Source: Gammaproteobacteria bacterium
Lineage (GTDB): Bacteria; Pseudomonadota; Gammaproteobacteria; DRLM01
NCBI GenBank assembly: GCA_023266095.1
Contig: JAHFRV010000003.1
Location: 29,444-93,443 of the forward strand
DNA: 64,000 bases
Reading direction: 5' to 3'
Shown: one piece after another, positions 1-64,000 of the stretch
Position numbering within the stretch: the first letter of the stretch is position 1
How the letters are laid out: every line of letters starts with the position of its first letter
The notes under the pieces: generated by a model
What the model saw: the letters and a program-made list of their open reading frames with translations, nothing else
Told to the model about the DNA's origin: nothing
The model's database searches: none
Position numbers and translations under genes: made by a program

Positions 1-328
1 AGCGAAGCGCAGTTGCGGCGTATTCAAGCGTGTTTTCATTATTTCAATAAAAAAGCCGACTTTGACGACGCGCAGCGGACTCGCCGAGCCGATTGAAGGG
101 TGCCGCCCGTCAGCTGCGGCCGGGCGGGTTTGGTAACCCGGCTGACGGTCGCGACCAGGCATCCTGTTTTGTTATTAACTCGACGATATTCATCGCCGGT
201 TTAATAACGGTAAGCTCTCGTAAAATCCACGGAGTATAATCGCCCGGTCAGCGGTGCCGTCGGCTACGTCCATGCCAGTTGGCGCCGGGGTCGGCGGGGT
301 GGCTTGCCGGGAGAAATAATCGAGAGGT

Positions 329-1561
329 GTGCGGGTGAAAATAGGAACGCCTTTGAGTCCGGGCGCGACGCGGGTGATGTTGCTGGGTGCCGGCGAGTTG
401 GGCAAGGAAGTGATCATCGCCTTGCAGCGGCTGGGAGTGGAAGTGATCGCGGTGGATCGTTATCCCAACGCACCGGGACATCAAGTGGCGCATCGCGCCC
501 ACGTCATCGACATGACCGACCCGCGGGCGGTGCGGGCGGTGGTGGAAGAGGAACGGCCGCATCTCGTCGTGCCGGAGATCGAGGCCATCGCCACCGAGGT
601 GCTGGCGGCCATCGAGCGGGATGGTCTGGCGGAGGTGATACCCACCGCCCGCGCCGTGCAGTTGACCATGAACCGTGAAGGCATCCGCCGCCTCGCCGCG
701 GAAGAACTGGAACTGCGCACCTCCCGTTACGCCTTCGCCGAAAGCCTCATTGAGTTGAAGTCGGCAATCGATGGCGCCATCGGCTATCCCTGTGTGGTCA
801 AGCCGGTGATGTCTTCGTCGGGCAAGGGCCAGTCGGTGGTCAACGATCCGCGCGAGGTGGCAGCGGCCTGGGACTACGCCATGAGTGCGGGACGCGTCGC
901 CAAAAGCCGGGTGATCGTCGAGGAGATGATCACCTTCGATTACGAGGTCACGTTGCTCACGGTGCGCGCGGTGGGCGACTCGGGTCAGGTGGAGACCTTT
1001 TTCTGTGAGCCCATCGGCCATGTGCAGATCAAGGGCGATTACGTGGAAAGCTGGCAGCCGCAATACATGAGCCCCAAGGCCTTGGCCAAGGCGCGGGAGA
1101 TCGCCGGCAAGATCACCGCCAACCTGGGCGGCCGCGGCGTGTTCGGCGTGGAGTTGTTCGTGAAGGGCGATGAAGTGTGGTTCAGCGAAGTCAGTCCGCG
1201 TCCGCACGACACCGGCATGGTGACCATGGCCAGCCAGGTCTTGAACGAGTTTGAACTCCATGCGCGGGCCATCCTCGGCCTGCCGGTGTCGACTGCTTTG
1301 CTGGCGCCGGGCGCCAGCGCAGTGGTGTATGGACAGTTGACGGAGACCGCCATCGCCTTCGAAGGCATCGATGAGGCCTTGCGGATCGCCGGCGTGGACC
1401 TGCGGTTATTCGGCAAGCCGGAATCCTTCGAGCGGCGGCGGATGGGCGTGGTGCTGGCGCGTGCCGACAACGTCCCGCAGGCGCGGGAGCGGGCCAAGCA
1501 GGCGGCGGCCAAAATCCGACCGGTGAGCGGCGAAATTCCGATGAGCGATCTGGGCGCGTGA
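329..1561 (+). CDS. purT: formate-dependent phosphoribosylglycinamide formyltransferase (GAR transformylase 2)
   Basis: 410 aa. Near-colinear with E. coli PurT as I remember it ([44 protein letters not shown] motifs, ATP-grasp). GTG start at 329; a GTG at 335 is also possible. Confidence 0.9.
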
Positions 1562-1562
1562 T

Positions 1563-2303
1563 ATGAAAACCGGACTCATCGTCATTGGTGATGAGATCTT
1601 GTCGGGCAAACGGCAAGACCGCCACTTTGCGCGGACCATCGAGTTGCTGCGCGAGCGGGGGATGGAGCTCGGCTGGTGCCGGATCGTAGGCGACGACCCG
1701 GCGCTGATCGTCGCCACCTTGCGGCAGACCATGGCGAGTCCCGATCTGGTGTTCAGCTGCGGCGGCATCGGTGCCACGCCCGACGATCACACCCGCCTTT
1801 GCGCGGCACGCGCCGCCGGGGTGGAATTGGCGCGGCATCCTGAGGCGGTGGCGGAAATGGAGGCGCGTTTCGGGCCGGGCCTCTCGCCCGCCCGCGACTT
1901 GTTGGCCCACTTGCCGGCGGGCAGTCAAATCATTCCCAATCCGTACAACCGGGTGCCGGGCTTCAGCATGGGCCATCATCATTTTCTGCCGGGATTTCCC
2001 GAGATGGCGTGGCCGATGATGGCCTGGCTGTTGGATCACCGTTATTCCCACCTGCATCGCGCCGCGCCGGACAGCGAGCGCATCCTGATCGTGCAGGCGC
2101 GCGAGGGGGAATTGCTGGAGATGATGGAGGATTTCGTCGCGCGTTATCCGGCGTGCCGCTTGTCGTCCTTGCCGGAATTGGGGCGGGAGCCGGTGTTGGA
2201 ACTGGGTGTGCGCGGCGCTTCCGCCGAGGTGGAGGCGGCGCTGCATTATTGGCAGGCGGGTTTGACGGCGCGCCATATCGTGTGGCGGGAAAAGTCACAA
2301 TAG
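1563..2303 (+). CDS. CinA-like / MoCF-biosynthesis (molybdopterin-binding) domain protein
   Basis: 246 aa. N-terminus LIVIGDEILSGKRQD and GGIGATPDD are typical of the CinA N-terminal/MogA-like fold. The start overlaps the purT stop. Confidence 0.65.
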   Translation: MKTGLIVIGDEILSGKRQDRHFARTIELLRERGMELGWCRIVGDDPALIVATLRQTMASPDLVFSCGGIGATPDDHTRLCAARAAGVELARHPEAVAEMEARFGPGLSPARDLLAHLPAGSQIIPNPYNRVPGFSMGHHHFLPGFPEMAWPMMAWLLDHRYSHLHRAAPDSERILIVQAREGELLEMMEDFVARYPACRLSSLPELGREPVLELGVRGASAEVEAALHYWQAGLTARHIVWREKSQ

Positions 2304-2318
2304 ATCGAGTCACGGGAG

Positions 2319-2663
2319 ATGATGATGAAAGTCCGAGAATTGCTCGAAGGTTGGCAGGACAGCAGCGCCGGCCGGCGCGTGACCAAGGAACTGTGCGTGC
2401 CGCTGCCCTTGTACGATCTCGCGCGTTTGATGGCCTTGGCGGAGTTGTATCCGGGCCGCGACCAGGCGCAGTTGCTGGCGGACTTGTTGTCCTCCGCACT
2501 GGACGAAGTGGCGGCGGCCTTTCCCTATGTGCAAGGCGGCAAGGTGGTGGCGGAAGACGACTACGGCGATCCACTTTATGAAGACGCCGGTTTGACGCCG
2601 CGTTTTTTGGCGCTGACACAAAAATATTTGAGTGCGTTGGAAACGGAAGCGGGGGAAGTTTGA
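2319..2663 (+). CDS. conserved hypothetical protein
   Basis: 114 aa ORF in the purT operon context, codon usage consistent. No family recognised with confidence. Confidence 0.4.
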   Translation: MMMKVRELLEGWQDSSAGRRVTKELCVPLPLYDLARLMALAELYPGRDQAQLLADLLSSALDEVAAAFPYVQGGKVVAEDDYGDPLYEDAGLTPRFLALTQKYLSALETEAGEV

Positions 2664-2899
2664 GTCTCGGCGCTTGAATGACTTCTCAGATGATCATTAA
2701 TAAACCGGTACTTCATCCGGACTCCCTGGCAAAGTACCGGGCGGCCTTGCTAAGAACCACCTGCCACAACGCCTATGTCTTGCGACTGTAGTATCTGATC
2801 GATACCGTGCGGCACGGCGGTGACGCTGTTGAATGACGCGGTCAACGTGAAACACGCTGTAACATGAGTTTGCCTCTTCGCGCCTTGGTCTTGGATATG

Positions 2900-3958
2900 T
2901 TAAACCGCGCCGAGCCGCTGCAAGGCGCTGAACACCGCCTCCGGACTCACCAGTTCCATGCAGCTGTGATGGCTGCAATGTTTGCGATAACAGTTGATGC
3001 AGTGAATGTCCGCTTGCAGGGCCAGCACATTGTCGCCGAGGGGTTTGACGCGGCGCGGATCGGTGGGGCCGCACACCACCACCTGCGGGGTCGTGGTGCT
3101 GGAGGCGACGTGGGCGGTGCCGGTGTCGTTGGCGACGATGCAACCGGCGTTTTCACAAATCGGCACCAAATCGAGGATCTCAGTGAGTCCGCAGAGATTG
3201 ACCGCCCAATCACCGCAGGCCTGCCGGATGCGTTGGCATTCTTCCATTTCATCTTTGGCGCCGAGGATCACGATGCGCTCATAGCCCGCCTCGCGCAGAG
3301 ACAGAGCGAGGGCGCTGTAGCGCAAGGCGCCCCAGCGTTTGAGATAACCCGCCGCCTGGCAGCCGGGCAGGAATACCGCGTAACGGCTGTCGGCGCCGAG
3401 GCCGTGGCTGCTCATTAGTTCGGCGGCGCGCCGGCGATGACGCGGCGGTACGAACAGCGCGGGTCGCGGCGTAACGGTGGGAATGCCGCCCGCCCGCAGT
3501 GCGGCGCGCAGATGCTCGAAGGCGTGCATCGTGGAGGCTTGCGGACCGGGCGCGATATTGTAGGGAAAACGGCGATGGGTGCCGAGGCGATAGGGCACCC
3601 ACGCGCCGCTGGCCAGCAGCAGGCCGTGCAGGATGCGGGCGCGGTCGGTGGATTGCAGATCGACGATCAAGTCGTAGTGTTCGCGCCGCACTTCGCGCAG
3701 CCATTGCAGCATGGCGCGTGCGCCCTCGCGCAGTGGGATGGCGATGACCTTGCGGAAGCGCGGATCGTCGTGGAACAGCGGCGCCCATGGCGGCAGGGTA
3801 TTGACGTCGATCTCCGCTGCGGGAAAGGCGCGGCGCACGTCCTCCATCAAAGCGGTGCTGATTACCACATCGCCCATCGCACTCCACTTCATGATGAGGA
3901 TGCGGCGGATCTCGCCGCGCGCCGGCAGGTCGATCATGCGCTCATTCCCGGTAGACAT
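2900..3958 (-). CDS. ADP-heptose:LPS heptosyltransferase (glycosyltransferase family 9)
   Basis: 352 aa. N-terminal RILIMKWSAMGDVV resembles the GT9 RILVIRLSSLGDVV motif. Lies in the heptose/Kdo cluster. The start could be an internal Met (about 3937). Confidence 0.75.
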   Translation of the reverse strand: MSTGNERMIDLPARGEIRRILIMKWSAMGDVVISTALMEDVRRAFPAAEIDVNTLPPWAPLFHDDPRFRKVIAIPLREGARAMLQWLREVRREHYDLIVDLQSTDRARILHGLLLASGAWVPYRLGTHRRFPYNIAPGPQASTMHAFEHLRAALRAGGIPTVTPRPALFVPPRHRRRAAELMSSHGLGADSRYAVFLPGCQAAGYLKRWGALRYSALALSLREAGYERIVILGAKDEMEECQRIRQACGDWAVNLCGLTEILDLVPICENAGCIVANDTGTAHVASSTTTPQVVVCGPTDPRRVKPLGDNVLALQADIHCINCYRKHCSHHSCMELVSPEAVFSALQRLGAV

Positions 3959-4895
3959 CGGGTGCTCCCGGTGGACGGGTCTTGAAGCGGCGGTGCACCC
4001 ACAGATATTGCTCGGGGATACGGCGCACTTGCGCCTCGATGGTTTGATTGATGCGGGTGGCGTCGGCGATCAGGTCGCCGCTGGGGTAATCCGCCAGCGG
4101 GGGCTGGAGGGTGAGGCGATAACCCGCATCGCCGGGCAGACGCTGCGCCAGCAGCGGGATCACCGGCGCACCGCTGGTCTGGGCGATGCGCGAGGTGGCC
4201 GTGATGGTGGCGGCGGGCACACCGAAGAAGGGCGCGAAGCCGCTGAGCTTGCCGGCGTAGTTTTGATCGGGGGCGTACCACAGCGCCTGATTGTTTTTGA
4301 GGGCGCGGTACATGGCGCGCATATCGGTGTGGGGGACGATGGCGGCGCAATAACGGCGGTGCGCCGCTTCCTGATAACGCTGGTAGAGCGGATTTTTATG
4401 CTGGCGATAAGTGGCGTGCAGCGGGGTGTGCATGGACAATAGCCGTGCGATCAATTCCATGGTGGTGAAGTGACCCATCAGCACGATGGCGCCATTGCCT
4501 CGCGCGTAGGCGGCGTGCAGGTGTTCGAGGCCTTCTACTTGTACCCGCGGCCGTAATTTTTCCGTGGCGGTGAACCAGCTCATCGCGGTTTCGACGACGG
4601 CGAGGCCCACTGATTCGAGGTGCTTGCTGAGTAACCGGCGCCGCTCGCTGTCGCTGAGTTCCGCCAGGCAGAGGCGGAGATTCACTTCGGCTATATGACG
4701 GCGGCGTCCGCCGACGATGTTCAGCAGACGCCCCAGCCCGCGCCCCAGTGCGAGCTGCGCGCGGAAGGGTAATTGCGCCAGACACCACATGAGACCCAGC
4801 ACCAGCCAAGTGGGCCAGTAGCGGGGTGATAGAAAACGCGAATTGGCGGGCGGGGTATCGGTCACGATGAATGGACGAAATGCATAAGCGCGCAT
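3942..4895 (-). CDS. lipid A biosynthesis lauroyl/myristoyl acyltransferase (LpxL/HtrB/MsbB family)
   Basis: The long ORF 3942..5486 is trimmed to the Met at 4895 (MRAYAFRPF...). The 318 aa product is colinear with the LpxL family (N-terminal TM, HxxxxD-type acyltransferase region). The upstream 197 aa are Arg/His-rich junk. Confidence 0.8.
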
Positions 4896-5147
4896 TCTAC
4901 CGGCCGTGCCCGCCGCCGCGCAAAGGTCGGCGTGTTGCCAAGAACGGTATTGATAAAGCCTCACGCGACAGACCATGTACTCCGCCGGTTCAGGCCGCCA
5001 ACCCTCCTTGAAAAGGCAGAACCACCCCGTCCGCTTCGCGTCCACCCCTCCTTTATGAGGAGGGGTGCCCCGACGGGGCGGGGTGGTGAAGGATGTGGCA
5101 TTGTCAATGAATGTCTTAGTAAGATACGCGCCAACCGAGAGGCAGCG

Positions 5148-6569
5148 ATGACGATCCATATTCCCAATTTCGACAAGGCCCGCGTGCTGGTGGTCGGCGA
5201 TGTGATGCTCGACCGGTATTGGCATGGCACGACCTCGCGCATCTCGCCCGAGGCGCCGGTGCCGGTGGTGCGGGTCGAGCAGGCCGAGGATCGTCCCGGC
5301 GGCGCGGGCAATGTGGCCTTGAACATCGCCGCGCTGGGTGCGGTGGCCAGCCTGATCGCCGTCACCGGCGAGGACGAGGCGGCGCGCACCCTCACCCAGC
5401 AGCTCAGCGTCGCGGGCGTGACCTGTGATTTCGAACGGCTGCCCGGCGTGCCGACGGTGACCAAGCTGCGGGTCATTTCGCGGCACCAGCAGTTGATACG
5501 CCTCGATTTCGAAAGCAGCCTGCCGGGCTTCGCCCCCGCCGTGCTGATCGCCCGTCTACGCGAGGCCCTGCCCGCTACGGATGTCGTGCTATTGTCCGAT
5601 TACGGCAAGGGCGCGCTGGCGGCGGTGGGCGAATTGATCGCGGCGGCGCGCGCCGCCGGCAAACCGGTGCTGGTCGACCCCAAGGGCCGCGACTTCAGCC
5701 TCTATCGCGGCGCGACGCTGGTGACGCCCAACCTCGCCGAGTTCGAGGCGGTGGTGGGCGCCTGCCGCGATCAAGATGAGTTAGTGAATAAAGGTATGGC
5801 CTTGCTGGAGGCGCAGCAATTCGAGGCGCTGCTGATCACCCGCGGCGAACAGGGCATGACGTTGCTGCAACGCGGCAAAGAAGCATTACACTTGCCCACC
5901 CGCGCGCGCGAGGTGTATGACGTCACCGGCGCCGGCGACACGGTGATCGCCGCGCTGGCGGCGGCGCTGGCGGCGGGCGAATCCTTGCCGCAGGCCACCG
6001 CCTTCGCCAATCTCGCCGCTGGCATCGTGGTGGGCAAGCTGGGCACGGCGACGGTGAGCGTGCCGGAGATCCGCCGCGCCCTGCGCGAAGACTTCACGCC
6101 GGAACGCGGCGTGTTGAGCGAAGAACAATTGTTGGCGGCGGTGGCCGACGCCCGCGCCCACGGCGAGACGGTGGTGATGACCAACGGCTGTTTCGACATT
6201 CTGCATGCCGGGCATGTCGCCTATCTGGAGGCGGCGCGTAAACTGGGTGATCGGTTGATCGTCGCGGTCAACGATGACGATTCAGTGCGCCGTCTCAAAG
6301 GCGCGACGCGGCCGCTGAATAGTTTGGATCACCGCATGGCGGTGGTAGCGGCCTTGAAGAGCGTGGATTGGGTCGTGCCGTTTTCCGAAGACACGCCGGA
6401 GCGCTTGATTTGCAGAGTGCTGCCGGATTACCTGGTGAAGGGTGGCGATTACCGGCCCGAACAAATCGCCGGCCAGCGTTGCGTCACCGAACACGGCGGC
6501 GAGGTGGTGATCCTCGATTTCATCGAAGGCCATTCCACCACCCGGATCATCGAGCGTTGCAAACTGTGA
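5148..6569 (+). CDS. hldE: bifunctional D-beta-D-heptose 7-phosphate kinase / D-beta-D-heptose 1-phosphate adenylyltransferase
   Basis: 474 aa from [24 protein letters not shown]. PfkB kinase N-domain plus cytidylyltransferase C-domain ([16 protein letters not shown]). The ORF is trimmed from 4932. Confidence 0.9.
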
Positions 6570-6573
6570 GGAG

Positions 6574-7539
6574 ATGCCTGTGATCATCGTGACTGGTGGC
6601 GCCGGATTTATCGGCAGCAATCTGGTGCAGGCGCTCAATGCGCGCGGGCGTGGTGACGTGCTGGTGGTGGATAATCTCGAACGCGGCGAGAAATTCGTCA
6701 ACCTTGCCGATTGCGACATCGCCGATTACCTCGACAAAGACGACTTCATGACTCGCGTCGAGGCGGGCGGCGAGTTCGGCGGCAAGATCGAGGCGGTGTT
6801 CCATCAAGGCGCCTGTTCCGCCACCACCGAGTGGAACGGCCGTTATCTGCTGCGCAACAACTACCAATACTCGAAACGTTTGCTGCATTATTGTCTCGAG
6901 CGGCGTATCCCGTTCGTCTACGCCTCGTCGGCGGCGGTGTACGGCGCCGGGCCGGTGTTCAAGGAGGGACGCGAATACGAGGCGCCGCTCAACGTCTATG
7001 GCTATTCTAAATTTCAGTTCGACGCTTATGTGCGCGGGATATTGCCGCAGGCGTCCAGCCAAGTCGCGGGGCTGCGTTACTTCAATGTCTACGGTCCGCG
7101 CGAGCAGCACAAGGGCGGCATGGCCAGCGTGGCCTTTCATCTCAACAGGCAATGGTTGAACGGCGAGCACTTGAAGTTGTTCGAGGGCTGCGACGATTAT
7201 GATGACGGCGAACAGCGCCGCGATTTCATCTATGTCGGCGACGCGGTGGACGTCAATCTCTGGTTGCTCGATCAGACGGCGGTGTCCGGCATTTTCAACG
7301 TGGGCACCGGCCGCAGTCAGACTTTCAACGACGTGGCGCGGGCGGTGATCGCCTGGCACGGCGCCGGCGGGATTGAATACATCCCCTTTCCCGAATCCTT
7401 GCGCGGGCGTTATCAAAGTTTCACCGAGGCGGACATCGGCGCCTTGCGCGCCGCCGGGTATGACAAGACGTTTCTCAGTGTGGAGCAAGGCGTGAAGTTG
7501 TATCTCGATCAACTCAATCGCGGCCGGGTGCAGCCATGA
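6574..7539 (+). CDS. hldD: ADP-L-glycero-D-manno-heptose-6-epimerase
   Basis: 321 aa. N-terminal [13 protein letters not shown] Rossmann motif and an SDR/epimerase signature. Sits directly after hldE. Confidence 0.9.
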
Positions 7540-8093
7540 ACGACTTGGACTTGCAGCGGTCGGTGGCCGAACATCGCGCCGCGGTGGACGCGGTACTGCG
7601 CCTGGCGCCGCGCTTGGAGGCGGCGGTGGCGCTGCTCCGCGCGACCTTCACGGCGGGGCGGCGTTTATTCATCTGCGGTAACGGCGGTTCGGCGGCCGAT
7701 GCCCAGCACCTCGCCGCCGAACTCACCGGCCGTTTCGAAAAGGAGCGGCGCGGTTATCCCGCCGTCGCGCTCAATACCGATAGCTCGGCGCTCACCTCCA
7801 TCGGCAACGACTACGGCTTTGAGCAGGTTTTTGCCCGCCAGCTGGAAGCGCTGGCCGGCCGCGACGATCTATTGATGGCGATCAGCACCTCCGGCAACTC
7901 GCCCAATGTGGTGGCCGCGGTGCAACGGGCCCGTGCGCTGGGCCTGAACAGCATCGGCTTGTTGGGGCGCGACGGCGGGGTCTGCGCCGAACTGGTCGAT
8001 GTGCCGCTGGTGGTGGACGTGCCGCGTACCGCGCGTATCCAGGAGGCCCATATTCTGATCCTGCATTTGTTATGTGAGGGTTTGGATGGGTGA
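7536..8093 (+). CDS. gmhA: D-sedoheptulose 7-phosphate isomerase (SIS domain)
   Basis: 185 aa SIS domain ([24 protein letters not shown]). Overlaps the hldD stop. Confidence 0.8.
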
Positions 8094-8142
8094 GCGCTTG
8101 AGACGCGTGACGCTCTCTCGCCCGCTTTGAGAATGGATCACC

Positions 8143-9393
8143 TTGCGCTACCTCTACAGCCTGCTGCTCTATTTGCTGATCCCCGCCGTCATCGCGCGCC
8201 TGCTGTGGCGCAGCCGCCGCGCGCCTGCCTATCGCCGCCGCTGGGCGGAGCGCTTCGGTTTCATTACGCCTTTGCCGGTCGCCGATGTGGTGTGGGTACA
8301 TGCGGTGTCGGTGGGCGAAACCTTGGCGGCGGCGCCGCTGATCAAGGCGCTGGTGGCGCGCGGGGTACCGGTGCTGGTGACGACGACCACCCCGACCGGT
8401 TCGGACCGGGTGCGGGCCTTGTTCGGCAATAGCGTGCAACACCTGTATTGCCCCTATGATTTGCCCGATGCGATGCGGCGTTTTTTGCGGCGGACCCGGC
8501 CCATGCTGGCGATCATCATGGAAACCGAGTTGTGGCCCAATCTTTTCCACGTCTGCGCCCGGGAAAAAATTCCGTTGATCGTCGCCAATGCCCGCATGTC
8601 AGAACGTTCGGCGCGGGCCTACGGCCGGCTGGCCAGTTTTACTCGCGCGATTCTGGCCGACGTGACGCTGGTGGCGGCGCAGGGCGAGGCCGACGCCGCG
8701 CGGCTGCGGGCCTTGGGTGCCCGCGACGTGCGGGTGACGGGCAATATCAAATTCGATCTGCATCTCCCCGCCAGTTTGCTGGAGCAGGCGGCGGTATTGC
8801 GCCGTGCCTGGGGCGAGGACCGCTTGGTGTGGGTGGCGGCCAGTACCCACGCCGGCGAGGATGAGCAGGTATTGGATGCCTTCGCGCGGGTGCGCCGCGC
8901 CGTGCCCGACTGTTTGCTGGTGCTGGTGCCGCGTCATCCCGAGCGTTTCGACGAGGTCGCCGCCTTGTGCCGCCAGTGCGGTTACGTGCTGGCACGTCGT
9001 ACCGACCCGGGGCTGGGTACGCTGGAGACCGCGGTGTTTCTAGTCGACCGGATGGGTGAGCTGCCGCTGTTTTACGCGGCGGGCGACGTGGCCTTCGTCG
9101 GCGGCAGTTTGGTGCCCACCGGCGGCCACAATGTGCTGGAGCCCGCAGCCCTCGGCAAGCCGGTGATCGTGGGACCGCATACCTTTAACTTTCTCGACAT
9201 CACCCGCCAGTTGCTCGCCGCGGGCGGGGCGGTGGAGATCGCCGACGCGGAGCAATTGACCGAAGCGGTGCTGAGTTATCTGGCGGATGCCAATCTGCGC
9301 GACGCCGCCGGGCGCAAAGGCCGCGCCTTGGTGGAACAAAACCGGGGCGCTCTGGCGCGGTTGCAGACTTTGTTGAACGAGTATTTGCCGTAG
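8143..9393 (+). CDS. waaA: 3-deoxy-D-manno-octulosonic acid (Kdo) transferase
   Basis: 416 aa, aligns with E. coli WaaA/KdtA (LLYTALLYL..., HAVSVGETLAA). Apparent TTG start. Confidence 0.85.
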   Translation: MRYLYSLLLYLLIPAVIARLLWRSRRAPAYRRRWAERFGFITPLPVADVVWVHAVSVGETLAAAPLIKALVARGVPVLVTTTTPTGSDRVRALFGNSVQHLYCPYDLPDAMRRFLRRTRPMLAIIMETELWPNLFHVCAREKIPLIVANARMSERSARAYGRLASFTRAILADVTLVAAQGEADAARLRALGARDVRVTGNIKFDLHLPASLLEQAAVLRRAWGEDRLVWVAASTHAGEDEQVLDAFARVRRAVPDCLLVLVPRHPERFDEVAALCRQCGYVLARRTDPGLGTLETAVFLVDRMGELPLFYAAGDVAFVGGSLVPTGGHNVLEPAALGKPVIVGPHTFNFLDITRQLLAAGGAVEIADAEQLTEAVLSYLADANLRDAAGRKGRALVEQNRGALARLQTLLNEYLP

Positions 9394-9459
9394 TGAAAGG
9401 CGCGCGCGGTGGATCGAGCAGTCTGAGTATTGAATATTTCGTGCGCTAAAGGGACGTGT

Positions 9460-9490
9460 CTCTGAAAAACCGATGAATGAATTTTCAGAG
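9460..9490. terminator. hairpin between convergent waaA and tolC-like genes
   Basis: 9-bp perfect inverted repeat ctctgaaaa / ttttcagag with a 13-nt loop. Confidence 0.4.
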
Positions 9491-9495
9491 GTTCC

Positions 9496-10857
9496 TCAAT
9501 TCAACCAGTGATTGATCTCTTCGAGATCCTTGGGCTCGAGCAGGCCCGCCGCCTGCCGTAGGCGCAGGGTGCTGAGGATGTAGTCGTAACGTACCCGCGC
9601 GTAATTACGCTGGGCGTCGAAGAGGTTGCGCCGGGACTGAACTACATCGACGGTGGTCCGGGTACCGACATCATAACCCGCCTCGGTGGCTTGCAGCGCG
9701 CTCTCACTGGAGATCCGCGCCTGTTTGAGGGCGTTGACGCTGTTGATGTTGTCGAGCACGCTGAGATAGGCGCTGCGGGTCTGGCGATCGATTGCACGGC
9801 GTTGCTGTTCCAGCGCCTCTTGGGATTGGATCAAACGGTATTGGCCCTCGCGGATACGGGCGACGGTGCCGCCGCCTTCGTAGAGTGGCAGGCGTAATTG
9901 CAGGCCGATGCTGCTGTCATATGATTCGCTACCACCGAAGCGGCCCGCCCCCACGTCGTTATAACCGTAGCTGGCCACCGCGTCGAGGGTGGGGTAGTGA
10001 CCGGCGCGGCGCTGTTCCGTTTCTTCGCGCGCGGCATCCACGGCGAACTGCGCGGCGATGAGTTGCAGATTCTGTTTGCCGGCGCTCTCCAGCCAGACCT
10101 GCATGTCGACCGGGTCGGGCGTCAGCAGGGGGATGGTCTCTTGCAGGGTGGCGAGGCTTTGCGGACTATAGCCGGTCATTTCCCGCAGCTCCTCCTTGCT
10201 GATGGCGAGGCGGGTTTCCGCGGCGATTTCCCGCGCTGCGGCGAGATCATGCGCGGCCTGCGATTCGTGTACGTCGGTGATGGCTATCAGCCCCACTTCA
10301 AAACGTTGCTTGGTTTGTTCCAGCAAACGCTGATTGGCGTTTTTTTCGGCGCGGGCGAACTCCAGATCATCGGCCGCGGCCAGGACTTTGAAATAGAGAT
10401 CTGCGCTACGCACCAGGAGGTTCTGCCACTCGGCGTCGTAATTGGCGAGAGCCTGGCCAATGGCGGCGTCAGCCTGGCGCAGATTAACCCAATAGTCGCG
10501 GCGGTAAACCGCCTGATTGAGGCTGAGACTGTAACTCTTGGTGGTGGAGTTGAAAGTGCCGGGCTGGAACAAGGGGCTGTCGCTGTTTTCGATCTCCTGC
10601 CGTTCACGCGAGAGACTGGCGGTGGCGGCGAGCTGCGGTAGCAGCCGGGCGCGGGCCTGCCCCTTGGTCTGGGCGACGGCTTGATAGGCGGCCTCGGCTT
10701 GTCGCAATTGCGGGTCGTTCTCCGCCGCCCGCTGATAAACCTCCATCAGATTGTCCGCCGTCGCGGCGCCGGACAGGGCGGTGAGGACCATGGCGCTGGC
10801 AAGGAAAACGACTCGAATCCTGGGCACGGGCACTTCCTTTGGTTTTATTGCTTTCAA
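9496..10857 (-). CDS. TolC-family outer membrane efflux channel
   Basis: 453 aa with a signal peptide. Two TolC-like repeats and a long coiled helical content, typical OMF length. Confidence 0.75.
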   Translation of the reverse strand: MKAIKPKEVPVPRIRVVFLASAMVLTALSGAATADNLMEVYQRAAENDPQLRQAEAAYQAVAQTKGQARARLLPQLAATASLSRERQEIENSDSPLFQPGTFNSTTKSYSLSLNQAVYRRDYWVNLRQADAAIGQALANYDAEWQNLLVRSADLYFKVLAAADDLEFARAEKNANQRLLEQTKQRFEVGLIAITDVHESQAAHDLAAAREIAAETRLAISKEELREMTGYSPQSLATLQETIPLLTPDPVDMQVWLESAGKQNLQLIAAQFAVDAAREETEQRRAGHYPTLDAVASYGYNDVGAGRFGGSESYDSSIGLQLRLPLYEGGGTVARIREGQYRLIQSQEALEQQRRAIDRQTRSAYLSVLDNINSVNALKQARISSESALQATEAGYDVGTRTTVDVVQSRRNLFDAQRNYARVRYDYILSTLRLRQAAGLLEPKDLEEINHWLN

Positions 10858-10860
10858 CTT

Positions 10861-11181
10861 TCAATAGGTCGGCATGTCGGAGTCCACTTCCTCGGCCCAG
10901 GCGTTGACCCCGCCCGCGAGATTGAGGACATTGCTGAAACCGATCTGGATCAGATAGGCGGCCACCCGCGCGCTGCGTCCGCCGTGGTGACAGATCACGA
11001 TGGTTTCTTGCGCGGGATCCAAGCCCGCGCTGGCCGCGGGTATCTGGTTCATGGGGATGTGTCGCGAACCCTCGATGCGGCAGATGGCCCATTCGTGGGG
11101 TTCGCGCACGTCGAGCAGCAGAGGTTTGGGGTCGGCCTTCTGGAGATACTCTTTGAGTTCGGTGGGGGTGATTTCTAACAT
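10861..11181 (-). CDS. rhodanese-domain sulfurtransferase (GlpE-like)
   Basis: 106 aa single rhodanese domain with an active-site Cys (IVICHHGGRS). Confidence 0.75.
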   Translation of the reverse strand: MLEITPTELKEYLQKADPKPLLLDVREPHEWAICRIEGSRHIPMNQIPAASAGLDPAQETIVICHHGGRSARVAAYLIQIGFSNVLNLAGGVNAWAEEVDSDMPTY

Positions 11182-11240
11182 CGCGCTGCTCTGGGCCTAT
11201 CGGATGAGTGTCAGATGGGCTTAGCTTAATAGGTGGTTCT

Positions 11241-11867
11241 TCAGAAGACAAACCGGGGCGGTTGCGGGGCGTTGATCAAAGGCGGCAACACCGTTTCAAA
11301 CAGGGTTTGCTGGCCCCAGCTCTCCTCGCCGATCCGGGTGATCAGCTGGGCGGTCATCACCGGAGCGTCGCCGGTAATCACGAATAACCGGCCGCCGGTT
11401 TTGAGACTGCGGCGCAGGCTGTCGGGCAACACCGGCAAGGAGCCGGTCACGGCGATGACGTGGTAAGGGCCGTGCTGCTCCCAGCCGCGGCTGGCGTCGC
11501 CGGTGTCCAAGCTGACATTGGCGATGCCGTGGGCCGTCAGTTTGTGCCGGGCCTGTTGCGTGAACTCGGCATGGATGTCCACGCTGTACACCTGTTTGGC
11601 GCAGCGGGCGAGCAAGGCGGTGAAATAGCCGCTGCCGGTGCCGATCTCCAACGCCGACTCGCCGAGTTGGACGTTGAGCGCCTGCAGCATGCGTGCCTCG
11701 ACCTTGGGCGGCATCATCATCTCGCCGTGTTCCAGCGGGATGTTGATGTCGGCGTAGGCCAGGCTGGTGTAGGCGGCGGGTACGAAGGCCTCGCGGGGCA
11801 GGCTGTCGATCAGTTCCAGTACCCGTTGATCCAGCACGTCCCAGGGCCGGATCTGCTGTTCGATCAT
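11241..11867 (-). CDS. pcm: protein-L-isoaspartate O-methyltransferase
   Basis: Trimmed to Met MIEQQIRPWDV (209 aa). Has the SAM motif LEIGTGSGY. Confidence 0.85.
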   Translation of the reverse strand: MIEQQIRPWDVLDQRVLELIDSLPREAFVPAAYTSLAYADINIPLEHGEMMMPPKVEARMLQALNVQLGESALEIGTGSGYFTALLARCAKQVYSVDIHAEFTQQARHKLTAHGIANVSLDTGDASRGWEQHGPYHVIAVTGSLPVLPDSLRRSLKTGGRLFVITGDAPVMTAQLITRIGEESWGQQTLFETVLPPLINAPQPPRFVF

Positions 11868-12149
11868 ATTATGGCGGGCTAGCGCGAGGTTCGGCGTCGT
11901 CACGTGGACATATCCTATGAATACAAAAACCTGTCCAAGGGTAAGCGCTTTGCGGGCGGCAGGCAAGGGTGGGGTCGCGGCCATGTCGCAGTCGGCTGAG
12001 GATAAAAACCCATATAACCGTCAAGGCGCCGGGCACGCCAAGAACGAAGTCTCTTGCTCGATCCGCACGCCTTGGCGGCCGGACGCAGTTGTCTTGCAAA
12101 TCCGGGGCGCTTGCTATAGTTTGGAGCCTCCCCGGCGGGTGCCTTCCCG

Positions 12150-12235
12150 CCGGTTGGCTAGGGGTGCCTCGCGCAGCGGGGCTGAGAAACACCCTTCGAA
12201 CCTGATCCGGTTGAGACCGGCGTAGGGAAGCCGCA
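12150..12235 (+). ncRNA. TPP (THI-box) riboswitch upstream of thiC
   Basis: ctaggggtgcc...gctgagaaacaccctt..gaacctgatccggtt.agaccggcgtagggaag matches the TPP riboswitch consensus (GGGGUGCC, CUGAGA, ACCCUU..GAACCUGAUC..GGUUAAUACC.GCGUAGGGAA). Confidence 0.85.
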
Positions 12236-12276
12236 TCACTGCCGCCGACCTGCGCCCATATCTTCCCCCACTTTGA

Positions 12277-14166
<1,890 letters not shown>

Positions 14167-14371
14167 GGATGAAAGGGCGGGTGGTAGCGTGATGTGCGGA
14201 GTGGAGACCGCGGCCTTCAGCCGCGCGCAGCGTACTAGCACACTCAGTAATATGTGAGCATTTTGAGGGTGATTTCAATGCCACGATGCGTCCTTCAGCG
14301 AGATCATGAACAGGTTCTTACGGTGCTGGCGGGTATCAGTTGAATGTGCCGGTTGCGCCGGGGAGGGAGTA

Positions 14372-14962
14372 ATGAACAGCTGGGTTTGCGTATGGGTGTT
14401 GGTCGTATTGTTTCCCGCTACACTCCTGGCCGACACCTCGTTCAACTGCGGCAACCGCATCATCTCGCTCGGTGACAGCAAAGCCGAGGTGCTGGTCCGC
14501 TGCGGCGCACCGGATTGGCAGGACGATTGGACTGAATACGTCGTCGAAAGCCTCTCCACGGCGGCGGAACGGCGCCTCTCCATCGCCCGTGAAGTCTGGT
14601 TATACGATCTCGGCCCGACGGCTTTCCAACGTATCCTGACATTTGAAAATGGCCGCCTGCAAGACATTGCTGCGGGCGGACGGGGGGTCGCCGTGACGCA
14701 CCGCCCTGGGCAGGACTGCGGCTTCGATACCCTCGCCGAGGGGCTGACTCAATATGAAACGCTGCGTCGTTGCGGCCGGCCTTTTTTCCGCGACTCCCGC
14801 TATGAAGAAACGCGGCTGGCTAAGGATGAAGGTGGCCGGCATTTCATCAATAAACGAGTGGATGAATGGACCTATAACCTGGGCCCCAATCTCTTCATGC
14901 GGATTTTGATTTTTGAAAACGGCCGGCTGGTGCGGGTGAGCACGGGTAACCGCGGGGAGTAG
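14372..14962 (+). CDS. secreted DUF2845-like protein with two tandem domains
   Basis: Signal peptide (MNSWVCVWVLVVLFPATLLA). Two homologous halves (CGNRIISLGDSK...LTFENGRLQDI and CGFDTLAEG...LIFENGRLVRV). RBS ggaggg before the ATG at 14372. Confidence 0.6.
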   Translation: MNSWVCVWVLVVLFPATLLADTSFNCGNRIISLGDSKAEVLVRCGAPDWQDDWTEYVVESLSTAAERRLSIAREVWLYDLGPTAFQRILTFENGRLQDIAAGGRGVAVTHRPGQDCGFDTLAEGLTQYETLRRCGRPFFRDSRYEETRLAKDEGGRHFINKRVDEWTYNLGPNLFMRILIFENGRLVRVSTGNRGE

Positions 14963-15071
14963 GCGATTTCGCTTCCGCATTTATCCGACCTGGCGGACGA
15001 CGCGAGCCCACGGTCCGCCGACGCCGCTTGCGGGCTCGGCGGAGGCGGACTGCGCGACAGCTCGCCGTCTT

Positions 15072-15470
15072 TCAGGATTTTTCGTCTTCCTCGTCCCAAA
15101 CGGCATCGTCTTCTTCGATGTCGTCGATCGGCAGTCCGTCCAAGGCGTCGTCGTCGGTTTTCTTGACCTTGGGCTTCGCCAATGGCGCGCGCTCGGGCAC
15201 GATCAAGGGTTGCGTCACCCGCGGTGTGAAATTGCGTAGGACTTCGCCATAGATCTGCTTCAAATCGTTGATCAGGCCCGCTTCTTTATCTTTCAACTCT
15301 CGAAGTTTGGGCTCGACGATCTGACGGTTGTATTCGAGAATTTCCTTACGCGTGAGGTTGAAAAGATAAAATGTTTGGGGATTGCCCGTATCGAGCTTGC
15401 GATCCAGCAGGACCGGACTGCTCTTGGCGCCCGCTTCAAGATAACCGTACCAGTGTTGCTTATCGTTCAT
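15072..15470 (-). CDS. hypothetical protein with acidic C-terminal tail
   Basis: 132 aa ORF with a DDIEEDDAVWDEEDEKS tail. No family recognised. Confidence 0.45.
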   Translation of the reverse strand: MNDKQHWYGYLEAGAKSSPVLLDRKLDTGNPQTFYLFNLTRKEILEYNRQIVEPKLRELKDKEAGLINDLKQIYGEVLRNFTPRVTQPLIVPERAPLAKPKVKKTDDDALDGLPIDDIEEDDAVWDEEDEKS

Positions 15471-16053
15471 TGTCCTAAGGCATCTTTAAAATTTAGTAAT
15501 TTGGTCGAGTCATGGTGCCCCTGCGCGGCCGCTGGCGCAATGCAGTGTCCGGTTCGGCACACTATACTTTGCCGTGGGAAGACCGCCTCGCCGCCGGTGT
15601 GAGGCGGTCAAAATGATAACGTGATTGTCGCGCTTGTATAGCCCCCCCTGTAAATAATGTCTGGCTCGGTTATCGGATGCGGGCCGGAGACCCTTAGGGG
15701 CTTCTGATATTGCCTCTAATATCGCCTTAGGGGTGGCCGCGGCAATCTCACCGTGGATTGGGCTAAGTCCGGGTTTGTTATAAGGACGGGCACCGACCGT
15801 CAATCGCTGGACGGAAGCAGGGAGTACACCGCATAGACAGGCGTTCCTGCTATCTCGGCGGGATATATTCAGACCCGCGTGTGCTCGGCCGATGAGTAAG
15901 GGATGAATGATGGGGTGATAAACATAGAAAAAGCAGGGGTTTTTTGGCTCGCGGCCCATGGCGGGAGGGCTCTCCCTGTTCAATGCCATTACAGCGGGCG
16001 AGGTGTGGTCGCCATATATCCAGTAGGCCGGGCCGCGATGGTGAGGATTGGCG

Positions 16054-19000
16054 ATGAATGCGGTGATCGTTCCGAAATGGGTGGATAGCCAGCGGCACCC
16101 GGCCATGCTGTCGATAGGTATCGTGCTGTTGTTCGCGCTGGGCGACTATGTTCTGCCTTTCAGTCAGGTGGCACGGCACTGGTGGGCGGATATATTCTGG
16201 ACGCTGGTTTCGCTGATGGCCGCGCTGCGCTGTTTCGCGGTGGCGCGGTTGATGCCGGATCGCGTGAATACGGCTTGGCGGTTATTCGGCGCGGGTTGCC
16301 TGGCATGGTTCGGCGGCATGCTGGACTGGGATTACCAAGAGTTGGTATCGGGCGAGTACACACCGTTCCCCGCGCTGTCGGATGTAGGATTCTTGTTGCT
16401 AGCACCTTTTTTCGCCGCGGGGCTGTTTTATTATCGCCCAGTAAAAGCCAGTGTGCAGTTCACCTTGATGGAGTTCAGCCAGTTTGGCATTTTCATCATG
16501 TGTATCGTTGCCGTGCATGTGGTGATTTTCTATGAACCGATGTTGTTCCGCCAGCACGCCGATAGCTACGTCGTCACCGCAGTCGCATATCCGGCGTTGT
16601 ACATGGCGTTGTTCATCTACGCCATCATTAATCTGTCCTTCTATGCGCATGGCCCGGCGCGGCAGGTGCTGGTGTTCGTCGTCGCGGGGATCGCCGTGCA
16701 GGCGGTCACCAATACCCTCTATGCCTATGCCTTGCTGGGTCATGAATATCAAGCGGGTAATTATCTGGATGTGGGATGGATAGTCGGTTTTGCGCTGATT
16801 TATTACGGGGCGGTCAAGCAGGCCACGCTGGTTTCCAGCGACGTGGCCATGCGCGAACCCGCCTTGCCGCGCGAACTGCGTTTCGGCCGCCTGATGCCGC
16901 CCTTTGCGCTATTGGTTACCGTGTTGGTGGTGATCCTGTTCCGCGACAATCTGCGGCCCGAGATGATCGATATTCTCATTCCTGTGGTGGTGAGCCTGTT
17001 GATTTGTCTGACCTTGCGTGAATGGGCAAGCAGTCAGCTGGAAGCAAACCTCAATGATGCAGTACGGTCTTCCGAGGAAAAGTTGCGGCAGACGGCGCGG
17101 GTGGCGCCGGTGGGTATTTTCCGGACCGACGCCAAGGGCGAATGCCTCTACGTCAATGCCTACTGCTGCGAGATCGTCGGTCTGACGCCGGCGGCCTGGT
17201 TGGGCAGCGGCTGGATGCGTTCACTACATCCTGATGACCGCGAGCGGGTGACCAGTCAATGGTCCGCGGCGATGGTCGGCGAGAGCAATTTTCGCGATGA
17301 ATACCGCTTGATTCATGCCAACGGCGAGGTGGTCTGGGTGTTGGGCGCGGCGGTGCCGGAGCGCGATAGTTGGGGCAATGTCATCGGCTACGTCGGCAGC
17401 GTGATAAATATCACCGCGCGGCGGGAAATGGAGCAGGCCCTCCGCGAGTCGGAAGAACGTTTCCGCAAGGTGTTCGCCTCCAGCCCGGTGCTGATGAGTA
17501 TCACCCGTAAGGACGACGGGGTGTTCCTCGACGTCAACGCCGCGTTTTTGGAAGCCACCGGCTGGCGGCGTGATGAACTCATCGGCCACACCGCGCTCGA
17601 TATGAAAATCTGGATGGCGCCGCAGGATCAGGCCCCTATGCTGACGCGCCTGCAAGCGGAGGCGGCGCTAAGCGGGACGGATTGGTGCTTGCGGACCAAG
17701 ACCGGCGAGATCCGCGATGTGCTGGGTTCGATCGAAGTGGTAAGCCTGGGCGGAGAGGATTGTATGGTGGTGGTGGCACAGGACATTACTGATCGCAAAC
17801 GCACCGATGCGCAAATGTACAAATTGTCCAGCGCCCTCGAGCAGACCGCCGACGTGGTGATGATCACCGATCGCCACGGCGTCATCGACTACGTTAATAC
17901 CGCTTTCGAGAAGATCACCGGTTATCAACGCGGCGAGGTGCTCGGCAAGCAGCCGAATATTCTCGATTCCGGCAGACAGAGCCAGGAGTTCTATCGCGAT
18001 CTGTGGAGCGGCATTCTGGCCGGCAAGATCTACAACGATGTCTTCATCAATAAAAAGAAAGATGGGACGTTTTATTACGAGGAAAAAACCATCACGCCGC
18101 TTAAGGACGAGCAAGGCATCATCAGACATTTCGTCAGTACCGGCCGCGATATCACCGAGCGCATGCAAACCCAGGAGCGCTTGCAGTTTCTCGCCCATCA
18201 CGATGCATTGACCGAGTTGCCCAATCGCAGCCTGTTGCTCGATCGGCTCAAGCAATCGCTGGCGTATGCCCGTTGGCATGAACGGCTGGTGGCGGTATTG
18301 TTTCTGGATATCGACCGCTTCAAAAACATCAACGACACCCTCGGCCATGAGGCGGGCGATTGCTTGTTGCAGGCCATATCGGCGCGCCTGGGCGGGTGTT
18401 TGCGCGAACGGGATACGGTGGCGCGTTTCGGCGGCGATGAGTTCGTGATTTTGTTGAATGATGTGGCGGCAGCGGCGGACGTCAATCTGCTTGCGCAAAA
18501 AATTCTCGATGTAATGAAGCCGCCGTTCTCGATCAACGACACCACCCTGCATGTCACCGTGAGTATCGGTATCAGCCTGTTCCCCGGCGACGGCGAGGAT
18601 GCTGGAAACCTGCTGCGCAACGCCGACAATGCCATGTACCGCGCTAAGGAGCGAGGTCGCAATAACTATCAGTTTTACTCTTCGGAGATGGGCGCCCGCG
18701 CCTTGGCGCGCCTGACTCTCGAAAATAGTCTGCGCCGCGCCTTGGAGCGCAGCGAGTTCGTGTTGCATTATCAGCCGCAGGTCGATGCGCGTGATGCGCG
18801 GGTGGTTGGTGTCGAGGCCTTATTGCGTTGGCAGCATCCGGAGTTCGGCTTGGTGTCGCCCTTGGATTTCGTGCCGTTGCTGGAAGAGACCGGCCTGATC
18901 GTCCCGGTGGGCCAATGGGCACTGCAAACCGCCTGCGAGCAACTGGCGCGTTGGCGGCAGCAGGGCTGGCCGAGCTTGCGCATGGCGGTGAATATCTCCA

Positions 19001-19497
19001 GTCGCCAGTTTGAACATGCCAGCTTGCCGGGTACGGTGGCGGAGGCGCTGTCCTCCTGCCGACTCGCGGCGGCGGATTTGGAGCTGGAGATCACTGAAAG
19101 TATTTTGATGCATCAAGACCCGGCCATGGTCAGCGCCTTTGAGGCCTTGACCGATTTAGGTGTACGGATCGGCATAGATGATTTCGGCACTGGCTATTCG
19201 TCGCTGGGTTATCTGCGCCGTTTCCCGATCGACACCTTGAAGATCGACCGCTCTTTTATCCGCGACATTCCCGGCGATGCGGAGGATGCCGCCATCACCC
19301 ACGCGATCATCGTGATGGGCCAAAGCCTGAAACTGGAACTGGTCGCCGAGGGCGTGGAGACCGCCGAGCAGCGGGCCTTTCTGCTTTCGCACCAATGCCA
19401 TTTGATGCAGGGCTATTTTTTCAGCCGACCCTTGCCGCCGGAAGGTTTGACCCGTTACCTGGCCTCGGTGCAGGGCGGGCAAGGAATGGGGATTTGA
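16054..19497 (+). CDS. membrane sensor PAS/PAC-GGDEF-EAL protein (diguanylate cyclase/phosphodiesterase)
   Basis: About 1147 aa. N-terminal multi-TM region, PAS/PAC repeats, a GGDEF domain with an intact RFGGDEF motif, and an EAL domain (ELEITESIL, DDFGTGYSSL). Confidence 0.9.
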   Translation: MNAVIVPKWVDSQRHPAMLSIGIVLLFALGDYVLPFSQVARHWWADIFWTLVSLMAALRCFAVARLMPDRVNTAWRLFGAGCLAWFGGMLDWDYQELVSGEYTPFPALSDVGFLLLAPFFAAGLFYYRPVKASVQFTLMEFSQFGIFIMCIVAVHVVIFYEPMLFRQHADSYVVTAVAYPALYMALFIYAIINLSFYAHGPARQVLVFVVAGIAVQAVTNTLYAYALLGHEYQAGNYLDVGWIVGFALIYYGAVKQATLVSSDVAMREPALPRELRFGRLMPPFALLVTVLVVILFRDNLRPEMIDILIPVVVSLLICLTLREWASSQLEANLNDAVRSSEEKLRQTARVAPVGIFRTDAKGECLYVNAYCCEIVGLTPAAWLGSGWMRSLHPDDRERVTSQWSAAMVGESNFRDEYRLIHANGEVVWVLGAAVPERDSWGNVIGYVGSVINITARREMEQALRESEERFRKVFASSPVLMSITRKDDGVFLDVNAAFLEATGWRRDELIGHTALDMKIWMAPQDQAPMLTRLQAEAALSGTDWCLRTKTGEIRDVLGSIEVVSLGGEDCMVVVAQDITDRKRTDAQMYKLSSALEQTADVVMITDRHGVIDYVNTAFEKITGYQRGEVLGKQPNILDSGRQSQEFYRDLWSGILAGKIYNDVFINKKKDGTFYYEEKTITPLKDEQGIIRHFVSTGRDITERMQTQERLQFLAHHDALTELPNRSLLLDRLKQSLAYARWHERLVAVLFLDIDRFKNINDTLGHEAGDCLLQAISARLGGCLRERDTVARFGGDEFVILLNDVAAAADVNLLAQKILDVMKPPFSINDTTLHVTVSIGISLFPGDGEDAGNLLRNADNAMYRAKERGRNNYQFYSSEMGARALARLTLENSLRRALERSEFVLHYQPQVDARDARVVGVEALLRWQHPEFGLVSPLDFVPLLEETGLIVPVGQWALQTACEQLARWRQQGWPSLRMAVNISSRQFEHASLPGTVAEALSSCRLAAADLELEITESILMHQDPAMVSAFEALTDLGVRIGIDDFGTGYSSLGYLRRFPIDTLKIDRSFIRDIPGDAEDAAITHAIIVMGQSLKLELVAEGVETAEQRAFLLSHQCHLMQGYFFSRPLPPEGLTRYLASVQGGQGMGI

Positions 19498-19850
19498 ACG
19501 GGCGGGAGTGAGCTTGACGTGCGCCGGACAAGCGCAAAGGTTTTTTCCTGTGATGGGGTGTTTTCTGAGGCGCGGCGCGATAATTCGGCCGCTGCCGACG
19601 CGATAATTGCCAGCGCGGCGAATTGTACTGGATAAAATGGAATTGCGGAGAGTGTAATCAGGTGAGCATTCCGGCGCGCTTCCACGCGCCGCGCTCGACG
19701 AGCTAAGGAAAGCGAAGCGAAGGCGAGGAGCCCGCGGTAGACGCGAAGCGGCGTCAGCCATTGTGGTAGCCATGAGGTGCTGCGCAGTGGCGCGTCGTGG
19801 CGGACGCAGGGCGGCCGGGGCGAAAGGAATCAACGTCGCGAGACCGAGGT

Positions 19851-19876
19851 CGATTCGCACACGGAGGTGCGAATCG
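19851..19876 (+). other. 10-bp stem hairpin (cgattcgcac/gtgcgaatcg) in the host-prophage junction region
   Basis: Perfect inverted repeat with a 6-nt loop followed by TTT. Possible terminator or element-end structure. Confidence 0.3.
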
Positions 19877-19901
19877 TTTCCTGAGGGCCGCGACACATCG
19901 A

Positions 19902-21407
19902 TTAGCAAGCCTTAACGACCGCCTCAGGCCTGCCGTCCTCGAGAATCCGCCGCACCTGGCCCACGGCGAGCCGGTACTCCTCGAACGTGATCGCGTCCGC
20001 CGGCACCGCGCGGCCGGTGATCCCACCGTCCGGCGCTTCCGTCGCCACGACATAATCGCCCGGCTGCGCGCCGCGCACATTGACTGGCACCTTGCCGGCG
20101 TAGGCGATGCGATCGACCGCCCCCCGGGCAGCCTCTACGGCCGCGTCGAAGCTCGCACGGGCCGCGCTGTGCTCGGCTAGACGTCGGGCTAGGCGCTCGG
20201 CCAGGATCGACTCAAACGCCGCCACGGCGCGACGATAGGCGGCCGATGTGCGCCCGCGCTGGCGGTCGTATATTTCCTGCTGTCGCGCGGCCGACAGCTT
20301 GGCCACACGCGCCACATCATCCACGCCCAAGGCCCGCCACGCTTCGGCGGCCGGCCGCACGGTGCCCTCGGCGGCGAGCTCGGCCTCGACGGTCGCCGCA
20401 TCGACCTGTGCAGGCTCGGCCATACCTATTTGCTCTGCCGCGCCCCACGTATCACCGCCAACATACGACGGGTCGGTGGACTTGACGCCGAAATTCACCG
20501 CCAGCGCCCACCGATCCGTCAATTGTCCGACATCATCGAACCCCACCACGTCGCCCTTGCGGATCGGCTCACAGTCGGCCCGTTTGCGCTCATACTCGGC
20601 ATAGTCGGCGCCGCTGGCGTTGATCGTGCCGCCGGCATTGATTGAGCGGCTGGTGGATGTGTTTTTTCCGACGTACATTGTGGCATTGCTTACGCTGTAG
20701 CCGGTCGTGCCGCTCGCGTACATCAGCACAGCAGACACCGCCTGATTGACGTTGTACACCTGCGCGCCGAGCCCATCGAGAACGGTATACGACCGCAACT
20801 GCGTAGCGTACAACTCGCCCGTGGCCGTGCGCAGCGCAATAGTATTACCCGTCGTGTTGCTGCTGGTGGTGTAGCCGTCGAGCAGGTCGGCATCCAGCCC
20901 GCTGCCCGCGCCGTCGTTGCCGGCGTGCCATACAACATTGGATGATATTGTCGGCGCCGTGGTGAAGTTGCTCGCGGCGTCGAGCCGAGCGTACTGCGAG
21001 CCGGTGGCGCCACCCAATTTCTCGGCGTTGAGGTTGACGTTCAGCGTGCCGTTATTGATCGGCACCTGCCCGCTGCTATTGCCCGCGTCATAGCCGTCGT
21101 GCTTGTCGGCGTTGAGCGTGGCGCACACGGTGCCATTGCTCACAGGTATTTGCCCGGCGGCGTTGCCGGCGTCGTAGCCGTCGTGTTTGTCCACGTTGAT
21201 CACGTACAGCGTCGAGAGATCGCCCCACGCCGAGCCGGACCATTTTTCCCACCTGTTGCTCGATACGTTCCATGTCACCGCGCCGACGGCGAGATTGGTG
21301 TCGCCCGCCAAAGATTGCTTGGCCAGGTTGTTGAGCCGCGCATTCAGTTCGTTGAAAAAACCTGTGGAGTAGTTCGACGCCGCATCCGGCTTTGTGTGAT
21401 CTGCCAT
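19902..21407 (-). CDS. phage tail fiber protein
   Basis: 501 aa. Repeated DKHDGYDAGNxxGQ(I/V)P motifs and a Gly/Ser/Thr/Asn-rich beta region. Terminal gene of the late operon. Confidence 0.65.
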   Translation of the reverse strand: MADHTKPDAASNYSTGFFNELNARLNNLAKQSLAGDTNLAVGAVTWNVSSNRWEKWSGSAWGDLSTLYVINVDKHDGYDAGNAAGQIPVSNGTVCATLNADKHDGYDAGNSSGQVPINNGTLNVNLNAEKLGGATGSQYARLDAASNFTTAPTISSNVVWHAGNDGAGSGLDADLLDGYTTSSNTTGNTIALRTATGELYATQLRSYTVLDGLGAQVYNVNQAVSAVLMYASGTTGYSVSNATMYVGKNTSTSRSINAGGTINASGADYAEYERKRADCEPIRKGDVVGFDDVGQLTDRWALAVNFGVKSTDPSYVGGDTWGAAEQIGMAEPAQVDAATVEAELAAEGTVRPAAEAWRALGVDDVARVAKLSAARQQEIYDRQRGRTSAAYRRAVAAFESILAERLARRLAEHSAARASFDAAVEAARGAVDRIAYAGKVPVNVRGAQPGDYVVATEAPDGGITGRAVPADAITFEEYRLAVGQVRRILEDGRPEAVVKAC

Positions 21408-21408
21408 A

Positions 21409-24400
21409 TCAATTGCCTCTTGATGTCCAGCTGAATCCGCCGCTCACGCGCGCGCCGGCGGCGTCGAAGAGCAGCACCTTGAATTGTGTTGGGTTGGGCG
21501 CGTCTACGAAATCGTAAATCGCATAGCGCGCCACGGTGCCGCTCGGCGTCACCGTGATCGACGACACATCGAGAAAGGCCGCGCCGAACGTCACCGTCGT
21601 GCCGCCTGCATCCGCCGCGGCTGCCGTGCCCATGCCGGCGTCGGATTTAAGTTTGAGCGACGCTTTGACGTTGAGGCTGTCGATGCGCACCAGGTCGTCG
21701 CCGCCGCTCGATGTCGTCGCGATCGTCACGCGCACGAAGCGAAAGCCGCCGGCTGCGAATGCCTCCCACACACTGCCATAGCTTGTCCACGCGCCCGGCG
21801 ACCCGCCGCTGTCCGGCGCGGTCTCCAGCGTCGGCGTCAACGTGTTGGTGCCATGTATCTGTGTTGTGGTGGGCGTGATCGTGATCTTGGTCGCCGGCAG
21901 CGTGGTGCCGTAGTCGATCACCTCTTGATACGATCCCGTCGCCGCCGACGGCTCGGCGTAGATCGGGTAGCCCGCCGAGATCTGCGCTTGGATGTTGCTC
22001 CAGCCGCCGTTGCTGAAATGCTGCGCCCAGGTCTCTGTCGTGGTCACCGGCAACAGCAGCGCGCCCGAGGCCAGCACCACCGCGCTGGTCTTGGTGCCGC
22101 CAAACGCGGAGTTCTGATCGCTGCGCAACACATAATCCGGCGGCTGAGAAACGGCGGCCGTCACCGCCACCGCCGTGCCCGCGTTGTCGGCCACGTCCAC
22201 CGGCTGCACCCAATACGTGTAATTGCCGCTCGCATCCTCAAACACCACGGCAAACGTCGAGTCCACCGCGCCGAAGTCGCGATCGGGCGAAGCGAAGACC
22301 GCGCCGCGCCGCACGTTGTAACGGCGGATCGGCAGCGAGCCTGGCGTCGCGGTCCACTTGAGCAACACGTTGTTGTCGATCACCTGCGCGATCGGGCTGC
22401 TGACCGTCGGCACCACCGTGGTGAACGTCGCGGTGGCGGCGTTGGTGCTGTACTTCTTGCGGCGGTCGATGGCCTTCACGAGATAGGTATTGAGGCCGGC
22501 CGGCAACGCTGTCAACAGCGTGTTTTCGGCGCTGCCGCGGAACACGAACGTCGCGGTGGCCCACACCGTGCCGCGGCGCACCTCGTACTCATTCACGTCG
22601 ACGTCGGCGACTTGTGACCACTTCAGCCGCGCGCGATCGCCGTCAATCTCGATCCACGCCGAAGCCACATCGCTCGGCGGTTGTTCCTCGCCGAGCACGG
22701 TGTAATTGAGCTGCTGGATATAGGGCGATTTATAGCTCATGGTGTTGACCGCGCACACTCGCACGTCGTAGGCAACGAGATCGCGCACCGGGAACAGATA
22801 CGCCTCGGTGCTGGAACGGCTCTGCGTCACCGTGCCCACCACCCAGTCCGACGACAACGACTCTTTGAGCTCAAATTGATAGCCGACCGCGTAGATGTCG
22901 GTGGTGGCGGTGATGTTGCACTTGATGCGCGCCAGGTTGGTGCCGTCGCCGAGGCGCATCAGGCCGTTGGTGCCGCCATCGAGCACCAGCGCCGAAGGCG
23001 GCACCACCACCGTCGGGTCGGGCAATCCGGTGTCGGCCGGCGTGGGCGCGGCCGTCGGCAATGCCAGGTCGTAAACCGTCGGCTCATGCTCGCGCGCCGT
23101 CACGCGCACGGTGCCGTCGTTTTGCAGGTCGAGTGTCAGCAGGCGAAACGTCTTTGCAGTCCACGCCGGCGTGGGGTGCGTGATGTTCACCACGTCGCCG
23201 ATACCACATTGCAGCGCCGCCAGCGTGGCGGTGAATCTCACCACCAGGCCCTGGCGCGATTGCTTGAGCTCCAGCTCGCAGAGATCGCGGGCGCGATACC
23301 AATTCTTTGTGTACGGCAGCGTCAGTCGCCGGTCGAGCAGGCGGTAGTTGTCGGCGGCGAGGAACGTCGGCGAATCGCACGGTGCCACGTCGGGCTCATA
23401 GTCCAGCGCCGGATTGCTGAAGCTCGCAGACACGCGGTTGCAGCGGTCGCGCTTGCTTGAGAATTCGATACCCCACTCGCCGACGATGTTGTCGATGTCG
23501 AAGGTGAATGTGGCCGCGGCCGGCTTGTCGAGAATGAGCGTGTACTTTCCGCCCGTGGTGGAGATGAACCCGCGGCAGCATGTCAGCAGCTCGATGATGT
23601 TGTCGCGCACCGGCCGGGCGGTGTCGACCGCGCCGTCGCACGAATAGAGGTTATGAAAAATGCCGGCGCCGTTGTATTGCTCACGCTGAATCTCGCAATA
23701 GGTCGCCGCGTCGATGATGGCGTCGTCGTCCACATCGGCCGTGCTGGCGCCGAGGCCATAGCGGGCGCTGGTGAGGTAGTCCCGAATGCACAATGCGGGG
23801 TTGCTGCTGTAGCGGGTACCGGGCACGATCGCGGCCGAGGTGGTGCGGACGTAGGGTTTCACTGCGCCGCTGCTGTTGAGCTGGACGCCGAAGATATAGA
23901 TGCCGGATACCCCGTCGCCGGCAAAGCTGTACACGCCGGCCGCCGTGGCCGCGTTAACTCGTGCATAGGCTGCCACACCCGTCCCGACCGGGACTATCGC
24001 CTTTACCCGCCACCAGCCGTCGCCAGCATCTTCCGTGCTAACGGTTACGACACCGAATGCATTCGACGTTGCGCCCGTGGTGAGGTCGATCCAGCAGCCG
24101 TTGTCGACGCCATTTGACCTCGCCGAGAACAGCCCGAATTGGTACTCGGCGGCCTTGGCATAAAATGAAAACGCATAGGCGACGCCTGCCAGGAATGTGA
24201 AATTTTCGCTGATCGCGTGCTCGGCGGCGCCGGCGCTCGCTATGAGTTTGTCGGCGGTGAGCGTGCCGTTCGGAGCGATGGTGGCGTTGGCCGATACGGT
24301 TGCATTGAGCTTGACCCAGGCTGCGTTGTCGAATTGCTCGCTATAGGTGAGCCTGTTCTCGCGCGGATCGTAGACCTGCCTGCCTCGCAAATCCGCCTGC

Positions 24401-25005
24401 ACCCTCGGCCGGCCGCGCCACACATTGGCATCCCACTTGAAACGGATATAGGTGTAAGGGATGCCCCGGCCGCGGTGCGCCGATGTCCACGCCGCCACCT
24501 CGGCGACGAGATCGGTGTCGGCGGTTTGCGAGTCGCTGCCGGTGTGGTGATTGATGCGCACCAGGCCGGCATATTTTGCGTCGGTGCTGATAATGTCGTC
24601 GATGTAGACGGCGTCGATCGCCTCGATCTCGCCGTCACCCCACACATACACGTGGTGCAGGTATTCGTTATTGGCGCCGGTGACCACCTCGAGCACGCGG
24701 ATTCCACCGGCGCGGTCCACGCCATACGGCACGGGCAACGGTTGCACGGCGCCGGTGCGCGTGAGCAACGTGCCCTGCAGACGCGCGACGTCGGTGTTGA
24801 TGCTCGGAATATCCGGCTTGAGCGCGCCGTACAGGCCGGCCCCCGAAAACGGAAAAAAGATATTGAGCGGGTTTTCGGCGAATCCTTTTAGACCGCCGCT
24901 GTCATCGATGCCGAGCTGATTGTCGGCGAATCCTTTCAGGCCGCCGCTGTCATCAAGCCCGAGCACATCATCGAAGAATCCGCCCATCAGGAAGCGCGCC
25001 CCCAC
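21409..25005 (-). CDS. phage host-specificity / central tail fiber protein (gpJ-like, GTA g15-like)
   Basis: 1198 aa. Sits directly downstream of the TMP and distal tail proteins and is typical large tail-tip architecture. N-terminal tandem peptide repeat. Confidence 0.65.
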   Translation of the reverse strand: MGARFLMGGFFDDVLGLDDSGGLKGFADNQLGIDDSGGLKGFAENPLNIFFPFSGAGLYGALKPDIPSINTDVARLQGTLLTRTGAVQPLPVPYGVDRAGGIRVLEVVTGANNEYLHHVYVWGDGEIEAIDAVYIDDIISTDAKYAGLVRINHHTGSDSQTADTDLVAEVAAWTSAHRGRGIPYTYIRFKWDANVWRGRPRVQADLRGRQVYDPRENRLTYSEQFDNAAWVKLNATVSANATIAPNGTLTADKLIASAGAAEHAISENFTFLAGVAYAFSFYAKAAEYQFGLFSARSNGVDNGCWIDLTTGATSNAFGVVTVSTEDAGDGWWRVKAIVPVGTGVAAYARVNAATAAGVYSFAGDGVSGIYIFGVQLNSSGAVKPYVRTTSAAIVPGTRYSSNPALCIRDYLTSARYGLGASTADVDDDAIIDAATYCEIQREQYNGAGIFHNLYSCDGAVDTARPVRDNIIELLTCCRGFISTTGGKYTLILDKPAAATFTFDIDNIVGEWGIEFSSKRDRCNRVSASFSNPALDYEPDVAPCDSPTFLAADNYRLLDRRLTLPYTKNWYRARDLCELELKQSRQGLVVRFTATLAALQCGIGDVVNITHPTPAWTAKTFRLLTLDLQNDGTVRVTAREHEPTVYDLALPTAAPTPADTGLPDPTVVVPPSALVLDGGTNGLMRLGDGTNLARIKCNITATTDIYAVGYQFELKESLSSDWVVGTVTQSRSSTEAYLFPVRDLVAYDVRVCAVNTMSYKSPYIQQLNYTVLGEEQPPSDVASAWIEIDGDRARLKWSQVADVDVNEYEVRRGTVWATATFVFRGSAENTLLTALPAGLNTYLVKAIDRRKKYSTNAATATFTTVVPTVSSPIAQVIDNNVLLKWTATPGSLPIRRYNVRRGAVFASPDRDFGAVDSTFAVVFEDASGNYTYWVQPVDVADNAGTAVAVTAAVSQPPDYVLRSDQNSAFGGTKTSAVVLASGALLLPVTTTETWAQHFSNGGWSNIQAQISAGYPIYAEPSAATGSYQEVIDYGTTLPATKITITPTTTQIHGTNTLTPTLETAPDSGGSPGAWTSYGSVWEAFAAGGFRFVRVTIATTSSGGDDLVRIDSLNVKASLKLKSDAGMGTAAAADAGGTTVTFGAAFLDVSSITVTPSGTVARYAIYDFVDAPNPTQFKVLLFDAAGARVSGGFSWTSRGN
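24877..24972. repeat. 2 x 48-bp tandem repeat inside the 5' end of the J-like gene
   Basis: ggcgaatccttttagaccgccgctgtcatcgatgccgagctgattgtc versus ggcgaatcctttcaggccgccgctgtcatcaagcccgagcacatcatc. It encodes the duplicated DDSGGLKGFA(D/E)N peptide. Confidence 0.7.
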
Positions 25006-25544
25006 GGTATTTGATCATCGACTTGGGCTGCGAACTCGAAGAACGCATCACCGGGAAAGTACAGCTGTTGATCATCGTCGCTGCTGCGTCGGCCGCTCAC
25101 TTTTTCGAACCGCGAGAACTGCGCGCCGACGTGCCACACCAGCGCGGCGTCGCCGGCGGGATCTTCTTGGAACGCCGGTCGGTCGATTTCGCCGAGAAAT
25201 TCCTGCAGCGGGTTTGCGATCAGCGCCTCATTCGCGTCGAGCAAGGCTCGATATACGACCACGGTGCGGCCGACGTAACTCTCGGTGAGCGCGCGCTGCA
25301 AGTTCGCCTGGCTGCCGGCGAGCACGATCGTCACGGCGCGGTCTTCCAGCGGCAGCGCCTCGCGTATACCGTTAACCGATACCAGGTTGCCGCCGAGATA
25401 GGTGTTGCCGGCGTATGAAATGCTTATGTAGCAGGTGGTGTGGTACTCGGTGCCGGAGTCAAACCGCAGCTCGACGAGATAGCACATGCGCACGGCGGGC
25501 TTGGACACCTCGGTCTGCATCGCCGATGTCAGGCCGGCCCTCAT
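24987..25544 (-). CDS. phage distal tail protein (hypothetical)
   Basis: 185 aa ORF in the tail module between the J-like protein and a 388-aa tail protein. Possibly DUF2163-like (GTA g13), unconfirmed. Confidence 0.45.
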   Translation of the reverse strand: MRAGLTSAMQTEVSKPAVRMCYLVELRFDSGTEYHTTCYISISYAGNTYLGGNLVSVNGIREALPLEDRAVTIVLAGSQANLQRALTESYVGRTVVVYRALLDANEALIANPLQEFLGEIDRPAFQEDPAGDAALVWHVGAQFSRFEKVSGRRSSDDDQQLYFPGDAFFEFAAQVDDQIPWGRAS

Positions 25545-26707
25545 GCCAGGTCCTCGATAAAATCGGCCTCCAGGTCGACCAGCGCGCCGGTGTAACGATA
25601 ACGAATCGAGTCCTTCAGCATCCGCACGGTGAACGGCACCGCCGTTTTCGTAATCGCCTCATTATCCGCGGGCGTTGCGACCAGCGGCGAGGTAAGTAGG
25701 AGCGTGGCCATGCTACCGGCGTCGCTGTTCACGTCGCTCGACACCATATAAATTTTGTTGTTGCCGGCCGGTTTGAACAGATCGCCGGCCTTGAGAATGC
25801 CGTTGACGCTCGGCGTCCACCCATCCGTATGCAGCGCGAGCCCGCTGGGCGCCTCGGCGGTGATGGCGGATGCTTCCGTTTTTGTATACGGGCCTGGATA
25901 GAGCCCGCTTTCGAGTTGCGACCCCCAAAAATACATCCCAGAAGCGCCATCACCCAAATAAACTTGATTGCCGGCGAGATGCATCCGAATCTGGCTCTGT
26001 ATCGTCGATCCAGTCCCGGGCTTTATTCCGAGCGCCAGACGATACCAGCCAGGGAATGCTGCCACAGGAACGATTGAGGTGGTTAGGTTTGCCGCAGACC
26101 CGACAATCCCGGATGACGTGATCGCGCCGGTGTTGAGATTATAGACTGCATAGCCATAACTGCTGAGCGCGCCATCAAAAACAAAAATAGCGCATTCGCT
26201 TCGCTCGCCCGCTTTCGCGAAAATTGAATGCACGCAGTTCGTTTCCGCATTGAATGTCTGCGTGCGAATCAATCTATGCAGCTCGCTGACCGAGGATTCA
26301 ACGATTTTATCGGCGGTGACGCCGCTACCATCCGGCGCTGCGATCACATCAGAGGCAATACTGATACCAGCGCCTCCCCACCCGCCGCTCAATTGCTCGG
26401 AATAATTCCACAAATTGTTTTTGTAGCGCACCAACGGTGTCCCCGTCGCCACGCCCTGCGGCACGCTGATCACCGGCGGCACCAGCGTGAACGTCTCGAA
26501 CTGACCGCGCTGCGCGACGAGGAACGCATAGATCGCGCGGAACTCGGTGCGCTTGAGGCGCGGCCAGCGCACCGTCATCGCCCACCGCTGGCCCTGCATC
26601 TTGCGCCCTTGCACCTTGCCCGACTGCGCGACGCTGAGTGTGGTCGGATCGACGCTCTCGAAGTCGAGAATCTGTAAGCCCGGCCCTAACGGAAGAACGC
26701 CGCTCAT
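25541..26707 (-). CDS. phage distal tail protein (hypothetical)
   Basis: 388 aa. ATGA overlap with the TMP stop. In the position of a distal tail (Dit-like/DUF2460-like) protein. Confidence 0.45.
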   Translation of the reverse strand: MSGVLPLGPGLQILDFESVDPTTLSVAQSGKVQGRKMQGQRWAMTVRWPRLKRTEFRAIYAFLVAQRGQFETFTLVPPVISVPQGVATGTPLVRYKNNLWNYSEQLSGGWGGAGISIASDVIAAPDGSGVTADKIVESSVSELHRLIRTQTFNAETNCVHSIFAKAGERSECAIFVFDGALSSYGYAVYNLNTGAITSSGIVGSAANLTTSIVPVAAFPGWYRLALGIKPGTGSTIQSQIRMHLAGNQVYLGDGASGMYFWGSQLESGLYPGPYTKTEASAITAEAPSGLALHTDGWTPSVNGILKAGDLFKPAGNNKIYMVSSDVNSDAGSMATLLLTSPLVATPADNEAITKTAVPFTVRMLKDSIRYRYTGALVDLEADFIEDLA

Positions 26708-28947
26708 CCTAATGGCCCCCGCTTGCCGCGCGAGTTGAACGCCTCTTGCACCGCAGAGATGGCCTGCGCGCGGATCGCTGGCATGTAACGCTGTATCACG
26801 CGGTCCATGCCCGACGCATCGGCCGCGGTGAAACTGAAACTTTGTTGTATCACCACACCACCGCCGGCTTTGCCGCCGATCGAGTTGTCACGCAATGCGC
26901 GCGTGAGCAGCATGTTGTCCTCTTTTTTCACCACGCGCTCGCCCTTGTCGAGCAGGTACGTGCCCTCGCGCGGAATAAAATCCAGCCCGTCGTGGGCCAT
27001 GCCGGCGAGGGCGAGGCCGTTAGTGAGAGCATAGGTGCTAGATATTCCAGCTGAGGCCATCACTGCATTACCACCCATCGTCGCGAGCGACACCGCCGCT
27101 GCGGCCGGCGCCCATGCGACCGCCGTGGTGGCCGCCGCGCCGACTGAAACGGCGGTGGTACTAATCAAACCAACTTTCTGTAATGCCCACAACGTCGCCT
27201 GCTGAACCCCGATTTGAATCAGCGTAGCGAGTACCTGTTGGCCCACCGCATTTAAAACACCGTCCATCGCGTCACTAAGGTCCTCGGCATGCCATATAGC
27301 TTGGGCCGTCGCCTGACCTACGCCCCGCGTGAAATTATCGAATGTGCTGATCCAGAGAGAGCTGAATTGCTGAGCAACATTTTTCTGGGAGTCGATCCAG
27401 CTTTTTTGCTGGTCATCGGCCTGTTGCAACATATCCAATGCCTGCAAAGCTCCGCGATTATAGGTGTCATCATCAACGCCGAACCCATCACCAAATCGCT
27501 CTCGTTCCTGCAATAGTCTATTGAGGTCCGCCATGCGCTGGTTGAATTGTTCCTGCGGCGTGCGGGTCTGCTCGAACATGCGGAGCGACTCATCCCGCAT
27601 CGTTTGCAACCTGTCGGTGGCCTCTTTTGCGATGGCCGCGCCTTGCTCACTCGCCGCTTTGTCGGCGGCCGTGGCGGCCTCCTGCGCGGCCACGAAGTCC
27701 AGCGCGGCCACCACCCGCGCCTTGTCCGCTTCGCCCGCGTCCAGTTGGTTGAGCTGGTAGAGAGCCAGCTGCGAATTGGTCATGCCGATCTTCGCCGCCT
27801 CGGTCTCCGCCGCGGTGACCATCTGCCGTATCGAGTCCAGCCGTTTGTCGTTGGCCTCGGTCGCGGCGGTGTTGTCGATAGGCGCGGTACCGCCGACTGG
27901 CGGCGGCACATTCATCCCGCTTTGCAGTTGCAGCATGCGGTCGTTGATGTCGTTGATGCGCTTGGTGAGTACGTCGTAGGTCGCTTGATCGGAATCCTTG
28001 AACATACCGAAGAACCGGCCACCTCCCTGCAATCTCTCGCCGATCTTCGCGCGTTGATCCAGCAGTTTGCTCATTTCATCGCGCAGCGGGGCGAGCTGCG
28101 TGCGGTTTTGAATGTCGCGAAACTGTTCGACGAACGCGCCGGCCTTGGTGGCGGCGATGGAAAACCCGTTGGCGATATCCAGCACCACGGGCGAGAGGTC
28201 CAGCATGGCGGTCATCAGCGGCGCGCGAATGATCTTGCTCATCGTGTCTAATTTGTCGCTGGCTTCGTTCGCCCGCTGAATAAGCGATTCATCCAGCACA
28301 AAGCCCATTGCGCTGGCTTGATCGCGCAACTTTTGCAGCTCGGCGCTGCCTTGCGATAACGCGCCGGCAAAGCGGGCGCCGGCCCGGCCGAACAAATCCA
28401 TGCTAATGCCGACGCGCTCCGCCGGGTTTTCAATTTTCGCCAGCCCATCGGCGATATCGCCCAACAACAATTCAGTTGGACGTAAACGGCCCTCGTTATC
28501 CACCAGCTCCACACCCAGCCGGCGGAAAGACTGTTGCGCCGATTCGTTGCCCTCGGCGGCTTCCGCGACTTTGCGGCTAAGTTGTTGCAGCCCTACTTCA
28601 AATTGCGATTGGGACACGCCGGATAATTGAAGGGCGTACTGATACTCCTGAAGACTGCGCACGTTAAAGCCGAGGCGATCGGCGGTCTCGCCCAGCGCAT
28701 CCATCGTGTCAAGGCTGGACCGGAAAAAGTTTGCAAGTGCGCCGGCAGTCAGCGCCACCAACACGGTGCGCATCGATGCGAATTGATCGCGGAGCGCCTG
28801 TGATCGGTTGCCAAGTTGATCGGCTCCGGCCGCAGCGGTCTTGGCGGACTGGCCCAACTTATCCAGCTCTTGCCGGGAGAGTTTTACCTCGCCCACCAGG
28901 CCGCTGCCGTCGGCCTTCAGTCGGATGCCGAGCGTGATATCAGTCAT
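26704..28947 (-). CDS. phage tail tape measure protein
   Basis: 747 aa, Ala/Gln/Leu-rich and coiled-coil. Sits immediately after the G/GT chaperone pair. Confidence 0.8.
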   Translation of the reverse strand: MTDITLGIRLKADGSGLVGEVKLSRQELDKLGQSAKTAAAGADQLGNRSQALRDQFASMRTVLVALTAGALANFFRSSLDTMDALGETADRLGFNVRSLQEYQYALQLSGVSQSQFEVGLQQLSRKVAEAAEGNESAQQSFRRLGVELVDNEGRLRPTELLLGDIADGLAKIENPAERVGISMDLFGRAGARFAGALSQGSAELQKLRDQASAMGFVLDESLIQRANEASDKLDTMSKIIRAPLMTAMLDLSPVVLDIANGFSIAATKAGAFVEQFRDIQNRTQLAPLRDEMSKLLDQRAKIGERLQGGGRFFGMFKDSDQATYDVLTKRINDINDRMLQLQSGMNVPPPVGGTAPIDNTAATEANDKRLDSIRQMVTAAETEAAKIGMTNSQLALYQLNQLDAGEADKARVVAALDFVAAQEAATAADKAASEQGAAIAKEATDRLQTMRDESLRMFEQTRTPQEQFNQRMADLNRLLQERERFGDGFGVDDDTYNRGALQALDMLQQADDQQKSWIDSQKNVAQQFSSLWISTFDNFTRGVGQATAQAIWHAEDLSDAMDGVLNAVGQQVLATLIQIGVQQATLWALQKVGLISTTAVSVGAAATTAVAWAPAAAAVSLATMGGNAVMASAGISSTYALTNGLALAGMAHDGLDFIPREGTYLLDKGERVVKKEDNMLLTRALRDNSIGGKAGGGVVIQQSFSFTAADASGMDRVIQRYMPAIRAQAISAVQEAFNSRGKRGPLG

Positions 28948-29616
28948 CGATCGCCTCGCGCATTGCCTTCACCGCGGCCCGCTCCATTTTTTGGATGAGC
29001 GCAAATTGCGTGGGGGTCGTTTTGATTTTTAAACGCTTGATCGCCACGTCTACTCCCGCGTAATTCAGGCCAATCGCACCACCGGCAGGGGCGGGAATCC
29101 ATTGCGTATTCACCGCCATGAACAACAAGAGCGTGTCCCAGTTTCGCGGATCGACGGAGAAATAATCGTTGTCATCCTCCGCGAACGCCGCTTGAATCTC
29201 GGGCGGCGCATTCCACGCGGCCAAATCGTCCGCCACATTGTCTTTGCCGGCATCGCGGCCGCGCGCCCAATGGGCGGCGGCCTCTTCTAGTTTTTTTCGC
29301 CAGCGCCCGCCTGCGCGCGGAAAAAAGCGGAGAGCATCGCCGTGCGCACGAAAACGCGGCGGGTGAGGGCGGCGATGTTGTCCGGCGTGCAGGGCAGCGG
29401 CTGATCCTGCTCGTCGAGCACCGCCTCCCAATCCAGAATTACCTGGCCCAGCAATTCGGCATCATTGGCGGAGTCGCGCACCAGCTCATCGATGTCAGGC
29501 TGCTCCATTAGCCGGAACTTGCAAAAAAAGGTGGCCTTAGTGGTCTTGCCGCCGTCGCGCGGAATGCGCACCTCGACGGGCCAACGTACGGATTCGATCG
29601 ATTGCATTTTGAACAT
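28940..29616 (-). CDS. tail assembly chaperone G-T fusion produced by programmed -1 frameshift (predicted)
   Basis: The overlapping downstream ORF (28940..29431) is in the -1 frame relative to G. Slipping at A_AAA_AAC (29290..29296) gives ...GEKK-LEEAAAHW..., matching the downstream ORF. DUF1799-like LLFMAVNTQWI motif in the T part. Confidence 0.55.
29287..29616 (-). CDS. phage tail assembly chaperone (gpG-like)
   Basis: 109 aa ORF between the major tail protein and the TMP. Ends ...GAGEKN with an A_AAA_AAC heptamer at the stop. Confidence 0.65.
   Translation of the reverse strand: MFKMQSIESVRWPVEVRIPRDGGKTTKATFFCKFRLMEQPDIDELVRDSANDAELLGQVILDWEAVLDEQDQPLPCTPDNIAALTRRVFVRTAMLSAFFRAQAGAGEKN
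29290..29296 (-). promoter_or_regulatory. candidate -1 ribosomal slippery heptamer A_AAA_AAC
   Basis: Minus-strand gaAAAAAACtag at the G stop. A second candidate, T_TTT_TTC, lies at 29320..29326. Confidence 0.5.
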
Positions 29617-29618
29617 GT

Positions 29619-30548
29619 TTATTTCACCGTCAGGGAGTATTCATCATTGCCGGAGGTCGGCACGAAGATCAGATCCATTTGCAACATCGCAATGCCGTCC
29701 TGGTTGCTGTAACGCGGCTTGTTGATCTGCACCTTGCTTGCATCGAATTGCACGATGCCTCCAGCGGCGGTGCCGTGAACCAATTGCATCGCGGCCAGTG
29801 TTTCGGCCTTCGCTATCGTGAAAAAGTTTTTTGTGGTCAGCACCGGCGCTTCAATTAAACAGTTGCCGCCGCCGTCTCGGTCAACCACTGACACTTCCTC
29901 CACGCCCACCAAGTTGCGATAGCTCGTCTTTACGCCGCTGGACACTTCCAGCTTTTGCAGCTTCGCAGCAAGGGAGTGCAAGGTGAAGGTAGGCGTGTTG
30001 GCGTTGGTGATCGCCTTCGGCAACTGGAATGCCGTGTACGTCGGCGTGGGATTCGCCACGGTAGAGGGATCAACAAAAATGCCGGTGAAATTAAATTTGT
30101 ATTTGGGGATTTTCTTGGCGTCGAGCACAAAGCCCCAATCGCCGCGCACACCCACCATCGCGTGCTTTTGCCCGTCGATGAAAAACCACAACGTCACCGC
30201 TTCTTCGCTGCTGTCCACCGGGTTATAGATCACGCTCACGCCGGCACTAATCGTCTCCGACATAGCGCACGCGCGCAGCAGAGGGCCATAGGCAGGTGCC
30301 GTGCCCGCCGCGCCGGCGCCGGCCACTTCCACTTCGAAGCTGATCATCGCGCGCAAGCCGATATGAATAACCTGCTGCGCGCCTAAATTATTGCGCACCA
30401 GGTCACGGGATTCCTCGTCGGCCTCTAACGGGGTGAACTCAACATTGCTGCACTGGATCGCGTTCGCAGCGCCCGTCGGCGTGGAGTCGGTGCCATAGGT
30501 CGTCTCGATCTTGGCGAGCACGACCATCTTGCGGAATTTTAGCGGCAT
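29619..30548 (-). CDS. phage major tail (tube) protein
   Basis: 309 aa, beta-rich. Directly precedes the chaperone pair, consistent with siphovirus major tail gene order. Confidence 0.65.
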   Translation of the reverse strand: MPLKFRKMVVLAKIETTYGTDSTPTGAANAIQCSNVEFTPLEADEESRDLVRNNLGAQQVIHIGLRAMISFEVEVAGAGAAGTAPAYGPLLRACAMSETISAGVSVIYNPVDSSEEAVTLWFFIDGQKHAMVGVRGDWGFVLDAKKIPKYKFNFTGIFVDPSTVANPTPTYTAFQLPKAITNANTPTFTLHSLAAKLQKLEVSSGVKTSYRNLVGVEEVSVVDRDGGGNCLIEAPVLTTKNFFTIAKAETLAAMQLVHGTAAGGIVQFDASKVQINKPRYSNQDGIAMLQMDLIFVPTSGNDEYSLTVK

Positions 30549-30551
30549 GGG

Positions 30552-30713
30552 TTATTCCTCCACCGGCTGTTGTTCAATCTCATCACCATCGAGCGGCGAA
30601 TCATTTCCACCGCGCGGCCGGTTGCCCTGCGGGTGATCTTCGGTGCGCTCCACCAGATGGCGCTTGCCGTCGATCATCACGTAACTACCGCCCTTACCCT
30701 CATGTTCATCCAT
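30552..30713 (-). CDS. small hypothetical phage protein
   Basis: 53 aa from the Met with an AAGGAG RBS 7 nt upstream. The longer 72-aa version overlaps the upstream gene. Confidence 0.35.
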   Translation of the reverse strand: MDEHEGKGGSYVMIDGKRHLVERTEDHPQGNRPRGGNDSPLDGDEIEQQPVEE

Positions 30714-30724
30714 CGCCGTCTCCT

Positions 30725-31198
30725 TTACTGATAATGTCGGGTCGTAAGGGACAGCCGCGCCGAGTGACACAGCACGCCGGCAAACATCACCGGTACGGAT
30801 TCGCTCACCTGCACGCCCGCGCGCTCGTCGGTAATCATGCTGTCCACCACGCCGCCCAGCGTGTCGTCATCGCGAAACGCATCGCGCACAGCCTCGATCA
30901 ACGCATCGAATGCCAACTCGGTTTCCTCCGCGTCCACCAAACTCATGAATCCGCGAATCTGCCAATCGTGATCCACCACATACCGCCCCACGTCAGGGCT
31001 GATCTCACGCGTCGCCACGCGGCGCACATGCCAGCCCAGTATTTTGTCCGCGCCGCCGCCATCATCCTGCGTGCGGTAGAACGTGAGCATGTCCGCCGAT
31101 TGTTTGGCGTACCGCTCATAGCCGCTCACCTGGCCAATGCCCGCCACGGTATTGATCGTGGCCACAATGGCGTTGCGAATCTCGGCAACGGTCGGCAT
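30725..31198 (-). CDS. phage tail completion / head-tail joining protein (hypothetical)
   Basis: 157 aa in the neck module. Confidence 0.45.
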   Translation of the reverse strand: MPTVAEIRNAIVATINTVAGIGQVSGYERYAKQSADMLTFYRTQDDGGGADKILGWHVRRVATREISPDVGRYVVDHDWQIRGFMSLVDAEETELAFDALIEAVRDAFRDDDTLGGVVDSMITDERAGVQVSESVPVMFAGVLCHSARLSLTTRHYQ

Positions 31199-31710
31199 CA
31201 GGTCGTCCCGCCCAATCGCTGCACGATGCGTAGTCGCGCAGCCTCAAACATCCGCACCACCTGCGCACGATTGGCCGCGAACGCGCGGTGAAACATACCC
31301 ACCGCGGGCGTGCCGCGCGCGGCGATCTTGCGCTGTATGGCGCGCGCAACGCCCGGCACCTCATCCTCCGACACGTCCAGCTTGTGCCGCACCCAATCCT
31401 CCAGCGGCTCGATCGGCGCCCAATGCGGGCGCGTACCCACTTCCACGGGCTCGGCGTAGTTGAGCGGCGACCCCACCACGCCGATCACACTGTCGCCGAT
31501 GGCCTGCGGGCTGAGCGCGGTGACGCTGCCGCGCAGCCCACCGCCGCCACCCACACCCACGGGCGTCAACTCTTTCACCTCGCGCTGCATCAGCAGCTCG
31601 GCCTCGAGCATTGCGGCCGTCAATTCCTGCCGGCATATCTCCGGCGCGCGACGCCACAAATCGGAAAGCTCGGCCGCGCCGTGCAGCGTCACGTCGATAT
31701 TCACACTCAC
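31198..31710 (-). CDS. HK97 gp10-like phage neck protein
   Basis: 170 aa in the position of a gp10-family head-tail protein. Assignment is from memory. Confidence 0.45.
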   Translation of the reverse strand: MSVNIDVTLHGAAELSDLWRRAPEICRQELTAAMLEAELLMQREVKELTPVGVGGGGGLRGSVTALSPQAIGDSVIGVVGSPLNYAEPVEVGTRPHWAPIEPLEDWVRHKLDVSEDEVPGVARAIQRKIAARGTPAVGMFHRAFAANRAQVVRMFEAARLRIVQRLGGTT

Positions 31711-32384
31711 CGGTAGCGCCTCGGGTGCGTCAGCCGGTCATTGCCCAGGCTGTCGTTGTTGTCGAAATTGCGAATGGCCGCGGCCGGCGCCGTGCGCTTG
31801 TCATCGAGTCCCAACTCGTCGAAGTAGCGCCCGCGCAAGCGGTTCGCGCGCGCGCCGTATTCACGGCTCTTGCTTTGGTGGTCCACGTTATCCGCTTGAA
31901 TCGTGGATGTGCTGTCGTTCGCGTAAAGCGCCGCCAGCTGATCGCATAAAAGCGCCGCGGCCCAACACGTCACCGCTTCGCGGTCGATAGAGGGGAGGGT
32001 ATCGCTCGCGTCGGAGAGGGTGTGCGGGACGGTGTACGCACAGCGCACGGTGGCCGCGGCGGATAAACCGGCAGGCACCTTAATCACTTTCGCGACCGAG
32101 GGCGCCTGATATAGATAAAACTGGTCGGGCTCAATGTGGCTCGGCGGCACATCGCCGATCGGATATTCCATCGATGTGATGTTGCTCGCCTCGTCATCCC
32201 ACGCGCTCGGCAGCAGCAGCGTGGTTGCGTTGCTGGCGGTAATGTCCTCCACCAGCTCGCGCGGCCGGTCTTTGCTGTACCGGCTCACAGCGCGGGTGAT
32301 GGCCTGATCGCGCGCGGCGGGCGTGATGCGGTTGCCCTCGTCGCGCACCAGGTCCATCACCAGCGATTGGTAGTCGATCAACAT
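31707..32384 (-). CDS. phage head-tail connector protein (hypothetical)
   Basis: 225 aa ORF in the neck module. Confidence 0.4.
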   Translation of the reverse strand: MLIDYQSLVMDLVRDEGNRITPAARDQAITRAVSRYSKDRPRELVEDITASNATTLLLPSAWDDEASNITSMEYPIGDVPPSHIEPDQFYLYQAPSVAKVIKVPAGLSAAATVRCAYTVPHTLSDASDTLPSIDREAVTCWAAALLCDQLAALYANDSTSTIQADNVDHQSKSREYGARANRLRGRYFDELGLDDKRTAPAAAIRNFDNNDSLGNDRLTHPRRYR

Positions 32385-32399
32385 GTCCGCGCTGGCCGC

Positions 32400-32852
32400 T
32401 TACATCCGCACGCAGATTAGCAGCACGGTAATGTCGTTCCACGTCGGCGACGTGCCGCCGATCGTCAGGTCGACGGTGATCGCGCTCTCGTCGGCGATAG
32501 CGGTGTCGCTGATCGTGCCCTCGCTGTAGGCGCCTGCGGTAACGGAAATCGCCGAACTCAACACCGACGACGCACCCTCCTTGACGCTGACTGTCAGGGT
32601 CGGCGACGTGCCGCCCGATGCGCGCGCCGATGCGCCCACGCCGATCAACTTGCAGGGAAACGGCATGGCGAAGCGCGTCACCGCCGTGGTGGTGGCGGTG
32701 TACTGCCCAGAAATGTGCAGCGGGATCATCGTCACGCCGGAGATTGCCGACGAGTAGTTCGGCGTCGCGGCGTGCACCGGCGACATCGATACGCCAATGC
32801 CGATGCACAGCGTCAGCGCCAGCCCAAGCGCGAGGTGAGAAAGTTTTTTCAT
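32400..32852 (-). CDS. secreted Ser/Thr-rich hypothetical protein (moron?) inside head-neck module
   Basis: 150 aa. Clear signal peptide MKKLSHLALGLALTLCIGIGVSMSPVHA|ATP. Strong AAGGAG RBS. Confidence 0.5.
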   Translation of the reverse strand: MKKLSHLALGLALTLCIGIGVSMSPVHAATPNYSSAISGVTMIPLHISGQYTATTTAVTRFAMPFPCKLIGVGASARASGGTSPTLTVSVKEGASSVLSSAISVTAGAYSEGTISDTAIADESAITVDLTIGGTSPTWNDITVLLICVRM

Positions 32853-32938
32853 ACTGAAAACTCCTTGCGTGATGTGAAATAAAAAAGCCCGAAAAAAAGG
32901 GCCGGCGCGAACACCGGCCCGAACGCTACTACCAGCGA

Positions 32939-35254
32939 TTACGCGACGACGGCCTTGTACCAGCCGCGGTACTCCAACACGTTGCCGCCGTAGATGTGGC
33001 GGAGTTTATAGGTCACCTTGTCGTGCGAGAACATGGAGCCCTGCGTGGGGTTGTCCTGCACGAACAGCTCGGGTTCTTCGTTGCCGTCCAAGAACGCGAT
33101 CTCGACACCCGGCACCTCGTTGGGATCACAGCTCACGGCCCAGTCGGTGGCGTCGGTCCAATACCACACCGGCTGCACCCGCATCTGCAACGACTCCACA
33201 AAATCGGTATCGTTGTTCGTCGCGCGGCGGAACAAATCGAACGCGGCTTCTTCAAGGTCGAACGGCACCCACAGATTCACCGGCGGCACGCCGATGCGGT
33301 CGGAGCTGGAAAGCTCGGTTTGCTTCAGCACCGCCAAGCGTGCAGCGGCCACGGCGGCCGCGCTGAGCGCAGCGGAGCCGAGGTTGCCGTGCGTGGCGTG
33401 AAAGAACGCGACCGCGTCGTACAGCGTCGGGTTGTCCTTCACGAAATCCAACACGAACTTGCTGAGCGTGCGCTTGGCCGCGCGCGAGAGTTTGATAGGC
33501 AGTTGCCGAATCACGCCCACGTCGTCGTTGCGAATCCCTTCCAGCGTCACCTCTTCGGTGCCACCGCGTTTTGTCACCGCATAGGTGGCCTTCTCATCAC
33601 CGGGTGTGGTGAGCGGCTCATACGGATAGCCTTGCGACACCCCGGGCAGGTCGCCGTAACCGCCCAAGCGCGTGCGCTCCTGCGTGCGGAAATCGCTCAC
33701 CGGCACCACGCTACAGGCGTTGCGCCACACTTCGTAGCGGCTGGTCTGCGCGTAGTCGGCAATCATGCGGCGCGTCATGGAGTCGCCCAGCACGTTGGCG
33801 AATGTGGATGAGTTCACCGACTCGCGGAACATTTCGTCGCGCACCGCTTCGCGCAGTCGTGCAGGGTCACAGTCGCGCAGTTGGCCGGTCACGCGGCGAT
33901 CGCCGGTGATCTCGATGTAACATTCTTTAAACGAGGTCGGCCCGCCTTTTTTCGCGGCGAAGAAGTCATCCATCATCTTTGATACTTTATCCGCGCGGTC
34001 TTCACCGCCCTCCACGCGGCCGCCCTCGCCGAGGCCGGTCACGCGGCCCGACTCGGTAAAGCTCGAGAGATAGGTGCGCTCGTCGGCGATGGCTTGATCC
34101 ACCGCCGCCTCGGTAAACGTGGTGAGCCCGTCGAAGTGCTTGCGCAATTTTTCCTTGGCCAGCTTCGGCAGGTTGGCTTCGGCGATGCGCACCCGCGCAT
34201 TCGCGCGCGTCTCCATCATCGACAGCCGTTGAGTCATGCGCTCGTCGAGCGCCTCCAATAATTGGGCATCGGCGGGCGATCCATCGCCCGCGTCCGCACC
34301 TACTGCCTCATCGCCACGGTTGTTCGTGAGTGCCTCGCGGTACGCCGTCTCCAGCGCCGCGTCATCGTCCACATTCAAACCCGTCGGAAGCTGGCCCTTG
34401 TTGGCGCGCTTGACGGCCTCGATCATCCGATCACGTAATTTCATATCCTCTTGCTCCTCCGGGTTGAACGCCTCGATCAAATTGATTAACTGCCCACCCG
34501 CGCCGGGCTCGATAATGAGATCGACGCTGTTGACCTTGCTGATGCTGGTTGCGTTGCGACGATTGCCGACCGTCTTGGCCGTGCCTGTCGCGTCGATGGA
34601 AAATCCAAACAAGTCCGCCGCCATGCCGCGCGCGTGCGCCTCGCGCAACTTCGCGGGCACATCACCGGCGGACTCCAACAGCTCCAGCACCGCGCGCACT
34701 TCACCGGTATTGGTGCTGCTGCCCTCCACGAATCGCGGCTGCGTGATGCGCCCGATTAAATTATTAAACGCCTTACCCTTGCCCTTGATGTGCTCCTCGT
34801 CGCTCTTCACGAACACGCGCGCGCCCTCAAACAGCGGCGTGGCCTCGCGCAATACGGCGTCGGGATAAAAATTATTGTTGCCGGAGAGCCCGGCCTTGAT
34901 CACGCGAATGGTCCAGCGCGTGCCGGCGGCGTCTTGGGATTCGATAAAAACGCCGGCCATTGCCTCGCGCAACGTCACCGGCTTGTGGTCCACCACAACT
35001 TCCTGCGGCGTGCCGAGCGTCACCGTATTGTCATCGCTGAGCGTGTAGGGATACGACCACAGGCGACCTTCGCGCGATGCGACGGCGCGGTCGGGATAGA
35101 TCGCCTCGAGCGATAGATAACAACCCGGAGCGGGTCCGCTCGTCGCCGCGGCGATGGCCGCGCGCACCAAGTCAATCACCGCGCGCAGCTCGGTGGCCAT
35201 CGCCTCGCGCAGCGATACTTCCCCGATCACGCCTTGCTGCGGTACGCGTTTCAT
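32939..35254 (-). CDS. fused prohead protease-scaffold-major capsid protein (Mu I/Z/T-like)
   Basis: 771 aa. N-terminal protease-like region, central coiled-coil/acidic scaffold-like segment, C-terminal ~300 aa capsid-like region. Single uninterrupted ORF. Confidence 0.55.
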   Translation of the reverse strand: MKRVPQQGVIGEVSLREAMATELRAVIDLVRAAIAAATSGPAPGCYLSLEAIYPDRAVASREGRLWSYPYTLSDDNTVTLGTPQEVVVDHKPVTLREAMAGVFIESQDAAGTRWTIRVIKAGLSGNNNFYPDAVLREATPLFEGARVFVKSDEEHIKGKGKAFNNLIGRITQPRFVEGSSTNTGEVRAVLELLESAGDVPAKLREAHARGMAADLFGFSIDATGTAKTVGNRRNATSISKVNSVDLIIEPGAGGQLINLIEAFNPEEQEDMKLRDRMIEAVKRANKGQLPTGLNVDDDAALETAYREALTNNRGDEAVGADAGDGSPADAQLLEALDERMTQRLSMMETRANARVRIAEANLPKLAKEKLRKHFDGLTTFTEAAVDQAIADERTYLSSFTESGRVTGLGEGGRVEGGEDRADKVSKMMDDFFAAKKGGPTSFKECYIEITGDRRVTGQLRDCDPARLREAVRDEMFRESVNSSTFANVLGDSMTRRMIADYAQTSRYEVWRNACSVVPVSDFRTQERTRLGGYGDLPGVSQGYPYEPLTTPGDEKATYAVTKRGGTEEVTLEGIRNDDVGVIRQLPIKLSRAAKRTLSKFVLDFVKDNPTLYDAVAFFHATHGNLGSAALSAAAVAAARLAVLKQTELSSSDRIGVPPVNLWVPFDLEEAAFDLFRRATNNDTDFVESLQMRVQPVWYWTDATDWAVSCDPNEVPGVEIAFLDGNEEPELFVQDNPTQGSMFSHDKVTYKLRHIYGGNVLEYRGWYKAVVA

Positions 35255-35490
35255 TTGTCGCCGCGCAACTTGCGGCCGTCTTTGGTGACCACGATCACGT
35301 GGTCGCCCTTGTCGGAGAAGGCCAGCACCTCTTCCGCCTTCACCGGCAGGCGTTTAATGTTTGCCTTTCCGTCGCTGTCCAGCACGACTTTGCCGTGCTT
35401 GTCCAACACCGGCACTTCGCGCTCGACCAACTTCGCCGCGTCAGCGGCGGTCATCGCGATGGGGGCGGGTGATTCCGATGGCTTGCTCAT
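35251..35490 (-). CDS. small phage head-associated hypothetical protein
   Basis: 79 aa. Overlaps the capsid gene start. Confidence 0.45.
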   Translation of the reverse strand: MSKPSESPAPIAMTAADAAKLVEREVPVLDKHGKVVLDSDGKANIKRLPVKAEEVLAFSDKGDHVIVVTKDGRKLRGDK

Positions 35491-35641
35491 GTATGGCTCC
35501 TGTTGTTCGGACAGATAAACCGAAACGGTCAGGCGCCACGATAAGGCGGGGTGTGCTGAATGTATTTTAACCGCGGTTAAAAATGAAAGCGGGGGAGTGT
35601 GGAATGCGCATCACGAATCATGATGCACGCGCGGGCGCGAA

Positions 35642-36559
35642 TCAACCCACTCGACGTGACCGCCCGGCCTCTTCCAATTCGCGCTTGCTGCGGCTGCGCG
35701 CCAGCTCCTCGGAGGTGAAGGCCTTTTTCTTCGGGCTACTCATATCCCAGTGCGCCATGTGCGGCAGCGACTCGCAGCCGCAGTTGATCGTCTCACCGGC
35801 CGGCCCCTGCGGGTCGCGCGGGTAGCGCAGCAGCACCACGCCGCGCGGCGTGTGCAGCCGAAACGGCTGGTCGACCGACTGTATCTGCCCGTCCGCGGCG
35901 TCATGATGGAAGCGCGAATGCACTTTCCCTGAGCGGCGCCACTGCCGTTGCAGCCCGGGCAGAATCTCCACCGCCTGCTGCTGTCGCTCATACGCGGCGG
36001 TGGAGAACGCGCGGCCGAGTTCGGTGCGCACCACGGTGATTGCCCGCCCGCGCCCGCCCTCAAACAAACCGGCAATGCTGCCGATGGCGTCCCCAGGCGA
36101 TTGCGCGCCGATCGCCACCAGGCCCAGCTGTGTGTTGATGCGATTCGCGACGGTCATCGATATATCGCGCATTTTATCGGTCATAAACGTGCGCATGCTG
36201 AGCAGCTGTTGCGTGTCCAGCTGCGGCAGCACCGCGCTAATGCGTATCCCGCCCGCCTCGAGCGGCCGCTCGATCAAGTCCGCACCCGCCTCCCACGCGC
36301 GGCCCGCGGCGCTGTTCACCGCGCGGCCCGCCTGCAGGGCCAGCTCATCCAGCGTCTGGCGGATGGACTTCTGCAGCTGCGGCAGGTGATAGCGTTCCCA
36401 CTCCGTGGGCGCGCTGGCCAGCGTAAGGCGCGCCCGCTCGTTCGCCACGGTGAGCAGCCGTTCGATCTCGCCGAACGTGTCGCGCTGGATCTTCGTGCGC
36501 ACCGCCGCGGCCTCGGTGCGCACGACTCTTAGGCGTTTGTTTTTTTCGCGCTCATTCAT
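35642..36559 (-). CDS. phage head morphogenesis protein (Mu F / SPP1 gp7 family)
   Basis: 305 aa in the F-like position after the portal. F-family assignment is from memory. Confidence 0.7.
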
Positions 36560-37185
36560 GCGGCAGCGCGGCCTCGGCTTCGCGTAAGCGTCGCACGGCG
36601 GTTTGGAAATATTGCGGCACCATCTCGATGCCTAGAAAGCGGCGCCCGGCCTCGATGGCGGCGACGCCCGTCGTGCCCGCGCCGGCAAACGGGTCGAGAA
36701 TACCCCCCCTGTGGGGTTATTTGTATCAGCTCGCGCATCAGCGCGACCGGCTTTTGCGTGATGTGCACTTTGCCGTTGACGATGGTTGCGTACCTCAACA
36801 CCCCGTCCAGATACACATCGGCCCACGCACGCATCGACCCGCGCGTTGCCCAGCAAATAAATTCCGACTGCCGGCGGAACCCGCCCTTGTGCGGCCGAGA
36901 TCCACGGCCCTTATCCCACACCACCACCGAGCGCGTAATCAGCCCTGCAGTGGACGCCGCGTTATTCATTTCACTGAAATTTCGCCAGTCGATAAACGAC
37001 AGCAGCACACCGCCTTCCACCAGCACGCGCGCCACACCGGTCATCCACTCATGCAGCTGCGCTAGCAATGCCAGCGAATCCCCTTGCCACATTTCCCACA
37101 GCGGCCGGCCCTCCGCGTCGGAGCGGGCCGACCGCTCGACGATCTCGGCTTGCGTTATTTCGTGATTGCATGTTGCGCAGCGCAT
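36552..37185 (-). pseudogene. decayed N4/N6 DNA methyltransferase (beta-class, TQKP...FAGAGTT)
   Basis: Has HITQKP. After a +1 frameshift in a C7 run (36703..36709) the reading continues [33 protein letters not shown] to the stop at 36552. The motif IV (DPPY) region is absent between the GDS.ALL and EW...RVL blocks, suggesting an internal deletion. Confidence 0.65.
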
Positions 37186-37208
37186 TTTTTACGTCCCAGT
37201 TGCTTGCT

Positions 37209-38669
37209 CTATATGGGTTGAACGTCTTGCATGTCTTGATCGGGCGGCAGGTCGCCGAACGTGTCGGCCTCCCTGCGTCCGGCCGCTTCCTCGCGCGCGG
37301 TCGCGAGCTCGTCCTCCGCGTCAAAGTCCGTCCCAAGCCGTTCGGCCACTGACTCAATGATGCGCAGCGCGGTAAGTTCACTCAGCAATCCGCGCTCGAC
37401 CGCCAGCGCCGCGGCCATCACCACTTGCTGCAACGCGGCTGCATATTTTGTGGTGTCGCTGGCGATCATCTCCGGCCACGTCACACTCACACCGCTCAGC
37501 AGCGCGGACTCCGGCTCGGCCTTGCCGCCGGCCATCAGGTGCCGGCGCAACACATACATGCCCACCGAGCGCAATACGTAGCCCAAGAAGTTTCGCCGCT
37601 TGCTGATCATCTTGAATGAGGGATCGCCCATCTCGCCCGCGGTGGCGCGGTTCACGTCGCCGCCCGTGCCGAACCAGTGTTCGGGTATCGACGCGCCGCC
37701 GAGGATGTGCCCGCGAAACAATCGAGCGCCAGCCGAGCTTTCGTACTGACCCAGCTCCGGCGCCATCGCTTTACGCTCAACCGTGTCGTTGTGATAGTGC
37801 GTCGATCCGGGCGAGGGCGGTTTGTCTTTCTTCGCGTAGTCGGCCACCTCGGCCGGCGTCGCGCCCTTGAGCGTCACGTCCCACACAAACGCGCGCATGA
37901 AGCTCGCGCGGTCCAGCTCGCCGAACAGAAATTGATCGTAGCCGTCCAGCCAATCCACCTGCGCCAGCAGGTCCGAGCGGCCACGGCCGCCGGTGATCAA
38001 TCCGTTCACCCGGTAAAAAAAACATTCGCCATCTGCAAAGCCCGCGCGTATCTCGCGCGTGCGCTCGGTAAACACATCCTCCCCGCCGTTGATGATGATG
38101 CGGTATTTTTTGTAGCGGCCTTTACTGTCCTTTTTTGTTATCACGCCAATCGGCTGCGCCGCGTTGTCCGGGTCTTTCACCACCTCGGCGATGCGGCACG
38201 GATCGAGATAACCGATGCGCACGTGCCCGGTCAGCTCGTTGACGAACACCGGCCAGCACAGCTCGCCGAACAGCGCCAGCTCGCGCACCCGTTCTTCCAG
38301 TTTGAGGTCCCATTGATTGATGGGGTCGTCCCAATGCGCGTGCAGCACGTCCTGCAGGTCGGGCTCGTCGTGCGCCATCGCCACGCCCTCGGAGAGCATG
38401 TAGGCCAGCGGCAATTCAATCAGCCGATTGCCGAGCAGGTTCTGCTCCCACACGTAGTGCGCCAGCCGCTGCATGCGCTCCTGCGTCATCGGCGTAAGAT
38501 CGCGGTTGCCATCGCCGGTGAGCTTGCGCCAGTCGGCCTCGTCGGGGTCCACCGTCACCGCCACCGCTTCGCGCAAGGGCCGCTCGTCGTCCTGCCGTTC
38601 ATCCGCGGGCGGCATCGCCGGTGCGGCAAACGCGCGCACCGTGGCCATAAGTCGTTGTGCCATTTTCAT
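37209..38669 (-). CDS. phage portal protein (Mu gp29/DUF935-like)
   Basis: 486 aa. Sits between the TerL side and the F-like gene. Size and position fit a Mu-type portal. Confidence 0.6.
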   Translation of the reverse strand: MKMAQRLMATVRAFAAPAMPPADERQDDERPLREAVAVTVDPDEADWRKLTGDGNRDLTPMTQERMQRLAHYVWEQNLLGNRLIELPLAYMLSEGVAMAHDEPDLQDVLHAHWDDPINQWDLKLEERVRELALFGELCWPVFVNELTGHVRIGYLDPCRIAEVVKDPDNAAQPIGVITKKDSKGRYKKYRIIINGGEDVFTERTREIRAGFADGECFFYRVNGLITGGRGRSDLLAQVDWLDGYDQFLFGELDRASFMRAFVWDVTLKGATPAEVADYAKKDKPPSPGSTHYHNDTVERKAMAPELGQYESSAGARLFRGHILGGASIPEHWFGTGGDVNRATAGEMGDPSFKMISKRRNFLGYVLRSVGMYVLRRHLMAGGKAEPESALLSGVSVTWPEMIASDTTKYAAALQQVVMAAALAVERGLLSELTALRIIESVAERLGTDFDAEDELATAREEAAGRREADTFGDLPPDQDMQDVQPI

Positions 38670-38896
38670 TTGTTCAATCTCCTGGCGCTAACCGTGAACA
38701 CATACACCTCACCCACGACGAATTGCTCCGCGAGCGACAACGGCAGCCGCATATCAAAGCTCCGTGCATCCGGTAGATGCTCAAACTCACTGACCGGCGA
38801 GAAGCCCACCGTCACGAGCGGCGGATGATTATTCACCCACCACGGCCGAAACTCGCGGGTGAACGTACAGCGGAACGGTAAATCGATGCTCTGCAT
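38666..38896 (-). CDS. hypothetical protein (module between TerL and portal)
   Basis: 76 aa. ATGA-coupled to the portal start. Confidence 0.3.
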   Translation of the reverse strand: MQSIDLPFRCTFTREFRPWWVNNHPPLVTVGFSPVSEFEHLPDARSFDMRLPLSLAEQFVVGEVYVFTVSARRLNK

Positions 38897-39004
38897 AGCC
38901 GCGCAAACCTTTATAAAGCCTTTACGAGGCGCGAACGAAACACCGCCGCACGTCCGGCCGCATGAGAGCGCGCGCGCCGCGTGGCGCGCCTCTCGTTGCG
39001 CCGA

Positions 39005-39334
39005 TCATTGCGGCTCGAGATCACGCACATACAGCATGCCCTCCAGCACCACTGTGTTGCCGTTGCTGTCGGTGCCGGTGGCGATCATGTGATAGTCCTC
39101 GCCGTCGGTGCCGGCGGCGATGCGGCATTGCGCGGTCTGCCCGCTCACCGTCGCGCCGCTCACCGTCACGTTCGCGCTGCCCGCCACGTTGCCGCGCTTC
39201 GCTTGCGTGATCACCGGCGTGCCCGAGAGCGTCACGCCGCTGCCCAGCACCTTCGCACCGCTGAAGTTGTAGACCCGCGATTCGCTCGCGCGCTTTTCCA
39301 GCACCGGCAATCCGTTTTGCGGGTCGCGCATCAT
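39005..39334 (-). CDS. hypothetical beta-repeat protein
   Basis: 109 aa, Gly/Ser/Thr/Val-rich short repeats (GTPVITQAKRGNVAGSANVTVSGATVSGQ). Confidence 0.4.
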   Translation of the reverse strand: MMRDPQNGLPVLEKRASESRVYNFSGAKVLGSGVTLSGTPVITQAKRGNVAGSANVTVSGATVSGQTAQCRIAAGTDGEDYHMIATGTDSNGNTVVLEGMLYVRDLEPQ

Positions 39335-40323
39335 GACGTCGTGCCCGTCTCGCGCAGCGTCCAGGTGGTTTCATTCGCGGCCGCGCCCGCCGCGAGGCTG
39401 AGCTTGGTCCACACACCCTGCGATGCGCCGGCCGTGTGGTTCTGCGAGTTCGCCACGTTCTTCGCCGTACTGTTGAACGTGTAGCCGCCCGGCGCAACCA
39501 GGCGGCTATTGCCCAAGCCGTTGGTGTCGCTGCCGCCGAGCGAGGTCTCCAGCGCAAAATCAAAGATGCCGAGCGCGTCGGTCACCTCGCTGATTTGCGA
39601 GGCGGTGAGCGCCAGCGTGCCGTGCAGGTTGGTGAAAAATATTTTGTCGTAGTACGTGCGCGCGCTGCCGCCGGAGGCGTCGGCCGCCGCGTCGTAGGCG
39701 ATGCGCCGCACCTGCATCACTTCGTCGGGCGTTTTCTCAAACACCATGCCGCGAGAAATGCGGAAGGTGCTGGTGGCATCCGGCGCGGTGGCGAAGTCAC
39801 GCGCGGGCGTCGCCACTTTCGTCGAGCCCACATAGTCGAAGATGCGGCGTATCTCGCCCGCACCCGTGCCGCCGGTGATGCGCAGCACCATGCCGTTGTA
39901 GGCGTCATCCGTCGCGCTCGCGCCGGCGTCGAGCGTGATGGATGCAGCGGCACCGGCCGCGGCGGTGTTGCTGCGCTCCGCCGTGGCCGCTTCCAGCGCC
40001 ACGGCGCCCGTGGTGCTGGCGCTCTTCACGGCTTTCAGCAAATCCTTCCAGTTCGTCACCGAGGTCATTGCCACCGGCGTGAGGCCGGCGAGCACTTTCC
40101 CCTCGTTTTGCAAAACGCCCGCGGCATCGCGCCCGGTAACGGTCACCGTTTGCGTGACGTCGCCGGCGGCGGAGGACACCACCTGCACGTTGTCGGCGGC
40201 GGACAAATCCGCAAACACCACGCGCTTGGTCTTGTCCACCGCGCCGCCGATGTCGGTGGTGGCGTCACTGTCGGCCATCGAGGCCGAGCCGTAAATCTCT
40301 ATATCCTGCGGTCGTACCGGCAT
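39331..40323 (-). CDS. hypothetical protein (Ala/Thr/Ser-rich, fiber/decoration-like)
   Basis: 330 aa from the Met with an AGGAGA RBS. The stop overlaps the next start (ATGA). Confidence 0.45.
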   Translation of the reverse strand: MPVRPQDIEIYGSASMADSDATTDIGGAVDKTKRVVFADLSAADNVQVVSSAAGDVTQTVTVTGRDAAGVLQNEGKVLAGLTPVAMTSVTNWKDLLKAVKSASTTGAVALEAATAERSNTAAAGAAASITLDAGASATDDAYNGMVLRITGGTGAGEIRRIFDYVGSTKVATPARDFATAPDATSTFRISRGMVFEKTPDEVMQVRRIAYDAAADASGGSARTYYDKIFFTNLHGTLALTASQISEVTDALGIFDFALETSLGGSDTNGLGNSRLVAPGGYTFNSTAKNVANSQNHTAGASQGVWTKLSLAAGAAANETTWTLRETGTTS

Positions 40324-40334
40324 TGCTGCATCTC

Positions 40335-41222
40335 CTATCGTTTCTCCACTGTCCACACCACACCGCGCGCGGGCACTTCCCACACCACGCCGCGCGCATC
40401 CACGTACCACACATCCGTCACGCCGCCCACAAAGCTCGGCTGCGGCTGCGACCAATTCGCCGGCAGACTCTCATCCGCCGCTATTACCATGCGCCAGTCC
40501 GCGGGCACGGCCACGTCGCCGCGCATTTCGCCGCGCCAGCCGGCCGGCACAAAGCGGTCGGCGACGATCGACTGCACCCAGCCCACCGGCATCGCGTGCT
40601 CAATGTTCACCGCCGCGCGCATCAGCGCGGGCAAGGCGAGATCCGCCGCCGCCACCGCGCGCCACCCAACAGGCGCGGCCTGCGTGGCCTCCAGCAACAC
40701 GCCGCCGCGCCACAGCAGCGGCAGCATGGCATCGCTCGCGATGCCGGCGGAGAACATCACCGGCAGCCCGTGCTCGCTGCGCAGCCCCGAGAACCATGCC
40801 GCCTGCATGCCGTGATCCGCCACCAGCTGCGCGCGCGTGGCAATCGGCAGCGCATCATCGGCCGCGAGGCTCGACCGCCACACCGCGCCAAGCTCGGCAT
40901 CCGCATCCACCACCACCGCGCCGCGCCACATGCCGGGCATGGCGACGTCCGCCGCGATACTCGCGCGATGGCCGGCGGCGAGCAGGTGATCCGCGCGCAG
41001 CGTCTGCGCCCATCCCGCCATCAATGCGGCGTCGCGGTTGATGGCGGCCAGATAACCCGCCGGCAACCCGCCGTCGCTCAATGCCGTGGCGCGGGCGAGG
41101 GCGGGCAGTGCGGCGTCCGTCGCGATGGATGATCTCCCGCCGGCTGGAATAGCGTGGTCGGCGTTGATGGCGCCGCCGCCAGCGGCTGGCTGCAAGTAAA
41201 GACTTACATAACGCGCATGCAT
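40335..41222 (-). CDS. tandem-repeat protein (~14 x [D/H]xx[LMV]PxxW[R] units)
   Basis: 295 aa. Repeat units such as DVAMPGMWRGAVVV, DAMLPLLWRGGVLL, DLALPALMRAAVNI, DVAVPADWRMVIAA. C-terminal VVWEVPARGVVWTVEKR. Confidence 0.5.
   Translation of the reverse strand: MHARYVSLYLQPAAGGGAINADHAIPAGGRSSIATDAALPALARATALSDGGLPAGYLAAINRDAALMAGWAQTLRADHLLAAGHRASIAADVAMPGMWRGAVVVDADAELGAVWRSSLAADDALPIATRAQLVADHGMQAAWFSGLRSEHGLPVMFSAGIASDAMLPLLWRGGVLLEATQAAPVGWRAVAAADLALPALMRAAVNIEHAMPVGWVQSIVADRFVPAGWRGEMRGDVAVPADWRMVIAADESLPANWSQPQPSFVGGVTDVWYVDARGVVWEVPARGVVWTVEKR
40450..41100. repeat. imperfect ~42-48 bp tandem DNA repeats encoding the DxxLPxxWR units
   Basis: Recurring cggcaNNgcNNNNtc / gccaccgcgcgcc-type blocks on the plus strand. 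Both strands stay open across them. Confidence 0.45.
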
Positions 41223-41223
41223 A

Positions 41224-41553
41224 TCAGAGGCTCAAAATATTCCAATCGAATGCGCGCCCCGTGCCCGCTATTTGTTTAAGCGTGAAGGTGCATTCCGTAT
41301 CGACAGGAATCGGGATGCTGTATTTGTTTGGATCGGCCTGTATGTTGGCGAACGCTCCGATGCGCGTCTGTCTTGATGTGCTACCAGACTTGCACTTGCT
41401 ATACACTCGCAGCTCAAGCACATCCCCATTAACCATCGCGTTTGCATCGACTACCAGAACATACACACCCGCCGTTGTAATGGCGGTGCCTAGCGTGTGC
41501 TCTGTATTGATCGTCGCCGTCTGAGAGCCGGATTGATTCGATGTTACGCTCAT
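41224..41553 (-). CDS. hypothetical beta-sandwich-like protein
   Basis: 109 aa from MSVTSNQ. ATGA overlap with the upstream stop. Confidence 0.4.
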   Translation of the reverse strand: MSVTSNQSGSQTATINTEHTLGTAITTAGVYVLVVDANAMVNGDVLELRVYSKCKSGSTSRQTRIGAFANIQADPNKYSIPIPVDTECTFTLKQIAGTGRAFDWNILSL

Positions 41554-42338
41554 GAGGCCCCCATGATTGATACGTAGAAATTGGATACCGTGCCGCCGAT
41601 AAACGTGAACCTCGCCGCAAGACGTGTTCCGGCTGGAATATCGACCGGCAGCCAAAATAGGTGCTGGGGAAAGACTCCACGGGTTGATGGGCGACCCAAA
41701 AAGCTGAGTTGCGACAACACTACTTGCTCGGAACCGGCTGCGCCGATGCCGATGTCTAATTTAAATTCGATCCCGTTAGTCGTGGTGTTTGATGTGATCA
41801 TGATCCCCATCATGCGCATTGCGCTAGATGTCGATGCCGTGATCTGCGCCCATGACCCCGTGCCTGAGCCGGGCATGGTGACAAGGGTGCCGCGACTCGA
41901 TCCGACACTGCTGCCGTAATCGGTGATGAGACTGAGCGCGGGGAGGGAATCAAATGCGGCTGCCACGAATCCGATGGATATTTGCGTGGTGCTTGAAGAG
42001 CTCGCCGCTGCGCGGACGGCGACCCGTGTTCCAGCCGGGATTTCACAATGGAATATGATGGGTTGATTCCAGATATCATCAGTATTAGATACATTTCCCC
42101 CCGCAATATTAGGAACGATAACCAGCTCTGATCCGGAGGCCCCGATACCGATATCGATCAATGCGTAGTACGGCGCGCCGGCATTGCCGCGCCACTGCAC
42201 GACGACGCCGCACGAATTGAACGGAGTGGATGCCGTTACCTGCGCCCACGTGCCTTTTGCGTTAACCCCTGGGGTGGCGTTCGTTATTGCCTGCCCCTGA
42301 TACCTATTACTACCGGCAAAGATTCCCCAGTCAGCCAT
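41550..42338 (-). CDS. hypothetical protein with internally duplicated ~100-aa beta domain
   Basis: Halves WAQVTAST...IDIGIGASGSE...IPAGTRVAVR and WAQITAST...LDIGIGAAGSEQ...IPAGTRLAAR. Confidence 0.45.
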   Translation of the reverse strand: MADWGIFAGSNRYQGQAITNATPGVNAKGTWAQVTASTPFNSCGVVVQWRGNAGAPYYALIDIGIGASGSELVIVPNIAGGNVSNTDDIWNQPIIFHCEIPAGTRVAVRAAASSSSTTQISIGFVAAAFDSLPALSLITDYGSSVGSSRGTLVTMPGSGTGSWAQITASTSSAMRMMGIMITSNTTTNGIEFKLDIGIGAAGSEQVVLSQLSFLGRPSTRGVFPQHLFWLPVDIPAGTRLAARFTFIGGTVSNFYVSIMGAS

Positions 42339-42735
42339 TGATGATGCACTCTTTGTCGGCCGCATCGAGCAGACCGATGGAGACTAGATAATCTAGTCCC
42401 ACAATCATGTCCGGATCGTCCGATAGCACTTCATTCGCTGAGTCGAGCAGCGACACGAAATCCTCCACGATAGGGTTGTTTTTTGCCGCCACGCGAATTC
42501 CGATGCGCTTAGGCGTCGGGATGCGCTTCAAAAAATCATAACGGGACCATGACACTCGACTGGCGCGCGCCAGGCGCGGTACAAAGCTCAGCGCTGCCGC
42601 ATCCCACTCGTGCGTGCCAATATCCGGCCCGTCGATCGCGACTGAGGCGAGGCCATCCGGAAGCGGATCGGCGACTACTTCGCCCACACTCACCAGCTGT
42701 CCGTTTGACGCCCTATACACCGCATACCATGTCAT
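42331..42735 (-). CDS. hypothetical protein
   Basis: 134 aa. TGAATG junction with the upstream gene. Confidence 0.4.
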   Translation of the reverse strand: MTWYAVYRASNGQLVSVGEVVADPLPDGLASVAIDGPDIGTHEWDAAALSFVPRLARASRVSWSRYDFLKRIPTPKRIGIRVAAKNNPIVEDFVSLLDSANEVLSDDPDMIVGLDYLVSIGLLDAADKECIING

Positions 42736-43104
42736 TCAATAATCTCCGTCGCTGTTAACAGTCTTGATCGCCTTGCCGTCGGTCTTTACCACCCACATCC
42801 CGGCCAGCACGCCGCGCGGAATGTAGCGCCCACCCGGCACCACGTGCCCCGGGCCGCGCTCCATCAGCATATGCTGCACGCCTTCGGCATGCAGCATATT
42901 CAGCAGCGTGCGGACAAACGCGCGGTCCAACTTCACGCCGGCCTTGAGTCCCTTGATTACCGCCGTCCGGCGCGTAATCCAGCCCACCCGCATCACCACG
43001 TCAAACTCGCTCATCGCGCCATAGAGCCGCTGCGCCGCCTCAGGGGACTCGCACTCGTAAAATCGCACTGTCGCGGATTCCCGTGTTATCACTCCATGCA
43101 ACAT
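42736..43104 (-). CDS. hypothetical protein
   Basis: 122 aa, AAGGAG RBS. First gene after TerL. Confidence 0.4.
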   Translation of the reverse strand: MLHGVITRESATVRFYECESPEAAQRLYGAMSEFDVVMRVGWITRRTAVIKGLKAGVKLDRAFVRTLLNMLHAEGVQHMLMERGPGHVVPGGRYIPRGVLAGMWVVKTDGKAIKTVNSDGDY

Positions 43105-43149
43105 CAGCTACTCCTTGCTGCGCGTGTTGGTGCTGTTATCGCGCGGTGG

Positions 43150-44505
43150 TTACCGCCGTTGATTCATGATCAAGCGGCGGCGGTTGCCCATCGCCTGCGG
43201 CGTGTAGATATCACTGTTCGCCGCCACCGAATGTCCGGCCGGCGGCTGCATGGGATTGTGCGCGGCGTATTGACCGAGGAAGGCGGCCCACGCGCGGTCG
43301 GCGTGGCCGGCCTCGTCACTCTCCGCGTCGAGCCGCACGTGGCCCAATGTCGTCACGGTCTTGCGCAGCTTGTGCAGATCGGCGCGCAGCTCTTTGTCGC
43401 CCTGGCGGATGCGCACCTTGCGGTCTTCGAATCCCTGCTTGCCGATGGTGCCGAGCTGAATTTTATTTGGCCCGGTGAACAGCACGCCTTCAACGCGGTG
43501 TTCACCGTAGCGGCGCTTGGCATCTTCCACCGGCTTCTCGCCCATGCCGGTTTGATCGATCGCGAGCCGGCGCACGTCGTAGCGGCCGACCAGCTCATCC
43601 AGCACCGCGTCGTGCTCGGCGAACTTTTTGCGCTTGAGTGTGACGATCTCGCGCTCCCACAGCACATCGCCCACCAGCTCCCACACCCACGCCACCCACA
43701 GATCGCGCCGCGCGCCAATGTCGTTACCGATGTAGCAGGGGCCGCCCTGATACAGCTCAGGCCGGCCGGCGTCCGGGTGTTCCACGCCGTTAATGAGGTC
43801 ATAGCTCAGCCACGCGCTGGCTTCGTCCAGCCAATGCAGCTCGTATTCCTGCGCCCATAAATCATCATCGTTCAGGCCGCGCCGCAGCTCGTCGATGTCG
43901 CGGTCCAACCCTTCGGCCACGGCCTGGTGAATATCCACCACGTGGCGGTGATCGGCCCACACGGAATCCGCCGTGGTCATGAGGTCGTAAAATTTATTCC
44001 CCTTGCCTTTCGGCGTGGACGTGATGCGCAGCTTCAATCCGCGCTTGCTCACCACCGGGAACAGCGAGCCCCATATCGCGCGCGAATCTTGATGGATGGC
44101 GAACTCATCCAAATACACATTCGCGGAGAAGCCGCGGGCGGTGTCGGGGTTCGCCGGCAACGCGGTGATCTTCGAGCCGCCGGGCAGCTCCACCTCGAGC
44201 GCGCGATAGCTTCCCTCGTCACCGCGCCAGTCGTATTCCAAATTCGTCACCGCCAGGTTGTACGCCTGGCAGTGCCGCTTGATACCTTCATCCATCGCCT
44301 CTTTGGCCTGTCGCTCGCCGCGCGAGAGGATCACCCAACGCTCGCGCCGCCCGCGCGAGATAGCCTCAAAACAATCATCGACAATTTCCAGGCAGGTGGT
44401 GAATGTCTTGCCGGTTTGTCGCGCGAACATGCCGATCTTGAAGCGCGAGCGATCCAGGAACCACCGTTGCTGATAGCCGTAGAGCGGAACGACGGGCATG
44501 TTCAT
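43150..44505 (-). CDS. phage terminase large subunit (Mu gp28-like)
   Basis: 451 aa. Walker A FARQTGKTF and a nuclease-like C-terminal half. Follows the DUF3486 gene. Confidence 0.8.
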   Translation of the reverse strand: MNMPVVPLYGYQQRWFLDRSRFKIGMFARQTGKTFTTCLEIVDDCFEAISRGRRERWVILSRGERQAKEAMDEGIKRHCQAYNLAVTNLEYDWRGDEGSYRALEVELPGGSKITALPANPDTARGFSANVYLDEFAIHQDSRAIWGSLFPVVSKRGLKLRITSTPKGKGNKFYDLMTTADSVWADHRHVVDIHQAVAEGLDRDIDELRRGLNDDDLWAQEYELHWLDEASAWLSYDLINGVEHPDAGRPELYQGGPCYIGNDIGARRDLWVAWVWELVGDVLWEREIVTLKRKKFAEHDAVLDELVGRYDVRRLAIDQTGMGEKPVEDAKRRYGEHRVEGVLFTGPNKIQLGTIGKQGFEDRKVRIRQGDKELRADLHKLRKTVTTLGHVRLDAESDEAGHADRAWAAFLGQYAAHNPMQPPAGHSVAANSDIYTPQAMGNRRRLIMNQRR

Positions 44506-45065
44506 GTGTCGTAAATGCCATAAATTTCTTCGCGCACCCGGCGCAGCGTCTCCGGGTCGAAGCGGCGTTGGCCGTCCACCTTCTCCTGTTCAATCTCATC
44601 GAGCTTTTTCTCGGTGAGTTTTTTGAGTTCGCGGCGGGCGATGATGGCCACGTCGGCGCGGAACCGTTCGGCCTGCGCCAAATCTTTTAGGGCCTTCGCG
44701 AGGAACATCACCTCGTTGGCGGCCACGCCTTCATCGCGCTCGCCCATATCGCCCATCGTTTGATAGGCCACCGAGCGCAACATCTGCCCCAGCAATTGCG
44801 CCACGTCGCCGTCGGGGTCTTCCGCCCAGGTTTTACTCCACGTCGCCGCCAAGCCCTGCGCCTCTTTCCAGCGCTCCATCTGCCTCTCGGCTTTTTGTTT
44901 GTAGCGGCCGATTGCGGACCGGCTTACCTCGGCCTCGCCCAGGCCGCGCAAATGCGCGACGATATCGTCGATGGTGTAGCGGCCCTCGCGGATCAGCCGG
45001 TCCACCTCGGATTTAATGGGAGGGTCTAACTGCACGATGCTGCTCTTGCGCGCCATATCATTCAC
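44502..45065 (-). CDS. Mu gp27-like protein (DUF3486; putative small terminase)
   Basis: 187 aa, helical/charged. Position and character match gp27 of Mu-like phages. Confidence 0.6.
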   Translation of the reverse strand: MNDMARKSSIVQLDPPIKSEVDRLIREGRYTIDDIVAHLRGLGEAEVSRSAIGRYKQKAERQMERWKEAQGLAATWSKTWAEDPDGDVAQLLGQMLRSVAYQTMGDMGERDEGVAANEVMFLAKALKDLAQAERFRADVAIIARRELKKLTEKKLDEIEQEKVDGQRRFDPETLRRVREEIYGIYDT

Positions 45066-45357
45066 CCGGCCGCGGGCGCTTCACGCCCGGCGCCGTGGTA
45101 GCGCCTTGCGCCACATCCACGCCGCGCTCGCGCAGCTTCGCCACGCGCACGCCGCCCACGTCGCCGAGATCGAGCAGGTTTTGTTCCTCCAGCCACGCCA
45201 GTTCGGTGCGCAGCAGGTCGTGCCCCACCTCGTGGCCGAACGCACGCAGCCCCTGCTGCAATAGGTATTCGTTCGCGCTGTAGTTGGCGGACTCCACCAG
45301 CAGGCGGAGTATCACCAGGCGGCGGTCCTCGGCGACAAGGGCGGCGTACATCGTCAT
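45058..45357 (-). CDS. hypothetical phage protein
   Basis: 99 aa ORF overlapping its neighbours, same strand. Confidence 0.35.
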   Translation of the reverse strand: MTMYAALVAEDRRLVILRLLVESANYSANEYLLQQGLRAFGHEVGHDLLRTELAWLEEQNLLDLGDVGGVRVAKLRERGVDVAQGATTAPGVKRPRPGE

Positions 45358-45692
45358 TCTTTCCCCCGCATCAGGTGTTGGTGTATCAGACTCAGCAAGT
45401 TGCGCATGACGTGAAATTCGCCGGCCACGTGTTCCAGTTTGCCGGCGGTCTCGCTTAATTTTCCGTAGAGCTTGCCGAGATCGGCGTGGGTGGGCGCGCG
45501 TCGCGCGTCCTGTTCCAGACGCGCAATGCGCACCGCGTGATCGTCGGTCTTGTCGTCGAGCTCGCCCTTGAGATCATCGACGCGCTGGTTCGTCGCGCGG
45601 TCCTTGTTCCCGAGGTGAACATAGAATCCAATGATCCCCATCACCACGAAGTTGACCATTTGAAAAATCAGCACCCACCACCCCACCTCCAT
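45354..45692 (-). CDS. membrane-anchored coiled-coil protein (i-spanin/Rz-like candidate)
   Basis: 112 aa from MEVGWWVLIFQMVNFVVMGIIGFYV (N-terminal TM), then a charged coiled coil. Confidence 0.4.
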   Translation of the reverse strand: MEVGWWVLIFQMVNFVVMGIIGFYVHLGNKDRATNQRVDDLKGELDDKTDDHAVRIARLEQDARRAPTHADLGKLYGKLSETAGKLEHVAGEFHVMRNLLSLIHQHLMRGKE

Positions 45693-45706
45693 ACCGCGCC
45701 CTTTCT

Positions 45707-45928
45707 CTACTGATTGCTGATTGTTTTTTGCGCGCGCAACCGGCCGATGATGGCGAGCACGCCGCCCAGCGCGGAGAGCGCCGAGCAGGTGGCGAGTATC
45801 GCGTCCACCACATGCGCTTGCGCGGCCGCATCCAGCGTGATGCCGAACAGACCGGCCACCCCGGCGAAGGCAGCCACCACGCCGCCCCACACGCCGCGCG
45901 AGGCCCACCACGCTTTGCCGCTATCCAT
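45707..45928 (-). CDS. holin candidate (two TM helices)
   Basis: 73 aa. MDSGKAWWASRGVWGGVVAAFAGVAGLFGI...ILATCSALSALGGVLAIIGRL with a charged C-terminus. Confidence 0.45.
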   Translation of the reverse strand: MDSGKAWWASRGVWGGVVAAFAGVAGLFGITLDAAAQAHVVDAILATCSALSALGGVLAIIGRLRAQKTISNQ

Positions 45929-46403
45929 TGGGCACCTGCGTCGCAGCGGCCTGGTGAATCCAGCCCAACACCTCGCGCACGTCGAGCAGCAGACCGGCAT
46001 CGAGCACCGGTGCATCGCCCGTCGGCTGCATGCGTGCCTCCAGCTCCACGCGCACCACCGCGATCAGCGTATCGAGCAAACGCCGATCCGACAGATCGAG
46101 CGCGGCCCAGTCGATGCGCGAGCGCACCACCTCCTCGAGCGCGGGAATGGTGGCCACCAGGCCACGGTCCACCACCTCAATCGCCTGCGCGGTAATGTCC
46201 TCCACGCGCGCGCGGCGCCGCTCTTGCGCCTCGGGCGTCGATTCGCGGCCCACGTATTTATCCACCGCGTATTGCACGCCCGCCCGGGCGAGCAGCATTT
46301 GCGAGGCCGGCGCCGACGCCAGCGCGCCTTTGCCATCACCGCCTGGCGTGGTGGCGCAGCCCGCCAATACCAGCAACACACTCAACACCGCTATCAGTCT
46401 CAT
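45921..46403 (-). CDS. phage lipoprotein (lysis-associated?)
   Basis: 160 aa. Lipobox LVLAGC after a signal peptide. Confidence 0.5.
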   Translation of the reverse strand: MRLIAVLSVLLVLAGCATTPGGDGKGALASAPASQMLLARAGVQYAVDKYVGRESTPEAQERRRARVEDITAQAIEVVDRGLVATIPALEEVVRSRIDWAALDLSDRRLLDTLIAVVRVELEARMQPTGDAPVLDAGLLLDVREVLGWIHQAAATQVPNG

Positions 46404-46684
46404 GCTCCGTCTCCTTTGGCTTGCCTATCCACCACGGCCTTTATCAGCGCCGCTTCTTGGTACCGAATCGCGATCTCCGCATGCCGGTCCATCTCGCGCA
46501 GCACGCCGCGAATCAAGCGCAACACGCCTAGCCCATCGGGGCGGCTGGCGAATTTGGTAATCAACGCATCCAGAGTGATGAGCAGCGTGTCCGCATCGAT
46601 GCCGTTAATCTCCGCGCGCAACCGGCGCAGCGTATCGGGGTCCAGCGGCGGGGGCGGAGGCACGGGCGGCATGACGCTGTGCAT
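46400..46684 (-). CDS. hypothetical phage protein
   Basis: About 94 aa from MHSVMPPVPPPPP. Start uncertain. Confidence 0.3.
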   Translation of the reverse strand: MHSVMPPVPPPPPLDPDTLRRLRAEINGIDADTLLITLDALITKFASRPDGLGVLRLIRGVLREMDRHAEIAIRYQEAALIKAVVDRQAKGDGA

Positions 46685-46685
46685 C

Positions 46686-47090
46686 TCAATAGCTCCACAG
46701 CCACGGCCGCGGGCGGCCGGGGGCATTGGGTAGATCGTCCAGATGGATGAAGCGCGCGGCCTGCACCCCGCGCTGCATCACGCCGATGCCGGTGAACCCC
46801 AACTGCTGCGCGAGATCAATCACGCGCAGCGCATCGTTGCCCAGCACGCGCACGTCAGCGGAGCGGCCGGTGGTGTGCGGGCCGGCAGCGCCGGTGGCGC
46901 TCACGGCGGCATTGTGTTTTGCGCAGCGGTAGGCGGAGGTGAGTGGCAGCGCAATACCAAGCTGCCGGCGCAGCGCCACCAGGCGCGCCATGAACGTGGT
47001 GTCCATGCGCATCTGGCCACACCCACATTTGCAGGCCAGCTCGTCGAGCGGAAAGTATTGCCAAGGTGATGCCGTCATGATGGAGATCAT
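46686..47090 (-). CDS. endolysin, peptidase M15A (L-Ala-D-Glu/D-Ala-D-Ala peptidase-like)
   Basis: 134 aa. Zn-binding signature YRCAKHNAAV...HTTGRSADV...H. Confidence 0.65.
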   Translation of the reverse strand: MISIMTASPWQYFPLDELACKCGCGQMRMDTTFMARLVALRRQLGIALPLTSAYRCAKHNAAVSATGAAGPHTTGRSADVRVLGNDALRVIDLAQQLGFTGIGVMQRGVQAARFIHLDDLPNAPGRPRPWLWSY

Positions 47091-47180
47091 GACGGCGGTG
47101 CCGCGGGGTGTATTTTAACCGTGGTTAAAAACTAGATGCGACGCGATGAAAAAACAATGTAGCAAAAAGCGGGGAGCGGG

Positions 47181-47612
47181 TCACTCCTTACCGTTCTCTC
47201 TTTTCGGCTGCTCGACTCTATCAAAGGCAGTCCCAGAGGCAAGCCCTGCGCCCGTCCCCATTTCGCTGGTCGTAGAAGAAAAGTCTTGCAGCACACCGGT
47301 TGAATCAAAGCGCAGCGTCACCATCGTGGTGCGAGAGTCGGCGCCGCCTATGAATCCTCCGACAATAGGAATAAAAGTTTCGGGGCGCGTCTGAATTTCA
47401 AAGTACATATAGCTAACCATCCGATCGCCGCTCGAGCTAATCGTGCTGGATGTCGGCCTGCCAAAAGCGCGATGCACATCTTCGAGCGTTGTCTTGCCTT
47501 TTTGCAAGACCGTCAGCTGATCTTCGTTAATGCGAACTCCAGAGGCCGCGCATGCAACGAGTTGCAGTATGACGATAGCGACCGCTAATCTTATCGACAC
47601 TTTCATAATCAC
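47181..47612 (-). CDS. lipoprotein (possible superinfection-exclusion/moron)
   Basis: 143 aa. Lipobox LQLVAC. Lies between the repressor and the endolysin. Confidence 0.5.
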   Translation of the reverse strand: MIMKVSIRLAVAIVILQLVACAASGVRINEDQLTVLQKGKTTLEDVHRAFGRPTSSTISSSGDRMVSYMYFEIQTRPETFIPIVGGFIGGADSRTTMVTLRFDSTGVLQDFSSTTSEMGTGAGLASGTAFDRVEQPKRENGKE

Positions 47613-47617
47613 CCCCG

Positions 47618-48100
47618 TTATTGTTGTTTGCAGTCGTCACAGTAATCAAAGAAGGTGAGCAGCATTCTCACACCATCTTCATCCAACCCATACATGAAAC
47701 TGAAATCCACCACCGCCTGGGCGAGCTGTGGCGCCAGCTGCTTACGCTGCTTGGCGGCCGCCCGCGGCACAAGTTTCTCCAACTCCCTAAGTCGCGCCAA
47801 GTCACTCTCCCGGCGGCGCTGCGCCTCAACCTCCGGCGCCACCACATATTGCGCTTGAGGGTCGGCAATCCCACGCGTGTACCGCATTTCGCCCCGGCCG
47901 CTCAACAGCCACTCGGCGTCGATCCCGTGCGTGCGTGAAAGAGCACGCACGAGCTCAACAGGGACAGGCCGCTCGCCGCGCTCGTAATTCTGGTAAGCAC
48001 GCAAGGATATCCCCATCTGGGCCGCGATCTCCTCTTGAGAAAGCCGCGCGGCGTCCCTCGCCTGCTTTAGCCTCCCCCCAATACCGCTGTTCTCATGCAT
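47618..48100 (-). CDS. XRE-family HTH repressor (c-like)
   Basis: 161 aa from MHENSG. HTH LSQEEIAAQMGISLRAYQNYERG. Divergent from the early operon. Confidence 0.7.
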   Translation of the reverse strand: MHENSGIGGRLKQARDAARLSQEEIAAQMGISLRAYQNYERGERPVPVELVRALSRTHGIDAEWLLSGRGEMRYTRGIADPQAQYVVAPEVEAQRRRESDLARLRELEKLVPRAAAKQRKQLAPQLAQAVVDFSFMYGLDEDGVRMLLTFFDYCDDCKQQ

Positions 48101-48121
48101 CTTTTGCCTTTCTTTTTTGCC

Positions 48122-48173
48122 GTGCGTAAAGACCCCCATCCGTGCTTGACTTTACGCACAAACATGCCGATAC
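48122..48173 (+). promoter_or_regulatory. candidate early promoter and operator (10-bp inverted repeat gtgcgtaaag/ctttacgcac, TTGACT-17-GATACT)
   Basis: Inverted repeat at 48122-48131 and 48150-48159. -35 TTGACT at 48145-48150 and -10 GATACT at 48168-48173, upstream of the ner-like gene. Confidence 0.35.
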
Positions 48174-48202
48174 TTACCCGAAGCCGCTACTATAGACGGG
48201 TA

Positions 48203-48433
48203 ATGATAGTGCAGAAAACGGACGAACGCACCCCGGGGCTAACCCTCCACAGAAAGGTCAGGATCGCCTTCATCGATCAGGGCACCACATTTCACGCCTG
48301 GTGCCTGAGCAACGAGATTGATCCTAAAAATGCGCGGATGGCCATCGTCGGCGGATGGAACGGCCCAAAGGGGCAGGCATTACGCCGGCGCATCTTGTAC
48401 GCCGCCGGCCTCATCAAACAGGAGGTCGCATGA
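48203..48433 (+). CDS. Ner-like DNA-binding protein (Nlp/Ner family)
   Basis: 76 aa. HRKVRIAFI...WNGPKGQALRRRIL resembles Mu Ner HRADVIAGL...HWPKGEQIIANAL. First early gene. Confidence 0.55.
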   Translation: MIVQKTDERTPGLTLHRKVRIAFIDQGTTFHAWCLSNEIDPKNARMAIVGGWNGPKGQALRRRILYAAGLIKQEVA

Positions 48434-48798
48434 CGATCCACGACATCGCCCCGCTTTCGGTTATGACCTCGGCTCTGGCGTATCAGCACAGACCGCAGCT
48501 AATCCATTTGTCCGATAGATTCAAGCAGGAGAGGCGGCGACTTAAATTGTCTCTTGCTCGTGTGGGCGAGATTTGCGGGGTCAGCAAAAACACGGCTATC
48601 TCATGGGAGCACGGGGCAAAAATCCCCGCCGAGGCGCTGGCATTGTTTGCCCAGGTTGGCGCTGACGTTCAGTTCATCGTTACTGGCGTGGCGTCTGCTA
48701 ATCCGCCGATCCCGTATGATCCGGCCGCGTATCGCGTGCTAATTGATAGGGTGATTGCGCTCGCGGCGGTGATCATGACGGGCTCGGCCGCATCGTAA
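48430..48798 (+). CDS. XRE-family HTH regulator
   Basis: 122 aa. HTH LSLARVGEICGVSKNTAISWEHG. RBS ggagg. Confidence 0.6.
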   Translation: MTIHDIAPLSVMTSALAYQHRPQLIHLSDRFKQERRRLKLSLARVGEICGVSKNTAISWEHGAKIPAEALALFAQVGADVQFIVTGVASANPPIPYDPAAYRVLIDRVIALAAVIMTGSAAS

Positions 48799-48811
48799 TC
48801 GCGGAGGCCTC

Positions 48812-49075
48812 ATGAGCGAGAACCCCATCAAATACCACGCGCCGCCGTTCGATCTTGAGCGATTCAAGCGCGTCATCGCCGGCATATCGGCGGCCATCGA
48901 CACGAGTTCCATCGACGTTGCGCGGGCGCGCCTGCTGATGCAGGCCAGCAACCCTGCCAGCGACATCGACGCGCTGGCCTTCTGCGCCAACCTCGAAGAA
49001 GAAATGGCCGCGTTCACCGATGCGATCTTGGCCCCGTTTCAAGACATCTATGCAGGAGAGATCAATGGCGACTGA
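48812..49075 (+). CDS. hypothetical early protein
   Basis: 87 aa ORF in the early operon. Confidence 0.4.
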   Translation: MSENPIKYHAPPFDLERFKRVIAGISAAIDTSSIDVARARLLMQASNPASDIDALAFCANLEEEMAAFTDAILAPFQDIYAGEINGD

Positions 49076-49367
49076 AACAACTCAAGCCGCCGAGAAGGTG
49101 TTGAAAGTGCTCAACACCCTTTTGCGAAATTTTGCCGTCGGCTTCACGAACCGGGAGCTAGCGGAAGCCACGGGGCTCAACCCATCCGACATCACGCGCT
49201 ACGTCAAGACGCTGGAGAAGTGCGGCTTCGCGGAGCGCGTACCCGAGACGGAGCGTATCCGCGTCTCGCATCGCATGGCGCGCCACGCCGTGACCATCCT
49301 GCATTCACTCGATGCGGCCAAGGGCCGTATCGACGAATCCATCACCCGCATCACCACGCCACTGTAA
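49065..49367 (+). CDS. winged-helix DNA-binding protein (hypothetical)
   Basis: 100 aa. FTNRELAEATGLNPSDITRYVKTLEKCGFAER helix-turn-helix. Confidence 0.45.
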   Translation: MATETTQAAEKVLKVLNTLLRNFAVGFTNRELAEATGLNPSDITRYVKTLEKCGFAERVPETERIRVSHRMARHAVTILHSLDAAKGRIDESITRITTPL

Positions 49368-49380
49368 GGAGAGATAGCAA

Positions 49381-50331
49381 ATGGCACGCAAACCGAGAGA
49401 GACCACCGTCGAGCAGCACATCGTCACCGAGTCCGATACGCCGGGGCTGCCCGCGATGGTGGCGGCGCATGACGCACTGGCCACCGCGCAGGTCAATTAT
49501 GCGCAAGAGCGGGACCTCGCCAATCAAGTGCTGGGCGAGGCCCGCGCAACCGGAATGATTGAGGATTTTTCGCGCACCGTGCGGATTTCCAAATTAACTT
49601 TTATCAAGGAAAACAAACTCTATCGCTCATTGAAGGGCTCGAAAAGTCCGGACGGTGCGGAACTTTCCGGCACGTGGGAGGAATATTGCGGTCTGCTAAA
49701 CCGCTCTACCGACCAGGTAGACCGGGACATTTCCAACCTGAAAGTATTCGGCGAGCAGGCGCTGGAGAGCATGACCCGGATGGGCATCGGCTATCGAGAC
49801 CTGCACAAGATGCGAAACCTGCCGGCGGATCAACGGCAAATAATTATCGGCGAGGTCGAGGCGAATGCCGACGACAAAGAGGCCATCATTGCGCTGATCG
49901 AAGACATCGTTACCAAACACACCAAAGAAAAAATCGCCCTCGAGCAGGAGGTGCAAACCCTGCGCGACGACGCCGAGGCGAACGAGCGGGTGATCGAGGG
50001 AAAGAACCGCAAGATCGATCAGCTCGACAAAGCCCTCCATCGCCGCGAAAACCTGGACGGCCACGAACTCAACGCCGAGCTGGCCCGCGAACTGGAGGAC
50101 GAGACCCTGGCCGTCATCGCCTCCATTCTCGGCATGGAGCGGGCGGTGTCGCAAATCACCTCGCACGCCGAGGCGCCGCAAGACCTGCTCGACGCGCGCG
50201 CCTACGCCATCCGCCGCATTCTCACCCGTCTGCAAGAGCTGGAGGCCGACTACAACATCGCGGCGGTGGGGCCGGCGGACGACGGCTGGATGCACTACGT
50301 GCCCGGCGTCGTACAGCCGCAGGCGGATTGA
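49381..50331 (+). CDS. coiled-coil early protein of unknown function
   Basis: 316 aa. The stop overlaps the transposase start (TGATG). Confidence 0.45.
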   Translation: MARKPRETTVEQHIVTESDTPGLPAMVAAHDALATAQVNYAQERDLANQVLGEARATGMIEDFSRTVRISKLTFIKENKLYRSLKGSKSPDGAELSGTWEEYCGLLNRSTDQVDRDISNLKVFGEQALESMTRMGIGYRDLHKMRNLPADQRQIIIGEVEANADDKEAIIALIEDIVTKHTKEKIALEQEVQTLRDDAEANERVIEGKNRKIDQLDKALHRRENLDGHELNAELARELEDETLAVIASILGMERAVSQITSHAEAPQDLLDARAYAIRRILTRLQELEADYNIAAVGPADDGWMHYVPGVVQPQAD

Positions 50332-52082
50332 TGATGTACGCCGCGCAACAGGGAGAGGTTGAGTATTTCCGGCAACTGGCGGGGCGGCTGCACGTCGCCC
50401 CGCACAAGGATCGGGGCGGCCTGGTGCAAGAGGCCGCCGCCTTCCTCGGCATATCACCCCAGCAGGTGTACCGCCGGTTGCAATCGGCCGGCTGGCGCAG
50501 CGGTCGCAAGCTGCGCACCGACAAGGGCGACACGCGCTTAGGCGATGCCGAGCTGCGCATGATCGCCAACGTGATGGCCGAGAGTGCGCGCGCCAACGGA
50601 AAGCGCCTGCTCGGCGTGCGTGATGCAATGGAGATACTCCGGGCCAACGGCCACCTCGCGGCGGACGTGGCGCCCGAGACCGCGCTGCGCGTGATGCGTG
50701 CGCGCGGCCTGCATCCCGACCAGCTGGCCCGCGCAACCCCGCACACCAACCTGCGCAGCCTGCACCCCAATCATTGCTGGCAGTTCGATGTGTCGGTGTG
50801 CGTGCTGTTCTATCTGGATCACGGCGGCCTCGGCGTGATGGATGAGAAGAGGTTCTACAAAAACAAACCGGAGAACCTGAAAAAAATAGAGAACCACCGC
50901 GTGCTGCGCTACCTGGTCACCGACCACTACAGCGGCGCGTTTTTTGTTTATTACTACCTCGCCGCGGGCGAGAACCAAGAAGTGCTTTTTGACTTCCTCA
51001 TGCGTGCGTGGACCAAGCGCGAGCATGCGCAAGACCCGATGCACGGCGTGCCGCTGCAGCTGTTGTGGGACGCCGGCAGCGCCAACCAATCCTACCTGAT
51101 TAAAAACTTGCTCAACCGCCTCACCGTGCGCCAGCACGTACACACGCCCGGCAATCCGCGCGGCAAGGGGCAAGTAGAGACCACGCACAACATCGTCGAG
51201 CGCAGCTTCGAGGGCCGCCTCTCATTGATGCGCGTGACCGATATCGACCACCTCAACACCGCCGCCGCCACGTGGATGCGCTGGCACAACGGCACGCGGT
51301 TGCACAGCCGGCACAACGCCACGCGCTACGGCGTGTGGCAAACCATACGGCAAGAGCAGCTGCGCATCTGCCCGCCGCGCGCGCTGTGCGAGCAGCTGCT
51401 GCGCACCAAACCCGAGCCGCGAAAAGTGCAGGGGAACCTGGTGGTGCGCTACGCCGTGAAAGGCTTCGAGCCTGCGTTTTATTCCATCGCGCACATCGAG
51501 GGCGTGCGCGTGGGCGAGAACGTGGACGTGTGCGTCAACCCCTACCGCGCCCCGAACGTGGATGTGATTTTACAGGGCGCCGACGGCAGCGAGCAGGTGT
51601 ACGAATGCACGCCGCTCGGCCGCGACGCGGCGGGCTTCCTCGTCGATGCGGCGGTGATCGGCGAAAGCTACAAGAGCGCGCCGGACACCGACGTGGACGC
51701 GCACCGCAAGGCGCTGGCCAAGCAAGCCTACAACGCGGACACGCAGCTGGACGTGGACAAGGCGCGCCGCGAGAAGCGCCCCGCGTTCGGCGGCGATATC
51801 GATCCGATCAGTTACCTCGAAGCCCAAACCGCGGCGCATTACATGCCGCGCCGCGGCACCGAGCTGGATGTGCCGCAGCGCATCCACGTTGAGATCAAAC
51901 CCCTCACGCACGTGGAGGCGTGCCGCCGCGTGGTGGCGCGCCTGCAACGCGCGCTCACGGCGTATGAGAATCGCGCCGTGCGTGAGTGGTACCCGGATGG
52001 TGTGCCCGAGGAAGAAGTCGGCCACCTGGTGATCAGGCTGCAAGCGGGCGCCGCACCTGAACCACAACAACAACGCGCCTAA
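50331..52082 (+). CDS. Mu-type DDE transposase A
   Basis: 584 aa. rve/integrase core D(CWQFDVS)-D(LLWDAGSAN)-E(GKGQVETTHN) and a Mu-transposase-like C-terminus. Confidence 0.85.
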   Translation: MMYAAQQGEVEYFRQLAGRLHVAPHKDRGGLVQEAAAFLGISPQQVYRRLQSAGWRSGRKLRTDKGDTRLGDAELRMIANVMAESARANGKRLLGVRDAMEILRANGHLAADVAPETALRVMRARGLHPDQLARATPHTNLRSLHPNHCWQFDVSVCVLFYLDHGGLGVMDEKRFYKNKPENLKKIENHRVLRYLVTDHYSGAFFVYYYLAAGENQEVLFDFLMRAWTKREHAQDPMHGVPLQLLWDAGSANQSYLIKNLLNRLTVRQHVHTPGNPRGKGQVETTHNIVERSFEGRLSLMRVTDIDHLNTAAATWMRWHNGTRLHSRHNATRYGVWQTIRQEQLRICPPRALCEQLLRTKPEPRKVQGNLVVRYAVKGFEPAFYSIAHIEGVRVGENVDVCVNPYRAPNVDVILQGADGSEQVYECTPLGRDAAGFLVDAAVIGESYKSAPDTDVDAHRKALAKQAYNADTQLDVDKARREKRPAFGGDIDPISYLEAQTAAHYMPRRGTELDVPQRIHVEIKPLTHVEACRRVVARLQRALTAYENRAVREWYPDGVPEEEVGHLVIRLQAGAAPEPQQQRA

Positions 52083-52095
52083 TAACGGAGGATGT

Positions 52096-53343
52096 ATGGT
52101 TATGCCCCGCAAAAGGGAAGAAGACTGGCTCACGTATCGGCGTAAGCCGCTCACCCCGCTCAAGCTCAAACGCCTGCTCATGGCCTACCGCGCCAGCCAG
52201 GTAGATCTCGCGCGCCGGCTGGTGTTGGACAACGGGTGTCCACCGCACGAAAGCACGATGGCGCAAATCATCAACCGCGATATCTGGCCCACCAAAACGT
52301 CGCGCGAAAATCTCACCGCGCAAATTCACGCGTACCTGCGCGAGCTGGGTGTGAGTGATGAGGAGATCGCAACGTCGTTGCAGATTGATGATGAATCCGG
52401 CCGGCCGGTGATTGCTCGCCGCCAAGCTCGCCAACCACCGGCGGCCGGTCCGAATGTCGATTATGAGAACCCACTTCCGGAGACTGCCATGTTATCACAA
52501 GCCGCGCGCAAACATTTCAAGCTATTCAAAGACCCATTTTCGGACGACGTGCAAGGGCCGGACGATGTGTACCTGAGCGCCGAGCAACGCTACATCCGCG
52601 AGGCCATGTTTCAAACCGCCAAGCACGCCGGCCTGCTGGCCGTGATCGGCGAGAGCGGTGCGGGCAAGACCACGCTGCGGCGTGATCTGCTCGACCGCAT
52701 CCAGCGCGAGGGCCATCACATCACCGTGATTCAACCGCGCATCATCGACAAAGGCCGCCTCACCACCGGCGCAATCTGCGACGCCATCATCGCCGACATA
52801 TCGCAAGAGCGCGTAAAGCACAGCCTGGAAGGCAAGGCCCGGCAAATCGAACGGCTGCTCACCGGGTCATCCCGCGCGGGAAATAGTCACGTGCTCATCA
52901 TCGAAGAGGCGCACGACCTCACCATCGCCACACTGAAATACCTCAAGCGGTTCTGGGAACTGGAAGACGGTTTCCGCAAACTGCTGGCCATCATCCTGGT
53001 GGGCCAGCCGGAACTGAAAGACCGGCTGGATGAGCGGCAAAACTGGGAGGCCCGCGAGTTTATCCGCCGCTGTGAAATCGCCGAGCTGATGCCGCTCAAC
53101 GGCAACCTGGAGGAATACGTCGCGCTCAAGTTCAGGCGCATCGGCAAAACGCTGGATGAGCTGTTCACGCCGGATGCGTTCGACGCGATACGTGATCGCC
53201 TCACCCTGCGCCAGCGCGGCAACGACGTCACGGTGTCCATGCACTATCCGCTGGTCGTGAATAATTTGATCGTCCGCGCGTTGAACGTGGCCGCCGAAAT
53301 CGGCGAGCCCACGGTCACCGGCGACGTCGTGCGGGGGGTGTGA
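52096..53343 (+). CDS. transposition ATPase (Mu B / TniB-like AAA+)
   Basis: 415 aa. Walker A GESGAGKTT and Walker B LIIEEAH. Directly after A. Confidence 0.8.
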   Translation: MVMPRKREEDWLTYRRKPLTPLKLKRLLMAYRASQVDLARRLVLDNGCPPHESTMAQIINRDIWPTKTSRENLTAQIHAYLRELGVSDEEIATSLQIDDESGRPVIARRQARQPPAAGPNVDYENPLPETAMLSQAARKHFKLFKDPFSDDVQGPDDVYLSAEQRYIREAMFQTAKHAGLLAVIGESGAGKTTLRRDLLDRIQREGHHITVIQPRIIDKGRLTTGAICDAIIADISQERVKHSLEGKARQIERLLTGSSRAGNSHVLIIEEAHDLTIATLKYLKRFWELEDGFRKLLAIILVGQPELKDRLDERQNWEAREFIRRCEIAELMPLNGNLEEYVALKFRRIGKTLDELFTPDAFDAIRDRLTLRQRGNDVTVSMHYPLVVNNLIVRALNVAAEIGEPTVTGDVVRGV

Positions 53344-53660
53344 GCATGCTGCCCTACATCCTCATTCAATACCGCACGCGGGACGGTGGCTACCAGCGTT
53401 TTTATGGCCCCTGCAAAAACGCGCGCCCGCTGTCCGCGCCGCGCTACGCCGACGAATACATCGAGCATTGGGCCAAGGTGTTCCTCGCCGAGCAGTTGAT
53501 CGAACTCGGCATCGTGTTTGAGAGTTTTCTCATTGCGCCGGCGGAGATACTGGCCGCCGTGCTCGCCGAGCGCGAGCGGCTGCGCGATGTGTTCCGGCCG
53601 CTGTTGCCTCGGCAAGAGTGCGTGCGGCAGCAACTCGCATTCAACAACGGGGAGGGCTGA
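53340..53660 (+). CDS. hypothetical early protein
   Basis: 106 aa. Confidence 0.35.
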   Translation: MSMLPYILIQYRTRDGGYQRFYGPCKNARPLSAPRYADEYIEHWAKVFLAEQLIELGIVFESFLIAPAEILAAVLAERERLRDVFRPLLPRQECVRQQLAFNNGEG

Positions 53661-53662
53661 GC

Positions 53663-53875
53663 ATGGACTTTATTGCGGGTTATATGGCCGGGTGTTTCGT
53701 CACCGGCGCTGTTGTGTTTCTGGGTTTTCAAATCGGCCGCATGGATATGCTCAAACGCCGCGAGCTTGACGGCGACGCTACTTCGACGGCCCCCGATGGC
53801 AAGCCCTGGAGCACCTACTTACTCAAGCGCCGCAAGCACGACGGCGACGGGCGCGGTGAAGGGAGCGACTACTAA
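53663..53875 (+). CDS. small membrane protein
   Basis: 70 aa. MDFIAGYMAGCFVTGAVVFLGFQIGRM TM. RBS ggaggg. Confidence 0.4.
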   Translation: MDFIAGYMAGCFVTGAVVFLGFQIGRMDMLKRRELDGDATSTAPDGKPWSTYLLKRRKHDGDGRGEGSDY

Positions 53876-53994
53876 TGGTCTTTCTTTCGGGTTTTATCGT
53901 CGGTTACGTCGTCGGCGTCGCCGTCATGCTGGGCTTTGCGTTCGTTGTGTGCATGATCGAGCGCGGCGCCACGGCAACAAAACAGGAGGGGTGA
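53875..53994 (+). CDS. small membrane protein (paralog of previous)
   Basis: 39 aa. MVFLSGFIVGYVVGVAVMLGFAFVVCMIE. TAATG overlap. Confidence 0.35.
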   Translation: MVFLSGFIVGYVVGVAVMLGFAFVVCMIERGATATKQEG

Positions 53995-53997
53995 ATC

Positions 53998-54609
53998 ATG
54001 AAATATACAGGCACAGAAATGGAGACGGTGAGCGGTCGCATGGTCGATCTGGTCAACACCAGTCCCGATACGATTTATCTGCCCGACGTGGCGCGGCACC
54101 TGTCGCGCATCGCGCGCTTCAACGGCGCCACGCGCGGCGAGGTGTACAGCGTGGCGCAGCATTCGGTGCTGGTGGCCGACCTGGTGGAGAAGTTCTACCG
54201 CATCACTGATCCGCTGGTGGTCATGCAGGCCCTGCTGCACGACGCGCACGAGGCCTACCTGGGCGACATTACCACGCCGCTCAAAAACGCGCCCGGCATG
54301 CGCGCCGCGCTGCGTCGCATCGAGTCGCAAATCATCGACGCGGTATACACCGGCCTGGGCGTGCCGCCGCCCTGGGGCGGCAACGTGGACGTGATCAACC
54401 AGGCCGATCAACTCGCGCTCCGGATAGAGGCCCGGCATTTGATGTACACCCGGGGCGAGGAGTGGCAAGACCAACGCACCATTCACCCAAAAGCGGCGGC
54501 GCTGTTTCGTCAGCCCCTCACGCACGACCGCGCCTACGATCTTTTTCTCGGCGAGTTCGGGCGCCTGGAGCTTGCGATGCACCGCTACCCCACCGCGTGC
54601 GGTGCCTGA
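53998..54609 (+). CDS. HD-domain phosphohydrolase (YfbR-like 5'-deoxynucleotidase)
   Basis: 203 aa. H...HD...D motifs (VAQHSVLVA, LLHDAHEAYLGDITTPLK, NQADQLAL) parallel E. coli YfbR as I remember it. Confidence 0.65.
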   Translation: MKYTGTEMETVSGRMVDLVNTSPDTIYLPDVARHLSRIARFNGATRGEVYSVAQHSVLVADLVEKFYRITDPLVVMQALLHDAHEAYLGDITTPLKNAPGMRAALRRIESQIIDAVYTGLGVPPPWGGNVDVINQADQLALRIEARHLMYTRGEEWQDQRTIHPKAAALFRQPLTHDRAYDLFLGEFGRLELAMHRYPTACGA

Positions 54610-54610
54610 C

Positions 54611-54856
54611 ATGACGCCGCGCATGAGACTCAACTTGTTAATCGGCCTCGCCACGCAACAGCAACGCGAGGGCGTGATGCGGCAGGTGGTCGAACACCTA
54701 CACCACAACAACCACACCGACCGCCTGCACCGCGTCCAGACCATGCAGCTGCAAGAGTGCATGGACATCCTCACCATCGACGAGATCGACCTCGCCGCCC
54801 GTGCCCTCTCGCGCGCGCTGGCGGGGTTTCCTCAACACCACGGAGCCCCCCAATGA
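54611..54856 (+). CDS. hypothetical protein
   Basis: 81 aa ORF immediately after the HD gene. Confidence 0.3.
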   Translation: MTPRMRLNLLIGLATQQQREGVMRQVVEHLHHNNHTDRLHRVQTMQLQECMDILTIDEIDLAARALSRALAGFPQHHGAPQ

Positions 54857-55278
54857 AAACACTTTTTATCGCGCTGCTGTCTCTGCTCACCGGCGCCGCG
54901 CACGCGGCCGAGTTCGGCTTCGCCGTGTCCGGCAACTACCACCTCACCAGCACCGTGCCCGCCGGTTATTGGATCGACACCGGCGAGCGCGAACGCTACC
55001 GCGCGGACGTCACGGTGTACGCGCGCGAGCGCGCGTTGTTGTTCAGCGCGCAGCCGTACATGAGCGGCAGCGGCAGCCCCGACGTGGCCGGGCTCAACGC
55101 CGGCATCGGCGTGGAAGCCGGCCCGATCACCGTGTCGCTCTACCACCACTCCTGCCACAACCTCGACCGCGCCGGCTGGATGCGGCAGGGCGGCACCTGG
55201 CAGCCGGCGCCGGATTGCAGCGTGAACGGCATCAAGATTCGCATGGAGTTCGGCGAATCGTTTCAGCCGTTGTGGTGA
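54853..55278 (+). CDS. secreted small protein (possible OM/periplasmic moron)
   Basis: 141 aa. Signal peptide MKTLFIALLSLLTGAAHA|AEF. C-terminal aromatic ...FQPLW. Confidence 0.5.
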   Translation: MKTLFIALLSLLTGAAHAAEFGFAVSGNYHLTSTVPAGYWIDTGERERYRADVTVYARERALLFSAQPYMSGSGSPDVAGLNAGIGVEAGPITVSLYHHSCHNLDRAGWMRQGGTWQPAPDCSVNGIKIRMEFGESFQPLW

Positions 55279-55283
55279 TCGAT

Positions 55284-55574
55284 ATGGACAACTACATGGC
55301 CCTGGATTCGTTCACGGCGGCGACCGACAGCGCGCCGATGATAAAAGTGTTGCTGGGAGGTGTCATCAATCTGCATGGGCGCAGCTATGAGCACGCAGAC
55401 CTGCTGCAACTGTGGGCGATGGTGGATGAGAAGGCCGGCATCACATTACGCACCTTCGCAACCTATGGCACGGGCAACCCCATGCCAGACGGCAACCCCG
55501 GCGAGTACGTTGGGACGTATCAGATTAACCGCGGCGCGCTGGTGTTCCATGTGTTCGAGCTGCACAGCGCATGA
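55284..55574 (+). CDS. hypothetical protein
   Basis: 96 aa from MDNYMALDSF. Confidence 0.4.
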   Translation: MDNYMALDSFTAATDSAPMIKVLLGGVINLHGRSYEHADLLQLWAMVDEKAGITLRTFATYGTGNPMPDGNPGEYVGTYQINRGALVFHVFELHSA

Positions 55575-56122
55575 TCAACGTCACCTGCCCATTCTGCGCA
55601 AACCATTTCCCCCTGCAGGCGGGCCTCAACGAGGCGGACTCGCGCCGCTTCGCGGAAATGATGGGCGAGTTGCCGCCGCAGGTGGCGCGGCAGATGCCGG
55701 CCTATCTCATGCTGCACAAGCCCAAGAAGCAGGGCCTGCGCATGTCGAAAATCGTATCGCTCATGCAGGACCTCGCGCCCGAAATCAAAGCGGCTCAGGT
55801 GACGCGCGACGGTATCACGCACGCGGCGCCGGCGGCGGTGTGGGTGGCGGCGCTCGAGAAGGTGATCGAAATGCCTAACCTCCAGCTGCCGCTCGCCGGC
55901 AACGGTCTGCTGCGCGAGATCTGTGTGCGCCTGGCCTCGCGCGAGGAAGGCAAGCAAGAGCGCAAGACCGAGGAGGTCAAACGCTACCGGCCGGCCACCA
56001 CGGTGGCGAGCGCGCCGAAGGCGGCGGGCGATGTGGTGGCGAAAGCCGCAGGCTACAAATCGGGGGCGGCGGCGATTCGCGGCCTGTTGAGCGGGAAAAA
56101 GGAGCAAGAAAGCGATGAATGA
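55571..56122 (+). CDS. hypothetical protein with N-terminal CPFC zinc-ribbon-like motif
   Basis: 183 aa. Confidence 0.4.
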   Translation: MINVTCPFCANHFPLQAGLNEADSRRFAEMMGELPPQVARQMPAYLMLHKPKKQGLRMSKIVSLMQDLAPEIKAAQVTRDGITHAAPAAVWVAALEKVIEMPNLQLPLAGNGLLREICVRLASREEGKQERKTEEVKRYRPATTVASAPKAAGDVVAKAAGYKSGAAAIRGLLSGKKEQESDE

Positions 56123-56819
56123 ATCAGACAAGATGCCGGGCGCGCATCACGATTTATTGAATATTCTGCGCAAGCACGCGGGGCGCAAGAACGCCATCAG
56201 CATGGCGGAGCTGTATGAGCAGTACACGGGCACGAAGGTGCCGCGCAACAGCAAGGGCAAACCGCTGGTGGATGTGCCCACGTTGTCGAGATCGATGCGC
56301 CACATGATCGACACGCTGCGCGATGTGTGGGGCATTCCCATTATGTCGTCGTCCTCGGCCGGGTATTGGATCGTCACCGATCCGGCGGAGCTTGGCGCGG
56401 TGCATCATGAGTTTATGAGCCGAGGGTTGAAGAGTCTGCAAACGGCGGCGCGGCTGAAGCAGATATCCCTGGTGGACGCGGTGCAACAACTGGCGCTCGA
56501 TTTGCAAAACGACGGTAGCGCGTTGCGACAGGGCATGGCCGAGAAGCGCCGCAAGATGGCCACCGACCCGCAGCTGGGGCAACTGACCTTAAGCCCGGAG
56601 GCGAAGCTGGCGGTGATCACGCGGCACATGCAGGAGCTGCTGGATGATCCGGCCAAATACGCCGACCAGGTGCGCGCGCTGCAAAAGCTGTTCGGCCCGA
56701 AGCTGTTGCCGGCGTCGGTGCATGAGGCCATCAACAAGCAGACGGCGGAGGTGCGTTCGATGGCCGCGCGCACGATCGAGGCGGCCGTCCGACTGCAATC
56801 GATGGTGGGGCAGGTATGA
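56115..56819 (+). CDS. hypothetical Mu-like middle-region protein
   Basis: 234 aa. Confidence 0.4.
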   Translation: MNESDKMPGAHHDLLNILRKHAGRKNAISMAELYEQYTGTKVPRNSKGKPLVDVPTLSRSMRHMIDTLRDVWGIPIMSSSSAGYWIVTDPAELGAVHHEFMSRGLKSLQTAARLKQISLVDAVQQLALDLQNDGSALRQGMAEKRRKMATDPQLGQLTLSPEAKLAVITRHMQELLDDPAKYADQVRALQKLFGPKLLPASVHEAINKQTAEVRSMAARTIEAAVRLQSMVGQV

Positions 56820-57355
56820 CGGCGCGGCAGGATTCACAGCGCCGATCCCGTGTGGTATCAATACGCGGAGGGGGCGAAAAAAATAATGATGTACGGCGAC
56901 GTGATCTGGCCAAGATTCATATGGGCGCAAGCGCGCTCGGGCTCATCACCCGCGATGATGATTCAGCGTATCGTCTCATGCTGTCCAGCGTGGCCGGTGT
57001 GGCGTCAGCTGCCGCGCTGGATGCGGCAGGCAGGGCCAAGGTGTTGGGGCACCTTCGCCGCGCCGGCTGGCGGCCCACAAAGGGCGGCAGCAAGGCCGCC
57101 GCAACCTCGGGTCAGGTGTCAGCTGTCGCCGACCAGGTGGGCATGATACGGGCGTTGTGGGCGCGGCTGGCAGAGGCGGGCGTTGTGCAGAATCACACGC
57201 AAGCCGGGCTGCGTGCGTGGCTGGTGAGCCAGACCCGCAAATACCACCCCGCCCGCGCCGGCTACAGCTCCCCCGAGTTCCTCCCGCCCGCCGTCGCTCA
57301 GCGCGTCATCGAGCAGCTCAAGGGCTGGGCCAAGCGGTGTCAGGTGCCGGTATGA
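56816..57355 (+). CDS. GemA-like protein (Mu gp16 family, DUF1018)
   Basis: 179 aa. DLAKIHMGASALGL...DSAYRLML...VLGHLRRAGW pattern typical of GemA. Confidence 0.65.
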   Translation: MTARQDSQRRSRVVSIRGGGEKNNDVRRRDLAKIHMGASALGLITRDDDSAYRLMLSSVAGVASAAALDAAGRAKVLGHLRRAGWRPTKGGSKAAATSGQVSAVADQVGMIRALWARLAEAGVVQNHTQAGLRAWLVSQTRKYHPARAGYSSPEFLPPAVAQRVIEQLKGWAKRCQVPV

Positions 57356-57696
57356 GCGGCGCAAAGGGCAAGGAGCTGCTGGGCGATATCGCGGCCAAGA
57401 TGGCCTCCGTGCTGCGCGCGAAGGGCGGGATGACCGCCGAGCGTGCCCATGAGATAGCGGCCGACGTCGTTGATATGCTGCGCAAGGATTTGGGCGGGCA
57501 GCTGTTCTATCTGCCCAAAGGCACCGCCCTGGATATAGAGTCCCGCGACATCGCGATGTGGCGGGACTTCAACGGGCGGAACCACGAAGAGCTGTCCCGC
57601 AAATACAACCTCGCTATCCCCAAGGTATACCAACGCCTCAAGGCCGTCCGCGCCGCGATGATTGCCCGCGAGCAATCCGATCTATTCACCGGCTAG
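57352..57696 (+). CDS. Mor-family transcriptional activator
   Basis: 114 aa. C-terminal HTH ELSRKYNLAIPKVYQRL characteristic of Mor/C. Confidence 0.75.
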   Translation: MSGAKGKELLGDIAAKMASVLRAKGGMTAERAHEIAADVVDMLRKDLGGQLFYLPKGTALDIESRDIAMWRDFNGRNHEELSRKYNLAIPKVYQRLKAVRAAMIAREQSDLFTG

Positions 57697-57880
57697 ACAA
57701 GCCGCGCTCGCTATTTTACTCTCTGCAAATCTTTTTTATTCGGCGTCCCGTTTTGTTTCGTTGTGATGACGTTATATCCCGGTTATCACGTCCTACTCCT
57801 CTGGGTTATAACATTGGTCCTCAGTTTTCCTTGGCGTCTTGGCGGTAACTCAGATTGATCCGTGTTGACGGCGTGGCGGT

Positions 57881-58960
57881 TCAGCGCGGGTTCTGCCGTA
57901 TGCCCAAGGGGTCGGCGGGATCCACCCCGCCCATGAAAGGCAGGCGGCGGTCTTGGTTGGTGATCTGATAGACCTTGCCTATCCAGTTGTTGATCACCGC
58001 CTCGGCGGTGTCGTGCCAGGTGTTGTCGAGTCCGGGGCGCAGCAGCGCCTCCGGCAGATCGGGAATCGGCGCGCCGCTCCGGCGTGCGGCGAGCAGCCGC
58101 TCGTGATGTTCGTCCAGGATCGCCTGGGTGCGGCAACTGAAGTAATTTTCGGGAAAGGGCGGGTAGTCCGCGCGTTTACCGTCCATGTAGTGCGTGACCT
58201 CGCGCTTGTATTCCTTGAACAGGCTGATGGTGTCGTATTCGGGATGGCCTTGAAAAAAGATCAGACGAAATAAATCCTCGCTCACCGCGAGATGCACGCC
58301 CGCTTCCTTGCTTTCCACCAGCACCTGCAAACCCGCCGCTTCGAATTGGGCGCGGCTCACGTCGTTGAAACGCGAATGGGGCACGTCGAAACGGGTGTTG
58401 ACGCCCTGCACCAGCGGGTGGTGCGGGTCCATCACCCGGTGTGAGAACACCCCCCAGCGCTTGAAGCCGAGGTGGCGGCGCTTCTGGCCGTAGCGGAACT
58501 GCATCACCGCGTGGGTGGCGAGGCAGGAACAGAGGGTGGAGGTGACGTTGTCGTAGGCCCAGTCGATCACCTCGATCAGCGGTTGCCAGAACGGTTCCAG
58601 GGCGAGGTCGGGCTGGGTGACGTTGGCGCCGGTGATGATGAGCGCGTCGAGACCGTCGGCCTTGATTTGCTCGAAGCTCTCGTAATATTGCTCGACATGC
58701 GCGCGCCCCTCCGGCCCGCGCGCGAGTTCCTTCAGGGTAAACGGGTGCATGTAGAACTGGGCGATCTGATTGCTCTCGCCCACCAGTCGGAAGAACTGGC
58801 GCTCGGTGGCGGTGAGCGCGGCATCGGGCATCATATTGAGCAGGCCGATGTGCAGCTCACGGATGTCCTGCTGCAGCGCGGCGTCGCGCGGTACCACGGT
58901 GCCGCCTTCTTCCTGTATGCGCTCGAAGGCCGGGAGTTTTGAATTGGAGACCAGGGGCAT
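57881..58960 (-). CDS. metA: homoserine O-acyltransferase (MetA family)
   Basis: 359 aa. MetA-like N-terminus (LHIGLLNMMPD) and catalytic Cys region. Confidence 0.8.
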   Translation of the reverse strand: MPLVSNSKLPAFERIQEEGGTVVPRDAALQQDIRELHIGLLNMMPDAALTATERQFFRLVGESNQIAQFYMHPFTLKELARGPEGRAHVEQYYESFEQIKADGLDALIITGANVTQPDLALEPFWQPLIEVIDWAYDNVTSTLCSCLATHAVMQFRYGQKRRHLGFKRWGVFSHRVMDPHHPLVQGVNTRFDVPHSRFNDVSRAQFEAAGLQVLVESKEAGVHLAVSEDLFRLIFFQGHPEYDTISLFKEYKREVTHYMDGKRADYPPFPENYFSCRTQAILDEHHERLLAARRSGAPIPDLPEALLRPGLDNTWHDTAEAVINNWIGKVYQITNQDRRLPFMGGVDPADPLGIRQNPR

Positions 58961-58990
58961 GTCAGTTCGCTCGTGTGCTTGTCACGGAGG

Positions 58991-59836
58991 TCAGGCTTGT
59001 TGTGCTACGGCCTGTTCCACCAATCGCAGGAAATCGGCCTCGGTCTTGACTGCGGCCAGTTCGGTGGTGGTGATGGTGTAACCGTATTGTTGGGCGATGG
59101 CCTCGTAACGCGGGATGCGCGAATAGAACAGCCGCGGGAACATCCAGCGCACGAAGTCGTCGGGGTTGATCATCGCCACATAGGGCAGATCGCGTTCGCG
59201 CATGTAGAGTTCGAGTTGCTCGCTGAGAAAGGCCTCACGGTAATAAAGTGGTTTGGGATACTGCACGGCGCGGCGGATCAATTCCTGTTCGTCTTGCGCG
59301 GTGGCCTTGATGTAGAGAATCAGGCTGTGTTCGGCGAGCACGTGCAGCGCCTCGGGGTCGTCGAGCTCGCAGACGCTGCCGCCGGCGTCGTTGACGAAGT
59401 GGCGGTAGCCGTAGATGTCCTGCGCCTTCTGGATGAATACCGGCACGTCCTTCATCGCCGCGATCTCCGCCTGACGGTGCAGCTCCTGGCGGCGCTTGAA
59501 TTCCTTGAGCGGCAGGCCGCCCTGCTCGGGGTCGCCCAGTTTGCCGAGGAAGCTCGACACCGGATGAAGATTGTCGACGGTGATGTTGTTGACGATGTAG
59601 ATCGAATCCGAGCGCAGCAGGTCGCGCAGGAAGGGGATGGCCATGGCCTGCTGCTTGATATTATCGAGTATGGGTTCGTCCAGATAACGGGTGCCGATGC
59701 GGTAATCCCCCGAATAATGGAACCAGTTGTGGGCGCGCAGCATCACCGACAGGCAGGTCTTGCCCACGCCGGACATGCCGAGCAAGGTAATGCACTTGTG
59801 TTCCCAGTTGCGAAAGTCGTTCACGTTCAGTTTCAC
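58991..59836 (-). CDS. P-loop NTPase/kinase-like protein
   Basis: 281 aa. Walker A GMSGVGKTC. Confidence 0.5.
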   Translation of the reverse strand: MKLNVNDFRNWEHKCITLLGMSGVGKTCLSVMLRAHNWFHYSGDYRIGTRYLDEPILDNIKQQAMAIPFLRDLLRSDSIYIVNNITVDNLHPVSSFLGKLGDPEQGGLPLKEFKRRQELHRQAEIAAMKDVPVFIQKAQDIYGYRHFVNDAGGSVCELDDPEALHVLAEHSLILYIKATAQDEQELIRRAVQYPKPLYYREAFLSEQLELYMRERDLPYVAMINPDDFVRWMFPRLFYSRIPRYEAIAQQYGYTITTTELAAVKTEADFLRLVEQAVAQQA

Positions 59837-60198
59837 GGTTCTGCTCCAGGCGGCGGCGTGCCGCGTCGGCTATTGTGTCAGATGGGCGCGCCAATGAAAA
59901 ATAGGCCGGGCACCTGAATTTTGCGTCTGGCGATTCTGGTATCCGGCCCCACGGCGGGTTACTCTGTGCCGAGTCTCGCGGTGGGCGGCGCATCGACAAT
60001 GATGCCCGCCCCGATGCTGGAGTTGGCCGTTACCGGACGTCGGCAAGCTTGGTTTGACGGCGTCTTGCAGGCTCCCCGACTGGTTGGCACCCTCCGGGAA
60101 TGAAGTAGGTGGGAACGGTTTCGGGTAAATTCACGAATACGCGGTCGGCGTGGCCGCGTTTCGTAAGGCTTATCACTCAATCCATGAAGGAGAAAATT

Positions 60199-60600
60199 AT
60201 GAAACTGATGCGGCGTATGGCGCGGAGCGTGTGTGGCGTGCTCACCATGAGTGTCATGATGTTGAGCATACAGGCGCCGGCCGTGGCCGGTATGGTGAGT
60301 ACCGGCGAGGTTATCGCGCAGCAACACCGGGCGCTGGATCGCGGGCAAGTGCTCGGCGCCCTGGCGCAAGAAGACGTGCGCGCGCAGTTGGTGGCTTTGG
60401 GTGTGAATCCCGAGCAGGCCGCGGCGCGGGTCGCCGCTCTCAGTGACGAGGAGCTGCAAAGCCTTGCGTCGCAAATGGACCAACTGCCCGCCGGCGGCAG
60501 TGTACTGGGGGTCGCGGTGTTTATATTTCTGGTGCTGCTGGCCACCGACATTCTCGGTTTCACCGACATCTTTCCCTTCGTGAAGAAAACCGTGCATTGA
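60199..60600 (+). CDS. PA2779-family secreted/membrane protein
   Basis: 133 aa. Signal peptide and C-terminal TM (VLGVAVFIFLVLLA). AAGGAG RBS. Coupled to the downstream peptidase. Confidence 0.55.
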   Translation: MKLMRRMARSVCGVLTMSVMMLSIQAPAVAGMVSTGEVIAQQHRALDRGQVLGALAQEDVRAQLVALGVNPEQAAARVAALSDEELQSLASQMDQLPAGGSVLGVAVFIFLVLLATDILGFTDIFPFVKKTVH

Positions 60601-61565
60601 TCACGGCGTCTGGCGCCCGGCGCTGGCCGGGCGCGCTGTTGTTGGTGCTGTTGTTGAGCGCCTGCGCGGCGCCGCTGCAATCCACCGCCTGGCGGCAGAC
60701 GCCGCCCGCTGATTTGCGCCAGCCGGTGGAACTCAGCACCGTGCCGTTTTTCCCGCAAACGCCTTTTCAATGCGGCCCGGCGGCCCTGGCCACCCTGCTA
60801 GTCTGGAGCGGCGTCGAGGTGACGCCCGAAGACATCGTCCCGCAAGTCTATCTACCGGAACGCCAGGGGAGCTTACAGTCGGAGTTGTTGGCCGCCAGCC
60901 GCCGCCACGGCCGTGTGCCATATGTGCTGGCGCGTGATCTCGACGCGTTGTTGCGGGAAGTGGCGGCGGGCCATCCGGTCATGGTCTTGCAGAATCTCGG
61001 TTTGAGCTGGTATCCCCGCTGGCATTACGCGGTAGTGGTGGGATTTGATATGGCGCGTGGTGAGGTCGTGCTGCGTTCCGGCGGCGAGGCGCGCCATCGT
61101 CTATCACTCGCCACCTTTGAACGCACTTGGCAGCGGGGTGGGGCATGGGCGGCCGTCGTGCTGCCGCCCAGCCGTTTGCCGGCCACTGCCGACGAATTGA
61201 GCTATGTGCGGACAGTCAGTGTCTTGGAGAAGTTGGACGAGGGCCGAACCGCTGGCGCCGCTTATGAATCCGCGACTCGGCGCTGGCCCGCGAGCATCGC
61301 GGCCTGGTTCGGCCTCGGCAACAGCGCCTATGCGCAAGGCCGTTATGTCGAGGCCGCGTTAGCCTATCGGCGCATCTTGGCCCTGGAACCTACGCATGGG
61401 CCGGCGCTGAATAATCTGGCGAACACTTTACTGCAACAAGGTGAGCTGATCGAGGCGGAACGTTACGTGCTGGCCGCGTTGGCGGCGGATGCTAATCAGG
61501 TAGCGTATGCGGACACATTGCGCGAGATTAGGGCGCGGATGGCGGCGCGTTCTGTTGCTCAGTGA
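60597..61565 (+). CDS. PA2778-family cysteine peptidase (C39-like) with TPR repeats
   Basis: 322 aa. Lipoprotein-like N-terminus (LLLSACAAP), FQCGPAALATLL Cys-peptidase motif, C-terminal TPRs. Confidence 0.6.
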   Translation: MITASGARRWPGALLLVLLLSACAAPLQSTAWRQTPPADLRQPVELSTVPFFPQTPFQCGPAALATLLVWSGVEVTPEDIVPQVYLPERQGSLQSELLAASRRHGRVPYVLARDLDALLREVAAGHPVMVLQNLGLSWYPRWHYAVVVGFDMARGEVVLRSGGEARHRLSLATFERTWQRGGAWAAVVLPPSRLPATADELSYVRTVSVLEKLDEGRTAGAAYESATRRWPASIAAWFGLGNSAYAQGRYVEAALAYRRILALEPTHGPALNNLANTLLQQGELIEAERYVLAALAADANQVAYADTLREIRARMAARSVAQ

Positions 61566-61781
61566 ACCGCCGAGGATGCCAAGAAAACCTCTCTTAAAAT
61601 CAGGTCAAGCATGCCCTTGGCGTCTTGGTGGTTATGAAGGGTGCAGGCCTGCCCGCCGGGGCGTCGGTGCGGCGCGTAACAGTAAAGTCGGCTGGCTTGC
61701 CTCCTCCCGCCGATGGGATCATGATGAATTTTCATACCACTGCCCTGTGCATAGCTGAGCAGTTCAGCGAAAGGAGCCGCG

Positions 61782-62450
61782 ATGGACGCAAGCAAAAATA
61801 TACTCATGGTAAGCACCAGTTATGGCCGTATCGACGAGGCCCATCCCACCGGTTTGTGGTTCGAGGAATTCGCCATACCTTATGAGAAATTCACCGCCGA
61901 GGGTTATGTGGTGACGGTGGCCAGTATCAAGGGCGGTAAGGTGCCGGTGGACCCGCGCAGCGAACCCGCCGACCAACAGTCCTTGGAGGTTCGCGGGCCG
62001 CGCGAGGCGCTCAAACATACCCAGCGCTTGCTGGAGGTGGATGTCAGCGAATACGACGCGGTGTTTTTCCCCGGCGGCCACGGCACCATGTTCGATTTTC
62101 CGCACAGTCACGAAGTGGCGGCCCTGGTCAGCCACTTTCTCGGCGACGGCAAGGTGGTCGCCGCCGTCTGCCACGGTTCCGCCGCCCTGGTGGAGGCCAA
62201 AGATCGCCACGGCGCGCCGGTGGTGCGAGGCCGTAAGCTGACGGCTTTTACCGACGCCGAAGAGCGGGAAGTGCAACTGGATACTCTTATGCCGTTTCTG
62301 CTGGAAACCCGTTTAAGGGAACTGGGTGCTCTGGTGCAGACCGCGCCCAACTGGCGGGAGCACGTGGTAGTGGACGGCACGTTGGTGACGGGGCAGAACC
62401 CGCAATCCAGCGCCGCCACGGCCGATGCGGTGCTGCGTTTATTGGCGTGA
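61782..62450 (+). CDS. DJ-1/PfpI family (class I glutamine amidotransferase-like) protein
   Basis: 222 aa. Nucleophile-elbow AAVCHGSAAL. Confidence 0.7.
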   Translation: MDASKNILMVSTSYGRIDEAHPTGLWFEEFAIPYEKFTAEGYVVTVASIKGGKVPVDPRSEPADQQSLEVRGPREALKHTQRLLEVDVSEYDAVFFPGGHGTMFDFPHSHEVAALVSHFLGDGKVVAAVCHGSAALVEAKDRHGAPVVRGRKLTAFTDAEEREVQLDTLMPFLLETRLRELGALVQTAPNWREHVVVDGTLVTGQNPQSSAATADAVLRLLA

Positions 62451-62523
62451 AAAGCACGCGCGACGACGGATGGGCTCCGCACTGATACGGCGGTTATCAC
62501 CCGGCCGGTGAGGCAATCGCAAC

Positions 62524-62590
62524 AGGGGAGGAATCCTGATGGTGAAAAAGGTGAGCAAGTTCGAAGAGCAATGGCGCGGTGAACTCGACG
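62524..62590 (+). repeat. direct repeat copy 1: duplicated msrB 5' end (RBS plus first ~17 codons)
   Basis: About 88% identical to 63682..63747. Encodes the remnant ORF MVKKVSKFEEQWRGELD... (62539..62616). Confidence 0.7.
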
Positions 62591-62717
62591 TCCCGAGAAA
62601 TACTGACATTGAATAACAGGCCGTTCATCGGCTTGAAGGCCAAGTTCCAATTTTGAGATAGGTTGTAGTCATATACGACACGCTTTCATACATAAAGGAC
62701 GAATTACGAATAGACTC

Positions 62718-63104
62718 ATGGCCGCCATAAATAAACCTCTTCGCAATTCAATGCTTCTGTTCCTAGCCGCGGCCTCGTTGGTTTCTTCGCTGTCTGTAGC
62801 CGATGCGGGTGGGAGCGTCGGCATTCCTATTGATCGCGCCGTGGTGACAGACGGGATAACAGCCAACAGAGTTAATATGACAGCCCAGGTTTTTTTAAAT
62901 CCTTCACGAGTGACTCTGACGATGAACGAGGACGTGCCCAACTATATCTTCTGGGTGTCATGGATGCGACCGAAGGAAAGTCCTGGTGCGACTATCGAAC
63001 TTTCAAAACCATTACATTGCATGAAACCATTTTTGAAGGATTCAAAAAACTGGATAACCGTCGTCTCAATGAGCGCGCATCCAGGGTTATCGAAGGTATT
63101 TTGA
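62718..63104 (+). CDS. secreted hypothetical protein (low-GC islet)
   Basis: 128 aa with a signal peptide. Lower GC than its flanks. Confidence 0.5.
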   Translation: MAAINKPLRNSMLLFLAAASLVSSLSVADAGGSVGIPIDRAVVTDGITANRVNMTAQVFLNPSRVTLTMNEDVPNYIFWVSWMRPKESPGATIELSKPLHCMKPFLKDSKNWITVVSMSAHPGLSKVF

Positions 63105-63117
63105 GTGATGATCTCCC

Positions 63118-63622
63118 TTGCCGGAGAGTAAAATGAAAATAAATTACGCTATGTTAAAGAACAGGCACTACTCATCCAGTCGAACGAGGCCGGGTTCTAT
63201 GTCCGCCAAGGATGTATACAAGGAGATTGGATACGGTTTTGATGATTTGATAAAACAAAATCCTGCATATAGGAATACATGCGCGGTCAGGCTGAGCCTC
63301 GCGCTGATTAGATCCGGTGTTCATTTCACGGGTCGATTACCGATCAAAAACGGTCCTTATCGGGGAAGAATGATCGAGTCGGGCGCGAAACTACTGGCCG
63401 ATCAACTGGCCCGCGCTGTTCTGTTTGGGAGACCGGCGGTCTTTGCGTCCCAAGAATGTCATGACCCGGCTGAACGGAAAGCAGGGCGTGTTTTTGTTCT
63501 GGAAAATTACCGACTACGGTGGTGGGCACATTGATCTGATAGAAACGTCGAGCACGGTACATGTTTGTCATTCCGAGTGTTACTTTTCCTCCAAGGAAAT
63601 CTGGTTTTGGTCCTTGCCGTGA
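63118..63622 (+). pseudogene. Tae4-family peptidoglycan amidase toxin (T6SS effector-type), frameshifted
   Basis: Two frames: 63118..~63447 (NTCAVRLSLALIRSG catalytic-Cys region) and ~63449..63622 (GKQGVFLF...GGGHIDLI...HVCHSECYF...LP). Together colinear with Salmonella Tae4 as I remember it. Single-nt frame change near 63448. Confidence 0.65.
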
Positions 63623-63681
63623 AACCGCAACGGAGGATGAGAATGACGCGGTTTGATATCGAGTAAGTGAGCAAGCGCAGC

Positions 63682-63747
63682 AGAGGAGAATCCTGATGGC
63701 GGAGAAGGTGAGCAAGTCCGAAGAGCAATGGCGCAGTGAACTCGACG
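63682..63747 (+). repeat. direct repeat copy 2 at the authentic msrB start
   Basis: See copy 1. Confidence 0.7.
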
Positions 63748-64000
63748 ACCAACAATTCATGGTCTGCCGCCGCAAGGGCACCGAGGCGCCGTTCAGCGGC
63801 GAATACTGGGATAGTAAAGAATCCGGTGTTTATCATTGCGTGTGTTGCGGCGCCGCCTTGTTCGACTCGGAGACTAAATTCGATTCCGGCACCGGTTGGC
63901 CCAGTTTTTATCAGCCGGTGGACGGCCATATCGTCACTCAGCGCGACGCCAGCCACGGCATGACCCGCACCGAGGTGATGTGCAAGGCCTGCGGCGCTCA
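63696..64000 (+). CDS. msrB: peptide-methionine (R)-S-oxide reductase (partial, continues past window)
   Basis: [17 protein letters not shown]...[24 protein letters not shown], a SelR/MsrB signature with CxxC pairs. Confidence 0.85.

Follow-up and report, generated by a model that had tools for sequence, protein, structure and literature searches.

The receptor-binding cassettes of tailed phages are tailspike or tail-fibre modules that combine conserved anchors with variable distal parts. Accessory fibres are also held at the neck, as in the Ralstonia podophage GP4, whose fibre system was reportedly described by Zheng et al. (2023, J Mol Biol). That system (PDB 8JOU) comprises the adaptor gp77 (Pfam PF23148), Fiber I, formed by gp80 (PF23140), and a "rope" (PMC11445570, PMC12609058); gp77 is a 93-aa Ig-like protein that rings the head-to-tail adaptor in 15 copies and holds the fibres (PMC11445570). 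The collar of phage Bas63 is homologous to the GP4 adaptor, forms an Ig-like ring on the connector, and bears whiskers; the gene for the whiskers, gp5, is located between the portal gene (gp3) and the capsid gene (gp8) (PMC12609058). Twelve copies make up the Bas63 collar, which has a rope of its own at the N terminus, and the whiskers are small Gp80-like dimers. The neck fibres of the Anabaena myophage A-1(L) consist of a gp5 pentadecamer and bead-chain fibres of gp82, gp81, and gp80 (PMC10966104), and the Pseudomonas phage DEV has the long fibre gp53 (PMC11445570). Here, we describe a gene block that is, in our assessment, probably a portable set of accessory fibres and their collar, in which the receptor-binding cassette can be swapped.

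The block occupies the interval between the large terminase (TerL) gene and the portal gene of a Mu-like siphovirus prophage in a 64,000-nt stretch of gammaproteobacterial DNA (hereafter the window). It consists of eight conserved, co-directional ORFs (O1 to O8, positions 38666-43104), all on the minus strand and located as the first-pass annotation had placed them. Both flanks lie outside the module: upstream is the large terminase (43150..44505, minus strand; Pfam Terminase_6N, 87.8 bits, and Terminase_6C, 63.1 bits; phrog_5909), and downstream is the portal protein (37209..38669, minus strand; 205.9 bits), whose family is phrog_10963 and not Pfam Portal_Mu. The phage combines a Mu-like head module with transposition genes: besides terminase and portal, we find a Mu Gp27-type small subunit (Phage_Mu_Gp27, 108.8 bits), a MuF-like protein (Phage_Mu_F, 29.2 bits against a cut-off of 29.6; phrog_2468), a DDE transposase (rve domain in an 802-aa protein, 25.9 bits, below the 32.6 cut-off), and a MuB-like ATPase (AAA_22 in a 415-aa protein). 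It also has an HK97-type capsid gene, with the protease-scaffold-capsid fusion and MuF separate from the block, and a complete J-type tail tip. The block is absent from Mae-JY22, the closest isolated phage, whose terminase and portal genes lie 58 nt apart, which bears out the earlier view that adjacency is the normal state; the window portal is 55% identical to the protein directly after the Mae-JY22 terminase. As a standard or annotated unit the block is absent among the 50,697 phage genomes searched, so the outcome that would have told against the first-pass annotation was not observed.

Each of the eight ORFs has conserved homologues elsewhere, and we therefore regard all of them as real genes. 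The junctions from O1/O2 to O8/portal measure, in order, 0, -8, -4, +1, +11, -4, +108, and -4 nt, so that the proposed tight coupling holds for seven junctions and fails at the 108-nt gap ahead of O8. Good ribosome-binding sites had been proposed throughout; Shine-Dalgarno sequences are clear in about half of the genes and not in the remainder. Similarly, the reported richness in Ser, Thr, Gly, and Ala applies to O3-O7 (39-47% of residues) and not to O1, O2, and O8 (20-29%).

We find no promoter- or terminator-like sites on the coding strand of the block, and O8 is translationally coupled to the portal gene (ATGA). These features argue against the block being nonstructural "moron" cargo carried in the late operon, with a role in defence, exclusion, or cell-surface modification. 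Such cargo would fit the lack of annotated relatives for 7/8 proteins, the dispensability of the block in Mae-JY22, and the foreign composition of part of it. However, searches of all eight proteins against PADLOC-DB defence models (E <= 0.1) return 0 families, an NCBIfam search returns zero matches, and none of the proteins has a signal peptide or membrane segment, leaving unsupported the earlier suggestion of an uncharacterised accessory system. In addition, homologues are found in phage-like contexts (IMG/VR contigs or contigs with phage structural genes), and O7 falls in a virion protein family. We consider this explanation very unlikely.

The earlier statement that none of the eight proteins is recognizable is nearly true, the exception being O7 (109 aa; 39005..39334, minus strand). 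O7 matches the Pfam Gp77 model (PF23148) over model positions 1-77 of 84 with 26.4 bits (E 1e-5), falling 0.6 bits short of the gathering score of 27. At E <= 0.01, the model matches 8/9 O7-type sequences, and 9/10 aligned sequences when GP4 gp77 is included; the sole miss (L010) is the most divergent O7-type sequence. O7 orthologues in three contigs (L022, L023, and L024) have unmarked precomputed PF23148 matches, and an O7-family profile constructed without gp77 retrieves, of the 21 GP4 proteins, only gp77 (24.3 bits). O7 aligns end to end with the 93-aa gp77, and its length is within the ~90-110 aa of the single-domain Ig-like Gp77 type. These sequence comparisons make a convincing case that O7 is a member of the family of the GP4 Ig-like fiber-tail adaptor, and it may accordingly be expected to form a collar ring at the neck.

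The likeness to GP4 extends beyond this homology, as the collar gene lies among fibre-type genes in both phages, and in GP4 the gene two positions upstream of that for the collar encodes gp79, which is about 300 aa long and rich in repeats; O5 occupies this relative position in the window. The same role would be expected, that of a symmetry-mismatched neck ring holding accessory fibres. GP4 differs in being a podovirus, whereas the window phage is a Mu-like siphovirus whose module has an exchangeable jelly-roll cassette. Furthermore, none of the eight ORFs matches the Gp80 whisker/Fiber I model (PF23140) at E <= 0.1, O4 and gp80 are unrelated by hhalign (probability 0.4%), and O5 and O6 have no detectable relation to GP4 gp78 and gp79, the latter being absent from PDB sequences. 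Because a Pfam Gp80 homologue is absent, the fibre proteins would be of another kind than those of GP4 and Bas63. A weak local similarity between O8 (76 aa; 38666..38896, minus strand) and the C terminus of gp80 (31 residues, 9.3 bits) is not confirmed by the Pfam Gp80 model; O8 has an orthologue in L022/L023 at 51% identity.

In the Felixounavirus myophages Bas63 and Sf14 (PMC12609058, PMC11821841), the whisker gene lies inside the head gene cluster, as does the window module, and the role proposed for collar and whiskers is accessory adhesion or head-tail bracing; in the window, the partners O5 and O6 are of unrelated families, and the module has a receptor-binding cassette in addition. The likeness to A-1(L) and DEV lies in a 15-fold neck ring or collar that anchors five fibres, in a separate small fibre operon, and in a distal bead with a carbohydrate-binding module. 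The A-1(L) gp5 fold differs in being helical, and we found no sequence or fold relation of O5 or O6 to the neck-fibre proteins of A-1(L) and DEV. Gene position does not discriminate between shell and neck, because the collar and whisker genes of Bas63 are also among head genes. Capsid fibres or an adhesive decoration on the shell (at vertices or hexamer centres) instead of the neck are unlikely in our view, given that O7, the only recognizable protein, is in a family whose solved member is on the neck and not the shell, and that the pair occurs among tail or connector genes in contigs of the L008 type.

The tandem-repeat protein of the first-pass annotation is O5 (295 aa; 40335..41222, minus strand), in which the motif [LMIVA]P occurs 14 times with a 14-residue register, over about 17 register positions, with the repeat unit xxADxxLPxxWRxx and a conserved C-terminal end besides the repeats. 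Among 119 representative homologues, the repeat region mostly forms the C terminus of 400-2400-aa proteins, some of which are large lectin- or sialidase-bearing proteins with N-terminal BNR_4 or Laminin_G_3 domains. O5 also matches phrog_6079 ("tail protein") weakly, and the L008 homologue does so more strongly. We infer that O5 is a fibre shaft or "rope"; its 14-residue repeats and conserved C terminus would suit a rope, and a self-folding repeat shaft is equally possible. Triple beta-spiral shafts, such as those of the adenovirus fibre, reovirus sigma1, and PRD1 P5, are trimeric and have ~15-residue repeats with a turn Pro or Gly and alternating hydrophobics. The O5 period is 14 residues, with conserved Pro and Trp, and O5 may resemble such shafts.

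Conservation within the module is highest for O6 (330 aa; 39331..40323, minus strand), which is predicted with high confidence to be all-beta (pTM 0.92). This model has no whole-fold match in the PDB and lacks coiled coils, long helices, and any further recognizable fibre feature; the earlier description of O6 as fibre-like is thus not borne out, the model giving no sign of an elongated fibre. An inserted domain of ~88 aa (residues ~111-198; 39730..39993, minus strand) also occurs in tail tube proteins, which suggests that O6 is surface exposed. O6 could serve as a fibre subunit or as an anchor beside the collar.

O5, O6, and O7 are encoded as neighbours in many unrelated contigs of sipho-, myo-, and podovirus-like phages, and their position in the operon varies. 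These genes lie between TerL and portal in the window, L022, and L096, between portal and capsid in L024, after the capsid gene in L004, in a myovirus contig (L027), and beside a "head closure" gene in podovirus-like contigs (L008). These contexts bear on the idea that the proteins are essential head-assembly factors of the lineage (scaffold or head completion) too divergent to be recognized. Location in a head morphogenesis operon and the TerL-module-portal order in three lineages would agree with it; however, the block is absent from the closest isolated phage, the same trio accompanies lambda-type, Mu-type, and other head gene sets in three morphotypes, the central part of the block is exchanged freely, and the protease-scaffold-capsid fusion and MuF are separately present, making it extremely improbable.

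O6 homologues also occur without O7 (L027 and L028), and in L028 the O6-type gene immediately follows that for the tape measure protein, which argues against attachment at the neck in every case. Side fibres attached to the tail are exemplified by lambda Stf and the L-shaped fibres of T5. In a reading of this kind, O5 and O6 would sit on the tail tube or tip (distal tail protein or hub) and O7 would be a mere Ig-like accessory; we rate this as quite unlikely for the window phage.

At the other end of the block, O1 (122 aa; 42736..43104, minus strand) is basic (pI 9.7) and has the GC3 of the rest of the phage (0.77). Its orthologues are the first genes of the module in L022 (72% identity) and L024 (34%), and it has no match in Pfam, PHROG, NCBIfam, or PADLOC; it may be an assembly factor or adaptor.

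O2, O3, and O4 form an exchangeable cassette (41224..42735, minus strand) of foreign base composition, with GC3 values of 0.64, 0.61, and 0.59, respectively, against 0.77-0.87 for O1, O5, O6, O7, terminase, and portal. In L022, a close relative whose O6 is 90% identical, the O2-O4 interval holds a 164-aa protein, in the place of O2, and a 431-aa tailspike-like protein with a weak Pfam Beta_helix match, and O1, O5, O6, O7, and O8 are kept; in L096, proteins of 481 and 149 aa replace O2-O4. The eight window proteins themselves contain no beta-helix (tailspike/depolymerase) domain detectable with Pfam. As in the exchangeable receptor-binding cassettes of other tailed phages, a conserved frame (O1 and O5-O8) surrounds a variable middle that is a jelly-roll pair, a beta-helix, or a 481-aa protein; the difference is that the window cassette lies in the head operon and not after the tail tip genes.

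Within the cassette, O3 (262 aa; 41550..42338, minus strand) is the internally duplicated protein noted earlier, with two halves of ~130 aa that are 31% identical (E 7e-15); the ORF extends to 42365, and the start was set at MADWG, as in all homologues. None of its 606 homologues is named. The AF2 model of O3 (pLDDT 90, pTM 0.87) predicts a tandem jelly-roll of lectin/CBM-like fold, and its Foldseek matches, at TM 0.2-0.4, are confined to tandem beta-sandwiches of a generic type (a CBM22 tandem, PHM, PNGase F, and a comovirus coat protein). We also considered and rejected a double jelly-roll capsid protein (PRD1 P3, hexon), as none is among the top 50 Foldseek matches and the capsid gene is HK97-type. 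In a podovirus genome, a 414-aa protein encoded in the structural region starts with an O3-type domain, and O3 is a candidate receptor- or glycan-binding head. O4 (109 aa; 41224..41553, minus strand), a small beta-type protein with no match in the PDB or Pfam, is an obligate partner of O3: O4 homologues directly follow O3 homologues in L021, L029, and L030 (45-57% identity), and the pairs in L021 and L029 lie among tail genes. O2 (134 aa; 42331..42735, minus strand) is acidic and absent from L022, and its N-terminal 57 residues share 44% identity with a 110-aa protein whose gene immediately precedes the O3 homologues of L021; it might act as an adaptor or chaperone for O3 and O4.

The Gp77-type collar homologue, the fusions of O5 repeats to BNR_4 and Laminin_G_3, the O3 jelly-roll, and the beta-helix replacement jointly favour two of the three options raised in the first-pass annotation, namely accessory fibres or decoration and a second receptor-binding set. 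We think it fairly probable that this is a collar/whisker and neck-fibre apparatus of known kind, built here from uncharacterised protein families. The block would then be a self-contained, horizontally mobile virion fibre module expressed with the late operon. O7 would ring the head-to-tail connector as a docking collar, and O6 and O5 would supply, for fibres docked on this collar, the proximal part and the shaft, O5 either as a trimeric repeat shaft or as an extended "rope" threaded with O6 subunits. O2-O3-O4 would be the distal receptor-binding cassette, in which O3 provides the lectin-like head, O4 the constant partner, and O2 the adaptor or chaperone; O1 and O8 would act as accessory or assembly factors. 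Because the J-type tail tip is already complete, such fibres would be a second set, and may provide a second, reversible attachment to surface glycans besides the tail tip. If this is true, a swap of the cassette could shift the host range of the phage.

The prophage in the window (~19900-57000) is Mu-like and transposable, as judged by its gene content. Its early genes encode an 802-aa protein with an rve integrase core, for which Pfam gives 25.9 bits (below the cut-off), as well as an AAA ATPase like MuB and an HTH repressor. On the minus strand the late operon carries an M15 endolysin, a small terminase subunit of the Mu Gp27 type, the large terminase (43150-44505, minus strand), the portal (37209-38669, minus strand), a DNA methylase, a MuF-like protein and a protease-scaffold-capsid fusion. 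The head genes are followed by a complete siphovirus tail with tube, tape measure, distal tail protein and J-type central fibre; connector proteins are encoded at 32400-32852, 31707-32384 and 31198-31710. The early operon (plus strand, from ~48.1 kb) and the lysis/late operon (minus strand, 47.1 to ~19.9 kb) diverge at a central repressor gene (47618-48139), a layout unlike that of phage Mu and common to the close relative L022 and the Microcystis phage Mae-JY22. The N6/N4 DNA methylase gene (36556-37185) also interrupts the Mu-type order, being inserted between portal and MuF, and looks internally deleted (209 aa against 271 aa in the L022 orthologue, with the tblastn alignment in three pieces).

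Eight minus-strand genes (O1 to O8) separate large terminase from portal, and their coordinates are just those given by the first-pass annotation (38666-43104). Their junctions, from O1/O2 to O8/portal, measure 0, -8, -4, +1, +11, -4, +108 and -4 nt, and no promoter- or terminator-like site was found on the coding strand of the block. All eight are real genes, since each has conserved homologues elsewhere; no signal peptide or membrane segment was found in any of the eight proteins. The premise that terminase and portal normally adjoin holds in Mae-JY22, which alone among isolated phages has a portal like this one (55% identity) and where the Gp27-like gene, terminase and portal are consecutive and the latter two are spaced by 58 nt. 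Phage Mu has the same order. Against this basic head module of the Mu type, the 4.4-kb block is therefore an addition. That the eight genes encode unrecognised essential head proteins is very improbable, being contradicted both by Mae-JY22 and by the promiscuity of the module described below.

The possibility that the block is standard, annotated equipment of other phages found no backing: searched as DNA and as protein against 50,697 phage genomes, it has no counterpart beyond short domain-level matches, in Mae-JY22 and two uncultivated phages, and the same is true of O3, O4 and O6 each searched alone. A search of representative genomes returned matches only in a few metagenome-assembled genomes (Nitrospiraceae, Thermodesulfovibrio and an Escarpia endosymbiont). 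Seven of the eight proteins are indeed unrecognisable, as the first-pass annotation had it for all of them, with nothing beyond sub-threshold noise in Pfam, PHROGs, NCBIfam or PADLOC; the exception is O7. Its match to Pfam PF23148, the fiber-tail adaptor protein gp77 of the Ralstonia podophage GP4, falls just short of the cut-off (26.4 bits against 27), and the orthologues in L022, L023 and L024 carry a precomputed Gp77 match. In an alignment of ten sequences, nine match the family, namely GP4 gp77 itself and eight of the nine O7-type sequences, the sole non-matching one (L010) being the most divergent. Because this alignment matched 8JOU only through gp77, the comparison was repeated with an O7-family profile built without gp77, which finds gp77 alone among the 21 GP4 proteins (24.3 bits). 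By sequence similarity O7 very probably belongs to the Gp77 family, and membership holds for O7 only. A paper that cites the GP4 study describes gp77 as a 93-aa immunoglobulin-like protein present in 15 copies around the dodecameric head-to-tail adaptor, holding the fibre sets (PMC11445570). A homologous Ig-like collar in the myophage Bas63 bears whiskers threaded on a "rope"; gp5, which encodes the whisker, sits amid the head genes, in the interval from portal gp3 to capsid gp8 (PMC12609058).

O6 is the most conserved protein of the module, with 271 homologous clusters, none of which has a name or a Pfam domain. Its AlphaFold model is all-beta (pLDDT 96.4, pTM 0.92) and has no Foldseek match in the PDB at E <= 0.001, and profile searches of PDB sequences with the O6, O3 and O4 families found nothing; as far as these PDB searches go, the predicted O6 core fold is without a solved counterpart. 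Two candidate identities, a diverged tail tube protein and a relative of O3, were ruled out by hhalign. An ~88-aa domain within O6 (39730-39993, residues ~111-198) is missing from 250-aa orthologues. Elsewhere (L014-L018, L019/L020) it turns up with 48-67% identity, both as an insertion at residue ~98 of tail tube proteins of the Phage_tube_2 type and adjoining J-like proteins, and it seems to be a mobile domain of the surface that is exchanged among virion proteins.

The tandem LPxxWR-type repeat protein noticed earlier is O5, in which ~17 units, each of 14 residues (xxADxxLPxxWRxx), lead into a conserved C-terminal end. Among 1.84 billion representatives, a full HMMER scan identified 119 relatives, in most of which the O5-type region forms the C-terminal end of a protein of 400-2400 aa; two of ten such long proteins scanned begin with a domain of the BNR_4 (sialidase-like) or Laminin_G_3 (lectin-like) type at the N terminus, and BNR_4 is also present in a 2196-aa protein adjoining an O6 homologue. 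The latter protein, encoded between portal and O6 homologue on the myovirus-like contig L027 (1965-8555), has O5-type repeats near its C terminus and amounts to the putative fibre in giant, fused form. The 3' end of the O5 gene itself holds a 27-nt tandem repeat (40345-40412; 2.5 copies with 73% matches), which specifies the sequence VWxVxARGV three times right before the stop codon.

O3 is the internally duplicated protein predicted from the DNA (31% identity between halves, E 7e-15), and none of its 606 homologues is named. Its model comprises two jelly-roll sandwiches (pLDDT 90) whose likeness to tandem CBM22 modules, PHM, PNGase F and comovirus coat protein is no more than generic (TM 0.2-0.4), and on this Foldseek comparison O3 was rejected as a double jelly-roll capsid protein. 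O4 always lies directly after O3 homologues and is the better conserved of the two (45-57% identity); its identification as a GP4 Fiber I subunit was considered and rejected. Pairs of O3 and O4 also stand alone among tail genes (L021, L029). On one JGI metagenome contig (L030) a pair lies 2 kb from a gene (13203-14027) for a 274-aa protein of the Pfam Gp80, or Fiber I, family, a hint that other phages can combine whisker-type subunits with jelly-roll pairs. Residues 41-71 of O8 (38666-38896) resemble the C terminus of GP4 gp80 (PL..A....VG.V.VF.V; 9.3 bits), a similarity that may be chance, as O8 has no match to the Pfam Gp80 model.

Genes of the O5, O6 and O7 types adjoin one another in many unrelated contigs. 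The set lies between terminase and portal in the window, in L022 and in L096, a Nitrospiraceae metagenome-assembled genome whose portal is of the Portal_Mu type. In L024 it separates a lambda-type portal from a protease-capsid gene, in L004 it is 3' of the capsid gene, and in podovirus-like contigs such as L008 a "head closure" gene adjoins it; O5/O6-type genes are found between portal and MuF in the myovirus contig L027, and an O6 homologue without O7 directly follows the tape measure gene in L028. As far as these neighbourhoods go, the comparison shows that O5, O6 and O7 pass together, as one set, from one phage morphotype to another. In L022, whose O6 and capsid protein are 90% and 87% identical to those of the window, O1, O5, O6, O7 and O8 are kept and O2-O3-O4 are swapped for two proteins, one of 164 aa and one of 431 aa that bears a beta-helix signature; the same place holds proteins of 161 and 536 aa in L024 and of 481 and 149 aa in L096. 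The variable proteins encoded by L022, L024 and L028 had no informative match in PHROGs. GC3 in the window is 0.59-0.64 for O2-O4 and 0.77-0.87 for O1, O5, O6, O7, terminase and portal. Together, the replacements and the GC3 break thus mark the middle of the block as a recently exchanged cassette within a conserved frame, and a variable middle inside a conserved frame is the typical pattern of receptor-binding modules.

Judged from its genes, the block probably encodes a virion-associated accessory adhesion structure, and the best-supported reading, which we consider somewhat favoured, is a putative accessory fibre apparatus attached at the neck; on the attachment site itself our judgement is evenly balanced. 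O7 would form a collar ring at the neck, O5 and O6 a proximal shaft or anchor, and O2-O4 an exchangeable distal binding unit, with O1 and O8 as accessory factors. Such an apparatus would be a second attachment system, because the phage already has its J-type tail tip, along with another tail protein, of 501 aa. Accessory fibres and a second receptor-binding set had been among the options first listed, and fare best; capsid fibres or decoration, with which the gene position is compatible, are unlikely, as O7's family points to the neck. The uncharacterised accessory system also listed has nothing positive in its favour, and non-structural cargo, disfavoured by coupling to the portal gene, is highly unlikely.

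Within the neck-fibre reading, O5 could be either a self-folding repeat shaft or a rope threading O6 subunits, as in GP4 and Bas63. Fourteen extended residues span ~46 Å (by arithmetic only), about the size of a 250-330-aa domain, and this geometry allows either. More speculatively, and doubtful as a whole, the module may be a plug-in host-recognition device: a Gp77-type ring would dock on the connector by symmetry mismatch, without a specific partner, and for that reason could move between unrelated sipho-, myo- and podoviruses; each 14-residue O5 unit (~46 Å extended) would thread one copy of O6, making the fibre a new kind of beads-on-a-rope assembly; and the tip would be swapped freely among jelly-roll pair, beta-helix enzyme and giant sialidase-like protein.

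In its working the block would come closest to the GP4 adaptor, Fiber I and rope, as described in papers that cite the GP4 study (PMC11445570, PMC12609058), to the Bas63/Sf14 collar-whisker complex (PMC12609058) and to the neck fibres of A-1(L) and DEV (PMC10966104, PMC11445570). The whisker subunit that defines the GP4/Bas63 type (Gp80 family) is absent from the block, and no relation of O5 or O6 to any GP4 protein was found; gp78 and gp79, considered as relatives of O6 and O5, respectively, showed no similarity to them, and neither is among the PDB chains searched. With only O7 in the Gp77 family, Gp80 absent and O5 and O6 unrelated, the block would therefore be a variant form of a known kind of system, built from uncharacterised families.

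Cryo-EM has only recently revealed accessory neck or collar fibres, in few phages (GP4, Bas63/Sf14, A-1(L) and DEV), and the genes for such fibres are seldom recognised in genomes. The locus links a recognisable Gp77-family collar gene to three large unnamed families with no Pfam domain in the databases searched: O6 (>270 clusters), O3 (>600) and the O5-type repeats. If the reading is confirmed, many "hypothetical" head-operon genes could be annotated as host-range determinants, O6 would provide a new fold for structural study, and the module would be a portable scaffold with which to re-target phages while leaving the tail tip untouched.

Follow-up and report, generated by a model that had tools for sequence, protein, structure and literature searches.

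The window analysed here is a 64,000-nucleotide stretch of a gammaproteobacterial contig (GCA_023266095.1, JAHFRV010000003.1), and close to its right-hand end a small low-GC islet lies between a DJ-1/PfpI family gene and msrB. The islet carries two overlapping genes, both frameshifted, and is flanked by two diverged copies of the msrB start, which we call R1 and R2. The features of the locus, in order along the forward strand, are the following.

61782–62450, + strand: DJ-1/PfpI family gene, the intact left neighbour and synteny anchor (Pfam DJ-1_PfpI, 66.3 bits)
62508–62593, + strand: R1, displaced msrB RBS and first 18 codons, at the native msrB start position
62594–62717, + strand: islet leader, low GC, 124 nt
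62706–63136, + strand: rap1a-like (Tai4-family) predicted periplasmic immunity pseudogene; homologues match two frames
63133–63622, + strand: ssp1/tae4-like predicted T6SS peptidoglycan amidase pseudogene; homologues match two frames
63623–63666, + strand: islet trailer, 44 nt; its only stem is 7 bp long, and attC is absent
63667–63750, + strand: R2, working msrB RBS and first codons, as placed by the repeat alignment
63696–64000, + strand: msrB, cut by the window end (SelR, 121 bits)

The site without its insert is preserved in a related genome (L001), in which msrB comes directly after the DJ-1 gene and synteny is conserved on both sides. The sequence 5′ of R1 in the window can be aligned with the spacer that separates DJ-1 from msrB in L001, and both neighbours, DJ-1 and MsrB, are 93% identical to their L001 counterparts; the full length of MsrB is 131 aa according to the gene call on an identical contig (L172). 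The islet proper (62594–63668) has a GC content of 0.474, compared with 0.625 in the flank and 0.62 in the whole window, and the lowest-GC stretch of the window falls within it. A first-pass annotation, made from the sequence alone, had pointed to a low-GC islet, to the resumption of msrB at 63696 and to the possibility of finding an empty msrB site in relatives; all three stand, with an ATG at 63696 opening the frame whose product matches SelR. The 1.07 kb between the repeats is wholly explained by the leader, the two genes and the trailer. By blastn, neither leader nor trailer matches anything in the 91 related loci (none at E ≤ 1 for the leader), and a conserved islet end common to the loci was rejected on this ground; a likeness of the leader to that of L088 in a MAFFT alignment lies below significance and is not relied upon. 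The leader folds no better than its shuffles (z +0.6). No sigma-70-like site emerged from a promoter scan of 62350–63800, a result that is uninformative for expression either way.

The upstream gene of the islet is recovered only by joining two frames. Homologues match frame +3 at 62709–62897 and then frame +2 at 62891–63121, with the frameshift at a run of seven T residues (62890–62896) for which the homologues imply eight. Repair of this single base gives a 139-aa protein that scores 40.3 bits against PF18602 (cut-off, 27.7 bits), whereas the ORF as encoded has no Pfam match, and the repaired protein matches the Rap1a structures 4bi8 and 3zfi with an E value of 3e-23. The first-pass annotation had reported a gene for a secreted protein here and no recognisable Tai4-like immunity gene, while allowing that the secreted neighbour could be an immunity protein. 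That last suggestion was right, and the reported absence has to be withdrawn: the repaired product belongs to the Rap1a family. The immunity gene is thus present, but not as the 128-aa 'secreted protein' ORF (62718–63104), which is an artefact of the frameshift; the true C-terminal half is found in ORF 62960–63136. At the apparent position of the ancestral ATG the window has ACG (62706–62708), and the next Met codon is at 62718; the original start codon has probably been lost. The product begins with a basic N-terminus followed by the hydrophobic stretch LLFLAAASLVSSLSVADA, which, read by eye, is a candidate export signal. At its other end, the rap1a stop codon overlaps the tae4 start codon in the sequence ATGA (63133–63136).

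The downstream gene is split in a similar manner: homologues match frame +1 at 63133–63456 and then frame +2 at 63410–63619. One extra base within 63425–63469, most likely at 63447/63448 in GCGTCCC and in any case outside any homopolymer, accounts for this +1 lesion. When one base is removed, the protein is 162 aa long, like almost all of the homologues among the matches listed, which are for the most part plain, unshifted ORFs of ∼162 aa. Against PF14113 the repaired product reaches 58.8 bits over profile positions 1–125, above the cut-off of 27 bits; the unrepaired halves score 25.1 bits (N-terminal, below the cut-off) and 31.6 bits (C-terminal). The assignment to the Tae4 family, for which a PF14113 search had been proposed as the check, is thereby borne out for the repaired protein, but the single open gene that had been annotated is in fact divided between frames +1 and +2. 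The repaired Tae4 matches Ssp1 of Serratia marcescens (4bi3) with an E value of 8e-57. Cys50, His132 and Asp134, which are invariant in 35 homologues, are all kept, the latter two within GGHIDLIE, and Cys50 aligns with Cys50 of Ssp1, the residue mutated in 4bi4 (C50A).

The genes of this pair are ordinary members of known effector–immunity families. Tae4–Tai4 pairs are also found in Salmonella and Enterobacter, and in Salmonella tai4 lies downstream of tae4. The window pair differs from these, and from the Agrobacterium pair described below, in belonging to the Ssp1/Rap1a branch, in which the immunity gene is upstream; a Rap1a homologue is directly upstream of a Tae4 homologue in 88 of the 91 related loci, many of which are redundant. 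The same order is found in Serratia, where rap1a precedes ssp1 as SMA2260–SMA2261 (PMC3533786), and the expectation that the immunity gene should be sought downstream of tae4 does not hold for this branch. Ssp1–Rap1a of S. marcescens Db10 (Tae4.1/Tai4.1a; 4bi3, 4bi8, 3zfi; PMC3533786, PMC3852654) represents the same two families in the same arrangement: the effector has 163 aa there and 162 aa here, the catalytic Cys50 is conserved, and the N-terminal export signal of the Serratia immunity protein has a candidate counterpart here, read by eye from the sequence. The Serratia pair, however, is functional and sits inside a T6SS cluster, whereas the window pair is isolated at msrB, low in GC and frameshifted. 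Tae4–Tai4 of Agrobacterium tumefaciens (6ijf) shares PF14113 and gives weaker matches, with E values of 2e-30 for the effector and 2e-3 for the immunity protein. The first-pass annotation had noted no vgrG or PAAR nearby, and no T6SS genes are close by: no T6SS family was found in the 37 ORFs scanned in the 64-kb window, which include all of the large ones, or among the genes called in the 6 kb downstream. Elsewhere, a homologue with 66% identity adjoins tssE-tssF-tssG.

The islet is flanked by a pair of direct repeats. Without gaps, 62531–62593 and 63688–63750 are 90% identical over 63 nt; with two 1-nt gaps, the repeat extends to 62508–62593 and 63667–63750, that is, to 86 nt at 87% identity (blastn E = 7e-25). 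The local alignment score of R1 and R2 is 111, as against 18–31 for five other loci and their shuffles. R1 heads a stub ORF of 25 codons (62539–62616). The earlier description of the msrB RBS and first codons as duplicated upstream, of a 25-codon stub and of flanking repeats derived from msrB is confirmed. The repeats were also considered as hairpin sites and rejected, the fold of R1 being no better than that of shuffles (z +0.9).

R1 has seven private changes in 86 nt, among them Phe8 and Gly14, neither of which is seen in any of 73 MsrB homologues, and at the sites where R1 differs, R2 matches L001 and L002 except in codon 2; the private changes of R2 lie at the unconstrained 5′ edge and in codon 2. 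About 10 states are common to R1 and R2 but different from L001, and R1 and R2 are for this reason each other's closest relatives. The idea that R1 is a piece of a second working msrB allele is unsupported here, given the residues at positions 8 and 14, which sets the window apart from L103 (described below); to judge by its sequence, the stub has the look of a copy in decay. The pattern of differences as a whole agrees equally well with a duplication in place, after which R1 decayed, and with a hybrid between two alleles.

The rap1a–tae4 pair is found elsewhere in three settings: T6SS clusters, an integron, where it is a true cassette with attC, and housekeeping operons, where it forms bare islets. 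The cassette is that of L081, a bona fide integron (IntI, 487 bits on TIGR02249), in which the pair forms one cassette of ∼1.04 kb with a 37-nt leader and a 118-nt attC (fold z −3.4); attC hairpins also lie 3′ of the pair in L096 (z −3.4) and L104 (z −3.9). Bare copies occupy the rpsM/rpsK gap, the pstS/pstC gap, a site just 5′ of uvrD and the 3′ end of an intI gene. The duplication seen in the window has two parallels. In L103, target-derived repeats of 85 nt are 88% identical, and seven of the eight codons that differ between stub and working gene carry synonymous third-position changes; in L089, the repeats are ∼130 nt long and 77% identical. Flanking repeats as a general rule were rejected, five further contexts (L174–L180) having none, and the flanking repeats of L081, L096 and L111 proved to be attC sites of neighbouring cassettes. 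Target-derived repeats thus occur in only 3 of ∼15 distinct contexts, so a common mechanism may not exist. The finding of the pair as a cassette, in T6SS clusters and as bare insertions suggests that effector–immunity pairs circulate free-standing; a limited literature search returned no paper on Tae4/Ssp1–Rap1a pairs circulating as free-standing cassettes, which does not in itself establish novelty.

We consider it likely that the locus represents a decaying Ssp1/Rap1a effector–immunity module, captured at msrB by recombination that duplicated the start of the gene. As predicted from their sequences, the rap1a product would be a Sec-exported periplasmic immunity protein and the tae4 product a 162-aa Cys-His peptidoglycan amidase, of the kind that T6SS-bearing organisms fire into the periplasm of rival cells. 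We take the module to be mobile DNA, and its insertion here would postdate the split of this lineage from its nearest sampled relative. Recombination would have joined the module to msrB within codons 1–18 and either brought in or rebuilt the RBS and start of msrB a second time, leaving, in order, the native promoter region of msrB, R1 with its 25-codon stub, rap1a, tae4 and R2 with the working msrB. In this arrangement the module could be transcribed from the region upstream of msrB, with msrB read through behind it. By what route did the module arrive? We favour one in which msrB homology anchored one side and an illegitimate join closed the other, or else one in which a circle bearing part of msrB integrated by a single crossover; the islet comes with neither a donor sequence nor readable microhomology. 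The module would by now be non-functional, with one frameshift per gene, a decaying stub and no T6SS gene found in the 62 kb to its left or the 6 kb called to its right. Recombination at a gene start, as first proposed, remains the best reading of the locus, and the L103 parallel backs this route of acquisition.

Displaced orphan toxin–immunity modules also occur downstream of rhs and cdiA genes. The likeness lies in a module beside a short repeated gene piece, made by recombination in that piece; the difference is that their repeat is the toxin gene's own end, whereas here it is the start of an unrelated housekeeping gene. One may ask whether capture at msrB exemplifies something wider. It is conceivable, if rather unlikely, that small, promoterless Ssp1/Rap1a pairs pass from one related genome to another with neither attC nor integrase, through recombination anchored in a conserved neighbouring gene, and we hold it no less speculative that the pair would in this way land at the end or start of a gene and leave behind a diverged, displaced copy of 80–130 nt. 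If this were true, warfare genes would be placed under housekeeping promoters, namely those of msrB, pst and the ribosomal alpha operon, and a recognisable scar would allow such capture events to be counted. The synonymous differences in L103 and the three independent bare insertions with diverged, target-derived repeats point to recombination as a route of cassette capture outside integrons. Taken alone, the islet adds little, being a dead copy of a toxin–immunity pair that is already well understood; its insertion signature is mildly interesting, and the manner of insertion recurs elsewhere.

Among the alternatives to homology-anchored capture, illegitimate, homology-independent capture is a possible route, albeit one that we doubt. 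Template switching or staggered-break repair, for example, would have created two identical 86-bp copies in place, after which R1 decayed and the left end of R2 drifted. The ∼10 states that R1 and R2 share and L001 lacks speak for such an origin, as do the private changes of R1 to residues never seen in MsrB and the confinement of R2's own changes to the unconstrained 5′ edge and codon 2. The parallel loci speak against it: the differences in L103 are almost all synonymous and not explicable by decay, and the repeats of the window, L103 and L089 are all diverged, no fresh case with identical repeats having been observed.

Less probable is the insertion of a free rap1a–tae4 cassette by IntI into an attG site 5′ of msrB (a SALIN), with later decay of attC and a duplication that arose as a separate event. 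The islet does resemble an integron cassette or SALIN in being a small, apparently promoterless unit placed immediately downstream of a host promoter region; in L081 the pair itself is a genuine attC cassette, in L096 and L104 attC hairpins follow it, and at ∼1.07 kb the islet is cassette-sized. IntI has been demonstrated to insert cassettes at genomic GWT sites, where they are expressed from nearby promoters (bioRxiv 10.1101/2022.09.11.507474), and CGCAAC stands right after the tae4 stop codon, at the position of the homologues' attC GCTAAC, a weak positional similarity. The islet, however, differs from such units. A motif and fold scan found no attC in or beside it (the fold z values of the 44-nt trailer are −0.8 for one strand and −1.3 for the other, against −3.4 to −3.9 in the positive controls L081, L096 and L104), GWT is absent from both islet junctions when the sequence is read directly, and tblastn with two IntI proteins found no match in the window. 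Moreover, genomic insertion by IntI is conservative, with no target duplication reported (bioRxiv 10.1101/2022.09.11.507474), whereas the window has an 86-nt duplication of its target. The leader, too, is 124 nt long here, whereas that of the L081 cassette has 37 nt.

Elements with an integration site in a gene end typically rebuild their target by means of direct repeats; at icd, for example, e14 and phage 21, and at prfC, SXT, integrate into the end of the gene and carry a replacement end. It could be proposed that R1 and R2 represent attL and attR of a once-larger element of this type, specific for the 5′ end of msrB and equipped with a replacement start, from which an internal deletion removed the integrase. 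As in those elements, the target stays whole because its end is present twice, in diverged copies, and a displaced stub is left. The known elements are, however, large and encode their own integrase, whereas the 1.07 kb in the window holds two small genes only, with no recombinase gene or fragment between the repeats and no IntI-like match in the window. The islets of L103 and L089 are equally small and their repeats derive from different targets, and the proposal would therefore need the same near-total deletion three times; we consider it very improbable.

To return to the captured module in its decaying state, the first-pass annotation had implicitly treated tae4 as a live orphan toxin, a view that is contradicted by the frameshifts in both genes and by the same lesions in two assemblies. 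A second contig (L172) and a Logan assembly (L173) match the islet sequence, both lesions included, with 100% identity; they were built with different assemblers and may both depend on one set of reads. Elsewhere in the window the ORFs are long and intact, with no other broken gene in ∼55 kb of coding sequence, and assembly or nanopore error was rejected as the source of the frameshifts on these grounds. That the genes are alive, the shifts being either assembly errors or bypassed by slippage on the T7 run and by +1 recoding, is scarcely credible: the rap1a lesion does lie within a homopolymer and the repaired frames have intact catalytic residues and no stops, but the two assemblies agree base for base, the tae4 lesion is not homopolymeric, no other gene in the ∼55 kb is broken, and the homologues listed are nearly all unshifted. 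Because both imported genes are broken by single-base frameshifts, we regard the islet as a relic. As to timing, the insertion would be old and the inactivation more recent: R1 has its seven private changes in 86 nt, divergence at four-fold sites between the window and L001 is 0.19–0.21, and the repaired rap1a and tae4 are free of stop codons and retain all residues that are invariant in their families.

The islet between the two msrB repeat copies holds an ordinary Ssp1–Rap1a effector–immunity pair that is now defunct. The features of the locus are:

62508-62593: R1, the upstream, displaced repeat copy
62539-62616: stub ORF headed by R1, 25 codons and then a stop
62594-63668: the low-GC islet
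62960-63136: ORF, second part of the rap1a-like gene
63667-63750: R2, the downstream repeat copy, which continues into msrB
63696: ATG of the working msrB (SelR match, 121 bits)

Independent tae4 homologues match frame +1 at 63133-63456 (residues 1-108) and then frame +2 at 63410-63619 (residues 95-162). Deleting any one base within 63425-63469 restores an ORF of 162 aa, the size shared by almost every one of the 120 homologues listed (211 were found at E <= 0.001); deletion at 63447/63448, for example, yields FAPKNVM where the closest homologue has FAPRDAM. The repaired protein covers the whole PF14113 profile at 58.8 bits, matches Serratia marcescens Ssp1 (4bi3) at E 8e-57, and keeps Cys50, His132 and Asp134. 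The Tae4 family assignment of the first-pass annotation thus holds, although the gene is split over two frames. The upstream 128-aa "secreted protein" is likewise a frameshift artefact; homologues follow frame +3 to 62897 and frame +2 from 62891, and lengthening the T7 run at 62890-62896 by one T restores a reading frame of 139 aa, whose product matches PF18602 (Rap1a) at 40.3 bits and, at E 3e-23, the Rap1a structures 4bi8/3zfi. The reading frame ends in a stop codon that shares bases with the start of tae4 (ATGA). At 62706-62708, where the closest homologue has its Met1, the islet reads ACG, so the original start codon has probably been lost as well. In Serratia, rap1a (SMA2260) lies immediately 5' of ssp1 (SMA2261), and the Tae4 family has the Rap proteins as its Tai4-family partners (PMC3533786); the immunity gene of the islet is therefore present and recognisable, and occupies its usual position. 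The first-pass annotation saw no such gene and overlooked a frameshift in each gene, so that it took the orphan toxin, by implication, to be live; its guess of an immunity role for the secreted neighbour was right.

We conclude that both lesions are real because the islet sequence recurs with 100% identity in two further assemblies, five long window ORFs outside it (1199, 1150, 803, 772 and 748 aa) are intact, and the tae4 lesion lies outside any homopolymer. These assemblies, an ENA metagenome contig (L172, whose name contains "k141", which we take to denote MEGAHIT short-read output) and a Logan assembly of run SRR14366785 (L173), possibly stem from the same reads.

The islet is an insertion, as had been claimed. 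GC between the repeat copies is 0.474, against 0.625 in the flank and 0.62 in the window, and the lowest-GC stretch of the full 64 kb falls inside it. In the closest genome found, an uncultured gammaproteobacterial MAG (L001) whose DJ-1 is 93% identical to that of the window, DJ-1 is followed by a 91-nt gap and then msrB. L172, in which msrB is complete (131 aa), shares with L001 the downstream genes for a HAD hydrolase, a NUDIX protein and an inositol monophosphatase, and the two arrangements differ only by the islet and R1. R1 sits where msrB natively starts, because the spacer 5' of it aligns with the DJ-1/msrB spacer of L001. The direct repeat itself is real and msrB-derived: the copies align without gaps over 63 nt at 90% identity (62531-62593 and 63688-63750) and, with two 1-nt gaps, over 86 nt at 87% (blastn E 7e-25). 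Their local alignment score is 111, whereas five unrelated loci and shuffles taken through the same procedure score 18-31. The repeat comprises ~30 nt 5' of the msrB ATG, GGAG ribosome-binding site included, and the first 18 codons, after which R1 passes into unrelated sequence.

How did the two copies arise? With L001 and L002 as outgroups, ~10 states common to both copies differ from L001. R1 has seven private changes, among them Lys3, Phe8, Gly14, one past codon 17 and two near the ribosome-binding site; R2 has four, three at the far 5' edge and one in codon 2. None of 73 working MsrB homologues has Phe8 or Gly14, so at this locus R1 resembles a copy in decay. The pattern of differences fits duplication in place followed by decay of R1, and is equally compatible with one crossover of two alleles around position -17. 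The private divergence of R1 (8%) is similar to half the divergence of the window genome from L001 at four-fold sites (0.19-0.21), from which we infer that the insertion is old. Because no family-invariant residue is lost and no stop codon occurs in the repaired genes, the pair appears to have been maintained for much of the time since, with inactivation more recent.

Elsewhere, a Rap1a homologue lies directly 5' of tae4 in 88 of 91 fetched loci, and the pair is found in T6SS clusters, in integron cassettes and in bare islets without attC. In L176/L177, it adjoins tssE, tssF and tssG, with an effector 66% identical to that of the window. T6SS-embedded copies can be duplicated or extended modules: L176 has an extra 162-aa gene and an extra Rap1a gene (4593-5547), and in L126/L127 (4309-5004) L127 encodes a 231-aa protein with two Rap1a domains in tandem. 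L178 (135-1233) is rich in mobile elements, the pair adjoining two IS200/IS605-type Y1 transposase genes and several ParE/ParD modules. L081 encodes an IntI (487 bits on TIGR02249) and a cassette array with an attC at the end of each cassette, one of which is rap1a-tae4 (attC 118 nt, fold z -3.4); L096 and L104 have strong attC hairpins 3' of the pair. The apparent flanking repeats of L081, L096 and L111 are merely attC sites of neighbouring cassettes.

Besides the msrB islet, bare islets lie between rpsM and rpsK of the ribosomal alpha operon (L091, Candidatus Thiosymbion oneisti, SMSC01000015.1, 5366-6727), between pstS and pstC (L089), over the uvrD start (L086) and at the 3' end of an intI gene (L103). 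At L091, GC is 0.36-0.48 versus 0.55-0.64, and the pair is bracketed by two small ORFs (5436-5606 and 6579-6725), each headed by a copy of a 27-nt repeat (89% identity). The L089/L090 islet comes from the same samples as the window organism (ERZ27280116, SRR14366785) and a different genome. Two of these islets have the architecture seen at msrB. The L089 repeats (5228-5353 and 6580-6709) are ~130 nt of the pstS-pstC spacer at 77% identity; those of L103 are 85 nt, the last 28 codons of intI, at 88%, where the partial copy flanks the pair at its rap1a end and the intact gene at its tae4 end. The repeats, whose sequence changes from locus to locus, are thus target-derived and no part of the element; none occur in five further contexts examined. 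Seven of the eight codons differing in L103 are synonymous at the third position and the eighth is Lys/Arg. The stub therefore bears the mark of selection acting on a functional protein; it stems from a different allele, not from decay in place. L103 also has, left of its displaced stub, an ORF that by eye resembles a fusion of an antitoxin and a YoeB-like toxin (4078-4561), and a second, shorter tyrosine recombinase (6784-7623). Recombination at the gene start, as first proposed, is still the best reading of how the pair may have joined msrB, supported chiefly by the parallel locus L103. By definition the islet falls outside the integrase-inserted cassettes at genomic attG sites, because it has no attC by motif scan or folding, its junctions no GWT and the 64 kb no IntI.

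A Pfam scan of 37 window ORFs, every large one among them, matched purT, LPS-core genes, a TolC-like protein, pcm, thiC, a GGDEF/EAL protein, metA, a C39-TPR protein and a Mu-like prophage:

~19.9-57.7 kb (19900-57700): Mu-like (transposable) prophage, late genes on the minus strand, early genes on the plus strand
21409-25005: tail protein
29619-30548: tail tube
32939-35254: capsid
35642-36559: Mu F-like protein
43150-44505: large terminase
52096-53343: AAA_22 MuB-like ATPase
~56.8-57.7 kb: GemA and Mor, from the gene calls of L172

No T6SS family was matched in these ORFs or among the genes called in the 6 kb downstream, so "orphan" is correct for that range. The window holds no tRNA gene. 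An ordinary TPP riboswitch (12150-12245, 70 bits) lies 5' of thiC (12289-14166).
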